Source of the DNA: a virus | Lineage: Duplodnaviria > Heunggongvirae > Uroviricota > Caudoviricetes | Direction: 5' to 3' (one strand) | IMG/VR virus record: IMGVR_UViG_2541047722_000008 | Coordinates: 1-14,654 of that record | Length of the DNA: 14,654 bases | Shown: piece by piece, positions 1 to 14,654 of the stretch | Layout of the letters: every line of letters starts with the position of its first letter | Position numbering within the stretch: the first letter of the stretch is position 1 | Made by a program: the position numbers and the translations under genes | The notes under the pieces: model-generated | What the model saw: only the letters and a program-made list of their open reading frames with translations | The model's database searches: none | Told to the model about the DNA's origin: nothing

Positions 1-1119
1 TCAAATAACCAACTTAACCCATTCCTGACCTCGAGTATCGTTATAGCGATCGGTGGTTGCCTGGACTTTATGTCCTAGTAATGTTTTTGTATCGATACCC
101 TGTGCACGGTACAGCCGTTCTGATAGAGAGCGTTGTTCATGAAATGTTGGCGGAGTTTTTCCTGCTGGTGGAATTATCCCAGCCAGATCCCGTGCTTTGG
201 CAAAGTAGTCGCTCAGGTTGTCTTTACTCATCGGCTTCGGTTGTTTCTGGTGCCGACTATGGATTAGATATGGACTTAATATTCTGTCTCGGCACCCATC
301 AATAACTTCTTTTAACGTTATCCCAATGGCATCACAGCGTAGTGTAAGCGGTAACGCCAGACGCATTCCGGTTTTTCCCTGGGTGATATGCAAGTGTTCG
401 TTCCACACATCTGAAAAACGCATGTGGCAAATGTCATCACGGCGCTGACCAGTAACAATCGCAAGAAGCATTGCGTTACGGATAAAGTGTTTTTCAGGCG
501 TTGCATTGTAAATTTTTTGCCAGTCTTCCATGGTGAGCCTGGCTCTGGTTACTTTAGGGATCGGTTTACGGGTAGCCTCCGGAGGATTCCATCCAGGAGG
601 AACTTCCCCTGCATGCTGTGCTTCTTTATAAATATCAACCCATAATCCACGATTTACTCTCGCTGTGCTGACCATGTCTTTATCCAGCCACTCATCCAGT
701 ATTAATGCAAAGTCTCTTACTTCCAGTTCTTTCAATGGGTGGTTTCCCAGACGGGAAACCAGGTATGCAGCCATTCGGGTTTTTTCTTTGTGAGTTGTAG
801 CTGCAATATCTCCATTTTTCAGTCGCGTGTCCTGTATTTTCAGATATCGATCAACCCATGCCTTTAATCTGATACCCCGACGTTTTGTTGCTGACGGACT
901 TTCATCAATTTTGCGCATGAAATATTCAGCTTCTGCTGCAGCTATTCGCTGATTGGCTGTGGAAGCGATTTTTTCTGCCTTACCTTTGTCTGTTCCGAGT
1001 CCGTGAAATTTTCCAGTCACAGGATTTTTATACTGGTAGTAAACTCTGCCAGTTCTGCGATCAAACTTTTCGTAAAGACCGGCTACGTCAGTGCTGTTTT
1101 TTCGTGGCCTCGGTGACAT
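1..1119 (-). CDS. int: Tyrosine site-specific integrase (lambda Int family)
   Basis: 372-aa ORF, ATG at 1119-1117, stop at 3-1. The C-terminal half carries the tyrosine-recombinase pattern (…GQRRDD…, …HSRHQ…, …LLGHK…, …TDRY). It sits at the prophage end next to an excisionase-like gene. Confidence 0.9.
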   Translation of the reverse strand: MSPRPRKNSTDVAGLYEKFDRRTGRVYYQYKNPVTGKFHGLGTDKGKAEKIASTANQRIAAAEAEYFMRKIDESPSATKRRGIRLKAWVDRYLKIQDTRLKNGDIAATTHKEKTRMAAYLVSRLGNHPLKELEVRDFALILDEWLDKDMVSTARVNRGLWVDIYKEAQHAGEVPPGWNPPEATRKPIPKVTRARLTMEDWQKIYNATPEKHFIRNAMLLAIVTGQRRDDICHMRFSDVWNEHLHITQGKTGMRLALPLTLRCDAIGITLKEVIDGCRDRILSPYLIHSRHQKQPKPMSKDNLSDYFAKARDLAGIIPPAGKTPPTFHEQRSLSERLYRAQGIDTKTLLGHKVQATTDRYNDTRGQEWVKLVI

Positions 1120-1357
1120 GAGTTAAAATCTCCTTCAGTGCATCATCATCGCCAGTATGAATTTCCGGCGCAATTCCCGTTTCACCAGGCCCAACAAATA
1201 CTGCTCGGCGATCTATCAGCCAACGCCCACGAATTTTTTGTGGTCTTGGAACGATGTATCCTAGTTTTCCGTATTTCACCAGGGTAGTGTTTGTTATTGG
1301 GAGACTGAACCGTTTTGGTTTCCACTCGTCGAGCGTTATCAGGTACTGTTCGCTCAT
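1088..1357 (-). CDS. Excisionase-like small DNA-binding protein
   Basis: 89 aa from ATG 1357 (GGAG 8 nt upstream); the six-frame track extends it to a GTG at 1366. Immediately upstream of int with a 32-bp overlap, as in lambdoid xis-int pairs. Function assigned by position and size only. Confidence 0.55.
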   Translation of the reverse strand: MSEQYLITLDEWKPKRFSLPITNTTLVKYGKLGYIVPRPQKIRGRWLIDRRAVFVGPGETGIAPEIHTGDDDALKEILTHVTEATKKQH

Positions 1358-1418
1358 GGCTATCACTCCGGAACGCGCCAGTTGCAGAATATCAACGACA
1401 ACTGGCGACGGTTGAACA

Positions 1419-3860
1419 TTAAAAATCAGCCTGATTCGGGATCAGTTTTTGCCAGATAGCTGAAACGTATTTTGCCTGGTAACGAGCGTCATCAAGTGCA
1501 TTATGGCGCTCACCTTCGAATGGGATAGCAGTTCTGGCATCGAAGTCTATGGCTTTCCCCAGCTCAACGATTGTGCGTACATCGCGATCGTTGTAGTAAC
1601 GCCACGGGCAGGGGATCCCCTGCCGTTCGTATGAACGGCGCAAAATCGTGTTGTCGAAGTTGGCTCCATTTCCCCAGACCTGAACAAAAAATTCACCGGA
1701 GTTTTCGTCGATAAATTCCCGCAATTGTAACAGTGCATCATCTAACGGGATTTCATCGGTCATAATGGCAGATTGCGCTTCGCGTGATTGCTTAAGCCAC
1801 CATTTAATGGTGTCCCGATCAATGACTCCGCCAGCAGTTTCCAGATCGATAGTCTTACTAAATTCCGGTCCCATATCTCCGGTTTGCGGATCGAAAAATA
1901 TTGCACCTATTGAGATGATCGGGGCATCAGGATTTTTTCCCATGGTTTCAAGGTCGATCATTAGATGGTCACACGTCCTGCTGGTGGATGTGATTTCGTG
2001 ATGACCGTTCACCTTAATTGAGTGATCTGCCGTCTCGCCAGTTTTATTATCGCTGGCGTGATGCTGATTGCCGCCAGGGTTCTCCTTGTGTGGATGTTCA
2101 GCGCCTTCCATTTCCTCCGGATCATTTTCCTGAACTTCAACCTGATTCTCTTCATCGAATGTTTCCTGGTATGTTGCGTCGCCCATCACCGCGCCACAAT
2201 CAGGGCAGTTGCCGCCGCCGGTCTGACCGCAGGCGGTGCAGACTTTTTCCGGTTCCTGTTGCGCTACTGATTCGGATTGTTTCGTTTCTGGCTCGTTTTG
2301 TAACGCATTTGGGCTGTTTTGTTCCGCTTTTTGGTCGTTCCGTTCCGATTCATGCTGGTTCTGGTTCACAGAATCGCGAGTCTGGATCCCCTTGACCCAT
2401 TTCGGATCATTAGGGTCGCTAATCCCCTCAACAAATTCACCACGCGATACAGCAAGTAACTTATCGGCGTCAGGCTGGCTGATATTGGCTGCCTGCATAA
2501 TTTTGTTTACTTCGTCAGCGGTGACTTTTACTTGGTTAGCGGAACTCACCTGCGACTGAGCATCCAGCGACTGCGCGTTCTGGCCATGTTCAGTTGTATC
2601 CGGTTCCATTGTTTCAGTTGTTGCCTGTTCACCTGCCATTGCGTCAGATGGTTGTGGTTTTTCTTCTTCTGTTTCACGCTCAGTAACCACCTCGCGGTTA
2701 ATTTCTTCCAGGATATCTTTTTCCGGCGTATGCCGGGCAGCTGTGAGAGTTTCCTTGCTGGGGTTCTCGTGATCAGTTTCCGTCAAATAGGCGTTGATAT
2801 ACCCCTGAAGGCGTCCCGGGTAGTGATAAAATTCAGGGTGTGCGCTTCGGATAAGTGCAAAAATAGCGGCGCGGGAATAGTCCAGAATACCCGGGGTTGC
2901 ACGAAGTGCTGCGGACCATTCTTTGAACGGACTTTCTTTGTTCAGGACTACTTCTTTTGCGCGACGATAAACGCTGCCCGGAATTTCATAAATATTAAAA
3001 TCCATCGGAAGTGTGGCTGCTGCAATCTCCACATCCAGTGTGTCGAGGGTGTGTACTAAATTCGGATTGCGATCGGTTTTGTTCCCACCGCCAGCATTAG
3101 CACCGGAAGCCGTGCGGGTGATGCGTGAAACACGATTTCCTTTCATCCACTCTTTTGTCAGCAGACCCCGATCAGTGTAGTCAGCGTCCAGGTATGCTTC
3201 GAAAAAAGCAGTTATTAGTCCCAGGTCTGAATTACCAGGATTAGGGAAAACTTTGTCAGTGTCACGAACCAGTTTGTGGAGGTCGCGAATCTCCAGCGAG
3301 TCGAGCAGACTGGTTTTATGCGAAATAGCCAGGGCAGTAACAGCCGGTAGTTCTTCAGCCCGTGCAATGTGTAATGCCTGGAGTTCGTCGCGTGAAACGT
3401 GCGTTACTGGTTTTTCGCTGCCGTGTTGAGCAAGCCAACGAATGGGCAGTTCCTGACCGGAGACAGGCAGAAGCATGCTCTCCTCAATCTCAGTCATGTC
3501 TTCGCCGTTGATGTTGGTATTGTCAGTGCTGGCTGGTTTGTCCTGAACAGAGGGGGAAGGGCCGATAAATGTCATTGTGATGCCATCTTTCCCGCCTTTT
3601 TCATAGCGGTTGCAGAATTCAGTATCAAACACGCCTTCTGGCGGAAGGTCGTCAACAACGGGCAAATTGACGCGGACGGGTTTTTTAAAGTCGTCTTCAT
3701 CATAATCGTTGTCATCCATTGCGGTAATGCAGCGGGAGATTGCAACAGATAATTTTTTTGCTGTAGTCCAGTAAAAACCACCTTTAATTCCCAGGCGTTT
3801 TCTTACTTTGTCATTTTTTGCTTCGCAATATAGTGCAAATTCTTCTTTATCAGTGCTCAT
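1419..3860 (-). CDS. Large exonuclease: RecE-like (exodeoxyribonuclease VIII family) N-terminal region, acidic Q/E/N-rich linker, Cys4 zinc-ribbon motif, C-terminal DEDDh (DnaQ-like) 3'-5' exonuclease domain
   Basis: 813-aa ORF. The C-terminal ~180 aa (coords ~1422-1961) carries DEDDh motifs: MIDLETMG (Exo I), VWGNGANFD (Exo II), HNALDDA (Exo III). CTACGQ…CPDCG lies at ~2196-2243. The N-terminal ~300 aa resemble my recollection of the Rac RecE N-terminal region (…[39 protein letters not shown]…). Confidence 0.85.
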
Positions 3861-3953
3861 TATTGGTAAACCTCATCACAGATTTAAGGGTGAACAAATC
3901 TCTGCCATTGCTGACATATAAGAATGAAACTGGATATTTATTACGGTGCTGTT

Positions 3954-4145
3954 TTAAAATCCTGCCGGGATTTCGTTATTATCCTGGTGAATAACTTTAT
4001 CGACCGGGTAACAGTTACCGGGAATTTTCTGTTCGGTTGCTGCAGTCACACACTCCTGCATTGTCCTGTGAACACTGACTGCAATATCAACTGGCTCTCC
4101 GGAAACAAGAAAAAATGTCAGAACAAGTGCAAATGCTGTATTCAT
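3954..4145 (-). CDS. ydfD: YdfD-like small membrane (lysis-type) protein
   Basis: 63 aa from ATG 4145, which overlaps the upstream TGA (ATGA coupling); AGGA sits 8 nt upstream. N-terminal hydrophobic segment MNTAFALVLTFFLVSG. Position right after dicB matches Qin ydfD (63 aa). The track's longer version starts at 4199. Confidence 0.6.
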   Translation of the reverse strand: MNTAFALVLTFFLVSGEPVDIAVSVHRTMQECVTAATEQKIPGNCYPVDKVIHQDNNEIPAGF

Positions 4146-4330
4146 TGCCAGCATCCTTTTTGTATCGGACGTAAACGGGCCAGCATTGAAAGAATGCATA
4201 TTTTATTTAATAACTCCCGTTCGTGTTTTCTCTTGTTAATGGCATCTTCAGTAAATACAGGGTTACTGATAGTGACACCAATTTCAAAACAACCTTCAGA
4301 CGTATTAACGTTTGGTAATAACGTTTCCAT
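4142..4330 (-). CDS. dicB: DicB-like cell-division inhibitor
   Basis: 62 aa (METLLPNVNTSEGCFEIGVTISNPVFTEDAINKRK…), ATG 4330 with GAGGA 7 nt upstream. Same length as, and near-identical to, my recollection of E. coli DicB; located downstream of DicF as in Qin. Confidence 0.75.
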   Translation of the reverse strand: METLLPNVNTSEGCFEIGVTISNPVFTEDAINKRKHERELLNKICILSMLARLRPIQKGCWQ

Positions 4331-4499
4331 TATCGCGTCCTCAACAATGAATTTTGTGATGCAGTGCCTGGTGCCTCCAGGTGACGTTAACCAGTTAACA
4401 ATTAACGCCGGATACAGAGAATCCACCCATAACACTGTTTTTGGTTTTAACTGTTCCGCGTGCGCTTAGCCGCATTCACCGCATCACAAAATTCACTTT

Positions 4500-4557
4500 A
4501 AAAAGGGCGGCAGAGCAGTCACGGAGTAAAACTGATACCGCCAAACGTCACCAGAAA
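4500..4557 (-). ncRNA. dicF: DicF small RNA (ftsZ-targeting sRNA processed from the dicB operon transcript)
   Basis: Minus strand reads TTTCTGGTGACGTTTGGCGGTATCAGTTTTACTCCGTGACTGCTCTGCCGCCCTTTTT, matching the DicF sequence as I recall it, including the 3' GC stem (GGCGG/CCGCC) plus U-run. It lies between the ydfC-like and dicB-like genes as in Qin. Confidence 0.75.
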
Positions 4558-4898
4558 ATTGATAACAGAGGGCGTTGCAGCGGGGTTGTCACTTAAGCGT
4601 ATGGTCAACCTGACAACCCGGTGTCCTCAACGGGGGAAGGAATAACCCCGCCATACTTACCGCCGCGCCATTTCGCGGATTGCCACAACCGGAAGCGCAC
4701 GGTCGACGAAAATTTAACGACAGGCTATCTATGAACCAGCTACCTCGCCGTGCGCTTTCGCGTTATGGTCTGACTTTTCAGGGAAATATCCTTTCAGTAA
4801 ACTGTCAGTGCCGGATGCTCACCCGTGTCCGGCGCACGCACTCCACCTCACCCGTGGAGAACTCCTTAATTACCAACCTTAGCTTCGTTGGTTAGCTA

Positions 4899-5117
4899 TT
4901 AACGCGGGTATGTAATCATTCTGGCAATGCTTAATGCCGCTGCTTTTTCCAGATTGGTGATATCCTGCTCCAGAGCGGACAGATTTTCAGCCTGCTTAGC
5001 CCTGGCTTCATTAGCCCATTTCAGATCCTGCGCTGCATTAATTTTCTGGCGCATCCACTCATAAAGTTCATCATCGGTATAGTCTGGCGCGATGATGACG
5101 GGTTCTCGTTTCTGCAT
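4899..5117 (-). CDS. ydfC: YdfC-like small protein of the dicB operon
   Basis: 72 aa, ATG 5117 with AAGGAG 5 nt upstream. Same length and operon position as Qin YdfC; no motif recognised. Confidence 0.55.
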   Translation of the reverse strand: MQKREPVIIAPDYTDDELYEWMRQKINAAQDLKWANEARAKQAENLSALEQDITNLEKAAALSIARMITYPR

Positions 5118-5209
5118 GTCGGCTCCTTGTGGTTAGCGTTGCCTGCTTTTAACCACGTCAGGCGAGGTGGTATCCTCTGAGGGGTCTGTTACTCGAGAGG
5201 AAATTGGTT

Positions 5210-5410
5210 ATGAATACAATCAAGTTTTCTTGCCCAGAATGTGGTGGCGAAGTCTTTGACACATCCTTTAAGCCGCAGGGCTCTGACAGTTTCGCGGGAG
5301 CCATCTGCAAAAATTGTGGTCACCTTGTAACTGAAGATGAGTCCTCGCAGTTCGATGACGAAATCGTTGACAATATCTTCGGTGCACTCACCAGAGACTT
5401 TCTGAAATAA
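5210..5410 (+). CDS. Small zinc-ribbon protein (CxxC-N19-CxxC) with acidic C-terminal tail
   Basis: 66 aa: MNTIKFSCPECGG…CKNCGH…DESSQFDDEIVDN. ATG 5210 with GAGG 9 nt upstream; codons look typical for E. coli; a strong hairpin follows the stop. It conflicts with the antisense ORF 5189..5545, so this is not certain. Confidence 0.5.
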   Translation: MNTIKFSCPECGGEVFDTSFKPQGSDSFAGAICKNCGHLVTEDESSQFDDEIVDNIFGALTRDFLK

Positions 5411-5456
5411 AGACGCATACCGCTTAGTTACCGCTCTGATAACTCTTACCTGTCCG

Positions 5457-5500
5457 GCAATGGCGCTGATGTCAATATAAAGCGCCATTGCTGCTTCTTT
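5457..5500 (+). terminator. Hairpin (11-bp perfect stem GCAATGGCGCT/AGCGCCATTGC, 13-nt loop) followed by a T-rich stretch; putative terminator for the zinc-ribbon gene
   Basis: Perfect inverted repeat 5457-5467 / 5481-5491, then TGCTTCTTTG. The U-tract is weak, so factor-independent termination is uncertain. Confidence 0.35.
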
Positions 5501-5619
5501 GCCGATCCCGTGATGCCTTCCATTCTGATGTTTGACTTCGCCCACTGAGAAATCCTCTGTTTCCCCTTAACGCCGGGGTAGCGGAACTGTTTGCTGAGAA
5601 CACCGTGCGGTGTCTTGAT

Positions 5620-5680
5620 GAATAAAATTTAGAATAACCTAAGATATGTGGTCAAGATTTTTATGTAGAAAAACCTAAGT
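5620..5680 (-). promoter_or_regulatory. Candidate repressor-controlled leftward promoter (PdicB / pL analogue) with CTTAGGTT operator half-sites
   Basis: Minus strand: -35 TTGACC (5655-5650), 18-bp spacer, -10 TAAATT (5631-5626). The 8-mer AACCTAAG (= CTTAGGTT on the minus strand) occurs at 5636-5643 and 5672-5679, the same motif found at the divergent promoter on the other side of the repressor gene. Confidence 0.4.
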
Positions 5681-5753
5681 TTTTTGATGTGAAAAACACA
5701 AGTGTTTGAAAGTTTGTGCTTTTTATTACAGGGTGTGGAGAAAAAAGGGAGGG

Positions 5754-6161
5754 TTATTTGTTTGCGCTTCTTTTGCGAGCTTTGAGTAGTTCTTCAAAAA
5801 GTTTGTTGAAATTTTCAACTCGAGCACGCATCTCTGACAACAGGGCCTTTTGCTCTGACTCAGGCAGTGCGTCGAACAGTTGAAGTAACTCTTTTTGATC
5901 TTCTGTCAGAAGGGCTGGCTGATTATCCGGGATCGGTTCGCCTGGTTGTTTATCTTCATCCCCAAAAAGAAGCCAAGTCGGTGAGCACTGAAGCGCTTGG
6001 CTCAGTGCGAATAATCTTTTCCCCGCCGGCTGTGTTTCATCTCTTTCCCATTGAGAAATTGTTACGTGAGCCACTTTGACCAGCTTACCTAATGCGGCCT
6101 GAGACAGTTTTAATTTTTTACGCCTATGTAAGAGGCGAGCACCGAAGGTTTCGTTTTTCAT
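5754..6161 (-). CDS. dicA: DicA-like prophage repressor (XRE-family HTH; no LexA-like peptidase domain)
   Basis: 135 aa with an N-terminal HTH (…LKLSQAALGKLVKVAHVTISQWERDETQP…) and the C-terminal segment …LFALSQALQCSPTWLLFGDEDKQP…MRARVENFNKLFEELLKARKR, closely matching my recollection of E. coli DicA (135 aa). No Ala-Gly/Ser-Lys autocleavage module. Confidence 0.85.
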   Translation of the reverse strand: MKNETFGARLLHRRKKLKLSQAALGKLVKVAHVTISQWERDETQPAGKRLFALSQALQCSPTWLLFGDEDKQPGEPIPDNQPALLTEDQKELLQLFDALPESEQKALLSEMRARVENFNKLFEELLKARKRSANK

Positions 6162-6237
6162 ATTAGGGAATTCTAATTTTTCTTGACTTAGGTTTCTCTA
6201 CGATCTAGTTTCCTTAGGAAAATCTAAGGAGCTCGAT
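6162..6237. promoter_or_regulatory. Divergent promoter/operator region between the repressor and the cro-like gene
   Basis: Plus strand: -35 TTGACT (6183-6188), 17-bp spacer, -10 TAGTTT (6206-6211), AAGGAG (6226-6231) 6 nt before ATG 6238. CTTAGGTT at 6187-6194 overlaps the -35; further copies CCTTAGG (6212-6218) and CTAAGG (6224-6229). On the minus strand a TAGAAT (6175-6170) lies ~8 nt before the repressor ATG, suggesting a leaderless PRM-like transcript. Confidence 0.5.
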
Positions 6238-6465
6238 ATGTTGAAAATTGATGCTATAGCGTTTTTTGGCAGCAAAACAAAGCTTGCCAATGCCGCAGGA
6301 GTTAGGCTGGCAAGCATTGCTGCATGGGGGGAACTGGTTCCTGAAGGTCGCGCGATGCGCCTGCAAGAGGCATCCGGCGGGGAACTTCAGTACGACCCCA
6401 AAGTTTATGATGAATATCGTAAGGCAAAGCGGGCGGGGCGGTTGAACAATGAAAATCACCCCTGA
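6238..6465 (+). CDS. dicC: DicC/YdaS-family Cro-like regulator
   Basis: 75 aa (MLKIDAIAFFGSKTKLANAAGVRLASIAAWGELVPEGRAMRLQEASGGELQYDPKVY…), divergent from the repressor, strong SD. Matches my recollection of DicC/YdaS-family proteins. Confidence 0.8.
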   Translation: MLKIDAIAFFGSKTKLANAAGVRLASIAAWGELVPEGRAMRLQEASGGELQYDPKVYDEYRKAKRAGRLNNENHP

Positions 6466-7000
6466 ACAGGTTTGTGAGGCTCTGGATGCCTGGGTATGCC
6501 GACCAGGAATGACACAGGAGCAGGCGACGATATTAATCACGGAAGCGTTCTGGGCTCTGGAAGAACGCCCGAACATCGATGTTCAACGTGTCACGTTTGA
6601 TGATGGTGTGGTTGATCAACGGGCGCTGGGCGTTAACCGGGTGAAGATATTCGAACGCTGGAAAGCTATCGACACCAGGGATAAGCGGGAAAAATTCACG
6701 GCGCTGATTCCGGCAATTATGGAGGCTATCCGGATCAGTGATTTCAGGTTGTATTGTGAAATTACTGACGGAAAAAGCATTACGTACATGATCGCCAGGT
6801 TAAACAAAGAATATGGCGATGTGGTGGAGTCCGGACTGCTTTTTGCAGATCCTGCTGTTGTGGAACGTGAGACTGACGAGCTTATAGAAAAAGCTATTGC
6901 TTTCAAGCATGCGTATCGTCAGCAATACCAACATTACTTTGCAGATAAACAAATATCTGTCTGGGGTTCGTATGAGTATCGATGCACTACGATGGGCTAA
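6449..7000 (+). CDS. YdaT-like protein (proposed CII-like regulator / putative toxin of the YdaS-YdaT pair)
   Basis: 183 aa, overlapping the end of dicC by 17 bp. The N-terminus (MKITPEQVCEALDAW…) and its position directly after the Cro-like gene match the YdaT family as I recall it; assignment is by synteny and general resemblance. Confidence 0.6.
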   Translation: MKITPEQVCEALDAWVCRPGMTQEQATILITEAFWALEERPNIDVQRVTFDDGVVDQRALGVNRVKIFERWKAIDTRDKREKFTALIPAIMEAIRISDFRLYCEITDGKSITYMIARLNKEYGDVVESGLLFADPAVVERETDELIEKAIAFKHAYRQQYQHYFADKQISVWGSYEYRCTTMG

Positions 7001-8012
7001 AAAGGTGAAAACCGGCAGTTCATCCAGTAAGTCAGTATTAACCTGGCTTGCTGATATGTGCGGTGCCGATTTGTGTGCATACCCGTCTGTATCTGCACTG
7101 GCAGAAGTAACGGAACTGAACAAAAAGACTGTGCAGGACAGCTTACGACACCTGATGGAGATTGGGTTAATTGTTGATACCGGTGAGAGAAAAGGCCGAA
7201 CAAAGCAGATCGTAGTGTACCGACTTATCGGTGTTGAAGAAAGTGTTACCGAGGCTGAATACACCCAAAAATGGGAGTCTTTAAAGGTGGGTAAAATTGG
7301 TACTGTTAATAAAAACAGTACCGAAAATGGCTATGTTTCAGCACAAAACAGACCCAAAAACGGAACTCTTAGCTGCATGGAAAATAACCAAAGACACCCA
7401 AATTTTCCATCAAAGACACCCAAAAATGGATCACGGAACCCAAAGGAACCCAAAGATCTAAACCCCACACATAACACACGCGAGAGTGCTCCGACCAGTG
7501 AGCAGGAAGTTTTGTCGTTACAGGCAGCACCCCCTGTATTCCTGGATGGCCTGAGCGAACCCATCGGAAAATTTCCGATGACCGATAGCTGGTATCCGTC
7601 ACGGGATTTTCGACGACGGGCTGCGTTGTGGGGGATGGCTTTGCCGGAGACAGAATTTACACCTGCTGAACTTGCCGCCTTCCGGGACTACTGGACAGCG
7701 GAGGGGAAAGTGTTTACGCAGATTCAGTGGGAGCAGAAATTCGCCCGTCACGTAAATCACGTCAGGGCGCAGGTTAAACCAGTCAGCAAGGGGGTAAACC
7801 ATGCAGCAGCACCAGGTGGCACCGCATCACGGGCAGTTCAGGAAATTCGGGCAGCACGTGAGCAGTGGGAACGTGAAAACGGATTTATCAGCGACGGAAA
7901 CGGCCTGGAAGCTGTGGGAGCTCATGGGGGAGGTTTATTCGAACCGCTGGACCCAGAAGAATGGGGCCGCACCTTCGAAGCTCTGGATTGCACAGATTGG
8001 CGCGATGACTGA
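6972..8012 (+). CDS. Replication initiator, O-like: N-terminal winged-helix DNA-binding domain plus C-terminal DnaT-like domain
   Basis: In-frame ATG 6972 (MSIDALRWAKK…) preceded by GGGG. N-terminal HTH (…SVSALAEVTELNKKTVQDSLRHLMEIGLIV…); C-terminal region (…FTPAELAAFRDYWTAEG…) resembles the DnaT C-terminal domain. The ORF has good E. coli-like codon usage up to its stop at 8012, overlapping the next gene by 212 bp. The track's start at 6897 is inside the previous gene. Confidence 0.7.
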   Translation: MSIDALRWAKKVKTGSSSSKSVLTWLADMCGADLCAYPSVSALAEVTELNKKTVQDSLRHLMEIGLIVDTGERKGRTKQIVVYRLIGVEESVTEAEYTQKWESLKVGKIGTVNKNSTENGYVSAQNRPKNGTLSCMENNQRHPNFPSKTPKNGSRNPKEPKDLNPTHNTRESAPTSEQEVLSLQAAPPVFLDGLSEPIGKFPMTDSWYPSRDFRRRAALWGMALPETEFTPAELAAFRDYWTAEGKVFTQIQWEQKFARHVNHVRAQVKPVSKGVNHAAAPGGTASRAVQEIRAAREQWERENGFISDGNGLEAVGAHGGGLFEPLDPEEWGRTFEALDCTDWRDD

Positions 8013-8466
8013 GCAGCAAATCCGACAGGTCTGCCGCCAGTGCATGGACCGCTGCCGGGCGGGTGAAACATGGCCTCCGGACCTGGCTGAGTTTGTGGCA
8101 CTGATTTCGGAAAGCGGAGCCAATCCATTCGGTCTGACGGTGGATGCCGTGATGGAGGAGTACCGTCGCTGGCGCAACGAGTCCTGGCGATACGACGGGA
8201 GCGATAAATACCCGTGGTCTCAGCCTGTGCTGTATCACATTTGCCTCGAGATGCGTTCAAAGGGGATTGAGCGGCAGATGACCGAAGGGGAGTTAAAACG
8301 GCTTGCAGAACGGCAGCTGACGAAATGGGCAAAGCATGTTAGTAACGGCCTGAGCGTTCCGCCAGTCCGGCGACAACTGGCGGCCCCCAAACGTCCTGCG
8401 GGACCAACGCCAATTGAGTTGCTGAAACAGGAATATGAACGCCGGAAAGCGGCTGGGTTTGTCTGA
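7801..8466 (+). CDS. Lambda P-like replication protein (helicase loader family)
   Basis: 221 aa from ATG 7801 (AAGGGGG 6 nt upstream). Segments …PPDLAEFVAL…, …YPWSQPVLYHICLEMR…, …TEGELKRLAERQL… align with lambda P (…PSPGQFVAWC…, …YPWKSNAHYWLVTNLY…, …TDAELRRKAADEL…) as I recall it. An alternative start at ATG 8005 (ATGACTGA overlap with the O stop) would give 153 aa. Confidence 0.6.
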   Translation: MQQHQVAPHHGQFRKFGQHVSSGNVKTDLSATETAWKLWELMGEVYSNRWTQKNGAAPSKLWIAQIGAMTEQQIRQVCRQCMDRCRAGETWPPDLAEFVALISESGANPFGLTVDAVMEEYRRWRNESWRYDGSDKYPWSQPVLYHICLEMRSKGIERQMTEGELKRLAERQLTKWAKHVSNGLSVPPVRRQLAAPKRPAGPTPIELLKQEYERRKAAGFV

Positions 8467-8498
8467 TTTGAGAAGTAATTTTTACCGGGAGGAAATTT

Positions 8499-9269
8499 AT
8501 GGAGACTGTTTTTGACGCACTGAAAGCGATGGGAAAAGCCACGTCGGTAGAGCTGGCTGCGCGACTTGATATCAGTCGTGAAGAAGTGCTGAACGAGCTG
8601 TGGGAACTGAAAAAGGCTGGCTTCGTTGATAAAAGCGTATACACCTGGCGTGTGGCTGGCGAAGGTGAATCCGGGGTAGCCGAAGAGCAGCCAGCACAAT
8701 CTGAAGCACCGGATGTGCTAACCAGGGAGGTCGAACGAAAAGTTACCGCTGACATGATGATTGAGTTTATCGGTCAGGAGGGTGCTAAAACGAGTGAGGA
8801 ACTGGCGGGTAAGTTCGGTGTCAGCACTCGCAAGGTTGCTTCCACGCTGGCGGTAGTAACCGCAACGGGGCGGCTGGCACGCGTAAACCAGAACGGTAAA
8901 TTTCGCTACTGCATGCCGGGCGAGAATTTACCAGTAAAGCCGAAAGTCGCATCGGTAACGGAAAATGATGGTAAAGCCTTTCCTCAGCCAGCCGGCGTTG
9001 CGTTACCAGTACAGGAAGCTGCAACACAGGAAGATATTAAAACAGAAACTGTGGCGGACATTGTGCAGTCGTTGCCATCGTTCACCGAAACGCGAGCGGA
9101 TGACCTGATTTTACCATCGCTGCATATGGCAAACCGCGAACTGCGTCGGGCGAAAAATCATGTCCAGAAGTGGGAGCGTGTCTGCGCCGCGCTGCGGGAG
9201 TTGAACAAGCATCGGGATATTGTTCGACAGATTACTGATTTTTCCCGCCGTGTTGCATCGGAAAAGTGA
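8499..9269 (+). CDS. DUF1627-like prophage protein (two winged-helix-like repeats)
   Basis: 256 aa, GGGAGG 6 nt before ATG. Starts [41 protein letters not shown]… with a second similar repeat (…[33 protein letters not shown]…). Resembles a conserved family downstream of replication genes in E. coli lambdoid prophages. Confidence 0.65.
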
Positions 9270-9284
9270 TTGCCGGAGGCGCTT

Positions 9285-9689
9285 ATGGCAAAAGTATTTA
9301 CACAAGAAGAGCGGGAAAAAATTAAGGGGCAGATTGTTGAACTTGTACGTCTGAGCGGTCGCGAGACGTTACGGCAACTGGAAGCGAAAACAGGTGCGAC
9401 AAGATATCTGATGAGTGTTCTCGCCAGAGAGCTGGTTGCCAGTGGCGATGTATACAATTCTGGCTACGGGTTATTTCCGTCTGAACAGGCTCGTAAGGAC
9501 TGGCAAAACGCCCGCAAAAAACTATCGAGGGCAAAGGCGAAGAAACCGGTTGTGGTTGCTCCGGACCTTATCTGGTCATTACCAGACGGAGAAATACGCC
9601 GCTACGACAGGCGTCAGAACATGATTTGCCGTGAGTGCCGGGAAAGCGAAGTTATGCAGCGTATACTAACGTTCTATTGGGGAATATAG
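9285..9689 (+). CDS. Hypothetical protein (134 aa)
   Basis: ATG 9285 with GGAGG 5 nt upstream (the track's start at 9270 is a TTG). Contains a CRECRE motif near the C-terminus; no family recognised. Confidence 0.55.
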   Translation: MAKVFTQEEREKIKGQIVELVRLSGRETLRQLEAKTGATRYLMSVLARELVASGDVYNSGYGLFPSEQARKDWQNARKKLSRAKAKKPVVVAPDLIWSLPDGEIRRYDRRQNMICRECRESEVMQRILTFYWGI

Positions 9690-9704
9690 CCACTAAATAA
9701 GGTA

Positions 9705-10016
9705 ATGAACCAAATGAACACGGAAAAAGCGAAAACGCAGCTCAGGATAATGCTTGCCGGTCCGGCTGCGAGTTATACGACACATTCACCAGCCATAAAA
9801 AAGGTTCTTGATGAACTGGAAGCCAAAGACAAGCGCATTGCAGAACTGGAGGCAAGGGAAGTCCAGCTACCGGCTGGCTATGAACTTCGATATGGACACC
9901 CGATAAATGCTGATGAGCGCCATGTCATGATACCTAAGGAAAATGGCAGCTGGATTTATCTGGCTGATTTAGAGCGCGCACTACGTGTTGCTGGCATTCG
10001 CATCAAAGGAGAGTGA
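9705..10016 (+). CDS. Hypothetical protein, possibly ead/Ea22-like (103 aa)
   Basis: Central coiled-coil-like segment (VLDELEAKDKRIAELEAREVQL); closely spaced with its neighbours. Family assignment is tentative. Confidence 0.5.
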   Translation: MNQMNTEKAKTQLRIMLAGPAASYTTHSPAIKKVLDELEAKDKRIAELEAREVQLPAGYELRYGHPINADERHVMIPKENGSWIYLADLERALRVAGIRIKGE

Positions 10017-10017
10017 C

Positions 10018-10374
10018 GTGGAAATAAAACCAGAAGATGAGTTAAGTAATATTGTTTTATTTCCGGTAAAAGAAGATGACCCACGTAATCAGGTTAATTT
10101 TCTTTATGAGCCATCGGAAAGACCATATTGCCATCACGCTTCTGTCCGGGTTGATGAAAAAGAGCGTCAGGTCCGCTGTAAAATCTGCGGTGCAGTTGTG
10201 GAGCCGTTTGACTGGATGCTCTCTGTGGCGAAAAGAGAAACCAGACTGGCAGATGATGTAAGGCTATTGCGTCAGGAGGAACGGGAAAGGCGGAAAAATA
10301 TAGAAAAGCTAATTCAGATTGAGCGTAACGCAAAAGCGCGGATACGCAGAGCGACAAAATCCAGAACTGAATAA
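10018..10374 (+). CDS. Hypothetical zinc-finger protein with basic coiled-coil tail (118 aa)
   Basis: GTG 10018 with AGGAG 6 nt upstream, one nt after the previous stop. Motif C-HH…C-KIC-G (YCHHASVRVDEKERQVRCKICG) and an R/K/E-rich C-terminus. Confidence 0.5.
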   Translation: MEIKPEDELSNIVLFPVKEDDPRNQVNFLYEPSERPYCHHASVRVDEKERQVRCKICGAVVEPFDWMLSVAKRETRLADDVRLLRQEERERRKNIEKLIQIERNAKARIRRATKSRTE

Positions 10375-10469
10375 TTAAATTTAGCACTGTTAAAAATTTA
10401 ATCCTTAACCGGAGGGATTTCTGTACCCTCAGAACATCAGGAGGCCGCCTGAAAGGGCAGTAATGAAAA

Positions 10470-11021
10470 ATGACTGAATTAACAAAAGAGCAATTAATCG
10501 AAGAAGCTAAATTTAAAATAGCGATTGCGAAATGCCACCCTAATTCAGAGATGGCACGGGTAGAGGGTGAGTTATTCAAAATTGCACTGGCATCGCTGGA
10601 AGCGGAGCCTGTTGGTGAATTTTATGAGTATAAGCCGGGCGGCTGGTATCAGCATTCGGCTGGAGATAAAGCGCCAAAGTGGATACAACTCTACGCTGTG
10701 CCGCCAGCGCTCGCAGCACCTGAAGGACTGGTTAAAGCAGTGCGCTTTTATGAACAGGTAAAGCGTGAGAATCCACCAGTCGAAACAGGAGCATGGAAAG
10801 ATGCTGTTGATTGGGTACTCAAAGAGGCCTGCTGTGCTGTCATTCTGGGTAAAGCCGACAATCCATTAGCATCCAGTAACCAAGTTGGCGAATTAACAAT
10901 GTGGGTTAAACGACTGGTCAGTCAACTGAAAAAAGCTAATCCAGACTGCAAATTACCGGAGAAGGCGATGGACTACCTGAAGCGGAACGAACTGATAAGC
11001 GCGGAGGATGTTTTGCGATGA
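10470..11021 (+). CDS. Hypothetical protein (183 aa)
   Basis: Long ORF with E. coli-like codon usage, in the same orientation as its neighbours; weak SD; no motif recognised. Confidence 0.55.
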   Translation: MTELTKEQLIEEAKFKIAIAKCHPNSEMARVEGELFKIALASLEAEPVGEFYEYKPGGWYQHSAGDKAPKWIQLYAVPPALAAPEGLVKAVRFYEQVKRENPPVETGAWKDAVDWVLKEACCAVILGKADNPLASSNQVGELTMWVKRLVSQLKKANPDCKLPEKAMDYLKRNELISAEDVLR

Positions 11022-11134
11022 CCTGGCCTGAAGCATTCACAACGGTAGGAATTGCAATGGCGGTGGCGCTGGTGGTGTATTCGATTTGCCGCTGGGGGGA
11101 AGGTATTAAAAAACGCCCCGCACACAGACGTTGA
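11018..11134 (+). CDS. Small single-pass membrane peptide (38 aa), translationally coupled to the upstream gene
   Basis: ATG 11018 overlaps the upstream stop (ATGA). Peptide MTWPEAFTTVGIAMAVALVVYSICRWGEGIKKRPAHRR: hydrophobic helix plus basic tail. Below the length cut-off of the ORF track. Confidence 0.35.
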   Translation: MTWPEAFTTVGIAMAVALVVYSICRWGEGIKKRPAHRR

Positions 11135-11262
11135 GCGCCTGAGATGTGGGGATAGGGAGTTAGTTAAATAGTTGTACAACAATACCTGATTTTATATTGA
11201 AGCAAGAAATAGGTTGCTACATATTGAATCATGCGTGTGTACGTCAAATATGGGAGGTCATC

Positions 11263-11352
11263 GTGCTGGTTCTGAAATGTGCGCTGGCTATTGCGGCAGT
11301 AATGGCAATTTATTGTCTTGTTATCGTTCTTATGAATCACCTCTCTGATTGA
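11263..11352 (+). CDS. Candidate small hydrophobic peptide (29 aa)
   Basis: GTG 11263 with GGGAGG 5 nt upstream. Peptide (V/M)LVLKCALAIAAVMAIYCLVIVLMNHLSD is almost entirely hydrophobic. Ends at the hok promoter -35. Expression unproven. Confidence 0.25.
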   Translation: MLVLKCALAIAAVMAIYCLVIVLMNHLSD

Positions 11353-11359
11353 TTTTATA

Positions 11360-11388
11360 TTGGCGAGGTGACGTGAGTTAAGTAGAAT
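11360..11388 (+). promoter_or_regulatory. Candidate hok mRNA promoter
   Basis: -35 TTGGCG (11360-11365), 17-bp spacer, -10 TAGAAT (11383-11388). The downstream leader (…GCTTGAGGCTATCTGCC…GGCAGATAGAGAAAAGCCCC…) resembles the folded 5' region of R1 hok mRNA as I recall it. Confidence 0.4.
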
Positions 11389-11449
11389 TGCTGCGGGTGC
11401 TTGAGGCTATCTGCCTCGGGCATGAACACCAACGGCAGATAGAGAAAAG

Positions 11450-11520
11450 CCCCAGTTAACATTACGCGTCCTGCAAGACGCTTAACATTAATCTGAGGCT
11501 CAATCCATGCTGAACACATG
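11450..11520 (-). ncRNA. sok: Candidate Sok antisense RNA (approximate boundaries)
   Basis: Minus-strand promoter-like elements: -35 TTGCCT (11550-11545), 17-bp spacer, -10 TAACCT (11527-11522), antisense to the mok SD/start region as in hok/sok loci. A GCGTC/GACGC hairpin and U-rich stretch lie at ~11440-11480. Ends not determined. Confidence 0.35.
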
Positions 11521-11719
11521 TAGGTTAGCCTCTTACGTGCCGAAAGGCAAGGAGAAGCAGGCTATGAAGCAGCAAAAGGCGATGCTAATCGCCCTGATCG
11601 TCATCTGTTTAACCGTCATAGTGACGGCACTGGTAACGAGGAAAGACCTCTGCGAGGTACGAATCCGAACCGGCCAGACGGAGGTCGCTGTCTTCACAGC
11701 TTACGAACCTGAGGAGTAA
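11507..11719 (+). CDS. mok: Mok (modulator of killing) reading frame: N-terminal extension in frame with hok
   Basis: ATG 11507 with GAGG 8 nt upstream; MLNTCRLASYVPKGKEKQA then reads into hok, as I recall for chromosomal mokC/hokC. Confidence 0.55.
   Translation: MLNTCRLASYVPKGKEKQAMKQQKAMLIALIVICLTVIVTALVTRKDLCEVRIRTGQTEVAVFTAYEPEE
11564..11719 (+). CDS. hok: Hok/Gef-family type I toxin
   Basis: 51 aa MKQQKAMLIALIVICLTVIVTALVTRKDLCEVRIRTGQTEVAVFTAYEPEE: the Hok/Gef signature (TM helix, then TRKDLCEV.IRTGQTEVAVF.AYE). AAGGAG 9 nt upstream. Confidence 0.9.
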   Translation: MKQQKAMLIALIVICLTVIVTALVTRKDLCEVRIRTGQTEVAVFTAYEPEE

Positions 11720-11788
11720 GAGACCAGGCGGGGGAGAAATCCCTCGCCACCTCTGATGAGTCAGGCATCCTCAATGCACCCACACTTA

Positions 11789-11820
11789 ACCCGCTTCGGC
11801 GGGTTTTTGTTTTTATTTTC
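11789..11820 (+). terminator. Rho-independent terminator downstream of hok
   Basis: ACCCGC-TTCG-GCGGGT hairpin followed by TTTTTGTTTTTATTTT. Confidence 0.65.
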
Positions 11821-11939
11821 AACGCGTTTGAAGTTTTGGATGGTGCCGGAATAGAATCAAAAATACTTAAGTAGCGCGCAGGGAGAAGAGGGATGGACCC
11901 CGAACAGGGGAGTGCTATTTATCTGGAAGGATTCTGTTG

Positions 11940-12197
11940 ATGAAAATCGAAGAATTACGTGAAATTTTTAGTGAAGATGGCCTCTATACTGTGCGCGTTG
12001 AGAATGGCGCTATTGTCAGCCACTGCCGTATTAAATGTTTACAGTCTCAACAAAGGAAGAGTGGAGCTGCGTTAATTCATTTTGTGGATGGGCTTGTGAC
12101 GGATGGTTTTATTTTGCGTGCAAATGAATTTGTCACATCGTTGCCGTCTCTGAAAAAAGCTGGGATTAAGGCTGGTTTTTCTGCTTTTGAAGATTAG
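11940..12197 (+). CDS. Hypothetical small protein (85 aa), possibly Rem-like by position
   Basis: ATG 11940 (the track starts 3 nt earlier at a TTG), GGAAGGA upstream. Located between hok and the DUF968 gene, where Qin carries rem; no motif recognised. Confidence 0.45.
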   Translation: MKIEELREIFSEDGLYTVRVENGAIVSHCRIKCLQSQQRKSGAALIHFVDGLVTDGFILRANEFVTSLPSLKKAGIKAGFSAFED

Positions 12198-12266
12198 TGA
12201 ATTCATCTACAATTCAGCGCAGGGCTGAACCCCTGTTGAGTAACACTGTGCCACCGGAGAAAGCCG

Positions 12267-12545
12267 ATGGCGCAAAATTCCAGACTACACAATTCTGATA
12301 ATTCAGCCGTCTTTGTCAGCAGGCACGGGCGGCGTTCTCACACATTCAAATATGACTGGTACCAGCATGACCCCTGCACTGAAGAACAGGCCGAATGGCT
12401 GATTCAGAACTACCGCAGACGTGGGTATGTGTTTAGGAAAGCCCTCACCCTCGATTATCGTCTCTGGATAATCTCCGTCAGGCTCCCTTATTCCGAACGC
12501 CCGCCGCGTCCGTCCCGCACATTCCAGCAACGCATCTGGAGGTAA
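12267..12545 (+). CDS. Hypothetical protein (92 aa)
   Basis: ATG 12267 with GGAGA 6 nt upstream; its stop is one nt before the next gene's start. No motif recognised. Confidence 0.5.
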   Translation: MAQNSRLHNSDNSAVFVSRHGRRSHTFKYDWYQHDPCTEEQAEWLIQNYRRRGYVFRKALTLDYRLWIISVRLPYSERPPRPSRTFQQRIWR

Positions 12546-12546
12546 C

Positions 12547-13602
12547 GTGCGGGTATTGCTTCGACCTGTTCCTGTACCGGAACTTGGGCTGGTGGTCCTT
12601 AAGCCTGGCCGTGAATCCATGCAGGTATTTCATAACCCTCGAGTGCTGGTGGAGCCGGAACCGAAAAGCATGCGTAATCTGCCGTCCGGGGTCGTTCCTG
12701 CCGCTCGCCAGCCGCTGGTGGAAGACAAAACATTGCTGCCGTTTTTCAGTAACGCACGGGTGATTCGTGCTGCTGGTGGTGCTGGTGCATTGTCTGACTG
12801 GCTGTTGCGCCATATTAAATCCTGCCAGTGGCCACACGGCGATTATCATCACAGCGAAACCGTCATTCACTGTTATGGTACCGGCGCAATGGTGTTGTGC
12901 TGGCACTGCGACAACCAGCTGCGTGACCAGACATCCGAATCACTCGAGCAACTTGCTCATCAAAACCTGTCAGCATGGATGATTGACGTCATCGGTCACG
13001 CAATAAGCGGTACGCAGGAGCGTGAATTATCTTTGGCTGAATTATCCTGGTGGGCGGTCCGCAATCAGGTGGCGGACGCGCTACCGGAAGCGGTATTACG
13101 TCGTTCGCTGGGGTTGCGTGCGGAAAAAATCCGCTCAATGTACCGTGAAAGCGATATCGTACCGGGAGAGCAGACCGCCACCAGCATACTGAAGCAGCGC
13201 ACAAAAAATCTTGCGCCGCTGCCTCACGCCCACCAGCAAAACCCGCCACAGGAAAAGACGGTGGTCAGCATTGCCGTTGATCCGGAGTCACCGGCTCAGT
13301 ATCTCCAGCGCCAGAAACCACAACGGGAAGAGATGCCTGTATACACGCGCTGGGTAAAAACGCAGAAATGCATGACGTGCGGTAATCAGGCAGATGATCC
13401 GCATCACATCATTGGTCATGGACTGGGAGGGATGGGAACAAAGGCTGATGATTTGTTTGTTATTCCGCTGTGCCGTAAATGTCATAACGAACTGCACGCC
13501 GGGGTAAAAGATTTTGAAGAAAAACACGGCAGCCAGCTGTTGTTGCTGATTCGTTTTTTAATGCACGCGAGAAATTCGGGTGTCCTGAAGTGGAAAGCAT
13601 GA
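12547..13602 (+). CDS. DUF968-family protein with C-terminal HNH/His-Me-finger-like motif (YdfU-like)
   Basis: 351 aa, GTG 12547 with GGAGG upstream. C-terminal motif …CMTCGNQADDPHHIIGHGLGGMGTKADDLFVIPLCRKCHNELHAG… (Cys pairs flanking HH…H…N…H). Position before rusA/Q matches Qin ydfU (~349 aa). Confidence 0.7.
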   Translation: MRVLLRPVPVPELGLVVLKPGRESMQVFHNPRVLVEPEPKSMRNLPSGVVPAARQPLVEDKTLLPFFSNARVIRAAGGAGALSDWLLRHIKSCQWPHGDYHHSETVIHCYGTGAMVLCWHCDNQLRDQTSESLEQLAHQNLSAWMIDVIGHAISGTQERELSLAELSWWAVRNQVADALPEAVLRRSLGLRAEKIRSMYRESDIVPGEQTATSILKQRTKNLAPLPHAHQQNPPQEKTVVSIAVDPESPAQYLQRQKPQREEMPVYTRWVKTQKCMTCGNQADDPHHIIGHGLGGMGTKADDLFVIPLCRKCHNELHAGVKDFEEKHGSQLLLLIRFLMHARNSGVLKWKA

Positions 13603-13968
13603 ATGACTGAACGCATAGAATTTGTTTTGCCTTACCCGCCGACGGTGAATACCTACTGGCGACGTCATGGCAATACGTATTTCATCTCGGAGGCCGGAAA
13701 GCGTTATCGCCGTGATGTGGCGCTAATTGTTCGCCAGCAGCGGCTGAAATTAAACCTGTCCGGAAGGCTGGCGATAAAGATTATTGCAGAGCCACCGGAT
13801 AAGCGCCGTCGTGACTTGGACAATATCCTGAAGGCACCACTGGATGCGCTGACGCATGCCGGACTACTTATAGACGACGAGCAGTTTGATGAAATCAATA
13901 TTGTGCGCGGTCAGCTCGTTCCTGGTGGGCGGCTGGGGATAAAAATCACAGAACTGGAGTGCGCATGA
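13603..13968 (+). CDS. rusA: RusA Holliday-junction resolvase
   Basis: 121 aa with the RusA hallmarks (…LPYPPTVNTYWRRH…, …PDKRRRDLDNILKAPLDALT…, …GGRLGIKITEL…). Start immediately follows the upstream stop. Confidence 0.9.
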   Translation: MTERIEFVLPYPPTVNTYWRRHGNTYFISEAGKRYRRDVALIVRQQRLKLNLSGRLAIKIIAEPPDKRRRDLDNILKAPLDALTHAGLLIDDEQFDEINIVRGQLVPGGRLGIKITELECA

Positions 13969-14654
13969 ATAACCAGTATTTACAGTTTGTGCGTGAGCAG
14001 CTCATTATCGCCACCGCTGATTTGAGTGGGGCAACAAAAGGTCAGCTTGAAGCCTGGCAAGAGAATGCCATGTTCGATACAGGGCGTTACAGGCGAAAAA
14101 AAATCCGGTACCGCGATGAAGTGACTGGAAAAATGATAACGCGGGATAATCCACCAATCCCGGGAAAGCAATCGCTGGCGAAGGGGACGTCAATACCTCT
14201 GGTCAGTCCGGTTGAGTTTTCGACATCATCGTGGCGGCGGGCTGTTCTGTCTCTTGAAGAACATCATAAAGCCTGGTTGTTGTGGTGTTACAGCGGGAGT
14301 ATTTGTTGGGAATATCAGATCGCGATAACACAGTGGGCGTGGAATGAATTTAATACTCAATCCGGTACCAGAAAAATTGCAGGGAAAACGCAGGAACGCC
14401 TGAAAAAATTAATCTGGCTGGCGGCGCAGGCAGTAAAAGCAGAACTTTTTGGTGGGGAAAGTTATGAATACCAGGAGCTGGCATTACTGGCGGGAGTGAC
14501 AACTAAAAACTGGTCCAAAACATTTACTCGTCACTGGGTTGCAATGAAACACATTTTTCACCGACTTGATAGTGAGGCTTTATTGTTTGTAATGAGAACA
14601 CGTTCAAAACAAAAGGCGGCATTTTCAAAGCAAAGTGTTGCAAAAGTAGATTGA
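13965..14654 (+). CDS. Q-like late-gene antitermination protein (assigned mainly by position after rusA)
   Basis: 229 aa, ATG 13965 overlapping the rusA stop (ATGA), GGAG 5 nt upstream; stop at the window end. rusA followed by Q is the conserved lambdoid order; I did not recognise a specific Q-family motif. Confidence 0.6.
   Translation: MNNQYLQFVREQLIIATADLSGATKGQLEAWQENAMFDTGRYRRKKIRYRDEVTGKMITRDNPPIPGKQSLAKGTSIPLVSPVEFSTSSWRRAVLSLEEHHKAWLLWCYSGSICWEYQIAITQWAWNEFNTQSGTRKIAGKTQERLKKLIWLAAQAVKAELFGGESYEYQELALLAGVTTKNWSKTFTRHWVAMKHIFHRLDSEALLFVMRTRSKQKAAFSKQSVAKVD

Follow-up and report, generated by a model that had tools for sequence, protein, structure and literature searches.

The gene at positions 1419..3860 (minus strand) of the window, by which we mean the whole 14,654-nucleotide stretch of viral DNA analyzed here, begins with an ATG and encodes an 813-aa protein that joins a RecE-type N-terminal module to a DEDDh exonuclease. 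This exo gene, which fills the ydfE slot with an intact allele, belongs to a DicA-repressed early-left operon of the dicBF/pL type in a Qin/Rac-type lambdoid prophage. Judging from sequence comparisons, we put at roughly 0.55 the probability that its product is a RecT-independent, Mg2+-dependent 3'-5' DNA exonuclease carrying a RecE head and supplied from this repressed operon.

A C-terminal DEDDh 3'-5' exonuclease had been proposed in the first-pass annotation, and our domain searches support that proposal. The Rv2179c-like family of Pfam (PF16473) spans residues 632 to 803 (1452..1967, minus strand; AlphaFold2 pLDDT of about 97) with an E-value of 7e-68 and a score of 228.2 bits against a cutoff of 27, aligning to model positions 2 to 177 of 177. 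The motifs that had been quoted are all found (DLE at residues 636 to 638, NGANFD at 731 to 736, and HNALDD at 786 to 791), and the catalytic set is complete, with D636 and E638 in Exo I, D736 in Exo II, and H786 and D791 in Exo III. Across the two family alignments D636 and H786 never vary; E638 and D736 do not vary in one alignment and reach at least 90% conservation in the other, a level that D791 reaches in each of the two. The 813-aa protein has an intact two-metal DEDDh site.

The first-pass annotation had also suggested a structural check for a DnaQ/RNase T-like fold. A Foldseek search of the PDB with the exonuclease domain returned only DEDDh proteins, led by T4 DexA (8KEL; 1.8e-9, probability 1.00) and followed by RNase T, Orn, and REXO2; it gave no PD-(D/E)XK match, and Pfam found no PF12684 in the C-terminus. 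T4 DexA (exonuclease A; 8KEL/8KEN), likewise a DEDDh 3'-5' exonuclease, is the closest solved structure by both profile and fold, at 21 to 28% identity and a TM score of 0.65 to 0.72 normalized to the target. It differs in having extra insertions and a C-terminal extension and in being a standalone protein (227 aa) of a lytic phage. At the level of sequence, the E-values rule out chance as the source of the domain matches; the polarity and the DNA or RNA substrate are read from homology at 21 to 39% identity.

The N-terminus is RecE-like, as had been claimed, by Pfam, by NCBIfam, and by BLASTP against K-12 RecE. The Pfam Exonuc_VIII match (PF06630) covers residues 57 to 189 (3294..3692, minus strand; 1.7e-35, 123 bits against a cutoff of 25). 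Residues 1 to 615 align to positions 1 to 602 of the 877 in the NCBIfam RecE model NF007259 (1.8e-282), with a score of 939.6 bits that does not reach the equivalog cutoff of 1269 bits, and residues 58 to 615 correspond to RecE residues 50 to 591 at 59% identity. The first 57 residues are unlike K-12 RecE and similar to the head of the protein P0125. A small alpha/beta head domain (residues 1 to 100; 3561..3860, minus strand; pLDDT of about 92 to 97) precedes a helical domain (residues 142 to 250; 3111..3437, minus strand) that is 94% identical to K-12 RecE with a dN/dS of 0.16. A helical core domain follows (residues 257 to 392; 2685..3092, minus strand), which is kept in all RecE-type heads compared and has a more distant counterpart in the YdfE-type head. 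No fold match was found for the RecE head, and the AlphaFold2 pTM of 0.36 is uninformative on how the domains of the 813-aa protein are arranged.

Homology to the Rac recE gene breaks off within the linker at residues 613 to 615, equivalent to RecE residues 589 to 591 (2016..2024, minus strand), and DNA homology with Rac stops at window position 2024. This breakpoint lies just ahead of the RecE PD-(D/E)XK fold (PMC11611040). In K-12 RecE the C-terminus is a PD-(D/E)XK 5'-3' nuclease (PF12684, PDDEXK-like; residues 615 to 850), whereas in the exo gene product it is DEDDh. The nuclease domain alone has been swapped, at the native RecE boundary between linker and nuclease, leaving the N-terminal RecE module of ~590 aa in place.

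Ahead of the breakpoint, the protein shares with RecE (exodeoxyribonuclease VIII of Rac; K-12 b1350) the PF06630 region, the helical domains, the acidic linkers, and a Cys4 motif. An acidic stretch had been noted at first pass, and residues 351 to 650 do hold 61 D/E against 22 K/R. The acidic, mostly disordered linker itself covers residues 393 to 625 (1986..2684, minus strand) and is broken up by two short helices (residues 448 to 472) and the zinc ribbon, with AlphaFold2 pLDDT below 50 at residues 398 to 448, 490 to 536, and 563 to 625. The Cys4 motif (residues 541 to 555; 2196..2240, minus strand; pLDDT of about 82 to 85, dN/dS of 0.13) is present as reported, but its spacer had been miscounted as eight residues: the arrangement is C541-x2-C544-x7-C552-x2-C555, with seven. 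Its counterpart in K-12 RecE is CNACGQTGGDNCPDC. The ribbon and the acidic linker are ordinary traits inherited from RecE, and the ribbon is missing from most of the diverged fusions.

The gene order at the locus is ydfA-ydfB-ydfC-DicF-dicB-ydfD-exo-xis-int. The DicF small RNA (4505..4556, minus strand) marks the operon as dicBF-type; dicB (4142..4330, minus strand) and, immediately upstream of the exo gene, ydfD, encoding a DUF1482 lysis protein (3954..4145, minus strand), belong to the same operon. The exo gene is its last member, in the ydfE slot after dicB-ydfD and before the excisionase gene xis (1088..1357, minus strand), which is directly downstream, and the lambda-type integrase gene (1..1119, minus strand). 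We found neither a terminator nor a dedicated promoter between ydfD and the exo gene, no sigma-70-like promoter upstream of it on the coding strand, and no convincing Shine-Dalgarno sequence before a possible internal start at Met634. The promoter dicBp is under DicA repression, and ydfE is listed as a member of the operon (PMC10448788); in K-12, where this gene is truncated, Northern blotting detected no transcript running through ydfE (PMC10448788). Every annotated locus inspected has the exo-type gene ahead of the genes for integration (xis-int at loci where the two are both annotated), and in Salmonella a standalone homolog fills the same pre-xis slot.

The first-pass annotation had remarked that no recT- or bet-like gene lies between the exo gene and xis, which is correct: only 52 nt separate the exo stop codon from the xis open reading frame. 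When the larger open reading frames of the window, from int to Q, were scanned against Pfam and PHROG, no member of the RecT, Bet, or Erf families was found, and a locus with 96.6% identity is likewise without an annealase in its PGAP annotation. Both recE and the exo gene occupy late positions in a lambdoid early-left operon, close to xis and int, but in Rac recE is followed by recT, ralR, and rcbA, whereas the exo gene is followed directly by xis, with no ral or rcbA gene between them. All other loci inspected, which use several different attachment sites, also lack recT.

The K-12 counterpart of this slot is ydfE (pseudogene b1577), which follows dicB-ydfD in the Qin dicBF operon just as the exo gene does here. 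It is an IS2-truncated sister allele, cut after residue 256 so that the nuclease domain is gone. We rejected K-12 YdfE as a direct ortholog of the head, the YdfE fragment (residues 1 to 256) having no BLASTP similarity to the 813-aa protein. An intact ydfE-type allele of 823 aa (P0121) is nearly identical to the 813-aa protein from residue 443 to the end, a region that takes in the zinc ribbon and the entire exonuclease domain, whereas the first ~440 residues differ and only the helical core (residues 270 to 345) is distantly related. An E. coli B derivative also carries an intact allele, an 823-aa coding sequence in the ydfE slot.

The first-pass annotation had called the architecture unusual, and this did not hold. 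Of 5426 complete E. coli genomes, 4055 (75%) carry the DEDDh tail (8157 copies, up to 7 per genome), compared with 1730 for the canonical RecE nuclease domain, and by copies the former outnumbers the latter about 4.5 to 1. Identical 813-aa proteins (PF06630 plus PF16473) are already in databases as "exonuclease" or "3'-5' exoribonuclease." The annotation had itself considered that this might be the common annotated exodeoxyribonuclease VIII form with a known recombination function; the form is both common and annotated, but a known recombination function did not come to light. Clustering at 50% identity placed the RecE-head/DEDDh fusion in nine or more diverged clusters. A homolog search with the N-terminal 615 residues returned near-identical proteins only and added no diversity. 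One candidate standalone homolog (P0073) was rejected: its locus contains masked runs of N and encodes a fusion with a YdfE-type head. A literature search for a fusion of RecE and Rv2179c-like domains, for Rv2179c in phages, and for work building on the HREX defense proposal turned up nothing beyond the 2025 DexA/EcD paper.

These comparisons suggest how the protein may act. Produced mainly upon derepression of the prophage operon, its exonuclease domain would remove nucleotides, in a Mg2+-dependent manner, from free 3' ends, most likely those of DNA. It would do so without an annealase and would therefore not be a SynExo recombinase. As with T4 DexA and EcD, candidate targets are broken host DNA, the DNA of competing or incoming phages, or 3' ends in need of trimming. 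Because nucleases of opposite polarity are found on the same RecE head, the head probably tethers or oligomerizes whatever nuclease is attached to it. It is plausible, as had been proposed, that the protein acts outside classical RecET recombination, since a DEDDh domain replaces PD-(D/E)XK and there is no RecT partner; by analogy, such a role would fit the reported block of T4 by EcD (PMC12153337).

EcD, an E. coli homolog of DexA, is reported to digest T4 DNA and, when expressed from a plasmid, to protect E. coli from T4; it was assayed on DNA (Kang et al., NAR 2025, PMC12153337). We rebuilt its sequence from IMG/VR rather than taking it from an accession, using an exact match to the published forward primer and the stated Ala78; the reverse primer is one base off the rebuilt sequence, and neither primer matches the window. 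With this sequence, the exo domain is 39% identical over 183 residues (1e-38), with all DEDDh residues in common, and both fall in the same short-form Rv2179c-like/DexA clade lacking the DexA-specific insertions. EcD is a standalone protein of 189 aa from a P2-like prophage, whereas the 813-aa protein bears a 615-aa RecE head; the genes of both lie within prophage early operons.

The resemblance to EcD raises the alternative of an HREX-type anti-phage defense, in which the 813-aa protein would leave unmodified host DNA alone and attack incoming 5hmC-type phage DNA from its 3' ends, thereby protecting the lysogen. Beyond the T4 block, this is favored by the presence in the same operon of a phage-exclusion protein, DicB (PMC6832061), and by retention of the gene in so many E. 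coli genomes, with many copies probably in defective prophages. Nonetheless, we regard it as doubtful. The Trp at DexA position W152, proposed as the 5hmC reader (PMC12153337), is also Trp in EcD, but the 813-aa protein has Tyr756 aligned there. At the position of DexA D90, a tetramer contact whose loss in EcD (Ala78) is said to give selectivity (PMC12153337), the weak alignment in that helix places Asp708. No dedicated promoter serves the exo gene, which sits in a DicA-repressed operon, and PADLOC gave no significant match, only a weak one (E = 0.03). E. coli B is the classical permissive host of T-even phages, and yet a derivative of it bears an intact allele. Moreover, the gene for EcD itself is part of a P2-like prophage's early operon, and EcD could therefore equally well serve the lytic cycle.

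Could the substrate instead be RNA? On this view the protein would be a 3'-5' exoribonuclease or a nuclease of small oligonucleotides, acting on the 3' ends of RNA or on nucleotide second messengers; it might, for instance, process operon or host RNA or blunt signaling-based immunity. The Pfam family is named for M. tuberculosis Rv2179c, carries "exoribonuclease" in its name, and is matched by the 813-aa protein over its full length; RefSeq calls many copies "3'-5' exoribonuclease," and the clear neighbors in structure include RNase T, Orn, and REXO2. When the family profile was compared with PDB sequences, however, DexA (1.4e-22) was far nearer than DnaQ (1.8e-6) or Orn (about 5e-4), and because of this wide lead the nearest solved relative is a DNA exonuclease. 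No Rv2179c chain was among the PDB profile matches at E < 1e-3, and EcD, the sole tested close homolog, was assayed on DNA. We therefore consider an RNA substrate unlikely.

A recombination or repair exonuclease working with host RecA/RecFOR, with the RusA encoded by the same prophage, or with a RecT supplied from elsewhere, the head contributing a linear-linear function, seems less likely still. The head is common to RecE, full-length RecE boosts linear-linear recombination (PMC11611040), and T4 DexA takes part in intron homing (PMC12153337). Against this, the predicted 3'-5' polarity would be opposite to that of all SynExo partners, and no annealase is linked at any locus inspected, whereas canonical recE overlaps recT in every one of the matches listed. 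Finally, we consider it highly improbable that the gene is a mosaic leftover of prophage recombination, selectively neutral and no longer maintained for any function. The strong mosaicism (dS running from 0.18 to 1.8 across the gene, and three or more different heads), the K-12 pseudogene, and dN/dS values of 0.76 to 0.93 in some linker segments might suggest such a relic. Against it stand intact open reading frames of 805 to 823 aa on hundreds of contigs, invariant or nearly invariant catalytic residues, dN/dS of 0.13 to 0.43 in folded head segments compared with RecE, and maintenance of the fusion across clusters whose exonuclease domains are only 56 to 62% identical to that of the 813-aa protein.

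Few prophage nucleases are more widespread in E. coli than that of the exo gene, the 813-aa type being catalogued and ordinary in frequency, and the truncation of its K-12 copy, ydfE, goes some way to explaining why it escaped experimental attention. The label "exodeoxyribonuclease VIII" is attached to many proteins other than RecE-type 5'-3' enzymes, and support for recombineering should not be assumed of these. The recently proposed EcD/HREX defense enzyme, a clade-mate of the exo domain, is itself encoded by an early gene of a prophage; strains with intact alleles, including E. coli B derivatives, are ready material for asking whether such enzymes serve defense or the lytic cycle. Purifying selection on the folded segments of the RecE head, together with its attachment to nucleases of opposite polarity, narrows the ideas on what the head does. 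One tentative idea, which we hold at rather long odds, is that the head is a general carrier bringing either nuclease to one shared target, perhaps DNA ends or some host factor: the 5'-3' PD-(D/E)XK nuclease would be delivered with RecT for recombination, and the 3'-5' DEDDh nuclease would be delivered without RecT, as a weapon in inter-phage conflict or host takeover. If that were true, three quarters of E. coli genomes would carry such a weapon, and K-12 would have lost it through IS2.

The 813-aa open reading frame at window positions 1419..3860 (-) combines an Exonuc_VIII domain (PF06630, aa 57-189; Pfam, 1.7e-35) with an Rv2179c-like domain (PF16473, aa 632-803; Pfam, 7e-68, full model length), and its C terminus carries the DEDDh motifs DLE (636-638), NGANFD (731-736), and HNALDD (786-791). 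Residues 351-650 include 61 D/E versus 22 K/R. Because the Pfam matches, motif positions, and acidic count agree, the first-pass annotation of a RecE-like N terminus, an acidic region, and a DEDDh C terminus was right in all but the cysteine spacing: the Cys4 zinc ribbon is present (C541-x2-C544-x7-C552-x2-C555), with a spacer of 7 residues rather than the 8 proposed. Residues 1-615 correspond to model positions 1-602 of 877 in the NCBIfam RecE equivalog, on which the fusion scores 939.6 bits, below the 1269-bit cut-off.

The Rac prophage region of K-12 was retrieved for comparison. By BLASTP, fusion aa 58-615 are 59% identical to RecE aa 50-591, in an alignment that takes in the acidic stretches as well as the Cys4 motif, present in RecE as CNACGQTGGDNCPDC. 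Beyond this shared part, RecE contains a PDDEXK-like domain (PF12684, aa 615-850), whereas the fusion has PF16473. DNA homology with Rac ends exactly at window position 2024 (fusion aa 613, RecE aa 589). A review assigns residues 564-866 to the RecE nuclease fragment and describes the N-terminal part as "of unknown function" (PMC11611040). From the RecE alignment and the limit of Rac homology, the zinc ribbon and acidic linker are ordinary RecE features, and the catalytic domain alone has been exchanged, with the swap in the linker just ahead of the start of the fold.

A PDB sequence search with the C-terminal domain returned phage T4 exonuclease A (DexA; 8KEL/8KEN) as its sole match (1.9e-6), while a family profile made from 62 members recovered DexA (1.4e-22), then DnaQ (1.8e-6) and oligoribonucleases (near 5e-4). 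In an AlphaFold2 model of the whole fusion, pLDDT was about 97 for aa 630-810, and Foldseek against the PDB ranked DexA first (1.8e-9), followed by RNase T, Orn, and REXO2; no PD-(D/E)XK proteins were among these matches. The active site is intact, with D636 and H786 invariant in both family alignments and E638, D736, and D791 invariant or at least 90% conserved. The fold check thus upholds a DEDDh rather than a PD-(D/E)XK C terminus, and the protein is, as had been proposed, not a classical RecE.

The architecture had also been called unusual, which it is not. The full fusion gene (at least 80% coverage) occurs in 1245 of 5426 complete E. coli genomes, annotated as "exonuclease" or "3'-5' exonuclease," and the 605-bp DEDDh tail alone in 4055 of 5426 (8157 places, up to 7 per genome), making this the predominant, already annotated form in E. 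coli. DNA encoding the canonical RecE PD-(D/E)XK nuclease domain was found in 1730 of 5426 (1827 places) and overlaps recT among the matches listed. Many identical 813-aa entries, with PF06630+PF16473 as their precomputed architecture, are present in the protein database, and some entries of this architecture with the same DEDDh tail bear the name "exodeoxyribonuclease VIII." Searched against 1.8 billion cluster representatives, the DEDDh domain matched 12,173 clusters; those listed were mostly standalone proteins of about 180-200 aa, plus a series of long forms, and both Pfam domains were present in 9 of 10 long forms tested. The genome counts, identical entries, and diverged long forms therefore establish the fusion architecture as an established, diverged, and already catalogued one.

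The T4 DexA structure was solved in a 2025 paper, which reported that EcD, an E. coli DexA homologue of the proposed HREX defence, digests T4 DNA, leaves unmodified DNA undigested, and through plasmid-borne expression confers protection against T4 (PMC12153337). Using the published forward primer (exact match; the reverse primer was one base off), we recovered an EcD-like ORF of 189 aa, with Ala78 as published, that is 39% identical to the fusion's exonuclease domain (1e-38). It lies in the early operon of a P2-like prophage (locus L031, 5679-6248 (-); also L013, L018, L028, L029, and L034), with int, an HTH repressor, Cox, DUF4761, DUF4754, a ParE-like protein, and a Dam methylase as neighbours, and is flanked by cox-like genes and the methylase; PMC12153337 makes no mention of a prophage setting for EcD. 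In a multiple alignment, EcD has Trp at the proposed 5hmC-reading position (DexA W152) and the fusion has Tyr756; at the DexA D90 position, in a helix where the alignment is weak, EcD has Ala and the fusion Asp708. Given these differences, membership of the fusion in the proposed HREX class is not established. A constitutive anti-phage defence is a possible but less likely role, with specific evidence against it. An RNA or oligonucleotide nuclease is likewise possible but less likely, again with specific evidence against it: the fusion would be a Mg2+-dependent 3'-5' exonuclease with DNA a likelier substrate than RNA, given that no other characterised relatives come nearly as close as DexA and EcD.

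The window corresponds to the early region of a Qin/Rac-type lambdoid prophage. Leftward genes are int, xis, the fusion, ydfD, dicB, the DicF sRNA (4505-4556 (-); Rfam, 76.7 bits; between ydfC and dicB), ydfC, ydfB, and ydfA, followed by a DicA-like repressor; rightward are cro, ydaT, a DnaT-like protein, P, DUF1627, DUF977, hokD/sok, DUF968, RusA, and Q. The sok antitoxin RNA (11395-11569 (+), 113.5 bits) overlaps the hokD toxin ORF (11507-11719 (+)), and the DUF968 (YdfU-type) protein (12547-13602 (+)), after which come RusA and Q, also matches the HNH-type nuclease model HNHc_6 (1.4e-7). No annealase family was detected anywhere in the window, confirming the missing partner, and recT was absent from every annotated locus inspected that had the fusion. 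The fusion's place at these loci, which span several attachment sites and include at least one further assembly, is always ahead of the integration genes (xis-int wherever an excisionase has been annotated). Recombination with an unlinked partner is also possible but less likely, with specific evidence against it; the fusion would instead attack free 3' ends in host or competitor DNA, without an annealase. A standalone Salmonella homologue, 60% identical, holds the same pre-xis position: this 189-aa protein directly follows a DndB-like (PF14072) gene (L003, 4743-6570), and the pair might be a two-gene module; yfdP- and yfdQ-like genes are present in the same prophage. One related prophage (L040, 12324-12992) is inserted a few kilobases from host exoX (RNase_T family), a closeness that is probably coincidental.

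The pseudogene ydfE fills the position following ydfD in K-12 (L038, 4079-4999); IS2 interrupts it after residue 256, leaving K-12 without this nuclease. What is left of YdfE matches, at 99% identity, residues 1-256 of P0121, an intact 823-aa ydfE-type protein, which from aa 453 to its end is nearly identical to the fusion from aa 443 on; an E. coli B derivative with Qin at rspB has an 823-aa CDS in the same slot, an intact ydfE-type 3'-5' exonuclease (L043, 2634-5105). Judged by slot position and P0121 tail identity, the fusion gene is an allele of the ydfE slot that has a RecE-type head. ydfE is listed in the DicA-repressed dicBF operon, of which only DicF, DicB, and YdfD are characterised (PMC10448788). 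We found no terminator and no coding-strand promoter between ydfD and the fusion gene, which would be expressed mainly upon derepression of the early-left operon.

Nei-Gojobori comparison of the fusion gene with K-12 recE gave dN/dS values of 0.16 for the helical domain (aa 142-250), 0.13 for the zinc ribbon, 0.19 for the helices at aa 448-472, 0.35-0.43 for the alpha/beta head (aa 58-100) and helical core (aa 257-392), and 0.76-0.93 for the linker segments (aa 490-536 and 563-615), with dS spanning 0.18-1.8 over the gene's length. Such values indicate that the N-terminal module is functional yet highly mosaic; a neutral relic is unlikely, with specific evidence against it. Among the fusions compared, the Cys4 motif is limited to the E. 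coli Rac-like subgroup. In the middle region of the alignment, diverged fusions of other clusters lack the ribbon and have a conserved G-x-G-x-F-S-x3-L-M-G-type motif there instead. Because this head is found joined to nucleases with opposing polarities, it probably serves targeting or assembly and not catalysis. The fusion belongs to a known exonuclease family and has a known, if unexplained, RecE head; what the finding offers is a correction of "ExoVIII" annotations and a pointer to a very common predicted prophage nuclease.

Follow-up and report, generated by a model that had tools for sequence, protein, structure and literature searches.

The window, i.e., the whole stretch of 14,654 nucleotides that was analysed, harbors two overlapping reading frames on opposite strands between a DicA-type repressor gene and the ydfC-DicF-dicB genes, in the slot that ydfA and ydfB occupy in K-12 Qin. 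The features of the locus are the following, in order of position.

4142-4330, minus strand: dicB, early operon, after ydfC
4505-4556, minus strand: DicF (Rfam DicF, 76.7 bits), after ydfC
4899-5117, minus strand: ydfC, the next early-operon gene (phrog_1744, E 2e-39, and RefSeq annotation of near-identical loci)
5149-5176, plus strand: candidate sigma-70 promoter of the zinc-ribbon gene (-35 TTAACC at 5149-5154, 16-nt spacer, extended -10 TGgTATCCT at 5168-5176)
5189-5545, minus strand: early-operon ORF of PHROG 21318, 118 aa from GTG 5545 or 99 aa from ATG 5488
5196-5201, plus strand: Shine-Dalgarno site of the zinc-ribbon gene, AGAGGA, 8 nt before the ATG
5210-5410, plus strand: zinc-ribbon gene (ATG 5210, stop codon ending at 5410, 66 aa; CPEC…CKNCGH, acidic C-terminal helix)
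5455-5503, plus strand: intrinsic-terminator-like hairpin with U-rich tail, 45 nt past the plus stop codon (5455-5467 pairs with 5481-5493)
5546-5621, minus strand: operon leader, of which 5558-5621 is common to K-12 Qin (alignment); two small hairpins (minus-sense RNA fold)
5558-5553, minus strand: Shine-Dalgarno site AGAGGA for GTG 5545, just past the leader part common to Qin
5626-5655, minus strand: early-left promoter (dicBp / PL-type), TTGACC-18-TAAATT (promoter scan), transcription start about 5619
5754-6161, minus strand: DicA-type repressor gene (NCBIfam PRK09706 DicA, 236.7 bits over full length), in the immunity region controlling the early promoter
6238-6465, plus strand: DicC, gene near DicA

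The 66-aa plus-strand ORF with its Shine-Dalgarno site, the strong hairpin downstream of it and the 118-aa minus-strand ORF had all been described from the letters of the DNA (the sequence-only reading), and each was found at the coordinates given there.

The early-left promoter fires in vivo. A Cappable-seq start site of EDL933, 1848930 (-), which Table S5 of PMC10469882 gives as detected in all 8 conditions, uninduced, maps 7 nt past its -10 hexamer and directly upstream of the minus ORF. In K-12, dicBp is repressed by DicA, and DicF is processed out of a polycistronic dicBF transcript (PMC10448788); the operon logic in the window matches this published scheme. The pair also fills the same slot as ydfA/ydfB, between dicBp and ydfC and after the same leader (5558-5621), and in the K-12 alignment GTG 5545 takes the place of the ydfA start codon. 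The content of the slot is different, with one ORF of 99-118 aa and a second gene on the other strand in place of the two small ORFs of Qin. BLASTP of the minus ORF against K-12 YdfA and YdfB gave no alignment at E <= 100, and K-12 Qin DNA aligns to the module region over the leader part only. The sequence-only reading had failed to find ydfA and ydfB and had considered that the module content might differ from Qin, which the BLASTP and DNA alignments bear out, an unrelated module of about 400 bp being present instead.

As judged from profile matches and conservation, the plus-strand ORF is a real gene and a full-length member of an already named, curated family, with zinc binding as a putative property. 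Its translation, MNTIKFSCPECGGEVFDTSFKPQGSDSFAGAICKNCGHLVTEDESSQFDDEIVDNIFGALTRDFLK, contains CPEC (residues 8-11) and CKNC (residues 33-36), and is acidic, with 12 D/E against 5 K/R counted from the sequence (net charge about -7); the ORF listing starts this frame further upstream, at TTG 5204. It scores 57.3 bits against NCBIfam NF047912 (ECs_2282 family putative zinc-binding protein; curated cut-off 37), its residues 4-59 aligning with profile positions 1-56 of 60. When the family was examined for two CxxC pairs in about 60-66 aa, C8/C11 and C33/C36 proved invariant among all aligned members. All four cysteines are kept by homologues at 45-70% identity, and G37 and H38 are likewise invariant in homologues down to 45% identity. 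Pfam yielded generic zinc-ribbon matches only, all sub-threshold, and the AlphaFold2 model of the protein is of low confidence (pLDDT 55). EDL933 is among the 21 of 88 fetched E. coli copies in which the gene carries a nonsense mutation, indicating that it is dispensable in those copies.

The signals that might serve the expression of this gene are conserved to various degrees. The candidate promoter was read by eye from the sequence and scores under the threshold of the promoter scan; the interval 5140-5176 is without variation among 40 E. coli haplotypes, and the motif TGnTATC(C/T)T recurs 5' of the zinc-ribbon ORF in the fetched lineages except for the L090/L091/L097 group, which retains only GGGTATATCCT. 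The EDL933 Cappable-seq sites listed include no plus-strand start site for the gene, which is uninformative because the copy of EDL933 is a pseudogene. The Shine-Dalgarno sequence takes the form GAGGAGG in L090 and AAGGAGG in L091, each 6 nt before the ATG, and in these two lineages both elements are conserved where their position falls outside the minus ORF. Downstream, the 13-bp hairpin at 5455-5493 (-23.1 kcal/mol, z = -4.2) was equalled by none of 200 shuffles. It is present at the same place, with compensatory changes, in 11 of 12 lineages (it is missing in L109), and it is stabler in the plus sense than in the minus sense in 7 of those 11. Canonical U tracts follow it in L095 and L100, and the U tract of the window itself is weak. 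The gene is thereby predicted to have an intrinsic terminator of its own, the bases of which double as N-terminal codons of the minus ORF and contain its ATG (5488-5486). An Rfam search over 5050-5800 gave no match even at E <= 1.

The minus ORF encloses the whole zinc-ribbon gene antisense, in an exact codon register that sets plus position 3 opposite minus position 1. It matches phrog_21318, a phage protein of unknown function (E 7e-66, its residues 1-99 aligning with the entire 99-position profile), and its length ranges from 93 to 118 aa across relatives. The frame is open in 88/88 E. coli copies and in every deeper lineage. Of its two starts in the window, GTG 5545 has AGAGGA 7 nt upstream and ATG 5488 has a weak Shine-Dalgarno sequence only; relatives have a strong Shine-Dalgarno sequence followed by ATG, e.g., GGAGAGGAAATG and CAGGAGGTCGTATG. 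Pfam gave no match for it, including DUF1391, and its AlphaFold2 model is of low confidence (pLDDT 64). On the strength of its conservation, the minus ORF also looks like a real gene. The region had previously been regarded as the leader of the operon, a view that probably does not hold: the minus ORF has a coding signature of its own outside the overlap (in Klebsiella/Citrobacter relatives), so that the region is probably not a non-coding leader. It is better described as the opening ORF of the early operon, within which another gene runs antisense.

The two frames are found together. Both are open in every complete relative that was found, in Escherichia, Citrobacter, Klebsiella, Enterobacter, and Serratia. 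When the minus-ORF profile was used in an exhaustive HMM search, only 7 cluster representatives were returned, and among those followed to their DNA the two most distant also have the zinc ribbon on the opposite strand; every complete zinc-ribbon member traced to DNA sits inside a conserved antisense ORF. The minus ORF is co-directional with the early operon in every case, in PL-side and PR-side contexts alike, and in L090 and L091 the module is located at the exact position of cII, directly after cro. A scan of species-representative genomes with the zinc-ribbon alignment gave two spurious partial matches only, in one Bacteroidota and one archaeal metagenome-assembled genome. The module is strain-variable prophage DNA, and the conserved ORFs and the HMM score together exceed what would be expected by chance. 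The sequence-only reading had presented the two strands as alternatives and held that homologues of the minus ORF, with none for the zinc ribbon, would speak against the latter. Homologues were found for both ORFs, always together; the plus-strand gene is retained, and the mutual exclusivity of the two strands is not.

Annotation has followed one strand or the other. RefSeq annotates the plus ORF in Sakai and the minus ORF in EDL933, and it is the plus ORF that is named by current PGAP annotation and by the curated NCBIfam model. Pipelines restricted to a single gene at each locus will go on alternating between the strands in this way. In the literature searched, no mention was found of the antisense nesting of ECs_2282 members; ECs2282 was absent from main texts, and neighbouring locus tags gave nothing but an unrelated microarray paper.

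Which of the two frames is coding has been addressed by selection tests in and beside the overlap. It is very improbable that the minus ORF is the only genuine gene, simply leading the early operon in the ordinary way, and that the zinc-ribbon ORF is an antisense artefact. Such a reading would agree with the orientation of the minus ORF, co-directional with the operon and directly downstream of the mapped start site, with its annotation in EDL933, and with the nonsense codon in the plus ORF of EDL933 and 20 other fetched copies, the minus frame being intact in all 88. It is contradicted by the constraint on the plus frame. Among close pairs, Nei-Gojobori omega in this frame is 0.07-0.11, rising to 0.15-0.35 among divergent ones, and OLGenie-type omega (dNN/dSN) is 0.15 (0.05-0.34) and 0.23 (0.13-0.35). 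Simulated selection on the minus frame only gave the observed plus-frame dNN/dSN with p = 0.004-0.016 and retained all four cysteines in 1% of runs, and the polymorphic sites in the plus ORF among the 40 E. coli haplotypes are distributed 6/1/16 over codon positions 1/2/3. These values place the zinc-ribbon frame under strong purifying selection everywhere. In addition, the invariant cysteines, G37 and H38 force specific third bases of minus codons in every lineage, and the plus strand has a conserved Shine-Dalgarno sequence and ATG, a promoter motif, and a hairpin stabler in its own sense. A convergent small zinc-ribbon gene embedded in a dicB-type operon, as suggested by the sequence-only reading, is thus supported by the HMM match, omega of 0.07-0.23, the four invariant cysteines, and conserved signals.

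The converse possibility, that only the zinc-ribbon gene is real and that the minus ORF owes its openness, as a "shadow" frame, to zinc-ribbon codon usage, deserves more weight, even if it is unlikely. The region would then amount to the leader of an operon plus a single small gene convergent to it, and gene callers would choose the minus ORF merely for its length. Opposite-strand shadow ORFs are common in this codon register. The naming of the plus ORF by PGAP and NCBIfam also fits such a reading, and the minus protein has gained no function from fold and family searches. Several measurements on the minus frame point in the same direction. In the E. coli clade its omega is 0.87-1.9 (about 0.9 in the overlap), and in close pairs its Nei-Gojobori omega is 0.9-1.9. 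Its dNN/dNS in the overlap is 0.39 (bootstrap interval 0.22-0.63) against 0.5-1.1 under the plus-only null, with p = 0.003-0.27 depending on the model; this value was not counted as evidence for the minus frame because simulated plus-only selection with realistic transition bias can reproduce it. The 26-codon N-terminal extension of the minus ORF (5411-5488), which lies outside the overlap, shows no codon-position bias in the E. coli clade (changes 9/6/11 at codon positions 1/2/3), where the Shine-Dalgarno sequence of the minus ORF is degenerate and its ATG is buried in the hairpin. From these features, constraint on the minus ORF seems to have been relaxed in the E. coli lineage to which the window belongs, and the ORF may be losing function there. 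In the Klebsiella/Citrobacter clade, in contrast, changes in the same extension number 8/7/24 (p = 0.0009), an argument against a shadow frame; across deep lineages the extension is the sole stop-free frame of six and has the top BLOSUM similarity, i.e., it is conserved at the protein level. Purifying selection thus appears to act on the minus frame in the stretch where the overlap does not interfere with its measurement, but only outside the E. coli lineage. Other arguments against a shadow are the conserved strong Shine-Dalgarno sequence and ATG of the minus ORF and its sense orientation to the early operon in two different operon positions. Finally, with the plus protein taken as given, the minus frame would escape stop codons by chance with a probability of 0.04-0.24 in each lineage, which amounts to about 2e-7 over 7 lineages if these are independent, or to about 2e-4 if only 4 lineages are counted as independent.

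The segment of about 400 bp therefore probably encodes two proteins from the same prophage DNA in opposite directions, as far as comparative evidence can tell. The reading favored here, to which a probability of roughly 0.6 is assigned, is that of a mobile dual-coding module, in which the first early gene carries a self-contained zinc-ribbon cassette on its opposite strand and the two are, as a consequence, reciprocally expressed. The module would correspond to window positions 5140-5560 and would be coding on both strands. Transcripts from the early-left promoter, under the control of DicA, would enter the minus ORF first, with ydfC-DicF-dicB downstream, and the plus cassette would consist of the extended -10 promoter, the Shine-Dalgarno site, the 66-aa zinc-ribbon ORF, and the intrinsic terminator, the hairpin of which would be built from the N-terminal codons of the minus ORF. 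Reciprocal expression is inferred from the convergence of the two units. With the early promoter kept low by the repressor, the zinc-ribbon cassette might be expressible, as a "moron"-like gene of the lysogen phase; upon derepression, read-through polymerases and complementary RNA might silence it. The transcriptional interference raised in the sequence-only reading is a plausible possibility. Conversely, the cassette might dampen leaky early transcripts heading to ydfC-DicF-dicB. A strict picture of one unit on and the other off is too simple, since the early start site was seen in all 8 uninduced conditions.

A broader evolutionary claim can be made at about even odds, namely that the module is a long-lived nested antisense gene pair, co-inherited and moved together between PL and PR operons of lambdoid prophages in at least five Enterobacterales genera, that both proteins are selected, and that a single palindrome both terminates one gene and supplies the start and N-terminal codons of its partner. 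If these proposals are correct, the arrangement upstream of DicF and DicB would hard-wire a choice between two proteins, one of the lysogen phase and one of the early lytic phase, the expression of each excluding that of the other. The module heads the operon that makes both, and a convergent gene at this place could tune their output. DicF and DicB affect cell division and protect against phage infection (PMC10448788; PMC6832061), and DicF has been linked to EHEC virulence in a paper cited in that published work.

The zinc-ribbon protein might act in the lysogen as a small binder of another protein or of nucleic acid. It is improbable that it is an anti-restriction, DNA-mimic, Lar-like, superinfection-exclusion or defence factor made in the lysogen, a role that would be compatible with one or both frames coding. 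The protein is small and acidic, and its gene adjoins the immunity region and lies antisense to early transcription, a location typical of accessory genes expressed in lysogens. The acidic tail QFDDEIVDNIF was also considered as a possible mimic of the C-terminal tip of SSB. Weak similarities to Lar-type proteins were obtained with TIGR03655, the Lar family restriction alleviation protein (15.7 bits, E 0.014), and with phrog_6422 (Lar-like; E 0.0098, no stretch significant alone), and PADLOC gave a single weak match, to PDC-M14A (E 0.002). These matches are, however, far under their cut-offs (39.6 bits for TIGR03655) and cover generic CxxC knuckles only. A PDB sequence search with profiles of both proteins gave nothing below E 0.2, and no relative of known function was found for the zinc-ribbon protein by structure or sequence. 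Its gene is moreover inactivated in about one quarter of the sampled E. coli copies. The anti-restriction or DNA-mimic role proposed in the sequence-only reading is therefore unsupported by these searches.

Several known systems resemble the module in part. The closest is ECs_2282 itself (Sakai positions 2249953-2250153), the type member of NF047912, from prophage Sp12 of E. coli O157:H7 Sakai, from which the zinc-ribbon ORF, a full-length member, shows no difference at the protein level; its neighbours are as in the window, the gene being convergent to ydfC-dicB and adjoining the repressor. Two proteins encoded by the same DNA in opposite directions are rare in bacteria. Functional antisense-encoded proteins in bacteria and prophages are disputed, and most proposed cases are young ORFs with expression data alone. 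Antisense overlapping pairs reported in EHEC include nog1/citC, ano/ECs2385, asa, laoB, and pop/ompA, and the EDL933 copy of the zinc-ribbon ORF is present in BLAST table S12 of the article that lists them (bioRxiv 10.1101/2020.11.18.388249). Like those pairs, the module has two long ORFs on opposite strands of one EHEC-type locus. The EHEC pairs are described as young, narrowly distributed ORFs within old genes, supported mainly by expression (bioRxiv 10.1101/2020.11.18.388249), whereas both partners of the module are equally widespread, co-inherited across genera, and supported by comparative evidence, which favors both frames over deep divergence. The locus is also small and easily manipulated.

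Two lambdoid precedents are relevant to the organization of the module. The "morons" of the Hendrix/Juhala concept and accessory genes expressed in lysogens, such as bor, lom, and rexAB of lambda, have their own promoter and terminator and are inserted in phage operons. The zinc-ribbon gene is moron-like in that it is compact, has a candidate promoter and a candidate terminator, is present in only some related prophages, and lies beside the immunity region. Unlike classical morons, which are located between genes, it is inside a gene, antisense, and moves together with its host gene. The other precedent is lambda OOP, a short non-coding RNA antisense to cII that overlaps the 3' end of cII. As with OOP, a convergent unit overlaps an early gene beside the immunity region; the antisense unit of the module differs in having a conserved protein product and in covering two thirds of its partner.

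Within the window, a zinc-ribbon gene on the plus strand (the plus ORF, 66 aa) lies nested antisense in a longer minus-strand ORF (the minus ORF, 118 aa from GTG 5545 or 99 aa from ATG 5488). Judged by sequence comparison, both frames probably encode functional proteins somewhere in the family (roughly 0.6), and this is less probable for the window's own lineage. The plus ORF with its CxxC pairs, acidic tail, Shine-Dalgarno site and hairpin, and the 118-aa minus ORF, were all recovered where the sequence-only reading had placed them. The prophage is lambdoid, of the Qin/dicB type, and the two ORFs lie in its immunity and early region, arranged as follows.

5210-5410, plus strand: plus ORF, zinc-ribbon gene
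5189-5545, minus strand: minus ORF
5754-6161, minus strand: DicA-type repressor gene (NCBIfam PRK09706, 236.7 bits)
5655-5626, minus strand: early promoter TTGACC-18-TAAATT (promoter scan)
4899-5117, minus strand: ydfC, downstream of the ORF pair in the early-operon direction
4505-4556, minus strand: DicF (Rfam, 76.7 bits)
4142-4330, minus strand: dicB, next after DicF reading leftwards
past dicB, reading leftwards: a DUF1482 (YdfD-like) ORF, then an exonuclease gene (gene order)
6238-6465, plus strand: DicC/Cro, rightwards, with a YdaT-like gene also on that side

The leftward order on the minus strand is repressor gene, early promoter, ORF pair, ydfC, DicF and dicB. In K-12, the early promoter dicBp of the Qin prophage is repressed by DicA and turns on spontaneously in a subpopulation of cells, and DicF is processed out of a polycistronic transcript (PMC10448788). 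In Cappable-seq of E. coli O157:H7 EDL933, transcription of the gene in this position begins at 1848930 (-) in 8/8 conditions (PMC10469882, Table S5), a coordinate that sequence alignment maps to about window 5619, 7 nt downstream of the -10 hexamer. As none of these conditions involved induction, the early promoter evidently always retains some activity at the population level, in agreement with the published spontaneous switching of dicBp (PMC10448788). In the same data, the DicA-type repressor gene starts at 1849474 in 8/8 conditions (window ~6161-6163, minus strand), 2 nt upstream of its ATG, so that its mRNA is essentially leaderless, like that of lambda cI from PRM.

K-12 Qin has in common with the window only the leader just past the transcription start (5558-5621); it continues with ydfA/ydfB, neither of which resembles anything in this region. 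The earlier suggestion that the module content differs from that of Qin thus holds. GTG 5545 of the minus ORF occupies the exact position of the ydfA ATG in K-12. The leader itself (minus strand, ~60 nt at the 5' end of the early transcript) is near-identical to that of Qin despite the different downstream genes, and holds two small hairpins, GACACCG-CA-CGGTGTT and CCCC-GGCGTTAA-GGGG. It may have a regulatory or nut-like function; Rfam gave no match in it.

That the zinc-ribbon gene is real is near certain. With 57.3 bits against a cut-off of 37, it falls into a family that is already annotated and curated, though its function is not known, NCBIfam NF047912 (“ECs_2282 family putative zinc-binding protein”), and the type member is annotated at the same place in Sakai prophage Sp12, convergent to ydfC. 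Homologues with 45-70% identity occur in Citrobacter, Klebsiella, Enterobacter, Serratia and metagenomic contigs, with C8, C11, C33, C36, G37 and H38 invariant. The codons of the two frames are exactly in register, plus position 3 lying opposite minus position 1 and position 2 opposite position 2. Variable sites in 40 E. coli haplotypes fall 6/1/16 on plus codon positions 1/2/3, and Nei-Gojobori omega for moderately diverged E. coli-type pairs is 0.07-0.11 in the plus frame against 0.9-1.9 in the antisense frame. For the plus frame, OLGenie-type estimates come to 0.15 (0.05-0.34) for the E. coli clade and, for the Klebsiella/Citrobacter clade, 0.23 (0.13-0.35); when selection is simulated as acting on the minus frame alone, such low values are reached with p = 0.004-0.016, and all four cysteines are kept in 1% of runs. 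The gene is dispensable in places. A nonsense allele, E14* (GAA>TAA; window 5249 G>T, L108 (EDL933) 2063, L003), is present in EDL933 and 20/88 fetched E. coli copies, the same base change being F>L in the minus ORF; a second, E44*, is found in one copy, L083.

The minus ORF also belongs to an existing family, PHROG 21318, which it matches over its full length (E 7e-66), and it is what EDL933 and many further RefSeq genomes have annotated at this locus. Homologues thus exist for both ORFs, and not, as in the refuting outcome named by the sequence-only reading, for the minus ORF alone. An exhaustive HMM search with the minus-ORF profile returned only seven cluster representatives among 1.8 billion, so that this family is no wider than the zinc-ribbon family. 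The two most distant of its members that were traced to DNA retain an intact antisense zinc-ribbon ORF (CPKC…CDNCGH in L100 and CQKC…CSNCGH in L101), and both ORFs are likewise present at the Serratia locus (L106) and at relative locus L109.

Might the minus ORF be a mere shadow of its partner? The cleanest test lies in the 26 minus-ORF codons beyond the plus stop (5411-5488), since any coding signal there can come from the minus frame only. For the Klebsiella/Citrobacter clade, this extension requires a minimum of 8, 7 and 24 changes at codon positions 1, 2 and 3 (p = 0.0009 by chi-square), with pairwise omega of 0.09-0.3. Across deep lineages, the minus frame of the extension is the sole one of six without stops and has the top BLOSUM similarity, and the ORF has a strong Shine-Dalgarno site and ATG (e.g., GGAGAGGAAATG, GGAGCAGAAATG and CAGGAGGTCGTATG). 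If nothing but the plus protein sequences and codon usage in the window's phage genes is assumed, the minus frame would be open by chance with probability 0.04-0.24 per lineage, or ~2e-7 over seven lineages if independent and ~2e-4 if four are counted; the reverse calculation, for the plus frame, gives 5e-8. The minus ORF is probably more than a shadow of its partner. Inside the overlap, its dNN/dNS of 0.39 compares with a plus-only null median of 0.5-1.1 (p = 0.003-0.27 by transition bias and exchangeability), and minus-frame selection cannot be told apart there from what plus-frame selection brings with it.

In the window's E. coli clade, in contrast, the extension is without periodicity (9/6/11). 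Minus-frame omega within the overlap is ~0.9 in this clade, and ATG 5488 has a degenerated Shine-Dalgarno site and is buried in the stem of the hairpin downstream of the plus ORF. Further upstream, GTG 5545 is preceded by a good Shine-Dalgarno site, AGAGGA, at a distance of 7 nt; a start there adds 19 codons, which lack coding-like conservation and carry a 1-bp deletion in two haplotypes. The minus gene may be relaxed or decaying in the E. coli lineage, though its frame is open in 88/88 copies.

The plus gene is flanked by conserved putative signals of its own. Its Shine-Dalgarno site and ATG are kept also in two relatives, L090 (GAGGAGG) and L091 (AAGGAGG), where the site is 6 nt before the ATG and lies outside the minus ORF. 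A promoter-like motif, TTAACC-16-TGgTATCCT (extended -10), is invariant in E. coli, and its TGnTATC(C/T)T core is seen again in most other lineages, the L090/L091/L097 group retaining GGGTATATCCT only. No plus-strand start site is among the EDL933 Cappable-seq entries listed, the EDL933 copy being a pseudogene allele. The spacer of this candidate promoter (5141-5171) holds two interleaved inverted repeats, GCCTG…CAGGC and ACCAC…GTGGT, kept across genera (a variant in L101, CCACGC…GCGTGG, retains the symmetry); they could be an operator, or RNA structure at the minus-ORF 3' end. The hairpin downstream of the plus ORF (-23.1 kcal/mol, z = -4.2) occurs in 11/12 lineages with compensatory changes, is more stable as plus-sense RNA in 7/11, and is followed by a canonical U tract in L095 and L100. 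At L109 (4201-4300) alone, the terminator hairpin has degenerated though both ORFs and the promoter motif are intact.

The pair is found at two operon positions, usually just after the repressor on the PL side, and in L090/L091 just after cro, in the cII position on the PR side; at both, the minus ORF is co-directional with the early operon. The proposal of a small convergent gene embedded in an operon leader is partly supported: the plus ORF is real and of a known family, but the strand opposite, judged by its coding signature in the Klebsiella/Citrobacter clade, is probably not mere leader. Reference annotations disagree on the coding strand (Sakai Sp12 versus EDL933). No description of the pairing was found in the literature searched, and it is the pairing of two known families that appears to be new, its kind being known and contested. 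The EDL933 remnant of the plus ORF is present in the BLAST table of a preprint on E. coli antisense overlapping genes and was not found among its expressed candidates. Published accounts treat the antisense pairs of EHEC as embedded ORFs of young age with expression data behind them, whereas the present pair is equally old on both strands, is co-inherited across genera, moves as a unit, and has comparative support.

By sequence, what lies antisense in the first ORF of a repressor-controlled early operon looks like a small transcription unit with every part in place, from promoter-like motif and Shine-Dalgarno site through the ORF to a terminator, and the palindrome of this terminator also supplies the start and N-terminal codons of the minus ORF. 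Convergent transcription and complementary RNA might then make expression reciprocal: as long as the early promoter is kept low, the balance would favour the zinc-ribbon protein, whose cassette would be shut off once that promoter fires and would in turn dampen leaky early transcripts bound for ydfC-DicF-dicB. An anti-restriction or DNA-mimic role, also put forward for the protein, is doubtful, its basis being sub-threshold zinc-knuckle similarity. Sequence, family and structure searches gave no relative of known function, and no confident structure model, for either protein.

The slot just downstream of the repressor, as seen in Sakai Sp12 (L105 6052-6523) and L095/L096, is an accessory-gene hot spot. 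Between repressor gene and module, some relatives carry a PaaA2/ParE toxin-antitoxin pair, and in others the place is taken by either an HSDR_N nuclease-like gene or one for a YedD-like lipoprotein. Between dicB/DicF and ydfC, EDL933 and TUM1881 have a ~540-bp segment absent from the window (4557-4898 versus L001 3381-3998 and L108 1071-1689), with a 135-aa minus ORF and a ~77-aa plus ORF that overlap by a few bases. Among the late genes of the prophage lies a sok antisense RNA (Rfam RF01794, 113.5 bits; 11395-11569, plus strand) next to a 70-aa ORF (11507-11719, plus strand), and the two look like a hok/sok-type toxin-antitoxin module.

Follow-up and report, generated by a model that had tools for sequence, protein, structure and literature searches.

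The stretch of DNA analyzed here, hereafter the window, is 14,654 nucleotides long and is predicted to hold the switch that governs immunity in an E. coli lambdoid prophage of the Qin/PPompW type. Two divergent genes, one for a repressor and one for a small Cro-like protein, form the center of this switch (Table 1). The repressor matches the NCBIfam model NF007257 ("transcriptional repressor DicA") over its full length (residues 1–135) with 236.7 bits against a cut-off of 101, which places it in the DicA family, and it is 62% identical to K-12 DicA. Its N-terminal helix-turn-helix (HTH) domain is of the P22 c2 type—i.e. residues 2–69 match PDB entries 1adr, 2r1j, and 3jxb with E ~1e-21. The c2 residues Gln21, Val33, Ser36, and Gln37 are retained, while recognition-helix residues 31, 32, and 34 differ from those of P22 c2 (SNVA to AHVT). 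Pfam recognizes only HTH domains in this protein and no Peptidase_S24 domain, so the mark of P22-type autocleavage was not found. The Cro-like protein scores 167.9 bits against NF007282 (DicC; cut-off 130), as a divergent DicC-family gene would, and is 84% identical to K-12 DicC.

Sequence comparison reveals that hundreds of E. coli chromosomes carry prophage DNA with 95–98% identity to region 5400–6700. The same region also matches "PPompW" prophages that were deposited together with Stx2a phages, and in these the central genes are annotated dicA and dicC. Of 5,426 complete E. coli genomes, 2,833 hold related sequences, among them the PPompW prophages that Stx-producing strains carry. DicA-type immunity, which controls cell-division inhibitors of the DicF/dicB type, is a very common type of prophage immunity in E. 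coli. In the window, both DicF and a ydfC-like ORF lie downstream of the leftward promoter, as in a dicBF-type operon.

Table 1. Candidate operators, promoters, and genes of the switch and its surroundings (positions in the window).
Feature	Position	Strand	Sequence or match	Remarks
OL1 (candidate)	5627–5644		ATTTAGAATAACCTAAGA	Exact dyad, core 5629–5642; holds the 8-mer at 5636–5643 (minus)
OL2 (candidate)	5663–5680		ATGTAGAAAAACCTAAGT	One-mismatch dyad GTAG-N6-CTAA, one weak arm, core 5665–5678; holds the 8-mer at 5672–5679 (minus)
OR3 (candidate)	6161–6178		TATTAGGGAATTCTAATT	Exact dyad, core 6163–6176; adjoins the repressor start codon, overlaps the PRM-like -10
OR2 (candidate)	6186–6203		ACTTAGGTTTCTCTACGA	One-mismatch dyad TTAG-N6-CTAC, one weak arm, core 6188–6201; holds the 8-mer at 6187–6194 (plus)
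OR1 (candidate)	6212–6229		CCTTAGGAAAATCTAAGG	Exact dyad, core 6214–6227; 6-bp arms, the only perfectly symmetric site
PL-type promoter (dicBp equivalent)	5626–5655	minus	-35 TTGACC 5655–5650, 18-nt spacer, -10 TAAATT 5631–5626	From promoter scan
PR-type promoter (dicCp equivalent)	6183–6211	plus	-35 TTGACT 6183–6188, 17-nt spacer, -10 TAGTTT 6206–6211	
Candidate -10 of the repressor maintenance promoter (PRM-like)	6170–6175	minus	TAGAAT	8 nt before the ATG
Shine-Dalgarno of the cro-like gene	6225–6231	plus	TAAGGAG	6 nt before ATG 6238; overlaps the right arm of OR1
DicA-type repressor gene	5754–6161	minus	NCBIfam DicA, Pfam HTH_3	135 aa
DicC/Cro-like gene	6238–6465	plus	NCBIfam DicC, Pfam P22_Cro	75 aa
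YdaT/CII-like gene and replication genes	Right of the DicC/Cro-like gene			
ydfC-like ORF	4899–5117	minus	phrog_1744	YdfC in the annotation of relatives
DicF RNA	4505–4556	minus	Rfam RF00039, 76.7 bits	Downstream of PL
Rem-like candidate antirepressor	11937–12197	plus	73% identical to K-12 Rem	

The first-pass annotation had singled out the 8-mer CTTAGGTT as a candidate operator half-site repeated at promoters on both sides of the repressor gene. Its three copies are present exactly where they had been reported, one on the plus and two on the minus strand, and nowhere else in the window. Only 0.32 copies are expected by count, and none of 200 shuffles reached three. Specifically, the 8-mer corresponds to positions 2–9 of the good arm in OR2, OL1, and OL2, and so does represent one half of a site, namely the better arm; the unit itself is an 18-bp dyad rather than the 8-mer. 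Exact copies of the dyad core, TTAG-N6-CTAA, number 3 window-wide against 0.13 expected, a count that no shuffle attained. Two further cores carry one mismatch, in OL2 and OR2, and the sole other one-mismatch hit in the 14.6 kb lies at 10866. The 6-mer CTTAGG, with 5 copies found and 4.35 expected, is not enriched across the window, and four of its five copies fall inside the two regulatory stretches. CCTTAGG (6212–6218) and CTAAGG (6224–6229), previously listed as shorter copies of the motif, are both there, but they turn out to be the two arms of OR1 and not separate copies.

In all, we recognize five 18-bp candidate dyads, three between the repressor and cro-like genes (OR) and two at the leftward promoter (OL). 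The OR dyads fill the 76-bp gap that separates the two genes, with centers spaced by 25 and 26 bp, and the two OL centers lie 36 bp apart. OR1 starts right after the -10 of PR and hence covers the expected start site, while OR2 overlaps the -35 and spacer of the same promoter. OL1 spans the spacer of the leftward promoter and overlaps its -10; OL2 is located just upstream of the PL -35 and, when reverse-complemented, agrees with OR2 in 15 of its 18 bases. The OR3 dyad, whose arms read ATTAG and lack CTTAGG, had been overlooked in the first reading, as had the double role of 6225–6231, where TAAGGAG is also the Shine-Dalgarno of the cro-like gene.

A consensus promoter scan called PL, and called neither PR nor the repressor promoter. 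PL reads leftward into the ydfC-like gene and DicF, and is colinear with K-12 dicBp and P22 PL. PR falls under the scan threshold because its weak -10, TAGTTT, matches the consensus at only 3 of 6 positions, and its placement follows from position-for-position colinearity with the K-12 dicC promoter and P22 PR. Literature on K-12 mentions three operators at dicBp (PMC10448788); at the leftward promoter of the window we recognized two, and found no third. A palindrome at 5694–5707 (AAACAC-AA-GTGTTT) was considered for this role and rejected, as it lacks the TTAG/CTAA core and is not conserved in relatives. A CII-type reading of the repeats was also rejected, given that they are inverted with N6 spacing and not direct repeats of the form TTGC-N6-TTGC.

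The one DicA operator that has been tested by experiment is Oc of the K-12 Qin prophage (TTGTTAGTCATAACTAACAA), to which DicA binds in vivo, repressing dicC and stimulating dicA (Yun et al., PMC3441716). A single A-to-C change in Oc, from CTAA to CTCA, abolishes DicA binding, and this mutation arose repeatedly upon high-copy cloning of the promoter fragment (PMC3441716). For isolated Oa and Om, no DicA binding was reported in the in vivo assay, with the data not shown there (PMC3441716). The core of Oc is TTAG-N6-CTAA exactly, as in the window dyads, and Oc, which follows the -10, is the positional equivalent of OR1. Similarly, Om, within a TTGACT-17-TATCTT promoter, is the counterpart of OR2, and Oa (AGTTAGCTAATGCTAAAT), beside the dicA ATG, that of OR3. 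At K-12 dicBp, TTGACC is followed by TTAGTCATGGCTAA, the counterpart of OL1, and another site, 35 bp further upstream, is that of OL2. All five dyads are thus at positions homologous to K-12 sites, with the Oc core present at the equivalents of both dicCp and dicBp.

The likeness to Qin extends to the whole layout. Both systems have divergent repressor and cro-like genes, the core at about +5 and +55 relative to the repressor ATG, a PR -35 of TTGACT, and a PL with TTGACC and an operator across its spacer and -10. They also share a leftward operon of the dicBF type that includes DicF, a repressor of 135 aa that lacks a cleavage domain, a Rem-type antirepressor gene, and the lack of a Shine-Dalgarno before the repressor ATG. 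A lambda-like logic for DicA, DicC, and dicBp has been summarized for K-12 by Ragunathan and Vanderpool (PMC10448788). By contrast, the half-sites differ, reading CTTAG in the window but TTGTTAG in K-12, and the base flanking the core is accordingly C in one and G in the other; the arms CTTAG / CTAAG differ from those of K-12 DicA specificity (TTGTTAG / CTAACAA). Helix 2 of the repressor reads SQAALGK here and TQRSLAK in K-12, and OR2, with 1 mismatch, is much nearer to the consensus than Om, which has 2.

We also compared the layout side by side with that of P22, anchoring the two at their -35 hexamers. In both, the operators are 18-bp dyads, OR3 adjoins the repressor ATG, a TTGACT -35 overlaps OR2, and OR1 follows the -10; OL1 sits in the PL spacer and -10, and OL2 about 35 bp upstream. 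The window therefore has a tripartite OR of 18-bp dyads plus an OL, in the P22 arrangement. The half-sites are not those of P22, whose consensus is A-N-T-N-A-A-G (TTAAG-N4-CTTAA), in contrast to TTAG-N6-CTAA here. Likewise, c2 is a protein of 216 aa with a C-terminal LexA-like cleavage domain, while the 135-aa repressor of the window has a short C-terminal part of 65 aa. For c2 a solved complex with operator DNA is available (2R1J). The c2-domain homology and the matching P22 architecture argue that the system would work as P22 and lambda do; it belongs to the DicA branch, which lacks a LexA-like cleavage domain. As in the window, the repressor and cro genes of lambda (CI/Cro) diverge from a three-part OR, with an OL at the leftward promoter; the lambda cI mRNA, made from PRM, is leaderless. 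Neither the proteins nor the operators of lambda share sequence homology with those found here, and its operators are 17 bp long with another consensus.

Conservation of the dyads was followed in more distant genomes. A genome scan yielded nine usable diverged loci (from Pantoea, Erwinia, Enterobacter, E. ruysiae, E. albertii, Buttiauxella, two Citrobacter, and Yersinia), with repressors 53–74% identical to that of the window. All nine carry the dyads at the same offsets, and their N6 spacers and inter-operator DNA differ. When K-12 and the window are included (11 loci, 8 genera), 33 exact dyads fall within regulatory zones that total 3,124 nt, and the other 45,261 nt contain none. At shorter distance, a comparison of 5560–6260 with TUM1881 and PPompW_14040 shows 54 substitutions, none of which falls on any of the 40 core positions; the substitutions crowd into 5645–5657, in the gap between OL1 and OL2. 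A scan of IMG/VR added 79 loci with 35 distinct variants and produced the same picture. Among 24 distinct same-register OR sequences of the C class (defined below), 5 of 24 core columns vary, compared with 28 of 49 other columns (Fisher p = 0.005).

Individual sites follow this pattern. The position of OL1 is also occupied in all relatives, in K-12 dicBp, and in P22 OL1, and each of the relatives examined has an equivalent of OR3 at an unchanged offset, as do K-12 (Oa) and P22 (OR3). Relatives keep the arms of OR1 and vary its spacer, while the OR2 18-mer, its weak arm included, is nearly invariant in C-class relatives. OL2 retains its GTAG..CTAAG form and its distance of 35–36 bp from OL1. 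For OR2 and OR3, part of the conservation may stem from the -35 and -10 elements that overlap them, which confounds the comparison. Across genera, the weak arms of OR2 (CTAC) and OL2 (GTAG) are conserved, as are the spacings of 25–26 and 35–36 bp. Because the weak arms are themselves conserved, we suggest that OR2 and OL2 may be deliberately weaker sites, filled cooperatively.

A structured RNA was considered as the cause of the conserved DNA and rejected. Specifically, Rfam at gathering threshold returned only DicF and sok in the whole window, both outside the conserved operator DNA, a permissive Rfam scan of 5380–6300 gave no credible match, and a conserved hairpin in the PL leader folds no better than shuffles (z = -0.81).

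We put at roughly 85% the probability that the DicA-type repressor controls both early promoters through these candidate 18-bp dyads, as a P22/lambda-like switch. The earlier proposal of OL/OR-type operators for a DicA-like repressor gains support here from the NCBIfam DicA and DicC matches, the Oc core, the P22 layout, and the conservation of the cores. From the symmetry, enrichment, conservation, and promoter-relative positions of the sites, and from the homology of the proteins, we infer repressor binding, an order of occupancy, cooperativity, autoactivation, and a leaderless start, along the following lines. A dimer of the 135-aa repressor would recognize the 18-bp dyads by their core TTAG-N6-CTAA, with CTTAGG(T/A)(T/A) as its preferred half-site. 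Repressor on OR1 would cover the PR start site, on OR2 the PR -35 and spacer, and on OR3 the -10 and start of its own promoter, and OL1 and OL2 would hold it on and just upstream of PL, the presumed driver of the ydfC-DicF operon. Occupancy of OR1/OR2 and OL1/OL2 should then block RNA polymerase and silence both the lytic genes and those of the dicBF type. If the analogy with K-12 DicA at Oc holds, such occupancy may also stimulate the weak promoter of the repressor itself. OR3 would provide negative autoregulation, and could also be the site at which the DicC/Cro-like protein turns off the repressor gene.

The resulting map is that of a standard DicA/P22-type lambdoid operator set—i.e. a textbook switch that changes no concept, with a flank specificity unlike that of the tested K-12 operator. 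As such, its value is that of a precise operator map for a common type of prophage immunity in E. coli.

For the repressor gene, the mRNA is predicted to start 0–3 nt before the AUG. The TAGAAT hexamer, which the first-pass annotation had placed shortly before the repressor ATG as the sign of a leaderless PRM-like transcript, is present on the minus strand (6175–6170, with the ATG at 6161). From its position, transcription is predicted to start at about 6162–6164, leaving a leaderless or near-leaderless message. No Shine-Dalgarno was found between the hexamer and the ATG. TAGAAT stands 8–9 nt before the repressor ATG in all relatives, and the K-12 hexamer is TAGCAT. The "AATT" part of the hexamer falls in the OR3 spacer and is conserved, unlike the other operator spacers, which fits an extra constraint from the promoter. 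In K-12, dRNA-seq placed dicA among just five E. coli mRNAs whose leaders are <10 nt long (Romero et al., PMC4681348). A leaderless repressor mRNA thus receives indirect support by homology, from the conserved TAGAAT, the lack of a Shine-Dalgarno, and the leaderless K-12 dicA message. A convincing -35 was not found for this promoter, the best candidate being TAGAGA at a 19-nt spacer; such an absence fits the activator dependence reported for K-12 dicA.

Induction would proceed through the Rem-like antirepressor and not through RecA-dependent cleavage. In K-12, DicA repression is relieved by Rem (PMC10448788), and the gene content of the window includes the same apparent pairing of a non-cleavable repressor with a Rem antirepressor. 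Because the repressor has no autocleavage domain, the Rem-like protein is the likely route of induction, and in this the switch presumably differs from lambda, where cleavage is RecA-stimulated. A similar combination of a short non-cleavable DicA-like repressor and a small antirepressor is described for Gifsy GfoR/GfhR, whose antirepressors inactivate them and are LexA-controlled, according to the passage of PMC10448788 that cites Lemire et al. 2011. Control of the Rem-like gene by LexA in the Gifsy manner was rejected, since no LexA box was found upstream of it within 11700–11940. The comparison with Gifsy covers repressors and antirepressors.

A more frugal reading would accept only OR1, and perhaps OL1, as a real operator, with the other dyads kept through promoter hexamers or shared ancestry. 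It draws on the lack of in vivo DicA binding by isolated Oa and Om (Yun et al., PMC3441716), on the single non-consensus arm in each of OR2 and OL2, and on the overlap of OR3 with TAGAAT and of OR2 with TTGACT. Against this, the weak arms and the spacings of 25–26 and 35–36 bp are conserved across genera, OL2 is conserved even though it overlaps no promoter hexamer, and P22 has real operators at the homologous positions. Moreover, lambdoid switches normally include weak sites that fill through cooperativity. We consider a single working operator unlikely, but the alternative with most to be said for it. Because isolated Oa and Om were reported without DicA binding, occupancy of OR2, OR3, and the sites with weak arms may depend on cooperativity, may be limited to DicC, or may not take place.

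Variation in the operators among relatives falls into two classes. In the C class, operators of the form CTTAG..CTAAG go with a helix 2 of the type SQ(A/S)AL(G/A)K in 21 of 22 variants; these comprise the window, Pantoea/Erwinia/Enterobacter, and most IMG/VR variants. In the G class, made up of K-12, E. ruysiae, E. albertii, Buttiauxella, Citrobacter, and Yersinia, operators of the form (TT)GTTAG..CTAAC(AA) go with TQR(E/S).. in 8 of 9 variants. The base that flanks the core in OR1, OL1, and OL2 therefore co-varies with helix 2 of the repressor, and not with DicC. Between the two classes, OR3 and the left half of OR2 scarcely differ.

This co-variation bears on whether the dyads might chiefly be targets of the Cro-like protein DicC rather than of the DicA-type repressor. 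A passage of PMC10448788 states that multicopy DicC substitutes for DicA and that DicC overexpression represses dicA. DicC is also far more conserved than the repressor among the relatives compared (84–95% vs 61–67% identity), and the near-identity of OR3 in the two classes points the same way. However, DicA binding to the Oc core was shown genetically in K-12 (PMC3441716), and the flank base tracks repressor helix 2 rather than DicC. We regard a set of mainly DicC sites as improbable and, given that the two proteins of classical switches share operators, as extending the main explanation more than competing with it. That the dyads have no protein-binding function, and reflect chance, the Shine-Dalgarno (CTAAGGAG), and A+T-rich promoter DNA, is hardly credible, for while CTAAGG at 6224–6229 does belong to the ribosome-binding site and the CTTAGG 6-mer is not enriched window-wide, the 8-mer and the dyad both are, strongly; dyads at the 11 loci are confined to regulatory zones, symmetry and cores are held while spacers drift, and mutating one base of the homologous site in K-12 produces a phenotype (PMC3441716).

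Because the base flanking the core, C here and G in K-12, co-varies with repressor helix 2, the window prophage is probably of a different immunity type from K-12 within the DicA family. The recognition helix (helix 3) of several G-class repressors is the same as in the window (VAHVTISQWERDETQP), so the discriminating residues probably lie in or near helix 2, an assignment that is confounded by phylogeny. A literature search returned no experimental work on operators of the CTTAG type.

The Cro-like protein ignores this split. For example, it shares 92–95% identity with its counterparts at the E. ruysiae and E. albertii loci, where the repressors reach only 66–68% identity to that of the window and OR1 is of the G class. 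Because the Cro-like protein, OR3, and the left half of OR2 do not follow the classes, the pattern points to a recombination joint inside OR, and we hypothesize that DicC reads the shared core and OR3. Taken together, these features could form a two-state immunity code, in which the flank base is read by helix 2 and its surroundings (SQAALGK vs TQR(E/S)(A/L)A(R/K)) and DicC reads what both classes share, a proposal that we hold tentatively and with the odds somewhat against it. If it is true, DicC would be exchangeable between immunity classes, and a single EHEC genome could host several DicA-type prophages, with cross-talk through Cro and none between repressors. The C/G difference at the flank would in any case offer a handle on whether co-resident DicA-type prophages are hetero-immune.

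The small RNA DicF lies downstream of the leftward promoter PL, the equivalent of dicBp, and the predicted OL sites, putative operators for the DicA-type repressor, therefore control a dicBF-type cell-division-inhibitor operon. This RNA and three other features outside the operator regions are listed in the table.

Features of the window outside the predicted operators
Feature	Position	Strand	Evidence or remark
DicF small RNA	4505-4556	-	Rfam RF00039, 76.7 bits; downstream of leftward promoter
sok antitoxin RNA	11395-11569	+	RF01794, 113.5 bits
hok-type toxin ORF	11507-11719	+	overlapped by the sok RNA
ORF homologous to Qin antirepressor Rem	11937-12197	+	73% identity

Annotation of the first gene after PL differs among records, which place it either at 5189-5545 on the minus strand or at 5204-5410 on the plus strand. 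The PPompW records, from a group of related E. coli prophages, annotate the minus-strand ORF, for which there is a match to phrog_21318 (residues 20-118, E=1e-65), whereas RefSeq puts the gene of the closely related TUM1881 prophage on the plus strand, as an "ECs_2282 family zinc-binding protein".

In K-12, E. ruysiae, and E. albertii, the leader at the 5' end of the PL transcript (5545-5620, minus strand) is strongly conserved, especially at 5600-5613, and the conserved stretch includes the hairpin ACACCGCACGGTGT. The predicted fold of this hairpin is no better than that of shuffled sequences (z = -0.81), and the leader has no match in Rfam. The conserved leader could represent a nut/put-like element, a translational element, or a small ORF. 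On the other side of OL2, shortly after the stop codon of the repressor gene, we also find the palindrome AAACAC-AA-GTGTTT (5694-5707), which lacks the TTAG/CTAA core of the predicted operators, is not conserved among relatives, and may be a weak terminator stem.

Comparison of positions 6162-6237 with the E. ruysiae and E. albertii prophage loci (L006 and L007) reveals that the intergenic region between the repressor and cro-like genes is mosaic. Specifically, OR3, the -35 element of the cro-like gene's promoter PR, and the cro-like gene itself (92-95% protein identity) match those prophages. The repressor, at 66-68% identity, falls into another class, together with OR1 and the right half of OR2.

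In Qin, the cryptic K-12 prophage, hokD occupies the same position as the window's hok-type ORF with its overlapping sok. The E. coli TUM1881 prophage carries an additional exact dyad, GTATTAGGCTATGCTAACAA (L002 13231-13250), between hokD and the next gene, outside the immunity region; one of its arms is of the K-12 type (CTAACAA), and the window holds no equivalent of it. No LexA box is found in the 240 nt upstream of the Rem homologue. A perfect LexA-box-like palindrome, CTGTTAATAAAAACAG, is present at 7303-7318 (plus strand) within the replication (O/DnaT-like) gene, and it may be due to chance because matches with at most one mismatch number 7, compared with 4.8 expected.

Follow-up and report, generated by a model that had tools for sequence, protein, structure and literature searches.

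A dicC–ydaT gene pair in the cro–cII position of a Qin-type lambdoid prophage, with predicted YdaT boxes at the ydaT start and upstream of xis

The closest described systems are the YdaS/YdaT pairs of the prophages CP-933P and Rac. YdaT of CP-933P forms a tetramer, binds the motif TTGATT-N6-AATCAA at the ydaS/ydaT junction and activates the promoter PRE933P (PMC9986795, PMC8630535); only one strong YdaT site is described for this prophage in one of the YdaT papers. In Rac, the motif bound by YdaT, ATGATT-N6-AATCAA, covers the ydaT ATG, and YdaT raises transcription of racR up to 29-fold (PMC11879457). For both prophages, a toxin-antitoxin function of the pair has been rejected by published experiments (PMC8630535, PMC5917428, PMC9986795, PMC11879457). 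Here, a related pair is described from the window, i.e., the entire stretch of 14,654 nt analysed from a Caudoviricetes record (IMGVR_UViG_2541047722_000008). It very probably represents the Cro/CII-type early regulators of a lambdoid prophage of the Qin/PPompW type, a reading which includes a predicted pRE-like and a predicted pI-like promoter with YdaT boxes.

The gene pair and its neighbourhood

The first gene, dicC (6238–6465, plus strand), encodes a Cro-type regulator of 75 aa, and the second (6449–7000, plus strand) encodes a YdaT-family CII analogue of 183 aa; both begin with ATG and are found in the open reading frame listing as well as by profile searches. The 17-bp overlap given in the first-pass annotation is confirmed, the shared bases being 6449–6465. 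A Shine-Dalgarno sequence (AAGGAG) is situated 6 nt 5' of the dicC ATG, and in RefSeq the same two coding sequences (228 nt and 552 nt, with identical overlap) are annotated at an E. coli locus of 98% identity. Among 5426 complete E. coli genomes, 2533 contain the 1.5-kb region with the pair, and 749 of these cover at least 80% of it; RefSeq carries the pair as annotated genes in no fewer than 749 of the genomes. The 183-aa form exists in all 80 viral contigs retrieved (93–98% identity), which as products of the first viral scan are near-identical relatives only, and its 90% cluster comprises 1504 member sequences, many database members of the group being fragments or chimeras. The same protein, annotated as cII or CII-like, is found in mEp460, HannyBb, and PhiR42_1, which are viable, plaque-forming temperate phages. 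Both reading frames are real, conserved genes.

Concerning the 75-aa protein, the NCBIfam model NF007282 (DicC) is matched over residues 1–75 of 75 with 167.9 bits (cut-off 130), Pfam PF14549 (P22_Cro) with 49.7 bits (cut-off 30.2), and the structure of P22 Cro (PDB 1rzs) with an E-value of 2.5e-7; it further matches phrog_409 and is 84% identical to DicC of K-12. The YdaS family (PF15943) is reached with 20.4 bits only, below the Pfam cut-off of 30 for membership, and BLASTP yields no match to Rac YdaS, such that of the earlier designation "DicC/YdaS-like" the DicC or Cro-like part stands and the YdaS-like part does not. DicC is a Cro analogue with a P22-Cro fold and would compete with DicA for the same operators.

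Divergent from the pair lies a dicA-type prophage repressor gene (5754–6161, minus strand; 135 aa), the product of which matches NF007257 (DicA) over its full length with 236.7 bits (cut-off 101) as well as Pfam HTH_3, and is 62% identical to K-12 DicA. By pattern search, three OR-type operators TTAG-N6-CTAA are found in the dicA–dicC intergenic region (6163–6176, 6188–6201, and 6214–6227), and their outer motif recurs at equivalent positions in K-12 Qin. Among these operators, the hexamers TTGACT (-35, 6183–6188) and TAGTTT (6206–6211), separated by a 17-nt spacer, suggest a pR-like promoter, from which the pair would be transcribed under the control of the divergently encoded DicA via the three operators. 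Downstream of dicA (within 5626–5678), the same kind of search finds two OL-type operators (5629–5642 and 5665–5678), which overlap a leftward promoter-like site (TTGACC ... TAAATT, from 5655 to 5626) that would head the dicF/dicB operon; equivalent sites are present downstream of dicA in Qin. A sigma-70 consensus scan of positions 5500–7100 revealed no strong promoter except this OL-side site, and activator-dependent promoters were therefore derived through comparison. An inverted repeat (6408–6420 and 6527–6539), considered as a pair of flanking OL/OR-type sites, was rejected, since it is conserved only among close relatives.

On the other side, the tail of ydaT overlaps by 29 nt with an O-like replication initiator gene with a DnaT domain (6972–8012, plus strand), and the rightward operon extends beyond the pair to include the overlapping O and P genes. 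The overall order is DicA, operators, DicC, YdaT, O, and P, with int, xis, an exonuclease gene, dicF, and dicB on the leftward side. Here xis (1088–1357, minus strand; 89 aa) matches PF07825 (Exc) with 23.2 bits and int (1–1119, minus strand; 372 aa) contains the integrase domains PF09003 and PF00589; both names are also those of RefSeq. The YdaT gene follows a Cro-like gene, precedes the replication genes and is divergent from the repressor gene, and the pair occupies the cro–cII position of a lambdoid prophage.

Family and fold of the 183-aa protein

The 183-aa protein matches PF06254 (26.2 bits, cut-off 21; residues 59–131) and no other Pfam family, and phrog_163 (PHROG 163, "CII-like activator") with an E-value of 8.6e-42 over residues 1–159. 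With hhalign it is aligned to Rac YdaT at a probability of 98.2% (residues 1–105), whereas the BLASTP match between the two spans 29 residues only. The AlphaFold model of the monomer (mean pLDDT 77.8; 83–96 over residues 1–100) contains helices at residues 5–16, 23–35, 57–73, 77–97, 99–106, and 111–130, with a loop of 21 residues (36–56) corresponding to the long alpha2–alpha3 loop. According to model and profile evidence, residues 1–106 form a POU-like, all-alpha helix-turn-helix (HTH) domain, which is followed by a long helix. The structure prediction proposed in the first-pass annotation leads back to crystal structures of YdaT: Foldseek against the PDB gives E-values below 0.01 only for 8bt1 (probability 1.00, TM-score 0.65 on the target) and 3c4r, with 28–30% identity to CP-933P YdaT in the structural alignment. 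The designation as YdaT-like is hence well founded in family profiles, profile alignment and fold alike. In the recognition helix, 18 homologues without exception share R70 and W71, which hhalign aligns with R57 and W58 of Rac YdaT, the arginine being conserved also in CP-933P (Arg60). A Rac YdaT double mutant, H56A/R57A, loses DNA binding (PMC11879457).

The alignment to lambda CII that had likewise been proposed gives a different picture: there is no match in BLASTP and none to Pfam Phage_CII, and hhalign returns a probability of 0.35% (E 0.17). Homology of the 183-aa protein to lambda CII is rejected on these grounds, such that "CII-like" has to be read as denoting a functional analogue and not a CII fold. 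The sole local likeness lies around the "RWK" of the recognition helix and is noted for Rac YdaT as well (PMC11879457).

Concerning the C-terminal region, the protein had been suspected to exceed the approximately 140 aa of Rac YdaT by an additional part, and this proves correct (140 aa in Rac versus 183 aa). A helix at about residues 111–130 of the model is equivalent to the tetramerisation helix of YdaT; together with the stretch at 135–181, it belongs to the C-terminal helices modelled at low confidence (pLDDT 45–72). In the alignments, this is followed by an extra helix conserved within the subfamily (about residues 135–162; 6851–6934) and a variable tail of 21 aa (residues 163–183; 6935–6997). 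The homology of mEp460, HannyBb, and PhiR42_1 stops at window position 6933, and the junction with the replication module lies at about the same position. The extra length thus consists of a subfamily-conserved helix and a 21-aa tail made at a mosaic junction, the tail differing according to the replication module attached.

Predicted YdaT boxes and leftward promoters

By homology to the Rac and CP-933P proteins, the 183-aa protein, with its N-terminal POU-like HTH domain (R70/W71) followed by oligomerisation helices, would act as a CII analogue and, in oligomeric form, recognise an inverted repeat over its own start codon. This predicted box 1, TGAACAATGAAAATCA (TGAAC-N6-AATCA, 6443–6458), overlaps the ydaT ATG (6449–6451), its register matching that of the box footprinted in Rac, ATGATTCATGAAAATCAA (PMC11879457). 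The hexamer TGAACA directly 5' of the ATG is invariant in seven lineages in which the upstream genes and their reading frames differ, and identity across these lineages is 1.00 at positions -6 to -1 relative to the ATG versus 0.33 at -60 to -7. A variant of the inverted repeat is thereby kept at the cro-like/ydaT junction in all seven. On the minus strand, a -10-like hexamer, TACGAT (6416–6421), is situated 21 nt from box 1. Judged from the sequence, the two together are predicted to constitute a leftward promoter of the pRE type, which would read dicC in antisense and continue into dicA; from it, the bound protein would activate transcription of the repressor gene. Such activation, in preference to repression, is inferred, as are DNA binding by this particular protein, its oligomeric state and the start sites.

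The box pattern is matched exactly at just one further place in the window, the predicted box 2 (TGAACATTAAAAATCA, 1413–1428), which overlaps the stop codon of the exonuclease gene and lies 56–71 bp upstream of the xis ATG. It is near-identical to box 1 and has the same spacing of 21 nt to a -10-like hexamer, TATTCT (1386–1391, minus strand), and both would form a pI-like promoter with xis and int as predicted targets. By means of these two promoters, the 183-aa protein may couple repressor synthesis with integration, as lambda CII does. The hexamer TATTCT is located in the loop of an inverted repeat (1376–1407, minus strand; arms 1376–1384 and 1399–1407), whose hairpin has a folding energy of -18.9 kcal/mol and a z-score of -2.8 when folded as a single sequence against shuffled ones. 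This way of folding was chosen because the stems of the xis-upstream hairpins do not align by sequence, RNAalifold giving -2.6 kcal/mol on their MAFFT alignment.

For comparison, 14 loci were considered (the window, HannyBb, Raoultella, Salmonella, Rac of K-12, and nine viral contigs). Exact matches to the box pattern number two, rarely three, per locus of 14–45 kb, with one at the ydaT start and one upstream of xis; this arrangement is common to all 14 loci, which span at least three different combinations of xis and int families. The left half-site is TGAAC in ten of ten loci of one type and TGATT in four of four of the other; it is equal at both boxes of one phage and follows the YdaT subfamily. 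A TAnnnT motif occurs 21–22 nt leftward of the box in 10/10 loci for both sets of boxes, and at other offsets or rightward of the boxes it is essentially absent in these ten loci (0/10 rightward of the box at the ydaT start); the lineages compared share ancestry, such that these box and hexamer counts are not fully independent. ST64B, used as a negative control, shares the 3' end of the exonuclease gene and possesses neither a YdaT gene nor, in 11 kb, a box. In K-12 Rac, a perfect match to the pattern is situated upstream of xisR, between xisR and rcbA (MG1655 1413504–1413519), and constitutes a further predicted site; another box lies at ydaW (1423119–1423134). The accessible YdaT literature makes no mention of a site at xis–int.

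Less stringent searches are not informative. One-mismatch counts of the box pattern are at chance level, and the published consensus TTGATT-N6-AATCAA, from which box 1 deviates by three mismatches, is matched 7 times versus 10.7 expected when up to three mismatches are allowed, which is not above chance. A palindrome inside ydaT, CGAACATCGATGTTCA (6570–6585), was rejected as a third site, as it has one mismatch and no counterpart in the loci of Raoultella and Salmonella.

From this comparison, it appears rather likely, with less assurance than for the pair as such, that the CII analogues of the YdaT family, in lambdoid as well as Rac-like prophages of enterobacteria, govern a conserved regulon of two promoters, each consisting of a box, 21–22 nt and TAnnnT, with the half-site class co-varying with the subfamily. 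In this reading, the copy at the ydaT start would be pRE-like, whereas the pI-like copy upstream of xis–int would have its -10 element within a hairpin loop, the hairpin being conserved. The published mappings differ from the geometry predicted here: in Rac, the YdaT-dependent reverse promoter has been located some 190 bp away from the box (PMC11879457), and in CP-933P the box is described as lying downstream of PRE933P and covering an alternative start (PMC9986795). Moreover, excision of Rac is triggered by overexpression of YdaS and not of YdaT (PMC11014345), which speaks against YdaT strongly driving the production of active Xis together with Int, at least in that cryptic prophage. If the two-promoter regulon exists, YdaT-type regulators would directly drive both xis–int and the repressor gene and thereby complete the analogy to lambda CII; this would account for a tetramer with two DNA-binding faces where only one strong site has been reported, and two specificity classes (TGAAC and TGATT) would be defined. 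It would also bear on the integration and maintenance of Rac, of Qin-like elements, and of the PPompW phages that occur in tandem with Stx2a phages.

Alternative readings and comparison with known systems

The first-pass annotation had left a choice between a component of the lysis-lysogeny switch and a toxin-antitoxin-like module. The latter would be of type II, with the YdaT-like protein as toxin and either the DicC/YdaS-like protein or the repressor as its antidote; two small overlapping genes do resemble the layout of such operons, the Pfam families bear the names YdaT_toxin and YdaS_toxin, RefSeq uses "toxin YdaT family protein", and Rac YdaT is toxic if derepressed or overexpressed (PMC5700377, PMC11879457). 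Yet this toxicity is explained by transcriptional activation of the host gene rcsA (PMC11879457), overproduced lambda CII is likewise toxic (PMC5917428), CP-933P YdaT is not toxic (PMC8630535), and experiments revealed no toxin-antitoxin behaviour; the Jobling letter (PMC5917428) cites Christensen-Dalsgaard 2010 to the effect that there is no evidence for such a pair. At the locus itself, the supposed toxin has the fold of an HTH transcription factor with conserved DNA-contact residues in place of a toxin fold, DicC misses the threshold of the YdaS family, and instead of a self-contained, autoregulated two-gene operon there is a longer operon under the divergent DicA and three operators, in the cro–cII slot between repressor and replication genes. 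A toxin-antitoxin module is therefore highly improbable, and the part in the lysis-lysogeny switch is the one supported by gene order, operators, family, fold, and literature.

Two further readings concern what the genes do at present. The YdaT-like protein might be a DNA-binding regulator whose main effect is to repress or autoregulate from its own start codon, or to control host genes, and which does not activate lysogeny promoters. Box 1 over the ATG suits a roadblock or autoregulation, the authors of the CP-933P work call YdaT a repressor and locate its box either on the start site or downstream of it (PMC9986795), and Rac YdaT binds the promoter region between racR and ydaS as well as the promoter of the host gene rcsA (PMC11879457). 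We nevertheless regard this as unlikely, since expression of YdaT raised leftward transcription directed at the repressor gene in both systems (PMC8630535; 29-fold in PMC11879457) and expression of Rac ydaT itself was little changed, and since the fixed position of TAnnnT 21–22 nt leftward in 10/10 loci is the signature of an activator-dependent promoter and not of an operator. The second reading takes both genes for functionless, decaying leftovers of a cryptic prophage; it is suggested by the K-12 Qin copy, truncated to the 96-aa YdfX, and by the many fragments and chimeras among the database members. There is very little chance of this, since both reading frames, the repressor gene, the operators, and the int, xis, O, and P genes are intact here, the 183-aa form is kept at high identity in the viral contigs and in a large cluster, and it is carried by plaque-forming phages. 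As regards annotation, the identity of the pair is settled: it is the Cro/CII-type switch of a prophage family that is very common in E. coli. The name "toxin YdaT family protein" used in databases misleads, and "protein YdfX" of K-12 designates the stump of a CII analogue.

The protein described here shares with CP-933P YdaT (8bt1) and its relative 3c4r the PF06254 domain and the POU-like HTH fold with a following long helix, and in both prophages ydaT is flanked by a Cro-like gene upstream and an O-like gene downstream, with an inverted-repeat box at the cro-like/ydaT junction. There are, however, clear differences: CP-933P YdaT has 141 aa and ends in 17 disordered residues, whereas the 183-aa protein continues with the extra conserved helix and the tail; the half-site is TGATT in CP-933P and predicted to be TGAAC here; and the partner and repressor are YdaS and PaaR2 in CP-933P, but DicC and DicA here. 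Furthermore, a toxin-antitoxin cassette is inserted in CP-933P, but none is in the present locus.

The layout of repressor, Cro-like and CII-like gene is also that of K-12 Rac (RacR/YdaS/YdaT), including a box of identical register over the ydaT start (TGA-N10-TCA, the ATG occupying positions 4–6 of the spacer) and the Arg-Trp of the recognition helix. Homology to Rac YdaT is detectable over the first 105 residues or so, whereas the C-terminal part is unrelated, Rac YdaS belongs to a different HTH family from DicC, and ydaS and ydaT are 22 bp apart in Rac, in contrast to the overlap found here.

Most similar is the dicA–dicC–ydfX region of K-12 Qin, the genes of which are direct orthologues and which shows the same 17-bp overlap, the same layout of TTAG-N6-CTAA operators and a dicF/dicB operon on the left. 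YdfX matches residues 1–93 of the 183-aa protein at 89% identity and is a truncated remnant of this CII analogue: in Qin, the CII-like gene breaks off after codon 93 and the replication genes have been lost, whereas the gene in the window is intact. As DicA has diverged from that of Qin and the inner operator bases differ, the immunity specificity probably differs from that of Qin, too.

A third, paQ-like box was not found in the window. Although no sequence homology is demonstrable, logic and order are those of Cro and CII of phage lambda, where the second rightward gene equally encodes an oligomeric HTH activator of leftward promoters. As in lambda, the sites predicted here would cover the -35 region of leftward promoters that are weak by themselves, one (pRE in lambda) being antisense to the cro gene or its counterpart and leading to the repressor gene, the other serving int. 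The lambda CII site is a direct repeat (TTGC-N6-TTGC), whereas an inverted repeat is predicted here. The lambda int promoter is situated inside xis, whereas its predicted counterpart in the window lies upstream of xis, in the loop of the hairpin.

The gene pair and its prophage setting

The two open reading frames of the first-pass annotation, of 75 aa (6238-6465) and 183 aa (6449-7000) on the + strand, were confirmed together with their 17-bp overlap (shared bases 6449-6465), and an E. coli chromosomal locus of 98% identity contains both CDS, the first named 'Cro/CI family transcriptional regulator' and the second 'toxin YdaT family protein'. Both genes are real and conserved. Of 5426 complete E. 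coli genomes, 2533 contain matches to the 1.5-kb region, which is covered to at least 80% in 749 of them; the region is also present in PPompW prophages, some copies lying in records that contain Stx2a phages too; the 183-aa form is encoded by all 80 retrieved viral contigs, at 93-98% identity. As prophage switches go, the pair is ordinary and very widely distributed.

Upstream of the pair lies the divergent repressor gene dicA (5754-6161; NF007257, 236.7 bits). The 76-bp dicA-dicC intergenic region contains three TTAG-N6-CTAA operators (6163, 6188, 6214), and two further ones (5629, 5665) are situated downstream of dicA beside a leftward promoter-like site; K-12 Qin exhibits the same outer operator motif at equivalent positions. 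Downstream, an O-like initiator gene with a DnaT domain overlaps the ydaT tail by 29 nt and is followed by a P-like helicase loader gene. To the left of the pair are found dicF, dicB, an 813-aa exonuclease gene, xis and int; the small RNA DicF (4505-4556, - strand; Rfam, 76.7 bits) and the cell-division inhibitor DicB (4142-4330, - strand; PF05358, 127 bits) are encoded in the leftward operon, as they are in Qin. Such gene content marks the region as that of immunity and early functions in a lambdoid prophage, where the pair occupies the cro-cII slot. Qin also possesses an identical 17-bp overlap between dicC and ydfX, and YdfX (96 aa; 2847-3137 of the K-12 ydfX locus, L004) matches residues 1-93 of the 183-aa protein (window 6449-6727) at 89% identity; YdfX is thus what is left, in truncated form, of this YdaT-family gene in Qin.

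Concerning the neighbouring genes, the 813-aa protein (1419-3860, - strand) has a RecE-type Exonuc_VIII region at its N-terminus and an Rv2179c-like 3'-5' exoribonuclease domain (228 bits) at its C-terminus; in the closest RefSeq genome, a shorter CDS plus a pseudogene take the place of the intact gene. The interval from dicA to the dicF/dicB operon contains two ORFs that overlap on opposite strands: 5189-5545 (-; 118 aa, phrog_21318), which RefSeq gives as incomplete in a related genome, and 5204-5410 (+; 68 aa, CxxC...CxxC, zinc-ribbon-like), which RefSeq annotates in a related genome.

Regulators or a toxin-antitoxin pair

On its profile matches, the 75-aa protein is identified as DicC: it scores 167.9 bits against NCBIfam NF007282 over its full length (cut-off 130) and 49.7 bits against Pfam P22_Cro (cut-off 30.2), resembles the solved P22 Cro structure 1rzs (E 2.5e-7), and is 84% identical to K-12 Qin DicC. 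The earlier label 'Cro-like' therefore holds for it, whereas 'YdaS-like' does not, since it reaches only 20.4 bits against the YdaS family threshold of 30 and BLASTP gave no match with Rac YdaS.

The 183-aa protein is a member of the YdaT family, as had been proposed. It passes PF06254 (26.2 bits, cut-off 21), its residues 1-159 are matched by PHROG 163 'CII-like transcriptional activator' (E 8.6e-42), and a profile of its homologues aligns to Rac YdaT across the ~105 N-terminal residues (probability 98.2%). Its AlphaFold model (mean pLDDT 77.8; 83-96 across residues 1-100) gave PDB matches with E <0.01 solely to two structures of YdaT, 8bt1 and 3c4r (probability 1.00, TM 0.61-0.65 on the target). 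The Arg-Trp of the recognition helix, invariant among the aligned homologues, is R70/W71 here and corresponds in the profile alignment to R57/W58 of Rac YdaT, the H56A/R57A mutant of which has lost DNA binding (PMC11879457). Lambda CII has no demonstrable homology to the 183-aa protein.

The toxin-antitoxin label for YdaS/YdaT reportedly stems from a 2007 prediction, and the wording persists in Pfam and RefSeq names. Jobling argued from context that YdaS and YdaT are Cro and CII equivalents (PMC5917428), and Jurenas et al. found the CP-933P proteins to be regulators and no toxin-antitoxin pair, YdaT switching on a leftward PRE-type promoter (PMC8630535). The structure of YdaT consists of a POU-like HTH domain and a four-helix-bundle tetramer, and the CP-933P protein protects TTGATT-N6-AATCAA at the ydaS/ydaT junction (Prolic-Kalinsek et al., PMC9986795). 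Rac YdaT protects ATGATT-N6-AATCAA across its own ATG and activates racR transcription box-dependently, up to 29-fold; its toxicity is attributed to activation of host rcsA (Wons et al., PMC11879457). By analogy, fold, conserved DNA-contact residues and context place the 183-aa protein in the regulator class. Of the two alternatives offered earlier, that of Cro/CII-like regulators is therefore retained, and the toxin-antitoxin reading is rejected because of the HTH fold, the DNA-contact residues, the context and the published CP-933P and Rac experiments. A real type I toxin-antitoxin system exists elsewhere in the same prophage, namely a sok antisense RNA (11395-11569, +; Rfam RF01794, 113.5 bits) with a hok-type toxin ORF (11507-11719, +).

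Concerning length, the suspicion of an extra C-terminal region was correct: Rac and CP-933P YdaT measure 140 and 141 aa and end, after a long tetramerisation helix, in a short disordered tail (PMC9986795, PMC11879457). In the 183-aa model, the equivalent helix spans ~residues 111-130 and is followed by a conserved Pro and an additional long helix from ~residue 135, the prediction being a monomer with C-terminal helices of low confidence (pLDDT 45-72). Among 16-18 aligned homologues (31-93% identity), conservation reaches ~residue 162 (consensus ...ERECDEA...YRQQYQ), the typical length in the subfamily being 154-173 aa, and the last 21 residues exhibit no conservation. DNA homology with the phages mEp460, HannyBb and PhiR42_1 ends at window 6933 (codon 162), and their YdaT-family proteins have a different end (173 aa), such that the tail is a by-product of the replication-module junction. 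One part of the extension is thus a feature of the subfamily, the other a recombination scar.

Predicted YdaT boxes and leftward promoters

When seven lineages of the subfamily, with DicC, a YdaS-like or another HTH protein encoded upstream, were anchored at the ydaT ATG, the six preceding bases (TGAACA) were invariant, whereas positions -60 to -7 were only 33% identical and the upstream reading frames differed. The derived box, TGAAC-N6-(G/A)ATCA, shares its register with that of Rac. Predicted box 1 (6443-6458) is situated at the ydaT start; the only other exact match in the window, predicted box 2 (1413-1428), lies at the exonuclease-gene stop codon, 56-71 bp upstream of the xis ATG. This arrangement is present in every other locus examined: two exact matches were found in phage HannyBb (45 kb) and two each in a Raoultella and a Salmonella prophage (20 kb each), and nine further viral contigs share it. 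Across 24.5 kb of K-12 Rac, perfect TGATT-N6-AATCA boxes number exactly three: the published one at the ydaT start, a palindromic one in the xisR-rcbA spacer (TGATTATTAATAATCA; 2505-2520 of the Rac locus L115, MG1655 1413504-1413519), and one inside ydaW (L115 12120-12135, MG1655 1423119-1423134); as far as checked, the latter two are not mentioned in the YdaT literature. Both boxes have TGAAC as their left half-site in 10/10 TGAAC-type loci, and both have TGATT in Rac and three viral contigs, the YdaT of which belongs to the other subfamily. Xis and Int of the boxed loci come from differing families (Exc or DUF1233; Arm-DNA-bind_1 or Arm-DNA-bind_2). Salmonella phage ST64B (L130), which shares the exonuclease-gene end without a YdaT gene, has no box in 11 kb. 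Its gene after cro (9873-10154) is e14 YmfL-like, of neither the YdaT nor the CII family, and adds a third kind of occupant of the cII slot, unrelated to the others.

A leftward-strand TAnnnT is found 21-22 nt past the box in 10/10 loci and in both box sets, and is essentially missing in these loci at other offsets or rightward; in the window, the -10-like hexamers are TACGAT (6416-6421) at box 1 and TATTCT (1386-1391) at box 2. This spacing would place the box centre near -41.5, the site of an activator that substitutes for the -35 element.

The xis-upstream box is followed by a hairpin (1376-1407, - strand) that is stable in 10/10 lineages (window, L108, L109, L113, L115, L116, L118, L121, L122, L125; dG -14.7 to -26.5 kcal/mol, z -2.1 to -6.0 vs shuffles). 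Its stem varies in sequence by lineage, the -10-like hexamer always being in the loop, and no such hairpin follows the ydaT-start boxes of these lineages. The 5' arm would be absent from a transcript begun at the predicted promoter, and read-through transcripts would form the hairpin. Box 1 is flanked by a 13-nt inverted repeat (6408-6420/6527-6539; 12/13 complementary, 106 nt apart), and a near-perfect palindrome, CGAACATCGATGTTCA, is located within ydaT (6570-6585, 127 bp from box 1); conservation of both is limited to the close E. coli clade.

Mosaic junctions occur at window ~1410, ~6331 and ~6933. In PPompW and several other phages, the shared stretch is limited to 1410-1480; left of this joint, which lies at the edge of box 2, the xis/int genes differ. 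In mEp460, HannyBb and PhiR42_1 it is limited to 6331-6933 (3' half of dicC, box 1, YdaT core), and these phages possess a different repressor, operators, Cro N-terminus and replication genes, such that the CII-like gene travels with its predicted cis site.

Proposed switch and comparison with known systems

In the switch we propose, DicA would keep pR and the leftward dicF/dicB promoter shut. Upon infection or derepression, pR would express DicC and the YdaT-type protein, their translation probably being coupled via the 17-bp overlap; DicC would play the Cro role at the shared operators, and the YdaT-type protein would bind both boxes and turn on two weak leftward promoters. Transcription from the box 1 promoter would run antisense through dicC into dicA and establish the repressor, and that from the box 2 promoter would express xis-int. 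DNA binding by the YdaT-type protein, its oligomeric state, promoter activation and the transcription start points are our inference.

Three published observations are not in full accord with this proposal: a distance of ~190 bp was reported between the box and the reverse promoter in Rac (PMC11879457), the box of CP-933P was assigned to the start site or downstream of it (PMC9986795), and YdaT overexpression did not lead to Rac excision (PMC11014345). The text of the Rac paper never names xisR, intR, integrase or excisionase (PMC11879457), and the Acta Cryst D paper gives only one strong site in CP-933P; as far as checked, a xis-int box is thus unreported. The predicted two-promoter YdaT regulon including xis-int, which is drawn from sequence comparison, is the most interesting output of this analysis and is testable by simple assays, K-12 Rac included. 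The pair itself is an uncharacterised member of the known kind in which DicC/Cro is combined with a YdaT/CII analogue.

Follow-up and report, generated by a model that had tools for sequence, protein, structure and literature searches.

Evidence for a 212-nt dual-coding overlap between a DnaT-domain replication initiator gene and a lambda-P-family helicase loader gene in an Escherichia coli prophage

Can two consecutive replication genes share 212 nt in different reading frames, or is one of the two frames open only by accident? The question is raised by the window, the whole stretch of 14,654 nucleotides analysed here (IMG/VR record IMGVR_UViG_2541047722_000008), which carries the replication module of an E. 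coli lambdoid prophage of the Qin/Rac/Sp type. A sequence-only reading had left three explanations side by side: true dual coding, a frameshift that lengthened the initiator gene, or a loader gene that begins at ATG 8005. The open reading frame listing confirmed that both frames are open across 7801-8012. The Shine-Dalgarno (SD) sequence that had been placed at 7788-7794 is present as AAGGGGG, six nt from ATG 7801, and the two peptide strings quoted by that reading match the translations exactly. The features of the locus are as follows.

6972..8012, + strand: replication initiator CDS, 346 aa, from the first ATG (6972) of the open frame 6897..8012 (ORF)
6972..8012, + strand: initiator architecture from N- to C-terminus, wHTH, long disordered linker, DnaT-type domain, conserved tail (Pfam, AF2)
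7572..7772, + strand: DnaT DNA-binding domain, initiator residues 201-267 (PF17948; AF2 pLDDT ~85)
7788..7794, + strand: loader SD, AAGGGGG (sequence; six nt before ATG 7801)
7801..8466, + strand: lambda-P-family helicase loader CDS, full length 221 aa (ORF; PF06992; phrog_109)
7801..8012, + strand: putative dual-coding overlap, 212 nt, with P in the +1 frame relative to the initiator (ORFs and comparative tests)
7830..7877, + strand: initiator residues 287-302, RAVQEIRAAREQWERE, conserved predicted helix (AF2; initiator frame constrained)
7878..8009, + strand: initiator residues 303-346, predicted disordered acidic tail, kept open and acidic (pLDDT <50)
7801..7887, + strand: loader residues 1-29, predicted disordered, poorly conserved leader (AF2 pLDDT ~30; identity 0.07-0.4)
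7891..8004, + strand: loader residues 31-68, AWKLWELMGEVYSNRWTQKNGAAPSKLWIAQIGA, conserved helices at the start of domain II (AF2 31-54 and 60-68; loader frame constrained)

The product of 7801..8466 is a member of the PF06992 family, with a profile score above the curated threshold and a matching fold. Phage_lambda_P (PF06992) matched loader residues 56-188 with 61.4 bits against a cut-off of 26 in Pfam, and phrog_109, 'P-like helicase loader', matched residues 19-220 (E=4e-63). The earlier naming of a P-like loader of 221 aa thus holds. Lambda P chains were matched in the PDB sequence search (E=6e-4). A Foldseek search of the PDB with the AF2 model (mean pLDDT 69.7) ranked the lambda P chains of 9oa1 first (probability 1.0), and domain III superposed on 8v9s with a TM of 0.91 and an rmsd of 1.2 Å over 74 residues. 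The model shows the lambda P organization, a compact helical domain II, a domain III and flexible N- and C-terminal segments. In the domain scheme of PMC12661323, domain I of lambda P (residues 1-29) is intrinsically disordered; the disordered leader 1-29 of the loader occupies the same place.

The upstream product is an initiator of another kind. The DnaT DNA-binding domain (PF17948) matched residues 201-267 with 61.3 bits against a cut-off of 25, and this match would place the protein among the DnaT-domain phage replication initiators. The best N-terminal match was HTH_36 with 21 bits, below the cut-off of 25, and Phage_rep_O (PF04492) had no Pfam match in the window initiator. The NCBIfam DnaT model scored 94 bits, under its equivalog cut-off of 201, so the protein is not DnaT itself; RefSeq names the same CDS 'DnaT-like ssDNA-binding domain-containing protein'. 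The label 'O-like' is therefore apt for position and role but not for family, a DnaT domain standing in place of Phage_rep_O. The DnaT domain is the last portion of the initiator outside the P overlap. At 50-57% identity, homologues align over 100% of the query, the tail and its last residue among it. Used alone as the query of a word-indexed search, the 79-aa tail gave fragments only. Exhaustive phmmer with the same tail gave 26 matches, many of them short fragments, and in the longer proteins (about 320-360 aa) the match falls at the extreme C-terminus.

The openness of the two frames was compared with expectation at 28 loci, from Escherichia, Salmonella, Klebsiella, Pectobacterium, Yersinia, Limnobaculum and one Vibrio phage. 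Off-frame stops occurred at 5.1% per codon in the O frame inside P downstream of the O stop, and at 4.2% per codon in the P frame inside O upstream of the P start. Across the overlaps themselves, 1902 O-frame and 1930 P-frame codons contained no stop, and both frames were open in all 28 loci. On synonymous recoding, the median per-locus probability was 0.03 for an open O frame given the P protein and 0.22 for an open P frame given the O protein; the loci are phylogenetically related, and these probabilities cannot simply be multiplied. Both frames were also open in 80/80 E. coli viral contigs (36 overlap haplotypes), a scan that gave only near-identical contigs and served for the polymorphism analysis. 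Locus L033 has an orphan loader and no initiator, and there a stop interrupts the tail frame, at the position of initiator E324, exactly where the other loci avoid one. Judged by openness and by suppression of synonymous change (below), initiator and loader appear to be a functional dual-coding pair. True dual coding is thus the one of the three earlier explanations supported here, by homologue alignment, openness and conservation of SD and ATG. The codon-usage argument of the sequence-only reading was not needed for this outcome.

Constraint is not spread evenly over the two frames. At 7831-7860 the identity among distant pairs was 0.40 in the O frame versus 0.20 in the P frame, and P-frame synonymous diversity over loader residues 2-34 was reduced to 0.61 of expectation (p=1e-8). 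Over residues 35-70 the ratio was 0.91, a marginal reduction (p=0.046), and downstream of the overlap it was 1.0. At loader residues 31-68 the P identity was 0.42-0.53 versus an O identity of 0.26-0.38. The same switch was seen within E. coli, where SNPs at or before 7873 were 11 O-synonymous versus 3 P-synonymous and those at or after 7887 were 16 P-synonymous versus 7 O-synonymous (Fisher p=0.007).

The acidic initiator C-terminus that had been suggested earlier is borne out as a predicted disordered tail with the pattern ..GG.LFEPLD.EEW..D..D..DD over residues 303-346. Its E329 and E330, 0.84 identical among distant pairs, are retained through suppressed synonymous change at loader codons Q52 (0.04) and K53 (0.14). 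G43 and S47 are likewise suppressed, and the suppressed single loader sites are those fixing Gly or Glu in the initiator tail. The O-frame identity of the tail exceeded the synonymous-recoding simulation with z=11, only moderately above the worst of the controls (z=1.6-6.9). In the second half of the overlap, the loader frame accounts for most of the conservation of the initiator. AF2 models showed order over disorder in both directions across the overlap, the tail helix 287-302 having a pLDDT of just 51-68. The overlap is partitioned: an initiator helix lies over the disordered N-terminus of the loader, and loader helices lie over the disordered acidic tail of the initiator.

Taken as a whole, these data are probably explained by separately initiated initiator and loader proteins and a true 212-nt overlap with divided labour. 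The loader would start at ATG 7801 from its own SD inside the disordered linker of the initiator, and the initiator would run on for 70 codons past this start in the -1 frame. The first ~90 nt would encode the conserved initiator helix together with a disordered, freely varying loader leader, and the last ~120 nt the conserved first helices of loader domain II together with the disordered acidic end of the initiator. Since the loaders of lambda, phi80 and phiV10 have a homologous N-terminus without a long overlap, the loader frame is likely to be the older one, and the initiator tail would then be an overprinted extension. We infer that this tail docks the loader, helix and acidic end forming the peptide by which the initiator would recruit the loader-DnaB complex.

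In lambda, partner specificity resides in the C-terminal region of O and in the N-terminal region of P. The partner-specific parts of the window pair would likewise be the initiator C-terminus and the loader N-terminus. It is rather unlikely, yet deserves serious consideration, that both proteins are made and the tail does not dock the loader. The acidic/aromatic end of the tail, which resembles short linear motifs that bind replication proteins, could be a contact for DnaB, SSB or some other host factor, or the tail could regulate the initiator. Alternatively, the long overlap might mainly couple loader translation to that of the initiator and set their ratio; as the SD and ATG of the loader lie within a translated region, translation of the initiator must affect loader initiation. 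Against these possibilities, the tail strictly co-occurs with this type of loader N-domain and is not present on initiators whose loader has an N-terminus of the lambda, phi80 or phiV10 type. The partner-specific half of the loader is moreover its N-terminal ~92 residues. Co-occurrence and N-terminal specificity tend to favour a contact between tail and loader.

Matches to the module were found in 1261 of 5426 complete E. coli genomes (907 of these at a query coverage of at least 80%), in many other Enterobacterales and in Vibrio phages, and the overlap is present in the Vibrio phages D77, D68 and pA2SJ1. The tail recurs at the end of initiators in which the N-domain is Phage_rep_O, HTH_36 or DUF1376 and of others that have no known N-domain, and a DnaT domain may be present or lacking; L019, a relative with the same tail, carries PF04492. 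The presence of one tail on unrelated bodies indicates that tail and P move as one cassette. Being written inside the loader gene, a docking peptide would be inherited together with the loader, and any initiator body could gain the tail through recombination just upstream of the loader SD. We put forward, tentatively and as a possibility short of even chances, that the loader gene is a portable adaptor cassette in whose first 70 codons a docking peptide for any upstream initiator is overprinted. If so, in-frame recombination just before the SD would instantly give a matched loader-recruiting tail, and the interacting surfaces would be kept physically together despite lambdoid mosaic recombination. 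The cassette would also explain how one loader type serves at least five to six unrelated initiator architectures from Enterobacterales to Vibrio.

Where translation of the loader starts decides the length of the overlap. Conservation in the P family sets in around residue 35, ahead of M42 and M69, the two annotated starts, and W39, W50, K53, N54, G55, P58 and W62 are invariant or nearly so. In the 28 loci, across Enterobacterales and one Vibrio phage, an SD and ATG lie 149-227 nt before the initiator stop; in two more Vibrio phages, inspected by hand, ATGs lie 173-230 nt upstream of it. This far-upstream SD and ATG sit 40-50 codons before W50, often with an in-frame stop a few codons away, and in most of the loci a GGAGG, GGGAGG or AGGGGG-type motif precedes the ATG by ~4-11 nt. 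The SD falls in the disordered linker of the initiator, where it is read as K-G; in the initiator frame it shows up as a recurring G or GG, and G274 is invariant (25-sequence alignment A3). The far-upstream start codon is conserved among loader relatives, and the downstream gene appears to have conserved start signals of its own, with an SD-like motif in most of the 28 loci. As the first ~30 residues of the loader are so weakly conserved, individual loci may use a non-ATG start between codons 1 and 35.

A start at ATG 7924 (M42) would shorten the overlap to 89 nt and leave loader residues 1-41 unmade. This is the choice of PGAP for the 180-aa homologues of Salmonella, Klebsiella and Citrobacter; M42 is nearly invariant, many database entries are 179-181 aa long, and residues 1-29 are poorly conserved and predicted to be disordered. 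We nevertheless regard it as improbable. M42 comes after the invariant W39 and the conserved A35-W36-x-L38, its ATG is absent from loci L022, L025 and L026, and the loader of Vibrio phage D77 has no Met at this position. The spacing from GGGAG to ATG 7924 is just 3 nt, whereas the far ATG has a well-spaced SD in most loci, often soon after an in-frame stop.

It is very improbable that the initiator truly ends near residue 275 and that its 70-codon extension is a functionless product of a frameshift or a lost stop. The DnaT-domain initiators of phiV10 (275 aa) and SPN1S (271 aa) do end there, and the phrog_1032 and phrog_2509 profiles stop near residues 278-298, but both phages carry initiators of other subfamilies with other loader arrangements. 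The tail is open in every intact locus of the present subfamily against a median chance of 0.03 per locus, and the helix is the more conserved frame of its segment. The frameshift considered in the sequence-only reading is thus not upheld, and homologues do not all end at ~275: those at 50-57% identity are full-length with the tail, which is found on unrelated initiator bodies as well.

An equally poor prospect is a programmed +1 frameshift yielding an initiator-loader fusion. The phrog_15931 profile (482 positions) matches both frames, and P0107, a protein from the databases, passes from the tail frame into that of the loader. However, a conserved SD and ATG belonging to the loader itself make a frameshift unnecessary. 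P0107 runs on into the downstream gene and P0081 is an initiator-loader deletion fusion; both resemble what indels or deletions in degraded prophages would produce, and for the same reason these natural fusions were set aside as Rosetta-stone evidence.

The third earlier suggestion, a loader of 153 aa starting at ATG 8005 (M69) with an ordinary 8-nt overlap and an accidentally open upstream frame, agrees with the RefSeq PGAP annotation in two E. coli genomes and phage Rac-SA53 and with a Pfam envelope that begins only at residue 56, but is scarcely credible and already contradicted by the comparative sequence data: the conserved residues from W39 to W62 all lie upstream of it, relatives usually have Leu at residue 69, helices are predicted at 31-54 and 60-68, phrog_109 covers 19-220, and the phiV10 loader, which comes from a gene pair that shares only 4 bp, aligns from residue 18. 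The 153-aa P of RefSeq is, from the position of these residues, truncated.

The window pair shares its gene order with lambda, phi80 (gp15-gp14) and phiV10 (gp43-gp44), in which the gene of an origin-binding initiator directly precedes a PF06992 loader; the overlap is 4 bp there and 212 nt here. Unlike lambda O, the window initiator has a DnaT domain and neither Phage_rep_O nor the lambda-O C-terminal domain, and its C-terminal element lies in the second frame of the loader gene. The phi80 gp14 protein shares only residues 93-221 with the window loader, a C-terminal half that is 49% identical, and the gp14 gene shares no more than 4 bp with that of the phi80 O-type initiator. PhiV10 combines a DnaT-domain initiator without this tail and a P-family loader, again with a 4-bp overlap.

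The classical overprinted phage genes are phiX174 D/E and A/B/K and lambda Rz/Rz1. The window pair resembles them in being same-strand and out-of-frame, with one frame older and disorder lying over ordered segments of the other product. It differs in that two consecutive genes of one pathway overlap tail-on-head, that their products would be expected to interact physically, and that the constrained frame switches midway. Viral overlapping genes are reviewed in PMC8227390 and PMC6195259.

Two chromosomal or mobile systems were compared by their published descriptions. DopC/DopE, a domesticated lambda-like pair for which a role as a third type of helicase matchmaker has been proposed (Brezellec et al. 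2017, PMC5509034), is encoded on the chromosomes of Cellvibrionales and Oceanospirillales and has the same domains, HTH_36 and the DnaT C-terminal motif in one protein and the P domain in the next; that paper does not mention an overlap. The loaders VdhL1/2 and those of Vibrio phages, remote relatives of PF06992, adjoin lambda-O-like initiator genes and are mobile as a pair (PMC11087808). The loader-initiator adjacency is alike, and the VdhL paper does not report an overlap. In the literature searched, no published description of the overlap was found.

These results have a practical side. RefSeq and GenBank loader entries of 140, 153 or 180 aa lose invariant residues, and structural or functional work based on them would use a truncated loader. 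The locus also provides a clean, deeply conserved case, from a bacterial virus, of a long same-strand overlap in which the constrained frame switches midway, and it should be useful for studying how overprinting arises and persists. If the tail is a loader-docking element, it would show helicase recruitment specificity surviving modular exchange and would supply a defined peptide-domain pair, relevant to the domesticated DopC/DopE and VdhL loaders. Within the linker-coding region of the initiator, a check for origin iterons showed direct repeats of 10-24 nt at 7258-7454.

The window comes from a Qin/Rac/Sp-type lambdoid prophage of E. coli and holds its early-right block for replication, with the following genes (ORF list, Pfam, RefSeq comparison).

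5754-6161, minus strand: dicA-like repressor
Between the dicA-like repressor and YdaT: cro/dicC-like gene
6449-7000: YdaT
6972-8012: initiator
7801-8466: P-family loader gene
8499-9269: DUF1627 gene, downstream of the loader

Among complete E. coli genomes, 1261 of 5426 match the 1.6 kb at 6900-8500, and these include O157:H7. The YdaT-family gene and the initiator (ATG 6972) share 29 nt (6972-7000), a layout also found in the RefSeq annotation. The DUF1627 gene is intact here (256 aa), whereas in the closest RefSeq genome, E. coli 2017-02-2CC, it is annotated as frameshifted (L001, 4600-5369).

From 7801 to 8012 no stop interrupts either the 346-aa initiator frame (start ATG 6972) or the 221-aa P frame (start ATG 7801), the latter being +1 relative to the former, and AAGGGGG at 7788-7794 is the SD before the loader ATG; the sequence-only reading was accurate on these points. 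In Pfam, initiator residues 201-267 match a DnaT DNA-binding domain and loader residues 56-188 match Phage_lambda_P. Phage_rep_O was not found in the initiator by the Pfam search. Its description as O-like thus holds for role and not for family, a DnaT domain being present instead.

In the AF2 model of the initiator the DnaT domain (pLDDT ~85) is followed by a disordered linker (269-284) that holds the loader SD and ATG, a helix (287-302) and a disordered acidic end, the confidence being low for the tail. In the loader model residues 1-29 are disordered and helices span 31-54, 60-68 and 71-86; its closest PDB matches are lambda P chains. Lambda P is laid out similarly, with a disordered domain I (residues 1-29) followed by domain II (~30-119; PMC12661323). 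In the models, ordered segments of each protein are predicted to lie over disordered segments of the partner.

The overlap was compared in 28 loci from Escherichia, Salmonella, Citrobacter, Enterobacter, Klebsiella, Pluralibacter, Kluyvera, Pectobacterium, Erwinia, Rahnella, Buttiauxella, Dryocola, Samsonia, Yersinia, Limnobaculum and one Vibrio phage. In all 28 the loader's W50 codon (numbered from ATG 7801) is followed after 26-98 nt by the end of the initiator ORF, so that the genes overlap by 149-227 nt. The layout recurs in Vibrio phages D68 and pA2SJ1, where 173-230 nt separate the loader ATG from the initiator stop downstream of it. Elsewhere in the same genes, off-frame stops have a per-codon frequency of 5.1% and 4.2%, against 0/1902 and 0/1930 within the overlaps. 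When one protein was fixed, synonymous codons were resampled and openness of the other frame was scored, the median per-locus probability of staying open was 0.03 for the initiator frame and 0.22 for the loader frame, these per-locus values not being independent since the loci are related by descent; both frames are really open in every locus. They are also open in 80/80 E. coli viral contigs (36 haplotypes). Comparison across loci indicates that both frames are maintained, and the first of the proposed explanations, true dual coding of 7801-8012, is very probably correct.

Two orphan loader loci lack the initiator. In one (L033) a TAA stands in the tail frame at the very codon that elsewhere keeps Glu, and in the other (L028) this frame is broken further upstream. 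Degraded copies comprise these two, both from Erwinia, the L028 loader adjoining a ttcA-like gene; a Leclercia adecarboxylata locus (L031) in which a frameshift joins the loader N-terminus to the initiator tail reading; and a pseudogenised Symbiopectobacterium locus (L035). Programmed frameshifting across the overlap could be read from two degraded database proteins and a chimeric PHROG profile, and has no support beyond these. A frameshift artefact that lengthened the O-like gene is excluded by the comparative data, as initiator homologues at 50-57% identity run to the last residue of the query and do not end near residue 275.

The loader alignment (28 homologues, down to 45% identity) is strongly conserved from about residue 35 (AWxLWExMxEIYSNRWTxKNGxxPSxLWIAQIG), with W39, W50, K53, N54, G55, P58 and W62 invariant or nearly so. 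Lambda P aligns through the same N-terminal segment as the window and phiV10 loaders, as had been supposed for the aromatic stretch, where W39, W50 and W62 are conserved; the phiV10 loader aligns from residue 18. All 28 loci have an ATG 40-50 codons before W50; in about half it comes within two codons after an in-frame stop, and in most it is preceded at ~4-11 nt by a GGAGG, GGGAGG or AGGGGG-type motif. A start at M42 (ATG 7924) is unlikely: W39 lies upstream, three loci (L022, L025, L026) have no ATG there, nor does the loader of Vibrio phage D77 have Met at this site. A start at ATG 8005 is excluded, since it would cut off the invariant residues, and the consensus at position 69 is Leu. These comparisons show the loader to have its own predicted start, at ATG 7801.

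Public annotation shortens the loader systematically, to 140, 153 or 180 aa, evidently so as to avoid the long overlap. RefSeq PGAP begins it at ATG 8005 (153 aa, 8-nt overlap) and PPompW phage records at ATG 8044 (140 aa); Salmonella, Klebsiella and Citrobacter homologues mostly begin at the M42 equivalent (179-181 aa), and Vibrio phage records also shorten it. Other pipelines give 221-223 aa. Truncation removes W39, W50, K53, N54, G55 and W62. Records with shortened loaders (starts 8005, 7924 and others) include RefSeq L001 and L002 and phages LC567836, KU052037, OZ195826 and OR813779. The PHROGs family phrog_15931 (482 positions, 'unknown function') matches both initiator 161-345 (profile 163-347) and loader 4-221 (profile 281-482), and therefore appears to be a chimera merging both reading frames.

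Within the overlap, constraint is partitioned between the frames. Amino-acid identity among distant pairs at 7831-7860 is 0.40 in the initiator frame against 0.20 in the loader frame, and at 7891-8009 it is 0.26-0.38 against 0.42-0.53. Relative to expectation, synonymous diversity in the loader frame is 0.61 at residues 2-34 (Mann-Whitney p=1e-8), 0.91 at 35-70 (p=0.046) and 1.0 downstream. In the second half it is suppressed only at particular sites (G43, S47, Q52, K53), whose third base fixes Gly/Glu in the GG.LFEPLD.EEW motif of the initiator or would put a stop there; among distant pairs, initiator E329 and E330 show 0.84 identity. Initiator-frame identity in this half exceeds the synonymous-recoding null with z=11, against z=1.6-6.9 in four control segments; selection on the distal tail is thus real but modest. 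E. coli polymorphisms switch accordingly, from 11 initiator-synonymous and 3 loader-synonymous up to 7873 to 7 and 16 from 7887 (Fisher p=0.007). At 7962 the window has TGG (initiator Trp331; synonymous at loader N54), against CGG (Arg) in 79/80 E. coli viral contigs; throughout the family, position 331 alternates between W and R.

The proteins upstream of the loader in related loci have bodies unrelated to one another, with HTH_36, DUF1376, Phage_rep_O or several unclassified N-terminal types and a DnaT domain or other middle region. All end in one common tail from near '..GG.NHA', which is the loader SD and ATG in the initiator frame. In contrast to the 212-nt overlap here, phi80 gp14 overlaps its lambda-O-type initiator by 4 bp and shares only residues 93-221 with the window loader (49% identity). 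The initiator tail and the loader N-terminal ~92 residues therefore travel together as a partner-specific unit, the loader C-terminal half being more widely shared, and distribution across the loci shows that tail and loader are inherited as a cassette. From homology, the loader frame would be ancestral: the loader genes of lambda, phi80 and phiV10 lack a long overlap (4 bp in phiV10), and the N-terminus of this loader aligns with those of lambda P and the phiV10 loader; the tail would then be an overprinted extension. Gene context and lambda O-P specificity suggest that, through the tail, an initiator bound at the origin may recruit the loader-DnaB complex, and that the overlap would keep recombination from ever parting the docking peptide from the loader. 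Docking is a tentative assignment, at slightly under even chances; the tail may act otherwise, on a host factor or in translational coupling.

Neither library searches nor the closest papers, which treat DopC/DopE, VdhL, the structure and the genetics of lambda P, and out-of-frame remodelling in E. coli, mention the overlap. It varies on two familiar themes, the lambda-type initiator/loader module and the overprinted genes of phages. A passage of PMC3640518 may hold a distant echo of an initiator extending into a loader gene.

Iteron-like direct repeats lie at 7258-7454, within the coding region of the initiator's disordered linker: a ~24-nt type AAnACACCCAAAAATGG three times, CAAAGACACCCAAA three times and GGAACCCAAA in tandem. 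Translated, they give recurring PKNG motifs, and similar NDPKNG repeats occur in phiV10 gp43. The lambda ori sits inside O, and these repeats may in like position be the prophage origin.

Follow-up and report, generated by a model that had tools for sequence, protein, structure and literature searches.

The window, a stretch of 14,654 nucleotides of Caudoviricetes DNA (IMG/VR record IMGVR_UViG_2541047722_000008), contains between its replication genes and hok a block of six ORFs (positions 8499-11134) that is an unremarkable mosaic of early genes, recurrent and for the most part uncharacterised, from a lambda-like prophage of E. coli. We consider it likely that this interval is the 'ren' slot of a lambdoid E. 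coli prophage of the Rac/Qin type, and that it is filled by a mosaic of independent early-right accessory cassettes and not by one system. The last cassette holds a putative membrane micropeptide gene whose product, 27 aa long in nearly all relatives, is 38 aa long in the window.

Position and mosaic structure of the block

The six ORFs that the initial annotation had placed between the replication genes and hok are all present on one strand, with replication gene P (7801-8466) on the 5' side and sok (11395-11569, a match in Rfam) and the Hok CDS (11564-11719) on the 3' side. The block has the position of the P-to-tR2 'ren' slot of lambda, straight after P and before a tR2-type boundary. It resembles the lambda ren slot in lying directly 3' of the replication genes, although lambda has one 96-aa gene there and the present prophage six ORFs. 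The earlier term 'nin-region-like' is therefore imprecise, since the equivalents of the nin region (DUF968, RusA and Q) are located downstream of hok. The same slot in relatives holds AbiH, RelE/ParD, Doc/RelE, a SAM methyltransferase or an HNH endonuclease, which bears out the proposal of a variable accessory slot.

E. coli prophages carry all six ORFs recurrently. Parts of the block are found in 4624 of the 5426 complete E. coli genomes, and the exact combination (at least 80% of the block covered) in 3 of the 5426. Comparison of the slot among relatives, which the initial annotation had called for, showed that the genes vary as cassettes, and mosaic joints were mapped at about 8465, 9232-9275, 9677-9990, 10367-10468, 10717, 11097 and 11375. 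By analogy with the lambda paradigm, pR would drive transcription of the block once the prophage is induced or a cell is infected. Every cassette would bring its own ribosome-binding site, often within the last codons of the preceding gene, and phages would swap cassettes by recombination at short conserved joints. The candidate joints are the place where the replication module ends, the linker at 10367-10468, the micropeptide module and hok/sok. Pairwise functional links, for example between the Ea22-like and the zinc-ribbon protein, may exist and would be compatible with independent cassettes.

No defence or toxin family in PADLOC, Pfam or NCBIfam was matched by the block. The scan of the six ORFs against PADLOC-DB 2.0 returned weak HTH-type matches for the DUF1627 protein alone (the best being a CARF-associated HTH with E 1.4e-5), and zero matches for the five other ORFs.

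Families of the five larger ORFs

The first gene after the replication module encodes a DUF1627 protein of 256 aa (8499..9269, + strand) with two winged-helix-like domains and a C-terminal helical region. Its start is preceded by the SD GGGAGGA, 7 nt 5'. The match to PF07789 (DUF1627) covers the full model 1-155 with E 5.5e-98 (325.5 bits against a cut-off of 28.1), HTH-type matches lie at residues 4-46 and 85-135, and the protein matches phrog_630 with E 1.7e-133. These results confirm the DUF1627 assignment that had been made from the sequence. In relatives, the gene is found 3' of P-type as well as DnaC-type replication modules. A preprint on Pas sRNAs that mentions DUF1627 concerns sRNAs near lysis genes and not the present block.

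The second ORF (9285..9689, + strand) encodes a protein of 134 aa with a winged helix and the C-terminal motif ICRECRESEVMQRILTFY. This 'CRECRE' protein had been described as having no assignable function; in fact, it belongs to the Ren family (DUF977, 'LygF'). It matches phrog_142 'Ren-like exclusion protein' over residues 1-132 with E 6.7e-44 and PF06163 (DUF977) with E 2.9e-26 (92.6 bits, cut-off 22.1), and BLASTP aligns only its 20-residue C-terminal motif to lambda Ren (E 5e-6, 45% identity), leaving the winged-helix part unaligned. A winged-helix fold has been assigned to DUF977 (PMC2686095). The homologue thus shares its PHROG and the C-terminal motif with lambda Ren; unlike lambda Ren, it is longer (134 aa) and has the DUF1627 gene ahead of it. 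Both the DUF1627 protein and the Ren homologue are presumably DNA-binding. The phenotype of lambda Ren is escape from Rex exclusion, and no rexAB-like genes were found within the window.

The third ORF (9705..10016, + strand) is a short Ea22-like ORF of 103 aa; its start may be the second ATG, at 9714, which would make it 100 aa long. Its residues 34-103 are 83% identical over 70 aa to the C-terminus of a 153-aa protein that PGAP names 'ead/Ea22-like'. The match to phrog_250 (E 1.1e-17) covers residues 35-103 only, and that to PF13935 (15.1 bits, below the cut-off of 27) residues 29-52 only. Ea22 proteins consist of an N-terminal domain, a long coiled coil and a C-terminal domain ending in K/R-G-E (PMC7093339, PMC10834534), and the C-terminal tripeptide K-G-E has been reported for all of them (PMC7093339). 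Of these parts, the 103-aa ORF has the C-terminal domain with its final K-G-E and the last stretch of the coiled coil, but the N-terminal domain and the bulk of the coiled coil are absent. No sequence match was obtained between its C-terminal domain and the solved C-terminal domain of lambda Ea22. PGAP labels identical copies of the ORF N-terminally truncated pseudogenes, and the DNA at 9677-9806, which includes its N-terminal part, is rare (about 3 HSPs among 134 loci). The ORF probably derives from a longer Ea22-like gene that lost its 5' part. The coiled coil reported in the initial annotation is thus present as the end of one, and its reading as a protein of no assignable function gives way to that of an Ea22-like remnant. 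A prolysogenic role has been shown for full-length Ea22 and is not to be assumed for the 103-aa ORF. Confident homology to named ren/ea genes, which the initial annotation had raised as a possibility for each ORF, was found for two of the six (the Ren-family and Ea22-like ORFs).

The fourth ORF (10018..10374, + strand) encodes a CHCC zinc-ribbon protein of 118 aa with a single C-terminal helix of about 55 residues. Its start is GTG 10018, with the SD AAGGAG, and not the first in-frame start at 9985; in phage ArgO145, the homologue starts with ATG at the equivalent position, and the PGAP homologues are 357 nt long. The earlier prediction of a zinc finger (CHH…CKIC) holds for the zinc ribbon with its four conserved ligands, and the start has to be corrected. 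The protein matches phrog_1621 with E 7.9e-56. All of 50 sequences from many genera of Enterobacterales have the ligands C38, H40, C54 and C57, and the helix LRxEExxRRxNIEKLIQIERNAKARIR hardly varies among them. The AF2 model (pLDDT 77) has strands at 43-61 and a helix at 63-117. The match to PF08271 (TFIIB-type zinc ribbon) reached 21.4 bits, below the cut-off of 29, and Foldseek of the model against PDB gave nothing below E 0.36, with the TFIIB N-terminal domain as the best match. Sequence searches of PDB with the 183-aa, 118-aa and 103-aa proteins returned spurious or weak matches only.

The pair of Ea22-like and zinc-ribbon genes recurs in three relative loci (L003, L004 and L001), and the zinc-ribbon gene is a conserved and the usual downstream partner of Ea22-like genes. 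The gene set that includes the Ea22-like, zinc-ribbon and micropeptide genes also occurs in Stx phage ArgO145, in its early-left operon, where, as in the window, the zinc-ribbon, 183-aa-type and micropeptide genes stand together and an Ea22-like gene is present too. The ea region of lambda and Stx phages differs in lying in the early-left operon, while the present genes lie in the early-right operon.

The fifth ORF (10470..11021, + strand) encodes a 183-aa protein of the '...ALASLEAEPV...' Ea-type family, composed of four exchangeable modules at about residues 1-50, 51-83, 84-128 and 130-183. It matches phrog_660 with E 2.5e-73, and other PHROG matches fall separately on the N-terminal, middle and C-terminal parts. 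In the alignment of its relatives, modules are present, absent or swapped, and the C-terminal module can be absent; a DNA joint lies inside the gene at about 10717. The protein had zero matches in Pfam, NCBIfam and PADLOC. Because its structure is unpredicted (the AF2 model from a 44-sequence alignment has pLDDT 55 and is unusable), an enzymatic or toxin fold may be hidden in the protein.

The 183-aa ORF lacks a canonical SD and is separated from the preceding gene by 95 nt, so the earlier description of all six ORFs as tightly packed with good SDs fails here. The gap (10375..10469, + strand) is a conserved intergenic linker with an anti-SD/SD stem, the hairpin GAGGG...CCCTC, AGGAGG and a GNRA-loop hairpin. 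AGGAGG lies 26 nt 5' of the ATG, with the hairpin-forming part of the linker between them and 6-9 nt between the GNRA-loop hairpin and the ATG. Linker matches (110 HSPs, 61 distinct sequences, 134 loci) stand ahead of at least six different genes, and the linker resembles a portable joint for initiating translation and for recombination. 'Boundary sequences' are known from lambdoid mosaics, and split ribosome-binding sites from T4 genes 25 and 38. The linker is like the joints of phage mosaics in being a short conserved sequence beside exchangeable genes, and like the split sites of T4 genes 25 and 38 in that its hairpin between SD and start would restore normal spacing. Unlike these systems, it is known here from sequence: 97% of the cells of the proposed structure pair and covariation is weak, a test that is uninformative because the element is too conserved, and the folding z score is -2.67 for the consensus copy and -0.52 for the window copy, which is degraded and has a weakened hairpin.

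The putative membrane micropeptide gene

The sixth ORF (11018..11134, + strand) was first described as a 38-aa transmembrane peptide coupled by ATGA to the 183-aa ORF. The overlap is real and the transmembrane helix is credible, and the length results from readthrough of a 27-aa ORF. The canonical gene has 27 codons (11018-11098) and encodes MTWPEAFTTVGIAMAVALVVYSICRWG, with the ends M-T-W-P-E-A-F...Y-S-I-C-R-W-G and a Kyte-Doolittle maximum of 2.11 at F7-I23. In the closest relatives, GGG-TAA stands at the place of GGG-GAA in the window; the change of the former stop at 11099-11101 from TAA to GAA adds an 11-residue basic tail, EGIKKRPAHRR. The 38-aa form, present on 62 contigs, is a stop-loss variant of the conserved 27-aa ORF. 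Other stop-loss variants are Q28 and a 45-aa form in E. albertii. The charge distribution predicts that the basic tail would lie on the cytoplasmic side.

The DNA of the ORF is found in 1347 of the 5426 complete E. coli genomes (25%), with up to six copies per genome. It is absent from the RefSeq annotation in every record inspected, possibly because its 84 nt, including the stop, fall below the length limits of gene callers. The peptide sequence had no match in a full-text literature search or in the supplements of a Ribo-seq paper on Sakai, in whose type of culture prophage early operons are repressed. It is quite possible, and we tentatively propose, that the 27-aa ORF is a genuine, widespread and overlooked micropeptide of Escherichia/Shigella lambdoid phages, a portable mini-cassette at the end of its unit that brings its SD embedded with it and whose product would act at the inner membrane early after induction.

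The coupling of the gene does not depend on one partner. In the window it is preceded by GGAGGA, 9 nt 5', and the ATGA overlap and a GGAGG-type SD are kept, with few exceptions, behind at least six different upstream genes, among them DUF551-type, '...ISVEDILR'-type, Zn-ribbon-type and EaA genes; the 183-aa architecture is a minority partner. The single-pass micropeptide would thus be coupled by ATGA and GGAGG to whichever gene precedes it. The '+GE' motif of Ea22 and the fixed C-terminal tails of the micropeptide partners may be SD footprints for coupled downstream genes. The micropeptide gene always closes its unit, with hok/sok or a terminator-like hairpin after it: hok/sok lies at most 900 nt 3' in 85 of 130 loci (65%), at exactly +21 nt in 57, and the 45 loci without hok downstream (35%) have differing GC-rich hairpins with T tracts instead.

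The 80-nt segment could be kept for a non-coding reason, with the open frame incidental: it might act as a joint in recombination, belong to the hok promoter as an upstream element, or form an RNA structure. It lies at a mosaic joint, often just 21 nt from hok/sok, and had no match in RefSeq annotation or in the literature and Ribo-seq supplements searched. However, 128 of 131 copies are exactly 27 codons long, nearly all junction variants retain a GGAGG-type SD across two different upstream coding contexts, and both other forward frames contain stops. The homologues were gathered by degenerate DNA pattern scans and a representative library, and since the codon-degenerate retrieval pattern biases part of the ORF towards a coding reading, selection was judged on codons 17-27, which lie outside it. 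There, variation is strongly skewed towards third positions, with minor-allele counts by codon position of 7/5/43. The 45 DNA haplotypes of the gene have 27 synonymous and 23 non-synonymous distinct codon changes on 20 synonymous and 61 non-synonymous sites, a ratio of about 0.28. Divergent relatives, with about 55-70% identity, retain the hydrophobic core and the ends M-x-W-P-[ED]...R-W-G, and the segment is also kept in the loci that have no hok downstream. We therefore regard a non-coding segment as unlikely. In its length, start, SD and in-frame purifying selection, the ORF has the sequence features of a bona fide protein-coding small gene.

The micropeptide might instead be a membrane-damaging toxin in the style of type I systems, functionally tied to the adjoining hok/sok. 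Ibs, Ldr and Hok are small hydrophobic peptides of comparable size, and the micropeptide, a small hydrophobic single helix, falls in their size range and adjoins hok/sok in the majority of loci noted above. Such a role is improbable, because the gene lacks its own promoter and leader and is coupled in translation to an early gene upstream of it, hok is missing from about a third of the loci, and stop-loss extensions are tolerated in several lineages. The Rfam scan of the window found no antisense RNA family at 11018-11134, its matches being sok and DicF only; a novel antisense RNA outside the Rfam families may be present there. The ORF was also considered as part of the hok mRNA and rejected, because a promoter-like TTGGCG-17-TAGAAT (11360-11388, 3' of the small ORF) and the sok/hok block start downstream of it and because of the hok-free loci.

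The initial annotation had favoured a two-gene effector (a toxin, abortive infection or anti-defence module) made of the 183-aa protein and the coupled peptide, with the peptide as anchor or pore. This is the least probable reading: the ATGA coupling, the strong SD and the credible transmembrane helix are real and the slot holds AbiH and toxin-antitoxin modules in relatives, but the same coupling joins the peptide gene to six or more upstream genes that are unrelated or differ in their build, the 183-aa architecture is recombinant with a C-terminal module that can be absent, PADLOC, Pfam and NCBIfam gave no match, and the basic tail is a stop-loss artefact of the window's lineage. Found after many different genes, the micropeptide gene does not encode a dedicated partner of the 183-aa protein.

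The micropeptide resembles KdpF, Ibs, Hok and similar proteins in its 27-aa size, its single hydrophobic helix and its aromatic and charged flanks, and it shares with the small membrane proteins of E. coli that it is routinely omitted from annotation. It has no significant match to KdpF (TIGR02115, 14.7 bits, cut-off 26.85). In contrast to KdpF, Ibs and Hok, it is prophage-borne, unit-terminal and translationally coupled, and no antisense RNA was found for it.

Significance for lambdoid prophages

The block is one more arrangement of recurrent early genes and does not call for a flag as a candidate defence or effector system. The Ea-type gene set moves between early-left and early-right operons, which matters for the inference of function from gene position. 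The micropeptide is a modest new lead and a clear candidate for studies of small proteins in EHEC/STEC prophages. If the proposal of a genuine micropeptide is true, it might, for example, modulate a host membrane protein, exclude superinfecting phage or prime the cell for hok, and the E28, Q28 and 45-aa stop-loss variants would be natural C-terminal extensions of a functional protein.

Prophage setting and the slot after P

The window covers the early region of an Escherichia prophage, lambdoid and of the Rac/Qin type. The integrase gene (1-1119, minus strand) is followed in window order by an excisionase-size ORF and an 813-aa exonuclease-domain protein, the DicF RNA (4505-4556, minus strand), a cI-like repressor gene (5754-6161, minus strand), a cro-like gene (6238-6465), the gene of a YdaT-family protein (6449-7000), an O-like replication gene (6897-8012) and P (7801-8466). 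The block under study (8499-11134) comes next, and after it lie sok (11395-11569, from Rfam), the Hok coding sequence (11564-11719) and then DUF968, RusA and Q, in that order. The DicF sRNA gene sits in the early-left operon, and the gene following cro, in the cII position, is a 'toxin YdaT family' homologue by the annotation of relatives; both fit a Rac/Qin-type prophage.

The initial annotation had called the position of the block nin-region-like. Because lambda ren lies directly 3' of P, with the nin genes farther downstream between ren and Q, the block occupies the 'ren' slot and not the nin region proper; the tR2-type boundary of the slot was placed according to established lambda biology. 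The accompanying claim of a variable cargo slot held up, as relatives carry differing defence, toxin or other cargo there: the abortive-infection gene AbiH, RelE/ParD, Doc plus RelE/HTH, a SAM methyltransferase or an HNH endonuclease. The slot with other cargo, bounded by replication/DUF1627 genes and hokD/DUF968, was seen in E. coli MS6198 (related locus L134) and in four further related loci (L001, L003, L004 and L005). The block itself has no recognizable defence or toxin gene. It would be expressed from pR as delayed-early genes.

The five genes upstream of the micropeptide

All six ORFs of the block were confirmed on the plus strand. The first (8499-9269, Shine-Dalgarno sequence (SD) GGGAGGA) encodes a DUF1627 protein (PF07789, E 5.5e-98; phrog_630) with two winged-helix-type matches, in agreement with its initial description as a DUF1627-like double winged-helix protein. 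In relatives, this gene follows P-type as well as DnaC-type replication modules. The second gene, DUF977 or 'LygF' (9285-9689, SD GGAGG), matches phrog_142, 'Ren-like exclusion protein' (E 6.7e-44), and the 'CRECRE' region of its product aligns to the C-terminus of lambda Ren (E 5e-6). DUF977 was earlier given a winged-helix fold (PMC2686095). Both winged-helix proteins would be expected to bind DNA, and the Ren homologue may have a Ren-like role.

The third ORF (103 aa, 9705-10016, weak SD AAGG) is Ea22-like: its residues 34-103 share 83% identity with the C-terminal part of a protein of 153 aa that PGAP names 'ead/Ea22-like', and it ends with the tripeptide KGE, an end reported to be common to Ea22 proteins (PMC7093339). 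The DNA segment coding for the first 33 residues is rare, identical copies of the ORF are flagged by PGAP as N-terminally truncated pseudogenes, and a second ATG (equivalent to 9714) is the sole usable start in one relative. The zinc-finger (Zn-ribbon) gene (10018-10374, SD AAGGAG; phrog_1621, E 7.9e-56) is directly 3' of an Ea22-like gene in every inspected relative having one. Its start is GTG 10018, not 9985; the homologue in the Stx phage ArgO145 has ATG exactly there, and the PGAP homologues are 357 nt. The phrog_1621 family reaches Salmonella, Klebsiella, Kluyvera, Yokenella, Erwinia, Serratia, Pluralibacter and Yersinia. The Zn-ribbon protein has invariant residues C38, H40, C54 and C57 and a nearly invariant helix, LRxEExxRRxNIEKLIQIERNAKARIR. 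The AF2 model (pLDDT 77) has a small beta ribbon and then a single ~55-residue helix, and the TFIIB ribbon is the only structure it resembles, though weakly (E 0.36). The Ea22-like/Zn-ribbon pair might work jointly.

At 10005-10020, the K-G-E codons (AAA GGA GAG) of the Ea22-like ORF make up the AAGGAG SD, 5 nt before GTG 10018, and a relative with a K-G-D end still has AAGGAGA. The '+GE' motif common to Ea22 proteins, described as of unknown significance (PMC7093339), may be an SD footprint for a coupled downstream gene.

The 183-aa protein (10470-11021; phrog_660, E 2.5e-73) had no match in Pfam, NCBIfam or PADLOC, and its AF2 model was unusable (pLDDT 55). Alignment of 44 relatives revealed four modules, each independently present, absent or replaced, and a DNA joint lies within the ORF at ~10717. 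The good SDs initially ascribed to the block were found for the DUF1627, DUF977, zinc-finger and small ORFs, but not for the 103-aa ORF or for the 183-aa ORF, where AGGAGG is 26 nt upstream, behind a hairpin-forming linker. This linker (10367-10468) is a conserved ~100-nt intergenic element that precedes at least six different downstream genes, with 110 HSPs and 61 distinct sequences among the 134 related loci compared. Its layout is TCCT...(GAGGG hairpin CCCTC)...AGGAGG, then the hairpin CCGCCC-GAAA/GGCA-GGGCGG, 6-9 nt and ATG; in the window's copy the second hairpin is weakened (CCGCCT...GGGCAG). In the proposed structure 97% of cells pair, and covariation is not significant. The linker seems to combine a recombination joint with a portable initiation region or split Shine-Dalgarno.

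A probable 27-codon micropeptide gene and its neighbours

The last ORF of the block (11018-11134, SD GGAGGA) had been described as a 38-aa transmembrane peptide coupled to the 183-aa gene by ATGA. The coupling was confirmed and the ORF is hydrophobic, but the length is that of a stop-loss form. The small ORF has 27 codons, MTWPEAFTTVGIAMAVALVVYSICRWG, and then a stop in the eight related loci that were compared first. Because the three closest relatives have GGG-TAA-GG where the window has GGG-GAA-GG, the 38-aa product with its basic tail is attributed to loss of the stop codon. A codon-degenerate pattern scan of viral contigs and other loci retrieved 131 instances, 128 of them 27 aa long and only the window's copy 38 aa. 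In the protein collection, the exact 38-aa protein (GAA, E28) is on 62 contigs; since a Q28 variant and a 45-aa form in E. albertii also exist, the stop was lost more than once. The recurrent losses fall in the same downstream context (window 11099-11101).

The 81-nt micropeptide DNA was found at 1852 places in 1347 of the 5426 complete genomes (up to six per genome), and tblastn found the micropeptide in 93 phage records. When species-representative genomes were scanned with the stringent pattern, the only hits were in E. coli, S. flexneri and one 431-nt contig with the label Xanthomonas. This contig (related locus L013, NZ_JPLE01000323.1, labelled Xanthomonas pisi) carries the E. coli prophage micropeptide pattern and is probably assembly contamination. 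Divergent relatives in the representative library (~55-70% identity) keep the M-x-W-P-[ED] start and the R-W-G end.

Several features indicate that the small ORF codes for protein. The length is fixed at 27 codons, and the 45 DNA haplotypes contain 27 synonymous versus 23 non-synonymous distinct codon changes (sites 20 versus 61), a ratio of ~0.28. In codons 17-27, the part left unconstrained by the retrieval pattern, minor alleles at codon positions 1/2/3 number 7/5/43. Both other forward frames are interrupted by stops, and hydropathy has its maximum (2.11) at F7-I23. From its acidic N-flank and basic C-flank, the micropeptide is predicted to insert N-out/C-in, with which the tail added in the 38-aa form, being basic, is compatible. 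PGAP annotated neither form in the records inspected; at 84 nt including the stop, the gene may be below gene-caller length limits. A few GenBank records name it 'bacteriophage protein' or 'hypothetical protein'.

The 183-aa protein and the membrane peptide had been suggested as a small effector module. The small ORF retains its ATGA overlap and a GGAGG-type SD 7-9 nt before the start whichever of at least six differently built proteins is encoded upstream: DUF551-type proteins ending in ...PPQEVNQ; an ...ISVEDILR-ending class comprising the window's 183-aa protein and architectures of 114, 160, 167, 171 and 198 aa; a Zn-ribbon family homologue of 131 aa (hhalign probability 98.6%); and EaA and others. 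The SD of the micropeptide, which has two sequence versions, is therefore embedded in the final codons of the gene before it. The peptide is not a partner of the 183-aa protein, coupled as the two are in the window, and a dedicated effector module of the two is very unlikely. Downstream, 85 of 130 loci have hok/sok at no more than 900 nt, 57 of them at exactly +21 nt, and most loci without it nearby have one of several differing GC-rich hairpins, then T tracts. Thus, given these varied upstream partners and downstream elements, the micropeptide gene is a portable mini-cassette, last in its unit.

A second small hydrophobic ORF (11263-11352, plus strand; GTG start, SD GGGAGG; 29 aa, VLVLKCALAIAAVMAIYCLVIVLMNHLSD) lies inside the 11097-11375 insert. 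None of the 8 haplotypes seen disrupts it, variation leans mildly to third positions (7/5/12), and more than 1000 E. coli genomes have the DNA at 11237-11395 immediately before hokD, unannotated in every match listed. Consensus matches on the minus strand mark a promoter-like site (11352-11381) and a terminator-like hairpin with a T run (11112-11132) that overlaps the readthrough tail of the 38-aa ORF. These sites could give an antisense RNA of ~230 nt spanning the 29-aa ORF, in an arrangement that resembles type I toxin-antitoxin loci.

Mosaic organization of the block

Some part of the block is present in 4624 of 5426 complete E. coli genomes and at least 80% of it in just three, and no phage record covers 80%. 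Joints were located at ~8465, 9232-9275, 9677-9990, 10367-10468, 10717, 11097 and 11375. The early-left operon of ArgO145 holds the Ea22-like, Zn-ribbon, Ea-type and micropeptide genes as a set, adjoining a convergent toxin-antitoxin pair; the cargo therefore moves between both early operons. The analysis establishes which genes are present, the families they belong to, where the mosaic joints fall and, for the micropeptide, its coupling and its coding signature. We consider it likely that the block is a series of independent mosaic cassettes with a genuine micropeptide gene at its end. All protein families of the block already have entries in Pfam or PHROGs, as recurrent prophage proteins without an assigned function. 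Only the micropeptide contributes something new, and it counts as a lead and not as a demonstrated function.

Follow-up and report, generated by a model that had tools for sequence, protein, structure and literature searches.

Background

Several groups of very small membrane proteins, and one class of accessory phage gene, are the closest described systems to the locus reported here. The Hok/Gef toxins (R1 hok/sok and the hokD/mokW type) are small inner-membrane peptides of prophages and plasmids with an N-terminal lysine and one transmembrane (TM) helix, and canonical control of hok/sok, as in R1 parB, consists of mok, Sok and fold-back pairing, with no need of an upstream gene. Very short enterobacterial type I toxins include TisB (29 aa), ZorO (29 aa), IbsA-E (18–19 aa), ShoB (26 aa) and DinQ (27 aa). 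AcrZ, MgtS, MgrB, KdpF, CydX and PmrR are non-toxic inner-membrane peptides of 20–50 residues with one TM helix, which are expressed from ordinary promoters and bind larger membrane proteins. Phage morons are autonomous promoter–gene–terminator units inserted between conserved lambdoid genes, for example lambda bor and lom and HK97 gp15.

The locus was analysed in a stretch of 14,654 nt of viral DNA (IMG/VR record IMGVR_UViG_2541047722_000008, Caudoviricetes), referred to below as the window. Taking all results jointly, we consider it probable that a 29-codon open reading frame (ORF) directly upstream of hok is a genuine gene for a one-helix membrane microprotein, that it travels as a self-contained cassette with a role of the accessory kind, and that the direct repeat around it is incidental.

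The 29-codon gene and its product

The following features of the small gene were located in the window.

11263–11352, plus strand: 29-codon gene with GTG start and TGA stop; product MLVLKCALAIAAVMAIYCLVIVLMNHLSD
11252–11257, plus strand: Shine–Dalgarno (SD) sequence GGGAGG, 5 nt before the GTG
11197–11225, plus strand: putative sigma-70 promoter of the small ORF, with TTGAAG at 11197–11202, a 17-nt spacer and CATATT at 11220–11225

The hydrophobic 29-aa ORF that the first-pass annotation had placed upstream of hok was recovered as a frame running from GTG 11263–11265 to TGA 11350–11352 (VLVLKCALAIAAVMAIYCLVIVLMNHLSD, 29 aa), preceded by the GGGAGG SD. Its description there as essentially one TM helix agrees with a GRAVY of 1.95 and a single hydrophobic stretch at residues 6–24, which make the peptide a near-pure TM helix. 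In the predicted layout, a few N-terminal residues that include K5 lead into a TM segment (about residues 6–24), and an acidic tail of five residues follows. The product is predicted to be a single-pass inner-membrane microprotein, which would insert N-in/C-out.

Profile searches of the peptide against Pfam, NCBIfam and PHROGs gave no family match (no hit at E ≤ 10). A phmmer search of 1.84 billion representatives returned nothing beyond the peptide itself, carrying spurious extensions at its N-terminus, and a single large protein that was likewise spurious; by this search the peptide has no wider family and no larger parent protein. When a 40-aa read-through variant of the peptide was used as the query in a word-index protein search, just one cluster was obtained, and the index was therefore regarded as ineffective for this peptide.

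Two other frames at the same place were considered and rejected. A 51-aa version extended N-terminally from TTG 11197 is not kept in frame, since the upstream spacing shifts by one base between lineages; with 7 nt between the −10 element and the SD in some lineages and 8 nt in others, no N-terminal extension can be conserved. An overlapping minus-strand ORF of 58 aa has no start codon in most lineages and is interrupted by a stop after 18 codons in ~90 loci. The minus-strand 58-aa frame is annotated in phage HannyBb.

Comparison with known small membrane peptides and morons

The product resembles Hok/Gef peptides as a small prophage- and plasmid-borne inner-membrane peptide with an N-terminal lysine and one TM helix, and also by position, the ORF adjoining hok and being probably co-transcribed with it in part. 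It differs in having no sequence similarity to Hok, no match to Hok HMMs and none of the ~25-residue periplasmic C-terminal domain of Hok, while the ORF lacks three further features of hok loci, namely a mok-like leader frame, a Sok-type antisense RNA and a long folded mRNA. With the very short type I toxins it has in common its length, extreme hydrophobicity and absence from standard annotation; unlike them, the ORF has a short unstructured leader and an exposed strong SD, no cognate antisense sRNA was found for it, and the peptide gave no significant alignment to the toxin sequences compared with it. Being little more than one TM helix, the peptide is close in architecture to AcrZ, MgtS, MgrB, KdpF, CydX and PmrR, but it is not homologous to any of these, is prophage-borne rather than encoded in the core genome and has no detected conserved helical face; a periodicity of variable residues along the helix, the mark of an interaction surface that was looked for, was not significant (p = 0.17).

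Like a moron, the ORF unit is compact, carries a promoter-like site and is patchily distributed among related prophages, being present in 35% of E. coli genomes and absent from many hok-bearing phages. Its place is the variable region that separates the replication genes from Q, and its discrete edges coincide with recombination joints. As for a promoter of its own, the site TTGnnn-17-CATATT is conserved in position, yet its match to consensus is partial and it is missing or destroyed in some lineages. Unlike morons, the ORF has no terminator of its own, and uses that of hok or an apparent one shared with a convergent gene.

Its site of action would be the membrane, where the likeliest role, by analogy with AcrZ, MgtS, KdpF or CydX, is that of a small helix which attaches to some larger membrane protein as its accessory or modulator. 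This role was ranked above that of a free-standing killer toxin because neither an antitoxin RNA nor a translational lock could be detected and because almost all copies are intact.

Cassette signals and edges

A purine-rich GGAGG, GGAGA or GGGGG was found at the place of the SD in every lineage. The start codon was GTG behind a GGAGG-type SD in 170/172 copies and ATG in the other two, pINV included. For the putative promoter, the predicted transcription start lies near 11232, which gives a 5′ UTR of ~30 nt. In the window the site agrees with consensus at 8/12 positions, and it was absent from the promoter scan listing because such a match falls below the threshold of the scanner. CATATT was found at the −10 place in 280/283 loci (120 of these chosen by a pattern that contains CATATT), and TTGnnn stood 17 nt upstream of it in about 90% of loci, with a spacer that is only ~50% identical among 11 lineages. 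The flanks are variable, whereas the SD, the start codon and the TTGnnn-17-CATATT site are conserved, and we infer that this sigma-70-type promoter is active. The site was destroyed in ~22 loci (TCTCAT for TTGAAT) and replaced outright in BL21-type loci; the ORF is intact in both, so its own promoter is not essential. In phage Tritos the gene upstream of the ORF is on the opposite strand, and there the ORF must therefore depend on a promoter of its own.

Where the flanks of two lineages are unrelated, their homology sets in near the −35 element and runs out ~15 nt past the stop; the cassette edges coincide with the promoter on one side and with the stop codon on the other. The unit would be a compact cassette of ~185 bp, composed of a weak sigma-70-type promoter, a leader of ~30 nt, a strong SD, GTG, 29 codons and TGA, and its seat appears to be the early-right, moron-rich region of Escherichia/Shigella lambdoid prophages. 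It is read as a self-contained microprotein cassette because its frame, selection and signals are conserved and because the unit is intact where hok is deleted or absent.

The adjoining hok/sok unit

Downstream of the small gene, the following features were identified.

11360–11388, plus strand: predicted hok promoter from the promoter scan, TTGGCG-17-TAGAAT
11395–11569, plus strand: hok mRNA leader with the Sok target region (Rfam RF01794, 113.5 bits, E = 1e-25)
11507–11719, plus strand: mokW-like frame of 70 aa, whose last 51 codons (11564–11719) are Hok/HokD
11788–11815, plus strand: intrinsic terminator that ends the hok transcript; for the small ORF, too, it is the nearest downstream terminator

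The hok leader model begins 7 nt past the hok −10 element. The Hok frame matches NCBIfam NF007279 (6e-13) and PHROG 251 (3e-33), ‘MokW-like host killing’, and is annotated as hokD at homologous loci. In most copies the ORF is joined head-to-tail to this independent hok/sok cassette, and its stop codon consequently lies 7 nt before the hok −35. No plus-strand terminator was found by the scan between the ORF stop (11352) and 11788–11815, and transcripts of the ORF should therefore run into hok and end at the hok terminator. The sole other plus-strand site listed by the terminator scan was a weak hairpin inside the ORF (11287–11306, three G-C pairs).

Either unit also occurs without the other. 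An intact ORF without hok was found at 19 loci, where a convergent DUF1971 gene follows it, and on pINV the ORF is kept with an ATG start while hok is cut off after ~65 nt of its leader; conversely, many hok loci have no ORF (Stx phages, P1-like elements, K-12 hokD). Since the ORF persists without hok, it is not a structural part of hok/sok. At the hok-less loci an apparent terminator hairpin, absent from the scanner listing, was read by eye after the ORF.

Conservation of the frame and selection

Among loci chosen by a non-coding upstream pattern, exactly 29 codons were found in 112/116, and in the remaining 4/116 the sole departure was that the frame read through the stop; premature stops or frameshifts occurred in 0/116. 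The full-length ORF was present in 170/172 copies of a wider collection; many of the counted loci are closely related and part of the collection was picked by peptide patterns. There were no indels or premature stops inside the 29 codons at up to 26% nucleotide divergence.

Counting on a tree gave 43 synonymous and 38 nonsynonymous changes, with an omega of 0.32 (binomial p = 4e-7), a moderate value that comes from a short ORF and no more than 81 counted single-base changes. Omega in the other two sense frames was 1.37 (+1) and 1.06 (+2), and pairwise dN/dS by NG86 was 0.30 in the ORF frame vs 0.46–0.81 in the other five. Variable sites at codon positions 1/2/3 numbered 13/7/20. All amino-acid variation was conservative (V/I/A/L/M/T, D/E/N, H/R, S/T) and consisted mostly of hydrophobic swaps.

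The first-pass annotation had made its interpretation depend on a translation signal at 11263 and on conservation in related elements, and had left the choice between a small toxin or membrane peptide, a hok-like remnant and chance. An SD and a start codon are present at that position in sequence and conserved across lineages, and the ORF is conserved in the related elements. Chance was rejected for the ORF, its frame being kept under frame-specific purifying selection. What holds best is the suggestion of a membrane peptide, in view of the conserved ORF, purifying selection in its own frame, the conserved SD and start codon and the near-pure TM helix.

The direct repeat

The two copies of the repeat are placed as follows.

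11187–11199, plus strand: upstream copy of the 13-mer TGATTTTATATTG, whose last three bases are the TTG of the putative −35 of the ORF
11350–11362, plus strand: downstream copy, which spans the ORF stop and AT-rich sequence and reaches three bases into the hok −35

The exact 12-mer GATTTTATATTG described earlier as flanking the ORF has two exact occurrences in the window (11188 and 11351), and two or more matches were obtained in 1/200 shuffles. The repeat is in fact 13 nt long (TGATTTTATATTG, 11187–11199 and 11350–11362). As had been stated, the second copy overlaps the stop and the hok −35; both the TGA and the TTG of the predicted −35 of hok fall within it. About 6% of windows simulated with a Markov model had some 13-mer repeated within 300 nt, so the repeat alone is only mildly unusual. 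The concern that the 12-mer might be a common word was not borne out in 1.75 Mb of related prophage DNA, which held 130 occurrences at the stop/hok −35, 20 at the upstream position and 1 elsewhere.

The pair of 13-mers was found in 15 of ~165 scored loci, the window included, and two more shared 11 nt; at the other scored loci the shared repeat was ≤9 nt and mostly ≤8. The upstream copy is specific to the lineage of the window, and the downstream copy is the conserved one. The repeat would be incidental to the design, the downstream copy representing conserved stop/hok-promoter sequence and the upstream copy a lineage patch at the ORF −35. Chance, which had been proposed for the arrangement as a whole, fails for the ORF under its frame-specific constraint, but for the upstream copy chance or a small lineage-specific patch is the best reading.

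Alternative explanations

That the stretch is kept as DNA (for example as a binding site, or because it serves the hok promoter as an upstream element) or by recent descent, with the ORF open by chance, is very improbable. The ORF is very short, many copies are near-identical and PGAP leaves it unannotated in nearly all genomes, all of which would suit such an explanation; the substitution pattern is nevertheless frame-specific (omega 0.32 vs 1.1–1.4 in the other two sense frames), the 29 codons remain free of indels and premature stops up to the full 26% divergence, the SD and start codon are conserved, with the start upgraded to ATG on pINV, and loci that have lost the hok promoter still keep the stretch. 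Even less credible is the reading as a degenerate remnant of a duplicated hok-like unit, with the direct repeat marking the duplication. An exact 13-bp repeat does bracket the unit, each copy overlapping a −35 TTG, and in both peptides a TM helix comes after a short lysine-containing N-terminus. BLASTP of the peptide against Hok, however, gave no alignment, the local score was equalled by 38% of shuffled peptides, and the Hok HMMs (Hok_Gef, NF007279, PHROG 251) missed the peptide and found the neighbouring Hok. The best DNA match between the units was 7 nt, below the shuffle mean, and there was no DNA similarity between the ORF unit and the hok unit beyond the 13-mer; the upstream 13-mer copy is confined to the lineage of the window, others mostly sharing ≤8 nt, and the ORF is under purifying selection rather than decaying. 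With no protein, HMM or DNA similarity, and with the long repeat limited to one lineage, the remnant proposal was abandoned.

The readings that accept a gene differ from the preferred accessory helix in what they make the peptide do. A type I-like toxin, which would depolarise or permeabilise the inner membrane and be held in check by antisense RNA or low expression, has a slender chance. Its size and composition (GRAVY 1.95) are like those of TisB, ZorO, Ibs, ShoB and DinQ, and it has a genuine type I toxin as its neighbour. An RNA antisense to the ORF would start from a promoter-like site on the minus strand (TTAACT-18-TAAAAT, 11381..11352, 9/12 consensus positions), which is present also at locus L008, and a terminator-like hairpin follows on the minus strand (11132..11112). 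Against this, the −10 of the site becomes TGAAAT or TGTAAT, with loss of the key A2, in about half of the loci, the site is wholly missing from hok-less loci, and the hairpin is outside the conserved cassette; no antisense promoter or terminator was found to be conserved across the loci compared. The putative antisense RNA had no structure signal (z = −0.12), and Rfam was searched without a hit at E ≤ 1. For the ORF mRNA, no convincing consensus structure came out of RNAalifold; this mRNA has a short leader and no excess stability (MFE z = −0.2), and the SD was paired no more than in control sequences whose flanks had been shuffled. In leader length, stability and SD sequestration alike, known type I toxin mRNAs are different. 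Copies are maintained intact, and with a strong SD, at almost all loci, on pINV even with an ATG start, which also argues against a toxin. Of the features of type I systems, the small hydrophobic membrane peptide is present, and neither a conserved antisense RNA nor a translation-locking mRNA structure was found. A functional accessory of hok/sok is unlikely too, with an appreciable residual chance, whether in cis (read-through or occlusion of the hok promoter, or a 5′-extended hok mRNA) or in trans (a membrane partner or modulator of Hok). Among copies with enough flank, ~87% lead into hok at a fixed distance, the stop is within 7 nt of the hok −35 with no intervening terminator, and hok is the only recurrent neighbour, the upstream genes being variable (DUF977, methyltransferase, DUF4145, QueH and others). 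The ORF is, however, intact and constrained in hok-less lineages, with 8 synonymous and 4 conservative nonsynonymous differences between L007 and L008; it is intact on pINV despite the truncated hok, most hok loci work without it (Stx phages, P1-like elements, K-12 hokD), and canonical hok/sok control (R1 parB) requires no upstream gene. A more far-reaching version, to which we give a rather small chance, adds the microprotein to prophage hok/sok loci as a third component that has so far escaped notice. It would tune or gate Hok as a partner in the membrane, or else be a new membrane toxin that lacks an antitoxin, or an exclusion factor, and it would be made in lysogens of about one-third of E. 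coli strains, BL21 among them, and from pINV beside icsP.

Implications

Small membrane proteins are systematically missed by annotation, and the ORF is widespread, constrained and usually unannotated. It is a clean candidate for the study of prophage-encoded microproteins with respect to membrane physiology, phage exclusion and effects on Hok. The reading of hok/sok loci is affected as well, in that transcripts from the ORF promoter should enter hok, and the gene may be carried along or damaged unnoticed in reporter constructs or deletions made ‘upstream of hok’ or, in Shigella, ahead of icsP. Should the product prove to be one more harmless small membrane peptide, the practical gain would be a corrected annotation.

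Distribution and annotation

Homologous DNA was found in 1903/5426 complete E. coli genomes (35%), mostly at 80–90% identity and mostly unannotated, on 140 plasmids (for the most part Shigella pINV) and in four temperate phages. In a collection with one genome per species, the named matches were E. albertii, E. ruysiae and S. flexneri, together with three further short metagenome-bin contigs under other names. On nearly every matched Shigella invasion plasmid the ORF lies 291 nt upstream of icsP. Carriers include BL21 and BL21(DE3), and the copy in BLR(DE3) is located as follows.

NZ_CP020368.1, 1573707–1573618, minus strand: ORF copy in BLR(DE3)

In the literature searched, neither the peptide nor any of its variants or accessions is mentioned. 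In a paper on a small-membrane-protein pipeline, only HokC and HokD were mentioned. The ORF is almost never annotated, but a few genomes list it as ‘hypothetical’ or ‘membrane protein’. Deposited entries for the 29-aa product, named ‘membrane protein’ or ‘hypothetical protein’, include ACT39199.1 (REL606), ACT43394.1 and WP_000960667.1.

Coding evidence

The small ORF runs on the plus strand from GTG 11263 to TGA 11350-11352, with the product VLVLKCALAIAAVMAIYCLVIVLMNHLSD, and its SD, GGGAGG at 11252-11257, lies 5 nt 5' of the GTG; all that the first-pass annotation described is present. Among copies with full coverage, 170 of 172 had an intact ORF of 29 codons. As many of these copies came from peptide-pattern searches, integrity was scored again using only loci picked by a pattern in the non-coding DNA 5' of the SD (CATATTTATCAG N7-8 TACGTC). 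Exactly 29 codons were present in 112 of the 116 loci assessable in this way; three shared a 12-nt deletion with loss of the stop and six added residues, one had a mutated stop, and premature stops or frameshifts were found in none. In the IMG/VR contigs L230, L240 and L289, which carry the most divergent peptide variant (VLALTCVLAIVAVLVIYCLVVAFMERFSD), the 12-nt deletion takes out the stop together with an AT-rich stretch, extending the ORF by six codons into the hok promoter.

Variable sites in 36 unique intact sequences were distributed 13/7/20 over codon positions 1/2/3, and pairwise Nei-Gojobori dN/dS was 0.30 in the ORF frame vs 0.46-0.81 in the other five frames. Codon parsimony on a neighbour-joining tree built from 44 unique sequences with divergence of up to 26% gave 43 synonymous and 38 nonsynonymous changes of single bases at 21.9 synonymous and 60.3 nonsynonymous sites (omega ~0.32, binomial p = 4e-7), with omega values of 1.37 and 1.06 in the +1 and +2 frames of the same data. 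All amino-acid variation was conservative. By these comparisons the frame of 29 codons is a gene, and purifying selection acts on it; the possibility raised in the first-pass annotation, that the ORF is a chance frame, is contradicted by selection specific to this frame and by its maintenance without premature stops or frameshifts. Judged by its conservation, the small ORF is a real orphan microprotein gene, with a predicted single transmembrane helix.

Two other frames were rejected. A 51-aa N-terminally extended form starting at TTG 11197 was discarded on the basis of upstream spacing that differs by one base between lineages, and a 58-aa ORF on the opposite strand on the basis of a start codon lost in most lineages and a stop after 18 codons in ~90 loci. 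In phage HannyBb (L002, PP925841.1), whose annotation adopted this 58-aa frame, two hypothetical CDS are annotated over the small-ORF region (L002 1455-1744, minus strand) and the conserved plus-strand ORF is omitted.

Distribution

Searched for in related elements, the ORF proved conserved in E. coli genomes, plasmids and temperate phages, and 296 homologous loci were collected altogether. DNA homologous to 11236-11356 was present in 1903 of 5426 complete E. coli genomes (35%), mostly at 80-90% identity to the window and nearly always unannotated, on 140 plasmids (Shigella invasion plasmids, pINV, making up 124) and in the temperate phages HannyBb, Tritos, Evi and mEp460_ev081. In a one-genome-per-species collection the named matches were E. 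albertii, E. ruysiae and S. flexneri, and three short metagenome-bin contigs with other names also matched. The peptide has been deposited as a 29-aa "conserved hypothetical protein" or "membrane protein", for example as ACT39199.1 (REL606), ACT43394.1, a UniRef entry and WP_000960667.1 (annotated in strain Ec40743). No Pfam, NCBIfam or PHROG family was found for it, a search of 1.84 billion representative proteins returned no relatives beyond the peptide itself, and no mention was found in the searchable literature. The interest of the gene lies in this breadth, over a third of E. coli genomes, BL21 and Shigella pINV beside icsP, and in its easy testability.

Cassette, hok locus and prophage surroundings

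Features of the window and of pCP301
4505-4556, minus strand: DicF sRNA, full length (Rfam RF00039, 76.7 bits)
5754-6161, minus strand: cI-type repressor gene
After the cI-type repressor gene, plus strand: Cro, YdaT-like protein, DUF1627 and DUF977 genes
11197-11202 and 11220-11225, plus strand: putative promoter of the small ORF, TTGAAG, 17-nt spacer, CATATT
11360-11388, plus strand: predicted hok promoter, TTGGCG-17-TAGAAT
11395-11569, plus strand: hok leader, Rfam RF01794 match (113.5 bits)
11507-11719, plus strand: mokW-like frame of 70 aa, the last 51 codons of which (11564-11719) are Hok
11788-11815, plus strand: hok terminator
3' of the small-ORF/hok region: DUF968 and RusA genes
13959-14654: ORF running off the window end, at the place of an antiterminator Q family gene in a related locus
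L005 1524-1613 (record 219920-220009): small ORF on pCP301 (L005, AF386526.1)
~L005 1621-1720: hok promoter/leader relic on pCP301

The window is a lambdoid prophage, marked by its full-length DicF as Qin/dicBF-like. The small ORF lies in a variable stretch flanked by the replication-side genes on one side and by those for DUF968 and RusA on the other, and it is oriented like the early-right genes. The hok locus directly 3' of it is canonical-looking. The hok 5' end GGGTGCTTGAGG can pair with the complementary CCTCAATGCACCC at 11770-11782 (read from the sequence), in the 5'-3' fold-back that a hok mRNA is expected to form, as in R1 hok/sok. The family RF01794, named "sok antitoxin", aligns to the hok leader in the sense orientation, as far as the hok ATG; Sok is transcribed from the antisense strand, opposite to this match, a mismatch to be kept in mind for Rfam strand calls at hok loci.

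Lineages with unrelated flanks can be aligned from about -75 relative to the start codon to ~15 nt past the stop, the left edge of homology being the promoter-like site. CATATT stands at the promoter position in 280 of 283 loci, of which 120 had been picked by a pattern containing it; it is nearly invariant also among the 174 loci that were collected first and independently of that pattern. A TTGnnn exactly 17 nt 5' of CATATT is present in ~90% of the 283 loci, and the spacer sequences are only ~50% identical among 11 lineage representatives. Conserved hexamers at fixed spacing around a free spacer look like a working promoter, and the site is a candidate with only 8 of 12 consensus positions matching; the promoter scan of the window did not list it. 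Its -35 is lost in ~22 loci, and in BL21-type loci the whole promoter is lost by fusion with a truncated DUF977 gene and the ORF is kept, so read-through from upstream phage genes must be enough in some settings. The gene preceding the ORF in phage Tritos is on the opposite strand, and there the ORF requires a promoter of its own. In B-lineage strains, as seen in BLR(DE3) (L004, NZ_CP020368.1; L004 1181-1590), the shortened DUF977 gene encodes 119 aa vs 139 aa in the window; the joint is ~25 nt 5' of the small ORF, and the fused gene reads 40 nt into it in another frame.

The predicted leader of the small-ORF transcript is ~30 nt. The stability of the transcript was not unusual (z = -0.2), RNAalifold gave no convincing common structure, and pairing of the SD was not above that with shuffled flanks. 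No plus-strand terminator was found in the window between the small-ORF stop and the hok terminator, so small-ORF transcripts should run into hok; the sole other plus-strand site of the scan was a weak hairpin within the ORF (11287-11306).

Among copies with enough flank, 127 were followed by a full hok, three by a partial hok and 19 by none. In the hok-less class similarity stops within the would-be hok -35 and a convergent DUF1971 gene comes next; a hairpin with a minus-strand T-run and a plus-strand A-run, read by eye and not listed by the scanner, could terminate both genes. One hok-less lineage is ~23% diverged from the window, and its ORF differs from a common hok-linked variant by eight synonymous and four conservative nonsynonymous changes. 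On Shigella pINV the small ORF starts with ATG and its SD is AGGAGG; of hok, the promoter and ~65 nt of leader are left before the sequence changes, and icsP starts 291 nt 3' of the small-ORF stop. The long icsP regulatory region in which VirB/H-NS control has been studied includes both the pINV small ORF and the hok relic. Many hok loci, in turn, have no small ORF (Stx phages, P1-like elements, K-12-type hokD). ORF without hok and hok without ORF mark the two as separable modules that usually travel together; the small-ORF cassette is probably autonomous, and is joined to hok/sok usually, not obligatorily.

Direct repeat and relation to hok

The 12-mer reported around the ORF does occur exactly twice in the window; the true repeat is 13 nt (TGATTTTATATTG, 11187-11199 and 11350-11362), and its second copy takes in, as described, the small-ORF stop and the first bases (TTG) of the hok -35. 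Such a repeat alone is only mildly improbable, some 13-mer being repeated within 300 nt in ~6% of Markov-simulated windows. The pair is confined to the window's lineage (15 of ~165 loci scored, window included; two more share 11 nt), and in other lineages the longest word common to both sites is <=9 nt, mostly <=8. A scan for the 12-mer over 1.75 Mb of related prophage DNA gave 130 occurrences at the stop/hok -35, 20 at the upstream position and a single one outside these two places; within this DNA it is not a frequent word. From these counts and the lineage spread, the downstream copy is conserved sequence and the upstream copy, which sits on the small ORF's own -35, a lineage-specific patch. 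The latter probably reflects two AT-rich upstream/-35 regions that converged by chance, or else a short conversion tract; the repeat is incidental and not a duplication scar.

A remnant of a duplicated hok-like unit had also been proposed. BLASTP gave no alignment of the peptide to Hok, the best Smith-Waterman score between them was reached by 38% of shuffled peptides, and Hok profiles matched Hok and not the peptide. With the 13-mer excluded, the best DNA match between the ORF and hok units was 7 nt, below the shuffle mean. Given this lack of likeness in protein and DNA and the lineage-limited repeat pair, the duplication was rejected.

Possible roles: toxin or accessory helix

The size and hydrophobicity of the peptide and its hok neighbourhood fit a stand-alone toxin, on present evidence a less likely reading than an accessory role. 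Against it, the mRNA has no long structured leader or SD lock of the known type I toxins, and copies have stayed intact, with strong initiation signals, almost everywhere. In roughly half of the loci the sole antisense promoter-like site (TTAACT-18-TAAAAT, minus strand 11381..11352, seen also in L008, another homologous locus) has lost its -10, and the hok-less class does not have the site; a minus-strand terminator-like hairpin (11132..11112) lies outside the conserved cassette. The two could give an antisense RNA of ~240 nt, neither being conserved across lineages, and for this hypothetical RNA no structure signal and no Rfam family match were found. By analogy with the accessory membrane helices AcrZ, MgtS, KdpF and CydX, and given the absence of toxin-type control, the peptide is ranked as a probable non-lethal accessory membrane helix above a stand-alone killer. 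Helical periodicity of its variable residues was not significant (p = 0.17), so it singles out no interaction face.

Other observations in the window

Short direct repeats (ACACCCAAAAATGG and CAAAGACACCCAAA, twice each) are clustered at 7261-7430 within a 371-aa ORF (6897-8012) and are reminiscent of the iterons present at lambdoid replication origins. Another small hydrophobic ORF (11018-11134, plus strand) overlaps the stop of a 183-aa gene (10470-11021) via ATGA and may be another conserved microprotein; most related loci stop after 27 residues (MTWPEAFTTVGIAMAVALVVYSICRWG), and the window has GAA at the stop position, giving 38 aa.

What the first reader, a model, noticed from the sequence alone, without database searches (positions are those of the whole stretch)
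11360..11820. Complete hok/mok/sok type I toxin-antitoxin locus inside the prophage
An intact Hok toxin ORF, an in-frame Mok leader ORF, promoter-like elements on both strands arranged as in hok/sok, and a strong terminator are all present. K-12's Qin copy (hokD) is usually described as lacking functional regulation. A fully regulated copy in a prophage could stabilise the element or act in phage exclusion, as reported for plasmid hok/sok.
Basis: partly seen in the sequence, partly recalled or inferred. Interest (0 to 1): 0.45.

Follow-up and report, generated by a model that had tools for sequence, protein, structure and literature searches.

The report
Intact prophage hok/mok/sok toxin–antitoxin cassette
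This is a complete copy of the well-known hok/mok/sok killer-gene cassette that lambda-like phages of E. coli commonly carry; it is nearly identical to the already studied hokW–sokW locus, so it is real but ordinary.

Summary
Window 11360-11812 holds a complete hok/mok/sok type I toxin-antitoxin module. It has a hok promoter, a 5' leader that matches Rfam RF01794 over the whole model (113.5 bits), and a mok ORF in frame with a 51-aa Hok that is 100% identical to K-12 HokD. It also has an antisense Sok promoter and a 77-nt Sok RNA, a 5'/3' fold-back pairing (tac/fbi), an anti-SD hairpin, a stable 3' hairpin and a terminator. Across 70 distinct copies the predicted mRNA fold keeps 96% of its pairs and shows compensatory changes.

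K-12 hokD shares only the part from 14 nt before the hok ATG onward; relBE replaces everything upstream.

The locus is not new. At least 80% of a 601-bp query around the locus is present in 2855 of 5426 complete E. coli genomes, annotated hokD. At least 80% of the module is present in 74 sequenced phages, annotated MokW or HokD, and relatives of its Mok-Hok ORF occur in more than 590 viral contigs. Its leader, including the Sok promoter, differs by one loop base from hokW-sokW of Stx2 phage Sp5. For that locus, toxicity, a Sok transcript on northern blots, RNase III/Hfq dependence and a role in phage release have been published.

The role in this particular prophage is untested. Interest is low.

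The parts
11360..11388 (+). hok/mok promoter (TTGGCG, 17-nt spacer, TAGAAT)
   Evidence: Promoter scan gives 9 of 12 matches. The -10 TAGAAT is present in 59 of 74 distinct copies and the -35 TTGGCG in 32 of 74. It sits 7 nt upstream of the start of the Rfam leader match.
11395..11812 (+). Full-length mok-hok mRNA (about 418 nt). The 5' end is inferred from the Rfam model start and the promoter, the 3' end from the terminator.
   Evidence: Rfam RF01794 model position 1 lies at 11395. MFE is -172.4 kcal/mol, z = -6.0. On 70 distinct copies the fold keeps 96.4% of cells paired, against 36-43% when partners are slid. It has 33 pairs with changes on both sides, against 9.5 in shuffles.
11395..11406 (+). 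tac element (GGGUGCUUGAGG): the 5' end, which pairs either with fbi or with the ucb side
   Evidence: Invariant in 73 of 74 copies. Two mutually exclusive inverted-repeat partners were found: 11396-11415 with 11434-11453, and 11401-11417 with 11758-11774.
11447..11455 (+). ucb / anti-SD (AAGCCCCAG). It pairs with the mok SD in the closed form and with tac in the open form.
   Evidence: The full-length MFE pairs GCCCCAG with CUGAGGC. The Rfam consensus structure pairs GGG.GCUU with AAGCCCC. With the tac stem enforced, the fold is within 2.7 kcal/mol of the MFE for the 5' 175 nt.
11456..11492 (+). Upper part of the long hairpin in the leader. It is the complement of the Sok stem-loop and includes an 18-nt extension absent from R1, hokC and hokB.
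   Evidence: Alignment with R1-type, K-12 hokC and hokB. The Rfam alignment shows a 16-nt insertion here. Helix 4 is 94.9% paired, with 5 pairs changed on both sides.
11495..11498 (+). mok Shine-Dalgarno (GAGG)
   Evidence: Read from the sequence, 9 nt before the ATG at 11507. CTGAGG is conserved in nearly all copies. It corresponds to the GAGG mok SD of R1 (PMC9841398).
11507..11719 (+). mok ORF (70 aa), in frame with hok
   Evidence: ORF list. The exact 70-aa protein is seen on at least 1000 contigs. K-12 mokC and hokC share a stop codon in the same way. R1 mok is out of frame with hok.
11522..11550 (-). Sok promoter (-35 TTGCCT 11550->11545, 17-nt spacer, -10 TAACCT 11527->11522)
   Evidence: Aligns with the R1 Sok promoter. 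Conserved in 65-66 of 74 copies, and this stretch has zero diversity among close copies. The same -10 was mutated in the sokW 'pro-less' construct.
11439..11515 (-). Sok antisense RNA (about 77 nt): single-stranded 5' tail, long hairpin, U-rich 3' end
   Evidence: The RefSeq ends of K-12 SokC and SokB map to 11514/11515 and 11439 through the alignment. The hairpin folds at -36.2 kcal/mol, z = -5.1. The northern probe YO-592 for sokW equals window 11485-11514.
11550..11554 (+). hok Shine-Dalgarno (AGGAG)
   Evidence: Read from the sequence. AAGGAGAAGCAGGCTATG is present in 71 of 74 copies. K-12 hokD homology starts here.
11564..11719 (+). hok toxin ORF (51 aa, identical to K-12 HokD)
   Evidence: Pfam HOK_GEF 82.9 bits. 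The exact sequence is named HokD / HOKD_ECOLI. It is 42% identical to R1 Hok.
11727..11748 (+). G+C-rich hairpin in the 3' UTR, the expected protective 3' end of the processed (truncated) mRNA
   Evidence: Nine-pair stem in the MFE. Helix 15 is 98.1% paired, with 3 pairs changed on both sides. The role is inferred from R1 (PMC9841398).
11769..11781 (+). fbi element (CCUCAAUGCACCC), complementary to the 5' tac element with one bulged base
   Evidence: The full-length MFE pairs 11395-11406 with it. Helix 1 is 99.2% paired in 70 copies. The window's T versus the majority C is at the bulged position. The inverted repeat extends to 11758-11774.
11788..11812 (+). Intrinsic terminator of the hok mRNA
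   Evidence: Terminator scan: 7 pairs, 5 of them G-C, then a T-run. It is the only strong plus-strand terminator between cro and Q. Homology between copies ends just after it.

Best explanation
It is an intact hok/mok/sok type I toxin-antitoxin cassette of the hokD/hokW subgroup. It sits in the early-right (nin) region of a Qin/DicF-type lambdoid prophage.

Mechanism (steps 1-3 are shown in the sequence; the rest is inferred from R1 hok/sok and Sp5 hokW-sokW):
1. A constitutive promoter at 11360-11388 makes a ~418-nt mRNA.
2. The mRNA's 5' end (tac) pairs with the 3' fbi element. The mok SD is locked in a hairpin with the anti-SD box (ucb). The full-length RNA is therefore neither translated nor bound by Sok.
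3. A 77-nt antisense Sok RNA is made from TTGCCT-17-TAACCT on the other strand. It overlaps the mok start and the leader hairpin.
4. Slow 3' trimming back to the stable hairpin at 11727-11748 removes fbi. The 5' end refolds into the tac stem with ucb, which frees the mok SD and the Sok target.
5. While Sok is present it pairs with the trimmed mRNA and the duplex is cut by RNase III.
6. When Sok synthesis stops, the long-lived mRNA pool is translated. Ribosomes reading mok open the hok SD, and the 51-aa Hok inserts in the inner membrane and depolarises it.

Most likely role, at moderate confidence of about 0.45: as shown for hokW-sokW, the cassette is silent in the lysogen and released after prophage induction, where it hastens growth arrest and lysis and raises phage yield. 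Hok is co-oriented with early-right transcription and Sok runs against it. Read-through from pR at induction could therefore also shut Sok off; this is inference only.
For: Identity:
- Rfam RF01794 matches over the full model, 113.5 bits.
- Pfam HOK_GEF scores 82.9 bits.
- The Hok protein is the exact HokD sequence.

Anatomy: every R1-defined element has a counterpart in the alignment with R1-type, hokC and hokB loci.

RNA switch:
- The full-length MFE contains the tac/fbi and ucb/SD pairings, z = -6.0.
- The metastable and open (tac-stem) folds of the 5' domain lie within 2.7 kcal/mol of each other.
- The 5' end has two mutually exclusive complementary partners.
- Across 70 distinct copies 96.4% of cells are paired, against about 40% when partners are slid. 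33 pairs show double changes, against 9.5 in shuffles.

Sok:
- The promoter is conserved in 65-66 of 74 copies.
- The RNA ends map from annotated SokC and SokB.
- The hairpin plus U-tract folds at -36.2 kcal/mol.

Experimental proxy:
- The Sp5 hokW-sokW leader and Sok region differ from the window by one loop base over 11375-11584.
- For that locus, HokW is toxic and sokW counteracts it from its own promoter.
- sokW is seen on northern blots and vanishes after mitomycin C.
- Its action depends on RNase III and Hfq, and deleting the locus halves phage release (PMC8621323).
- HokD itself is toxic when expressed (bioRxiv 10.1101/2025.08.07.668861).

Intactness and context:
- K-12 hokD lacks everything upstream of 11550.
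- The same cassette in the same neighbourhood (hok, rem, DUF968, RusA, Q) occurs in the viable phage mEp460.
Against: - No expression or toxicity data exist for this exact copy.
- By consensus the Sok -10 is weak (3 of 6) and was not picked up by the generic promoter scan.
[quoted passage not shown] Intact sequence therefore does not guarantee killing activity.
- HokW differs from this Hok at the C terminus (VFVDYESEK versus VFTAYEPEE). It also sits elsewhere in its prophage, at the right end on the opposite strand, so its role may not transfer.
- The 3' processing step and the open fold are inferred, not observed.
Confidence: 0.88

Rival explanations
1. Same cassette, but its main role is to stabilise the prophage by post-segregational killing. 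Cells that excise and lose the prophage lose the short-lived Sok, keep the stable hok mRNA and die.
For: This is the established role of R1 hok/sok on plasmids (PMC9841398). All elements needed for a stable-mRNA, unstable-antisense design are present. hok genes are about four-fold enriched in prophages.
Against: Tested chromosomal hok/sok loci failed to give post-segregational killing. Deleting hokW-sokW had no effect on growth of the lysogen, and the reported phenotype concerns induction, not loss. Spontaneous loss of a prophage without induction is rare, so selection for this role would be weak (inference).
Confidence: 0.2
2. Same cassette, acting as an abortive-infection defence for the lysogen. 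A superinfecting lytic phage shuts off host transcription, Sok decays and Hok kills the cell before the invader completes its cycle.
For: R1 hok/sok excludes T4 (Pecota and Wood 1996, cited). Prophages often carry defence genes, and hok is enriched in prophages.
Against: hok is not enriched near known defence systems. There is no test for hokD/hokW-type loci, and PADLOC was not consulted here. The exclusion effect of R1 hok/sok was measured on a multicopy plasmid (own knowledge).
Confidence: 0.2
3. Sequence-intact but functionally silent passenger. The cassette is carried along in the nin region by recombination and has no effect on the phage or the host.
For: Cassette-like boundaries: homology between copies breaks at about 11375-11383 and just after the terminator. 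K-12 tolerates a truncated copy. The chromosomal loci tested earlier were inactive.
Against: Strong conservation of the ORFs, both promoters and the RNA pairings, with compensatory changes across 70 distinct copies. It is retained in 74 sequenced phages. The near-identical hokW-sokW has a measurable phenotype.
Confidence: 0.08

Closest known systems
hokW-sokW of Stx2 prophage Sp5, E. coli O157:H7 Sakai (Takada et al. 2021, PMC8621323)
   Same: 417 nt align at 95.4% identity. The leader from the hok -10 through the first codons of hok (window 11375-11584) differs by one base, in the apical loop. That stretch includes tac, ucb, the extended hairpin, the mok start, the Sok promoter and Sok itself. 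The in-frame 70-aa Mok has the same N terminus, MLNTCRLASYVPKGKEKQ. The published sokW northern probe and the -10 mutagenesis primer match the window.
   Different: The Hok C terminus differs (window VFTAYEPEE, HokW VFVDYESEK), and the 3' end beyond fbi differs, with a different terminator region. The position differs too: Sp5 carries it at the right end of the prophage on the minus strand, whereas the window carries it between the replication genes and Q on the plus strand.
K-12 hokD (relF) in cryptic prophage Qin
   Same: Hok protein is 100% identical. The hok SD, CDS, 3' UTR with the stable hairpin, fbi and terminator, and the downstream rem-side flank are about 98% identical. The prophage type is the same, carrying DicF and dicB.
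   Different: K-12 lacks the hok promoter, tac, ucb, mok and the Sok promoter and RNA. relB-relE abut the hok SD instead. The window has the complete regulatory region.
hok/sok (parB) of plasmid R1, the paradigm type I toxin-antitoxin system
   Same: Same gene order and the same set of RNA elements: tac, ucb, mok SD, Sok promoter overlapping GCCTCTTAC, hok SD CAAGGAGAAG, fbi and a terminator. The motifs are conserved in the alignment, and both match the same Rfam and Pfam families.
   Different: Hok is only 42% identical. R1 mok is out of frame with hok, whereas here it is in frame. The window has an 18-nt extension of the Sok/leader hairpin and a shorter tac-stem loop. The replicon is a plasmid rather than a prophage.
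K-12 hokC/mokC/sokC (gef)
   Same: mok is in frame with hok and shares its stop codon. The leader is about 76% identical. The annotated SokC ends map onto the predicted Sok ends. The first ~10 nt of Sok are identical, because both share ATGCTGAACACATG.
   Different: It lies in the chromosomal backbone, not a prophage, and lacks the 18-nt hairpin extension. The K-12 copy has IS186 next to it.

Membership tests
[quoted passage not shown] | Small hydrophobic Hok/Gef toxin of about 50 aa | tested here: met
   Pfam PF01848 HOK_GEF scores 82.9 bits against a cut-off of 22, covering profile positions 1-42 of 42. The exact sequence is named HokD.
[quoted passage not shown] | Overlapping upstream mok reading frame with its own SD, running through the hok translation start | tested here: met
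   ATG at 11507 with GAGG 9 nt upstream. It is open for 70 codons through the hok SD and ATG. It is intact in nearly all of 74 copies; distant relatives have it in the +1 frame, as in R1.
[quoted passage not shown] | cis-encoded antisense Sok RNA with its own promoter, overlapping the mok translation start | tested here: met
   The promoter TTGCCT-17-TAACCT aligns with that of R1 and is conserved. The RNA ends map from annotated SokC and SokB, and the hairpin plus U-tract folds well. Transcription of this exact copy could not be tested. A copy with the same promoter is transcribed.
[quoted passage not shown] | Long-range tac/fbi pairing of the mRNA 5' and 3' ends (fold-back inhibition) | tested here: met
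   The MFE of the full-length RNA pairs 11395-11406 with 11769-11781. An inverted repeat was found at 11401-11417 and 11758-11774. The helix is 99.2% paired in 70 copies; it is invariant, so there is no covariation either way.
[quoted passage not shown] | mok SD sequestered by an upstream complementary box, with an alternative tac/ucb stem that frees it | tested here: met
   The closed hairpin GCCCCAG/CUGAGGC appears in the MFE. The open tac stem matches the Rfam consensus structure and costs only 2.7 kcal/mol more for the 5' 175 nt.
[quoted passage not shown] | hok mRNA leader matches the curated covariance model | tested here: met
   RF01794 scores 113.5 bits against a gathering score of 59, covering model positions 1-157, on the hok-sense strand. 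The minus strand scores only 17.1 bits.
[quoted passage not shown] | 3' exonucleolytic processing to a translatable truncated mRNA that ends in a stable hairpin | not testable with these tools
   A conserved 9-bp G+C-rich hairpin lies at 11727-11748, in the position expected from R1. Processing itself needs RNA analysis.
[quoted passage not shown] | Hok kills or arrests cells and Sok prevents it | not testable with these tools
   Literature only. HokD is toxic when expressed. HokW is toxic and is neutralised by sokW from a promoter identical to the window's.
hokD/hokW subgroup (lambdoid-phage cassette) | At least 90% nucleotide identity over the module, the 18-nt extension of the leader/Sok hairpin, in-frame mok, and a location in a lambdoid (pro)phage | tested here: met
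   94-98% identity to dozens of prophage and phage copies. The extension is present in 68 of 70 aligned copies. mok is in frame. The prophage context is shown.

The most novel reading that the evidence does not exclude
Within this otherwise almost invariant cassette, sequence diversity is concentrated in the ~30 nt from the mok SD to mok codon 5 (11493-11522). This stretch encodes the single-stranded 5' tail of Sok and its target. Sok is cis-antisense, so any change here keeps a copy's own Sok-mRNA pairing and alters only its match to other copies. The discrete alleles could therefore be 'specificity alleles' that keep co-resident prophage hok/sok copies from being silenced, or released, by each other's Sok. 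In the two genomes available with three hokD-type copies, all three copies carried different alleles. A second untested element is a conserved but unannotated 29-aa hydrophobic ORF (11263-11352) that ends 8 nt before the hok -35 in many copies and may be a functional partner.
Probability: 0.2. Interest if true: 0.45.

Novelty: already known. Interest (0 to 1): 0.1.

Why it matters
It matters little as a discovery. Intact hok/mok/sok cassettes in lambdoid prophages are common, annotated and experimentally characterised.

It is useful as annotation. This prophage carries the ancestral, fully regulated form of what K-12 retains only as the truncated hokD. RefSeq-style annotation marks only the 51-aa CDS and omits mok, Sok and the RNA elements.

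The biological role of prophage-borne hok/sok remains open: help with lysis at induction, prophage retention or phage exclusion. This copy sits in the early-right operon upstream of Q, which makes it a convenient natural context in which to test that.

Tried and rejected
1. I looked for hokW between ECs_1196 and ECs_1199 in the Sp5 nin region, where the window's copy would be expected, and found no homology. It lies at the right end of Sp5 instead.

2. The generic sigma-70 scan did not report the Sok promoter. I placed it by homology and from published mutagenesis instead.

3. The unconstrained MFE of an arbitrarily truncated mRNA (11395-11766) gave the 5' metastable hairpin rather than the tac stem. 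I therefore compared constrained folds and did not claim that the open form is the MFE.

4. I considered a second type I-like pair: the 29-aa hydrophobic ORF plus a minus-strand promoter-like site at 11381->11352 and a minus-strand terminator at 11132->11112. I rejected it for two reasons. The -10 is TGAAAT in 12 of 19 variants that keep the site, which loses the key A. Most copies share homology only from ~11237 onward, so the terminator is not linked to the ORF.

5. A sub-threshold Rfam isrK hit covers the hok 3' UTR, 25.7 bits against a gathering score of 50. It looks like a hairpin-plus-terminator resemblance, and I did not pursue it.

6. No search returned a copy identical to the window. 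The best was 97.8-97.9%, so the source strain remains unidentified.

7. A statistical test of the 'specificity allele' idea was not possible. Only two genomes with three copies were in hand, and they share two prophages by descent.
Full report
**What is in the window**

The window is the early region of a lambdoid prophage of the Qin/DicF type.
- Rfam finds DicF at 4505-4556 on the minus strand.
- The closest annotated relative, a prophage of E. coli SMS-3-5, has the same gene order: integrase, exonuclease, dicB, ydfABC, repressor, cro, YdaT, replication genes, several small genes, hokD, DUF968, RusA and Q.
- All genes from cro (6238) to Q (13959 onward) are on the plus strand.
- The finding lies between the replication block and Q.

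The toxin and its leader ORF:
- The 51-aa ORF at 11564-11719 is a Hok/Gef protein. Pfam HOK_GEF scores 82.9 bits against a cut-off of 22.
- It is letter-for-letter UniProt HOKD_ECOLI.
- A 70-aa ORF starts at ATG 11507 with GAGG 9 nt upstream. It runs in frame through the hok SD (AGGAG, 11550-11554) and the hok ATG.

The promoters and the leader:
- A promoter-like site, TTGGCG-17-TAGAAT, lies at 11360-11388.
- Seven bases after it begins a full-length match to Rfam RF01794: 11395-11569, 113.5 bits against a gathering score of 59, E = 1e-25.
- That model is called 'sok', but it matches the hok-sense strand, so it models the hok mRNA leader. The minus strand scores only 17.1 bits.
- The module ends at a terminator at 11788-11805, a 7-bp stem with 5 G-C pairs followed by a T-run.

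The Sok promoter:
- The generic scan did not report it, because its -10 matches the consensus at only 3 of 6 positions.
- It is nevertheless unambiguous: -35 TTGCCT (11550->11545), a 17-nt spacer, -10 TAACCT (11527->11522).
- It aligns column for column with the R1 promoter TTGCGC-17-TATCCT.
- It is conserved in 65-66 of 74 distinct copies.
- It lies in a stretch with zero diversity among 60 close copies.

The Sok RNA:
- The RefSeq-annotated ends of K-12 SokC and SokB map through the alignment to window 11515/11514 (5' end) and 11439 (3' end).
- The resulting 77-nt RNA has a free 5' tail, a long hairpin and a UUUUCUCU tract. It folds at -36.2 kcal/mol, z = -5.1.

**The RNA switch is intact**

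The full-length mRNA (11395-11813) folds at -172.4 kcal/mol, z = -6.0. In that fold:
- the 5' GGGUGCUUGAGG (tac) pairs with CCUCAAUGCACCC at 11769-11781 (fbi);
- the mok SD CUGAGGC pairs with GCCCCAG at 11449-11455 (ucb).

The 5' end has two mutually exclusive partners. These are 11396-11415 with 11434-11453 (the tac stem) and 11401-11417 with 11758-11774 (the fold-back).

For the first 175 nt I compared two folds:
- the closed form with a 5' metastable hairpin, at -60.7 kcal/mol;
- the open tac-stem form, which leaves the mok SD free, at -58.0 kcal/mol.

This is the three-state design described for R1: a metastable nascent fold, a closed full-length fold and an open truncated fold (PMC9841398).

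I mapped the full-length structure onto an alignment of 70 distinct hokD-type mRNAs (A3). The counts are:
- 96.4% of cells are standard pairs, against 36-43% when partners are slid by 1-3 columns.
- 33 pairs show changes on both sides, against 9.5 +/- 2.2 in shuffles and 10-22 when slid.
- The tac/fbi helix is invariant and 99.2% paired. This fits a segment that has to pair with three partners, but it offers no covariation.
- The window's only difference from the majority fbi (T for C) is at the bulged base.
- A conserved 9-bp G+C-rich hairpin at 11727-11748 sits where R1 has the protective 3' end of the processed mRNA.

**Comparison with K-12**

K-12 Qin has hokD directly downstream of relB-relE.

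In the pairwise alignment the window and K-12 are about 98% identical from window ~11550 onward. That point is the hok SD, 14 nt before the ATG, and the identity runs through the CDS, 3' UTR, fbi, terminator and downstream flank.

Upstream of that point there is no homology.

**How common and how well known**

- At least 80% of a 601-bp query around the locus is present in 2855 of 5426 complete E. coli genomes. Matches of any length occur in 4727, with a median of 2 and up to 11 places per genome. They are annotated hokD.
- The exact Hok and the exact 70-aa Mok each occur on at least 1000 contigs.
- A search of IMG/VR with the 70-aa Mok-Hok ORF found relatives on more than 590 viral contigs.
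- 74 sequenced phage genomes hold at least 80% of the module, annotated 'MokW protein', 'HokD toxin', 'mok: modulator of killing' and similar. They include Evi, mEp460, HannyBb, Tritos and many Stx phages.
- In mEp460 the neighbourhood is the same as here: hok, rem, DUF968, RusA, Q.
- A recent survey reports hok in 3852 prophages and 2501 phages, and a four-fold enrichment in prophages (bioRxiv 10.1101/2025.08.07.668861).

**Direct experimental proxy**

The hokW-sokW locus of Stx2 prophage Sp5 aligns with the window at 95.4% over 417 nt. From the hok -10 to the first codons of hok (11375-11584) it differs by a single base, in the apical loop of the leader/Sok hairpin.

Takada et al. (PMC8621323) reported the following for that locus:
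- HokW is toxic.
- sokW expressed from its own promoter neutralises it.
- Mutating TAGGTTA to CCGGCTC abolishes protection. That is the same -10 hexamer as in the window.
- sokW is detected by northern blot. The probe sequence equals window 11485-11514.
- sokW disappears after mitomycin C in a RecA-dependent way.
- RNase III and Hfq contribute to its action.
- Deleting the locus delays growth arrest and halves Sp5 release.

Here both are answered in favour of the interpretation: the first by proxy, the second directly.

**How it most likely works, and what is uncertain**

The mechanism given under 'best explanation' follows the R1 paradigm.
- The elements themselves are shown in the sequence.
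- 3' processing, RNase III cleavage and killing are inferred from R1 and hokW.

The biological role here is open.
- I favour the hokW-like role, a contribution to membrane damage and lysis after induction, at about 0.45. It is the only role measured for a near-identical locus.
- Prophage retention and abortive infection remain possible, at about 0.2 each. A silent passenger is unlikely, at about 0.08, given the conservation.

Caveats:
- Tested chromosomal hok loci failed in post-segregational killing assays.
- HokW differs at the C terminus and sits elsewhere in its prophage.

One inference is worth testing. Here hok is co-oriented with early-right transcription, and its terminator is the only strong plus-strand terminator between cro and Q. 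Antiterminated pR transcripts must therefore cross the cassette against the Sok promoter, which could help to switch Sok off at induction.

**Differences from R1**

- Hok is 42% identical to R1 Hok.
- mok is in frame with hok, as in K-12 mokC/hokC. In R1 and in more distant relatives it is out of frame.
- The leader/Sok hairpin carries an 18-nt extension, present in 68 of 70 aligned copies.

These are subgroup traits, not novelties of this copy.

**Verdict**

The feature is already known and interest is low. Side observations are listed separately. The most interesting are the diversity hot spot at the Sok 5' tail and a conserved, unannotated 29-aa ORF just upstream.

Noticed in passing
window 11493-11522: Among 60 close copies of the cassette, diversity peaks in the stretch from the mok SD to mok codon 5. 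That stretch is the 5' single-stranded tail of Sok and its target. The Sok promoter next to it and the hok CDS are nearly invariant. Discrete alleles exist, for example CTCAATCCATGCTGAAC here and in hokW, and CCAATTTCATGCTAGAC as the commonest. In two genomes with three copies each, all three co-resident copies differ. This may insulate copies against cross-talk, but the support is anecdotal.
   Followed up: partly
window 11263-11352 (+): An unannotated 29-aa hydrophobic ORF, VLVLKCALAIAAVMAIYCLVIVLMNHLSD. It has a GTG start 5 nt after GGGAGG and ends 8 nt before the hok -35. It is present upstream of hok in about 30 other loci at 84-90% identity. Its frame is open in 19 of 19 variants while both other frames are closed. 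Two variants have an ATG start and an in-frame 3-nt deletion. Codon differences are 87 synonymous to 73 non-synonymous. It has no Pfam or NCBIfam match and is not in the protein collection.
   Followed up: partly
window 11699-11709 (Tyr47 codon TAC at 11702-11704): GCUUACGAACC closely resembles the tRNA-Arg(ACG) anticodon loop CUACGAACC (tRNA sequence from memory). It is conserved in 63 of 74 copies. The literature says hokC, hokD and hokE mRNAs are A-to-I edited by TadA at the equivalent codon, recoding Tyr to Cys as the partner for the conserved Cys30. The site is intact here.
   Followed up: partly
window 11395-11569: Rfam RF01794 is named 'sok antitoxin', but it matches the hok-sense strand from the mRNA 5' end to the hok ATG. 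The antisense strand scores only 17.1 bits. A hit to this family marks the hok leader, not the strand of Sok.
   Followed up: yes
window ~11375-11383 and ~11808-11812: Homology between copies from different prophages breaks just upstream of the hok -10 and just after the terminator T-run. The module therefore behaves as a discrete cassette, reassorted among different flanks and even different prophage regions; in Sp5 it is at the right end on the opposite strand.
   Followed up: partly
window 11828-11857 (+): A promoter-like site, TTGAAG-18-TAGAAT, lies immediately after the hok terminator. It is conserved in K-12 downstream of hokD. It could drive the rem-like ORF (11937-12197) and the genes leading to Q independently of read-through.
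   Followed up: no
window 11018-11134 (+): A 38-aa ORF, MTWPEAFTTVGIAMAVALVVYSICRWGEGIKKRPAHRR, with a hydrophobic core. A related ORF directly precedes hokW in Sp5. The exact protein is on 62 contigs as 'hypothetical protein'. A minus-strand terminator-like hairpin overlaps its end at 11132->11112.
   Followed up: no
window 11728-11809 (+): A sub-threshold Rfam match of the hok 3' UTR and terminator to IsrK, the Gifsy-1 prophage sRNA of Salmonella: 25.7 bits against a gathering score of 50. The first hairpin GCGGGGGAGAAAUCCCUCGCC resembles the IsrK consensus GCacCcGCAAAAUCgGguGCC. It is probably a structural coincidence, and I did not examine it further.
   Followed up: partly
window 4505-4556 (-): A full-length DicF sRNA scores 76.7 bits, within a dicB-ydfABC-repressor arrangement like that of K-12 Qin. 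This identifies the prophage type.
   Followed up: partly
loci L011, L014, L042, L054, L056; phage hit H84: Near-identical hokD-type cassettes turn up in records labelled Veillonella parvula MAG, Xanthomonas pisi, Acinetobacter idrijaensis, 'Candidatus Scatousia', an uncultured Haemophilus MAG and an Actinobacillus phage. Several of these contigs are only a few hundred to a few thousand bases long. The likeliest cause is E. coli contamination or mis-binning rather than real host range.
   Followed up: no

Follow-up and report, generated by a model that had tools for sequence, protein, structure and literature searches.

A small basic protein gene stands directly ahead of a predicted nuclease gene (ydfU), a rusA resolvase gene, and the antiterminator gene Q in the window, the whole stretch of 14,654 nt that was analysed, and its family keeps a place just ahead of branch-processing nucleases in related temperate phages. 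The window has the gene content of a lambdoid early region (int, a RecE-like exonuclease, cI/cro, O/P-like genes, and hok/sok), and the four genes would form the last early-gene block of the prophage, a counterpart of the lambda nin region that is read as a translationally coupled chain from the small protein through YdfU and RusA to Q. YdfU and RusA most likely process branched DNA, as recombination or replication intermediates, in lytic growth, which would give them the task of lambda Rap (NinG) and of the YbcO-RusA pair of DLP12 and of phage 82. The small alpha/beta protein would be made just ahead of, and in step with, the nucleases, and it would assist the branch-processing module by binding DNA or a partner, most likely DNA, and would not be a YdfU-specific subunit or inhibitor. 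We regard this explanation as a whole as somewhat probable. As a recombination cluster of an E. coli prophage the locus is ordinary, and its nuclease side is already known, as the His-Me classification and the RusA and Q neighbourhood were published in 2017; the steady position of the small gene ahead of branch-processing nucleases is the only new element.

The features of the locus are listed in Table 1. The TAA of the 92-aa ORF and the GTG of ydfU are separated by the single base C12546, the ATG of rusA abuts the ydfU stop codon with no gap, and the ATGA at 13965, as read from the sequence, is the rusA stop overlapped by the start of Q. The first-pass annotation had placed the YdfU start one nt after the stop of the 92-aa protein and had described a nuclease cluster with RusA just before Q. 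Both descriptions were confirmed: the ORFs are as described, the GGAGG embedded in the end of the small gene serves as the Shine-Dalgarno site of the translationally coupled ydfU, and RusA (59.1 bits against a Pfam cut-off of 22.8) and Q have Pfam matches and abutting or overlapping junctions. The junction TGGAGG-TAA-N-GTG between the small gene and ydfU is kept throughout the small-protein family, and before RusA, NinG, or YbcO the small gene ends in TGGAGG or TGGGGG followed by TGA, which is likewise conserved. Upstream of the 92-aa gene, the GGAGA context was found in about 30 of the 53 DNA variants, and the rest have GCAGAGA.

Table 1. Features of the coupled gene block in the window.
Feature	Position	Strand	Remarks
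Shine-Dalgarno-like site GGAG	12256..12259	+	7 nt 5' of the small-gene ATG; read from sequence
Gene of the 92-aa small basic protein	12267..12545	+	ATG 12267, TAA 12543-12545; phrog_1212
Escherichia-specific N-terminal extension of the small protein, residues 1-26	12267..12344	+	weakly constrained, predicted disordered
Conserved 66-aa core of the small protein, residues 27-92	12345..12542	+	strand-helix-strand-strand, then conserved tail ...PRPSRTFQQRIWR
Shine-Dalgarno site GGAGG for ydfU	12538..12542	+	within the Trp-Arg codons closing the 92-aa gene
Gene of the 351-aa YdfU-family (DUF968) protein, predicted His-Me finger (HNH-type) nuclease	12547..13602	+	GTG 12547, TGA 13600-13602
N-terminal Cys/His cluster of YdfU, residues 93-126	12823..12924	+	C93, H101, C118, C121; invariant D122, N123, R126
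Pfam DUF968 region, YdfU residues 160-343	13024..13575	+	Pfam match
His-Me finger/zinc motif of YdfU	13369..13497	+	C275 C278 ... H286 H287 ... D302 ... C309 C312 H313 ... H317
RusA Holliday-junction resolvase gene	13603..13968	+	Pfam RusA E 8.4e-16; phrog_34 E 4e-57
Antiterminator Q gene	13965..14654	+	Pfam Phage_antiter_Q E 6.8e-92; continues past the window end

The 92-aa protein (pI 10.6) is the Escherichia form of a basic family of about 66 aa (median pI 9.7) from temperate phages of Enterobacterales. No family was matched in Pfam and NCBIfam, and positions 1-66 of the phrog_1212 profile match its residues 27-92 with E 4.5e-36. An exhaustive HMMER search found 72 cluster representatives of the family with E up to 0.001, and about half of them are 65-70 aa long. 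Relatives from other genera begin at the equivalent of residue 27. Within the Escherichia extension, residues 1-23 have an AF2 pLDDT below 50, and the summed column entropy of the first 30 codons is 8.9, 7.9, and 10.4 at codon positions 1, 2, and 3, respectively, while it is 1.3, 4.0, and 14.4 in the last third of the gene. Residues 30-70 were predicted by AF2 with pLDDT of about 87. Y49 and W91 are invariant throughout the family, and the C-terminal tail has the conserved form PRPxRxYQQRIW-R/G, which may resemble the sliding-clamp-binding motif Qxx[LIM][FW] of bacteria. NinE, PdcA, and the NinF-position proteins, when compared with the family, gave no match, and scans for related loci with single proteins found little. 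Fusion proteins were rejected as evidence of interaction, as P0121 and P0123 each contain an internal duplication and P0280 results from reading through a frameshift.

A nuclease gene lies immediately downstream of the small gene in 140 of 143 loci, a redundant sample seeded from two queries. When the small proteins were clustered at 80% identity, the gene directly 3' codes for YdfU, RusA, NinG/Rap, or YbcO in 12 of the 13 clusters. In the Escherichia lineage it is YdfU in 72 of 73 loci. All five species-representative genomes have the order small gene, rusA, ydfU or small gene, ydfU, and the small gene keeps its front position even where ydfU and rusA swap places. YdfU homologues that have no small gene ahead of them come from SfV, Klebsiella ST147-VIM1phi7.2, Yersinia YeP1, Vibrio H20, and phage P1 (PdcB). 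The first-pass annotation had called the 92-aa protein a tightly coupled upstream partner of the 351-aa protein and had raised the question whether the pair is conserved as a unit. The unit stands in Escherichia, but elsewhere the small family precedes RusA, NinG, and YbcO; since many YdfU homologues lack the small gene as well, it leads the module and is not dedicated to YdfU. As many YdfU homologues do without it, any accessory role would also be dispensable.

The adjacency of the small gene and the nucleases could reflect conserved lambdoid gene order only, and this observation counts against the explanation preferred here. It could then be argued that the small protein is functionally unrelated to its neighbours and that the coupling sets the expression of whichever gene comes next. 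Four different genes follow the small gene, those on its 5' side vary as well (rem, DUF1367, NinB-like, RdgC, and DinI-adjacent), mosaic recombination parts it from particular YdfU alleles, and in PY54 it is followed by a 175-aa protein of no known function, all of which would suit an unrelated neighbour. We consider this reading unlikely but the strongest of the alternatives, because in 12 of 13 independent clusters, whatever lies upstream, a gene for a nuclease acting on DNA branches starts only a few bases away from the stop codon, because the order survives the exchange of ydfU and rusA, and because the basic character of the protein fits a DNA-related role.

A further reading takes the small protein as a safety catch, i.e. 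an inhibitor, immunity protein, or antitoxin-like factor that neutralises YdfU until it is needed. Tight coupling upstream of a potentially toxic nuclease and the constancy of the pair in Escherichia would agree with it, and two phage records name the small gene 'toxin to Rem', which groups it with toxin-antitoxin systems, although this is an unreferenced pipeline name and a literature search on the label returned only irrelevant text. Obligate co-occurrence and co-variation, which mark a nuclease-immunity or toxin-antitoxin pair, were not found. The five homologues named above have no small gene, the same family precedes RusA, NinG, and YbcO, which are of different folds or families, and the identities of small proteins and YdfU are hardly correlated (r = 0.15), and near-identical small proteins go with YdfU versions that share only 62-69% identity. 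The small family is basic, unlike typical nuclease inhibitors, which are acidic mimics of DNA. The PADLOC defence-system models gave no match to the 92-aa protein, YdfU, rem, or the 183-aa protein. The safety-catch role is improbable on these grounds.

The preferred role, that of a DNA-binding accessory of the branch-processing nucleases, may be extended to a common accessory of YdfU, YbcO, NinG/Rap, and RusA across enterobacterial temperate phages, but in this broad form it is only a tentative suggestion and rather doubtful. As such a factor, the protein could be a basic DNA-binding or adaptor protein whose conserved C-terminal tail brings the following nuclease to DNA branches or a host factor. 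YdfU-type genes and the small gene upstream are among the commonest genes of E. coli prophages, and the fixed place of the latter ahead of four different branch-processing nucleases offers a concrete hypothesis of an accessory factor or regulator. Its role might help to explain the presence in lambdoid phages of an HNH-type nuclease besides RusA, a known suppressor of ruv mutants, and unless an interaction is found, the understanding of phage recombination is unchanged.

YdfU of the window belongs to DUF968 (PF06147) with 216 bits against a cut-off of 27.8 (E 4.5e-64), and it matched Pfam HNHc_6 with E 1.4e-7 and phrog_96 'HNH endonuclease' with E 5e-164. Homologues from SfV, Vibrio H20, and P1 are matched by DUF968 too. 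The family-wide conservation begins at M1-R2 of the GTG start, and the same frame upstream of it has dN/dS 2.6; the longer starts overlapping the small gene, as in the 362-aa and 375-aa database versions, were rejected for these reasons. In its build, YdfU would have a C-terminal zinc-stabilised active site of the His-Me (HNH) type, a helical middle, and a probable second zinc site in the N-terminal part.

The C-terminal cluster has the spacing C275-x2-C278 ... D283-D284-P-H286-H287 ... D302 ... C309-x2-C312-H313-x3-H317, with the four zinc-site cysteines, the H286-H287 pair, and the helix His present. H286 and D302 never vary in the alignment, which reaches from E. coli to Vibrio and P1, and H287 is nearly invariant in it; H313 and H317 are nearly invariant in the family. 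The counterparts of H287 are the invariant H32 in YbcO and the HH in McrA. The position of the canonical HNH Asn is taken by the invariant D302, as by D47 in YbcO. The HNH-type Cys/His cluster proposed by the first-pass annotation holds for the His positions and the Cys4 site but not for the Asn; since Asp at this position is a known family-level variant (group 7) and not a loss, membership in the superfamily is not excluded. YdfU/DUF968 was placed in group 7 of the His-Me fingers, with RusA and Q as neighbours, by Jablonska et al. 2017 (PMC5714182), and its beta-beta-alpha-metal fold is inferred from homology to YbcO (3g27) and from the literature (PMC5714182, PMC4999995).

More distant comparisons gave modest values. 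The YdfU and YbcO families were aligned by hhalign with E 5.4e-5 and 66% probability, phmmer gave weak alignments over the motif to YbcO 3g27 and McrA, a single-sequence PDB search with YdfU found only YbcO and McrA (E about 0.4-0.9), and a profile search of PDB returned nothing. The AF2 model of YdfU, computed from an alignment of only two clades, has a mean pLDDT of 42 and is unusable, and the support for the beta-beta-alpha fold therefore comes from modest sequence homology. As far as sequence comparison goes, the assignment of the Cys/His cluster to the His-Me/HNH superfamily holds, and a metal-dependent DNA endonuclease activity is predicted for YdfU. A literature search found no experimental paper on YdfU, YbcO, or the small protein, which agrees with the earlier remark that the target of the HNH protein is not established.

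Residues 93-126 of YdfU are probably a second zinc site. The ligand positions keep zinc-ligand types from E. coli to Vibrio and P1 (H or C at 101, C or H at 121), and AF2 places a hairpin followed by a helix there, but with pLDDT of about 55. Residues 1-160 matched no Pfam family, and a duplicated HNH motif in the N-terminal domain was rejected, as hmmsearch and hhalign were not significant. In phages of Gram-positive bacteria, Orf/NinB-HNH fusions (DUF968/HNHc_6) are known, with an Orf-like N-terminal domain in Listeria and Staphylococcus members (Curtis et al. 2014). They share with YdfU the Pfam family, the C-terminal zinc-finger HNH, and the recombination-gene neighbourhood, but their Orf-like domain was undetected in YdfU: there was no Pfam match to NinB or DUF1367 with the whole protein or fragments at E up to 10, and lambda Orf was not matched in the PDB profile search.

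YdfU of prophage Qin in K-12 is 80% identical over its full length to the window protein, with the same domain layout, motif, and position upstream of Q, and the same small gene, at about 1644306-1644584 on the minus strand of NC_000913.3, lies one base upstream of it. The two YdfU proteins differ at position 312, which is Cys in the window protein (completing the Cys4 zinc site) and His in K-12, and RusA stands between YdfU and Q in the window, whereas Qin has no RusA. YbcO of DLP12 and phage 82 (DUF1364, PDB 3g27) is homologous to the C-terminal approximately 50 residues of YdfU, and its gene is directly upstream of those for RusA and Q; with only 96 aa it is essentially the finger alone, without the N-terminal part of approximately 270 residues. 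In mEp237, phiES15, and a Klebsiella phage, YbcO is preceded by the same small-protein family, but the small gene upstream of YbcO in DLP12 is NinE, unrelated to phrog_1212. Rap (NinG) of lambda is the branch-specific endonuclease of the nin region, and its biochemistry is known. Its gene takes the place that ydfU has just ahead of Q, and the small family precedes NinG in SPN3UB and five further loci. Rap is a member of group 24 of the His-Me superfamily (PMC5714182) and of a different Pfam family (PF05766), with no detectable sequence similarity to YdfU. P1 PdcB is a full-length member of DUF968 (26% identity over residues 32-347, Pfam E 3.6e-50) and, like YdfU before Q, stands just ahead of the late-gene activator lpa, but its motif is degenerate, with Gln for H313 and an insertion after the His, and the 66-aa PdcA upstream of it is not in the small-protein family.

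It is very improbable that YdfU is not a recombination nuclease but a packaging-associated HNH protein, such as the HK97-like terminase-linked ones, or a weapon against foreign DNA. HNH domains have many roles (PMC5714182), and PdcB is encoded two genes upstream of pacA/pacB in P1; there, however, pdcB is non-essential and pacA and pacB are essential (PMC10695390). The lambdoid relatives have YdfU in the nin position adjoining RusA and Q, the terminase genes are about 3.3 kb downstream, with Q, tRNA genes, and an IS element in between, and no defence-system model was matched.

The 92-aa ORF is a genuine protein gene under purifying selection. It is unbroken in all 53 distinct DNA variants, with lengths of 90-92 aa, its dN/dS is 0.20 in its own frame and 0.95-2.6 in the remaining two sense frames, and its variation falls mostly on third codon positions. 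The antisense frame sharing its wobble positions has dN/dS 0.27, but with a mean of 6.3 stop codons. The DNA of the small gene is present in 4529 of 5426 complete E. coli genomes (83%), in up to 8 copies. That the ORF is non-coding (a chance ORF, a leader ORF with an irrelevant peptide, or the shadow of a real gene on the opposite strand) would accord with the absence of a Pfam or NCBIfam family, with the homologous gene being unannotated in K-12 MG1655, and with an opposite-strand ORF of 105-150 aa, but is practically negligible in view of these values, of homologues 35-45% identical and equal in length and hydrophobic pattern in other genera, and of the confidently predicted core. The 105-aa antisense ORF (12303..12620, minus strand) has dN/dS 1.5 and is interrupted by stop codons in 49 of the 53 variants, and it was rejected as a real gene. 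Two phage records label a shorter ORF on the antisense strand as 'mobile element protein'.

The window spans the early region and left arm of a lambdoid prophage most closely related to the 'PPompW' prophages of E. coli O157, with 97% identity over positions 11400-14654. The hok/sok locus is a complete type I toxin-antitoxin locus. The first-pass annotation placed a 92-aa ORF and a 351-aa protein (YdfU) beside RusA and ahead of Q, and this arrangement was found as described (12267-13602). The junctions are TAA-C-GTG between the small gene and YdfU, TGA-ATG between YdfU and RusA, and ATGA between RusA and Q, so the four genes form one translationally coupled chain. The ribosome-binding site of ydfU (GGAGG, 12538-12542) is encoded by the terminal Trp-Arg codons of the small gene.

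Features of the prophage early region and the K-12 counterpart of the small gene
Feature	Position	Strand	Remark
Integrase	1-1119	minus	
RecE-like exonuclease, 813 aa	1419-3860	minus	
cI-like repressor	5754-6161	minus	
cro, YdaT-like gene, O- and P-like replication genes, DUF1627, DUF977		plus	
sok	11395-11569		Rfam match, 113 bits
hok/sok locus	11395-11719		Rfam sok and Pfam HOK_GEF; Hok 51-70 aa
Terminator-like hairpin, strong	11788-11805		3' of hok/sok
Promoter-like site	11828-11857		ahead of rem
rem-like gene	11937-12197		after hairpin
92-aa small gene	12267-12545	plus	next after rem-like gene
YdfU	12547-13602	plus	
RusA	13603-13968	plus	
Q	13965 to window end	plus	
K-12 Qin small gene	L004 (MG1655 Qin) 3307-3585; NC_000913.3 about 1644306-1644584	minus	

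The 92-aa ORF qualifies as a genuine gene. In 85 related loci (IMG/VR prophages, K-12 Qin, and several phages), comprising 53 distinct DNA versions, it is open for 90-92 codons and ended by TAA in every version, and the GTG of ydfU always follows after one base (C or T). Variation is mostly at third codon positions, with column entropy summed over positions 1/2/3 of 14/18/39 for the whole gene and 1.3/4.0/14.4 for its last third, and pairwise dN/dS is 0.20. Against these values, the alternative that the ORF is a non-gene is dismissed. The ORF DNA is present in 4529 of 5426 complete E. coli genomes, in up to eight copies. An antisense ORF (12303-12620) has dN/dS of 1.5 and stops in 49 of the 53 versions, and was rejected. 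Longer YdfU starts in databases (362 and 375 aa) are also false, with dN/dS of 2.6 upstream of the GTG; the 375-aa entries have a wrong upstream start overlapping the small gene. Among the YdfU database entries P0121, P0123, and P0130, versions of 411 and 449 aa hold internal tandem duplications, which are probably assembly artefacts.

An intact 92-aa homologue precedes ydfU by one base in K-12 Qin. Between ydfU and rem the MG1655 RefSeq record annotates nothing, an absence that is modestly new, while a hypothetical protein is annotated at this position in the W3110 record. Two phage records carry a 'mobile element protein' on the opposite strand. In L002 (2978-3136, minus) it overlaps the 5' end of the small gene, itself unannotated; in L165 (1318-1431, minus) it lies just upstream of the small gene (1423-1701, plus), which is labelled 'toxin to Rem', a label for which a source was looked for and none found.

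The 92-aa protein has no match in Pfam, NCBIfam, or PADLOC. Its residues 27-92 match phrog_1212, a 66-position family with no assigned function. When 1.8 billion representative proteins were searched exhaustively with HMMER, 72 relatives were recognized at E ≤ 0.001, about half of them 65-70 aa long and aligned to residues 27-92; the Escherichia version thus has a 26-residue N-terminal extension. That the ORF is a gene belonging to this wider family of about 66 aa is modestly new. The extension is under almost no constraint and is predicted to be disordered (pLDDT <50), and the core is predicted as strand-helix-strand-strand (pLDDT about 87), leading into a conserved tail (LP-x5-PRPxRxYQQRIW-R/G). 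Two residues, Y49 and W91, are invariant. The family is basic, with median pI of 9.7 (10.6 for the window protein). The end of the tail, [YFW]-Q-Q-[RK]-[IMVL]-W-[RG] at residues 86-92 (window 12522-12542), is conserved and looks like a short docking motif; it may resemble the bacterial sliding-clamp-binding motif. Members found in the phage collection belong to temperate phages of Escherichia, Klebsiella, Salmonella, Citrobacter, Cronobacter, Erwinia, Hafnia, Yersinia, and Edwardsiella.

The small gene is paired with YdfU only in Escherichia, and the proposed conservation of the two as a unit holds to that extent. Among 73 Escherichia-type loci in which 2 kb or more lies downstream, YdfU starts one base past the small-gene stop in 72 (ydfU is truncated in the exception, L042), and RusA comes next after YdfU in 69. 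Directly downstream in the other 70 loci are RusA then YdfU (48), RusA alone (9), NinG/Rap (6), YbcO/DUF1364 (3), YdfU (2), or none of these (2). The order is gp51>HNH(YbcO)>RusA>YlcG>Q in mEp237, SPN3UB_0061>NinG>Q in SPN3UB, phiES15_017>YbcO-like>RusA>Q in phiES15, and small gene>DUF1364>Q in one Klebsiella phage. Five species-representative genomes (Citrobacter and Klebsiella) have the small gene followed by RusA and YdfU or by YdfU. Klebsiella and Citrobacter prophages (L090 2501-4100, L166, L168-L170) have small gene>RusA>YdfU>Q, whereas the window has small gene>YdfU>RusA>Q; the small gene is first despite the swap. No small-family member lies near the YdfU homologues of SfV (orf45), Klebsiella phage ST147-VIM1phi7.2, Yersinia YeP1, Vibrio H20, and P1 (PdcB); P1 PdcA, at 66 aa, gave no match. 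In the phage collection, a YdfU homologue was found in 175 records and the small family in 57. YdfU and the small protein show no co-variation within Escherichia (r = 0.15), and in 18 locus pairs the small cores are at least 95% identical, yet the YdfU versions are less than 70% identical. The varied downstream nucleases, YdfU without the small gene, and the lack of co-variation argue for a leader of the nuclease module, and neither for a dedicated YdfU subunit nor for an immunity protein. An inhibitor would be an unlikely alternative reading of a gene so placed. The small protein could also, less probably than an accessory, be an unrelated neighbour of the nucleases; against this, when small proteins were clustered at 80% identity, a nuclease gene began within a few bases of the small-gene stop in 12 of 13 clusters. 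The exception is Yersinia phage PY54 (L158, about 2501-2698), with no recognisable nuclease downstream, where the gene is flanked by an RdgC-like gene and a 175-aa gene without assigned function. The steady place of the family at the head of the nin-region nuclease module is modestly new, and it makes a YdfU-specific pair less plausible.

The nuclease part is already catalogued. YdfU residues 160-343 match DUF968 in Pfam (E 4.5e-64; HNHc_6 more weakly), and PHROGs describes the whole protein as 'HNH endonuclease'. DUF968 and DUF1364 (YdfU, YbcO) have been placed in His-Me finger group 7, with RusA and Q recorded as neighbours (Jablonska et al. 2017, PMC5714182), and a nuclease function was predicted for DUF1364 (Kaur and Subramanian 2016). 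The motif is C275-x2-C278, D283-D284-P-H286-H287, D302, C309-x2-C312-H313-x3-H317. Aligned across members from E. coli, Shigella, Klebsiella, Yersinia, Vibrio, and P1, the motif keeps C275, H286, and D302 without exception, and C278, H287, C309, H313, and H317 are nearly invariant. The motif aligns weakly with YbcO (PDB 3g27) and McrA in single-sequence searches, and with the YbcO family at E 5.4e-5 in profile-profile comparison (H287/H32, D302/D47, C309/C54, C312/C57, H313/H58). Of the expected catalytic His and Asn, the His is thus kept and the Asn is Asp throughout the YdfU/YbcO group; the earlier observation was right and its interpretation largely so. Gram-positive DUF968 proteins have been reported as Orf-like domains fused to HNH (Curtis et al. 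2014), but Pfam and PDB profile searches detected no Orf/NinB-like domain in YdfU. Residues 1-160 have no family match. They hold a second Cys/His cluster (residues 93-126, window 12823-12924; C93, H/C101, C118, C/H121), which keeps ligand-type residues across the family, is followed by invariant D122, N123, and R126, and is probably a structural zinc site. Locally it is similar to the LC-x2-C-[HD]-N-x-L stretch of the C-terminal motif; an internal duplication of that motif has no statistical support. The AF2 model of YdfU was poor, with pLDDT of 42, since the input covered two clades, and no reading here draws on it. A literature search found no experimental work on YdfU or YbcO.

YdfU lies beside RusA where the early operon ends, in the slot that Rap/NinG occupies in lambda and YbcO in DLP12. 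This position, an intact His-Me motif, and the RecE-type recombination gene of the prophage all point to branched-DNA processing, and we infer that YdfU would act as a nuclease on branched DNA in lytic replication and recombination. A packaging or defence protein is an improbable alternative for YdfU. The small protein heads the coupled chain and would be translated before the branch nucleases; as it is basic and keeps this place whichever nuclease comes next, an accessory that binds DNA or serves as an adaptor is our best guess. A parallel to YdfU upstream of Q is P1 pdcB (L164 1905-2948), a full-length but degenerate DUF968 member and distant homologue just upstream of the late-gene activator lpa, reported as non-essential (PMC10695390). 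The 813-aa RecE-like protein, a further nuclease of the same prophage, has an exonuclease VIII (RecE) region and, at its C-terminus, an Rv2179c-like 3'-5' exoribonuclease domain.
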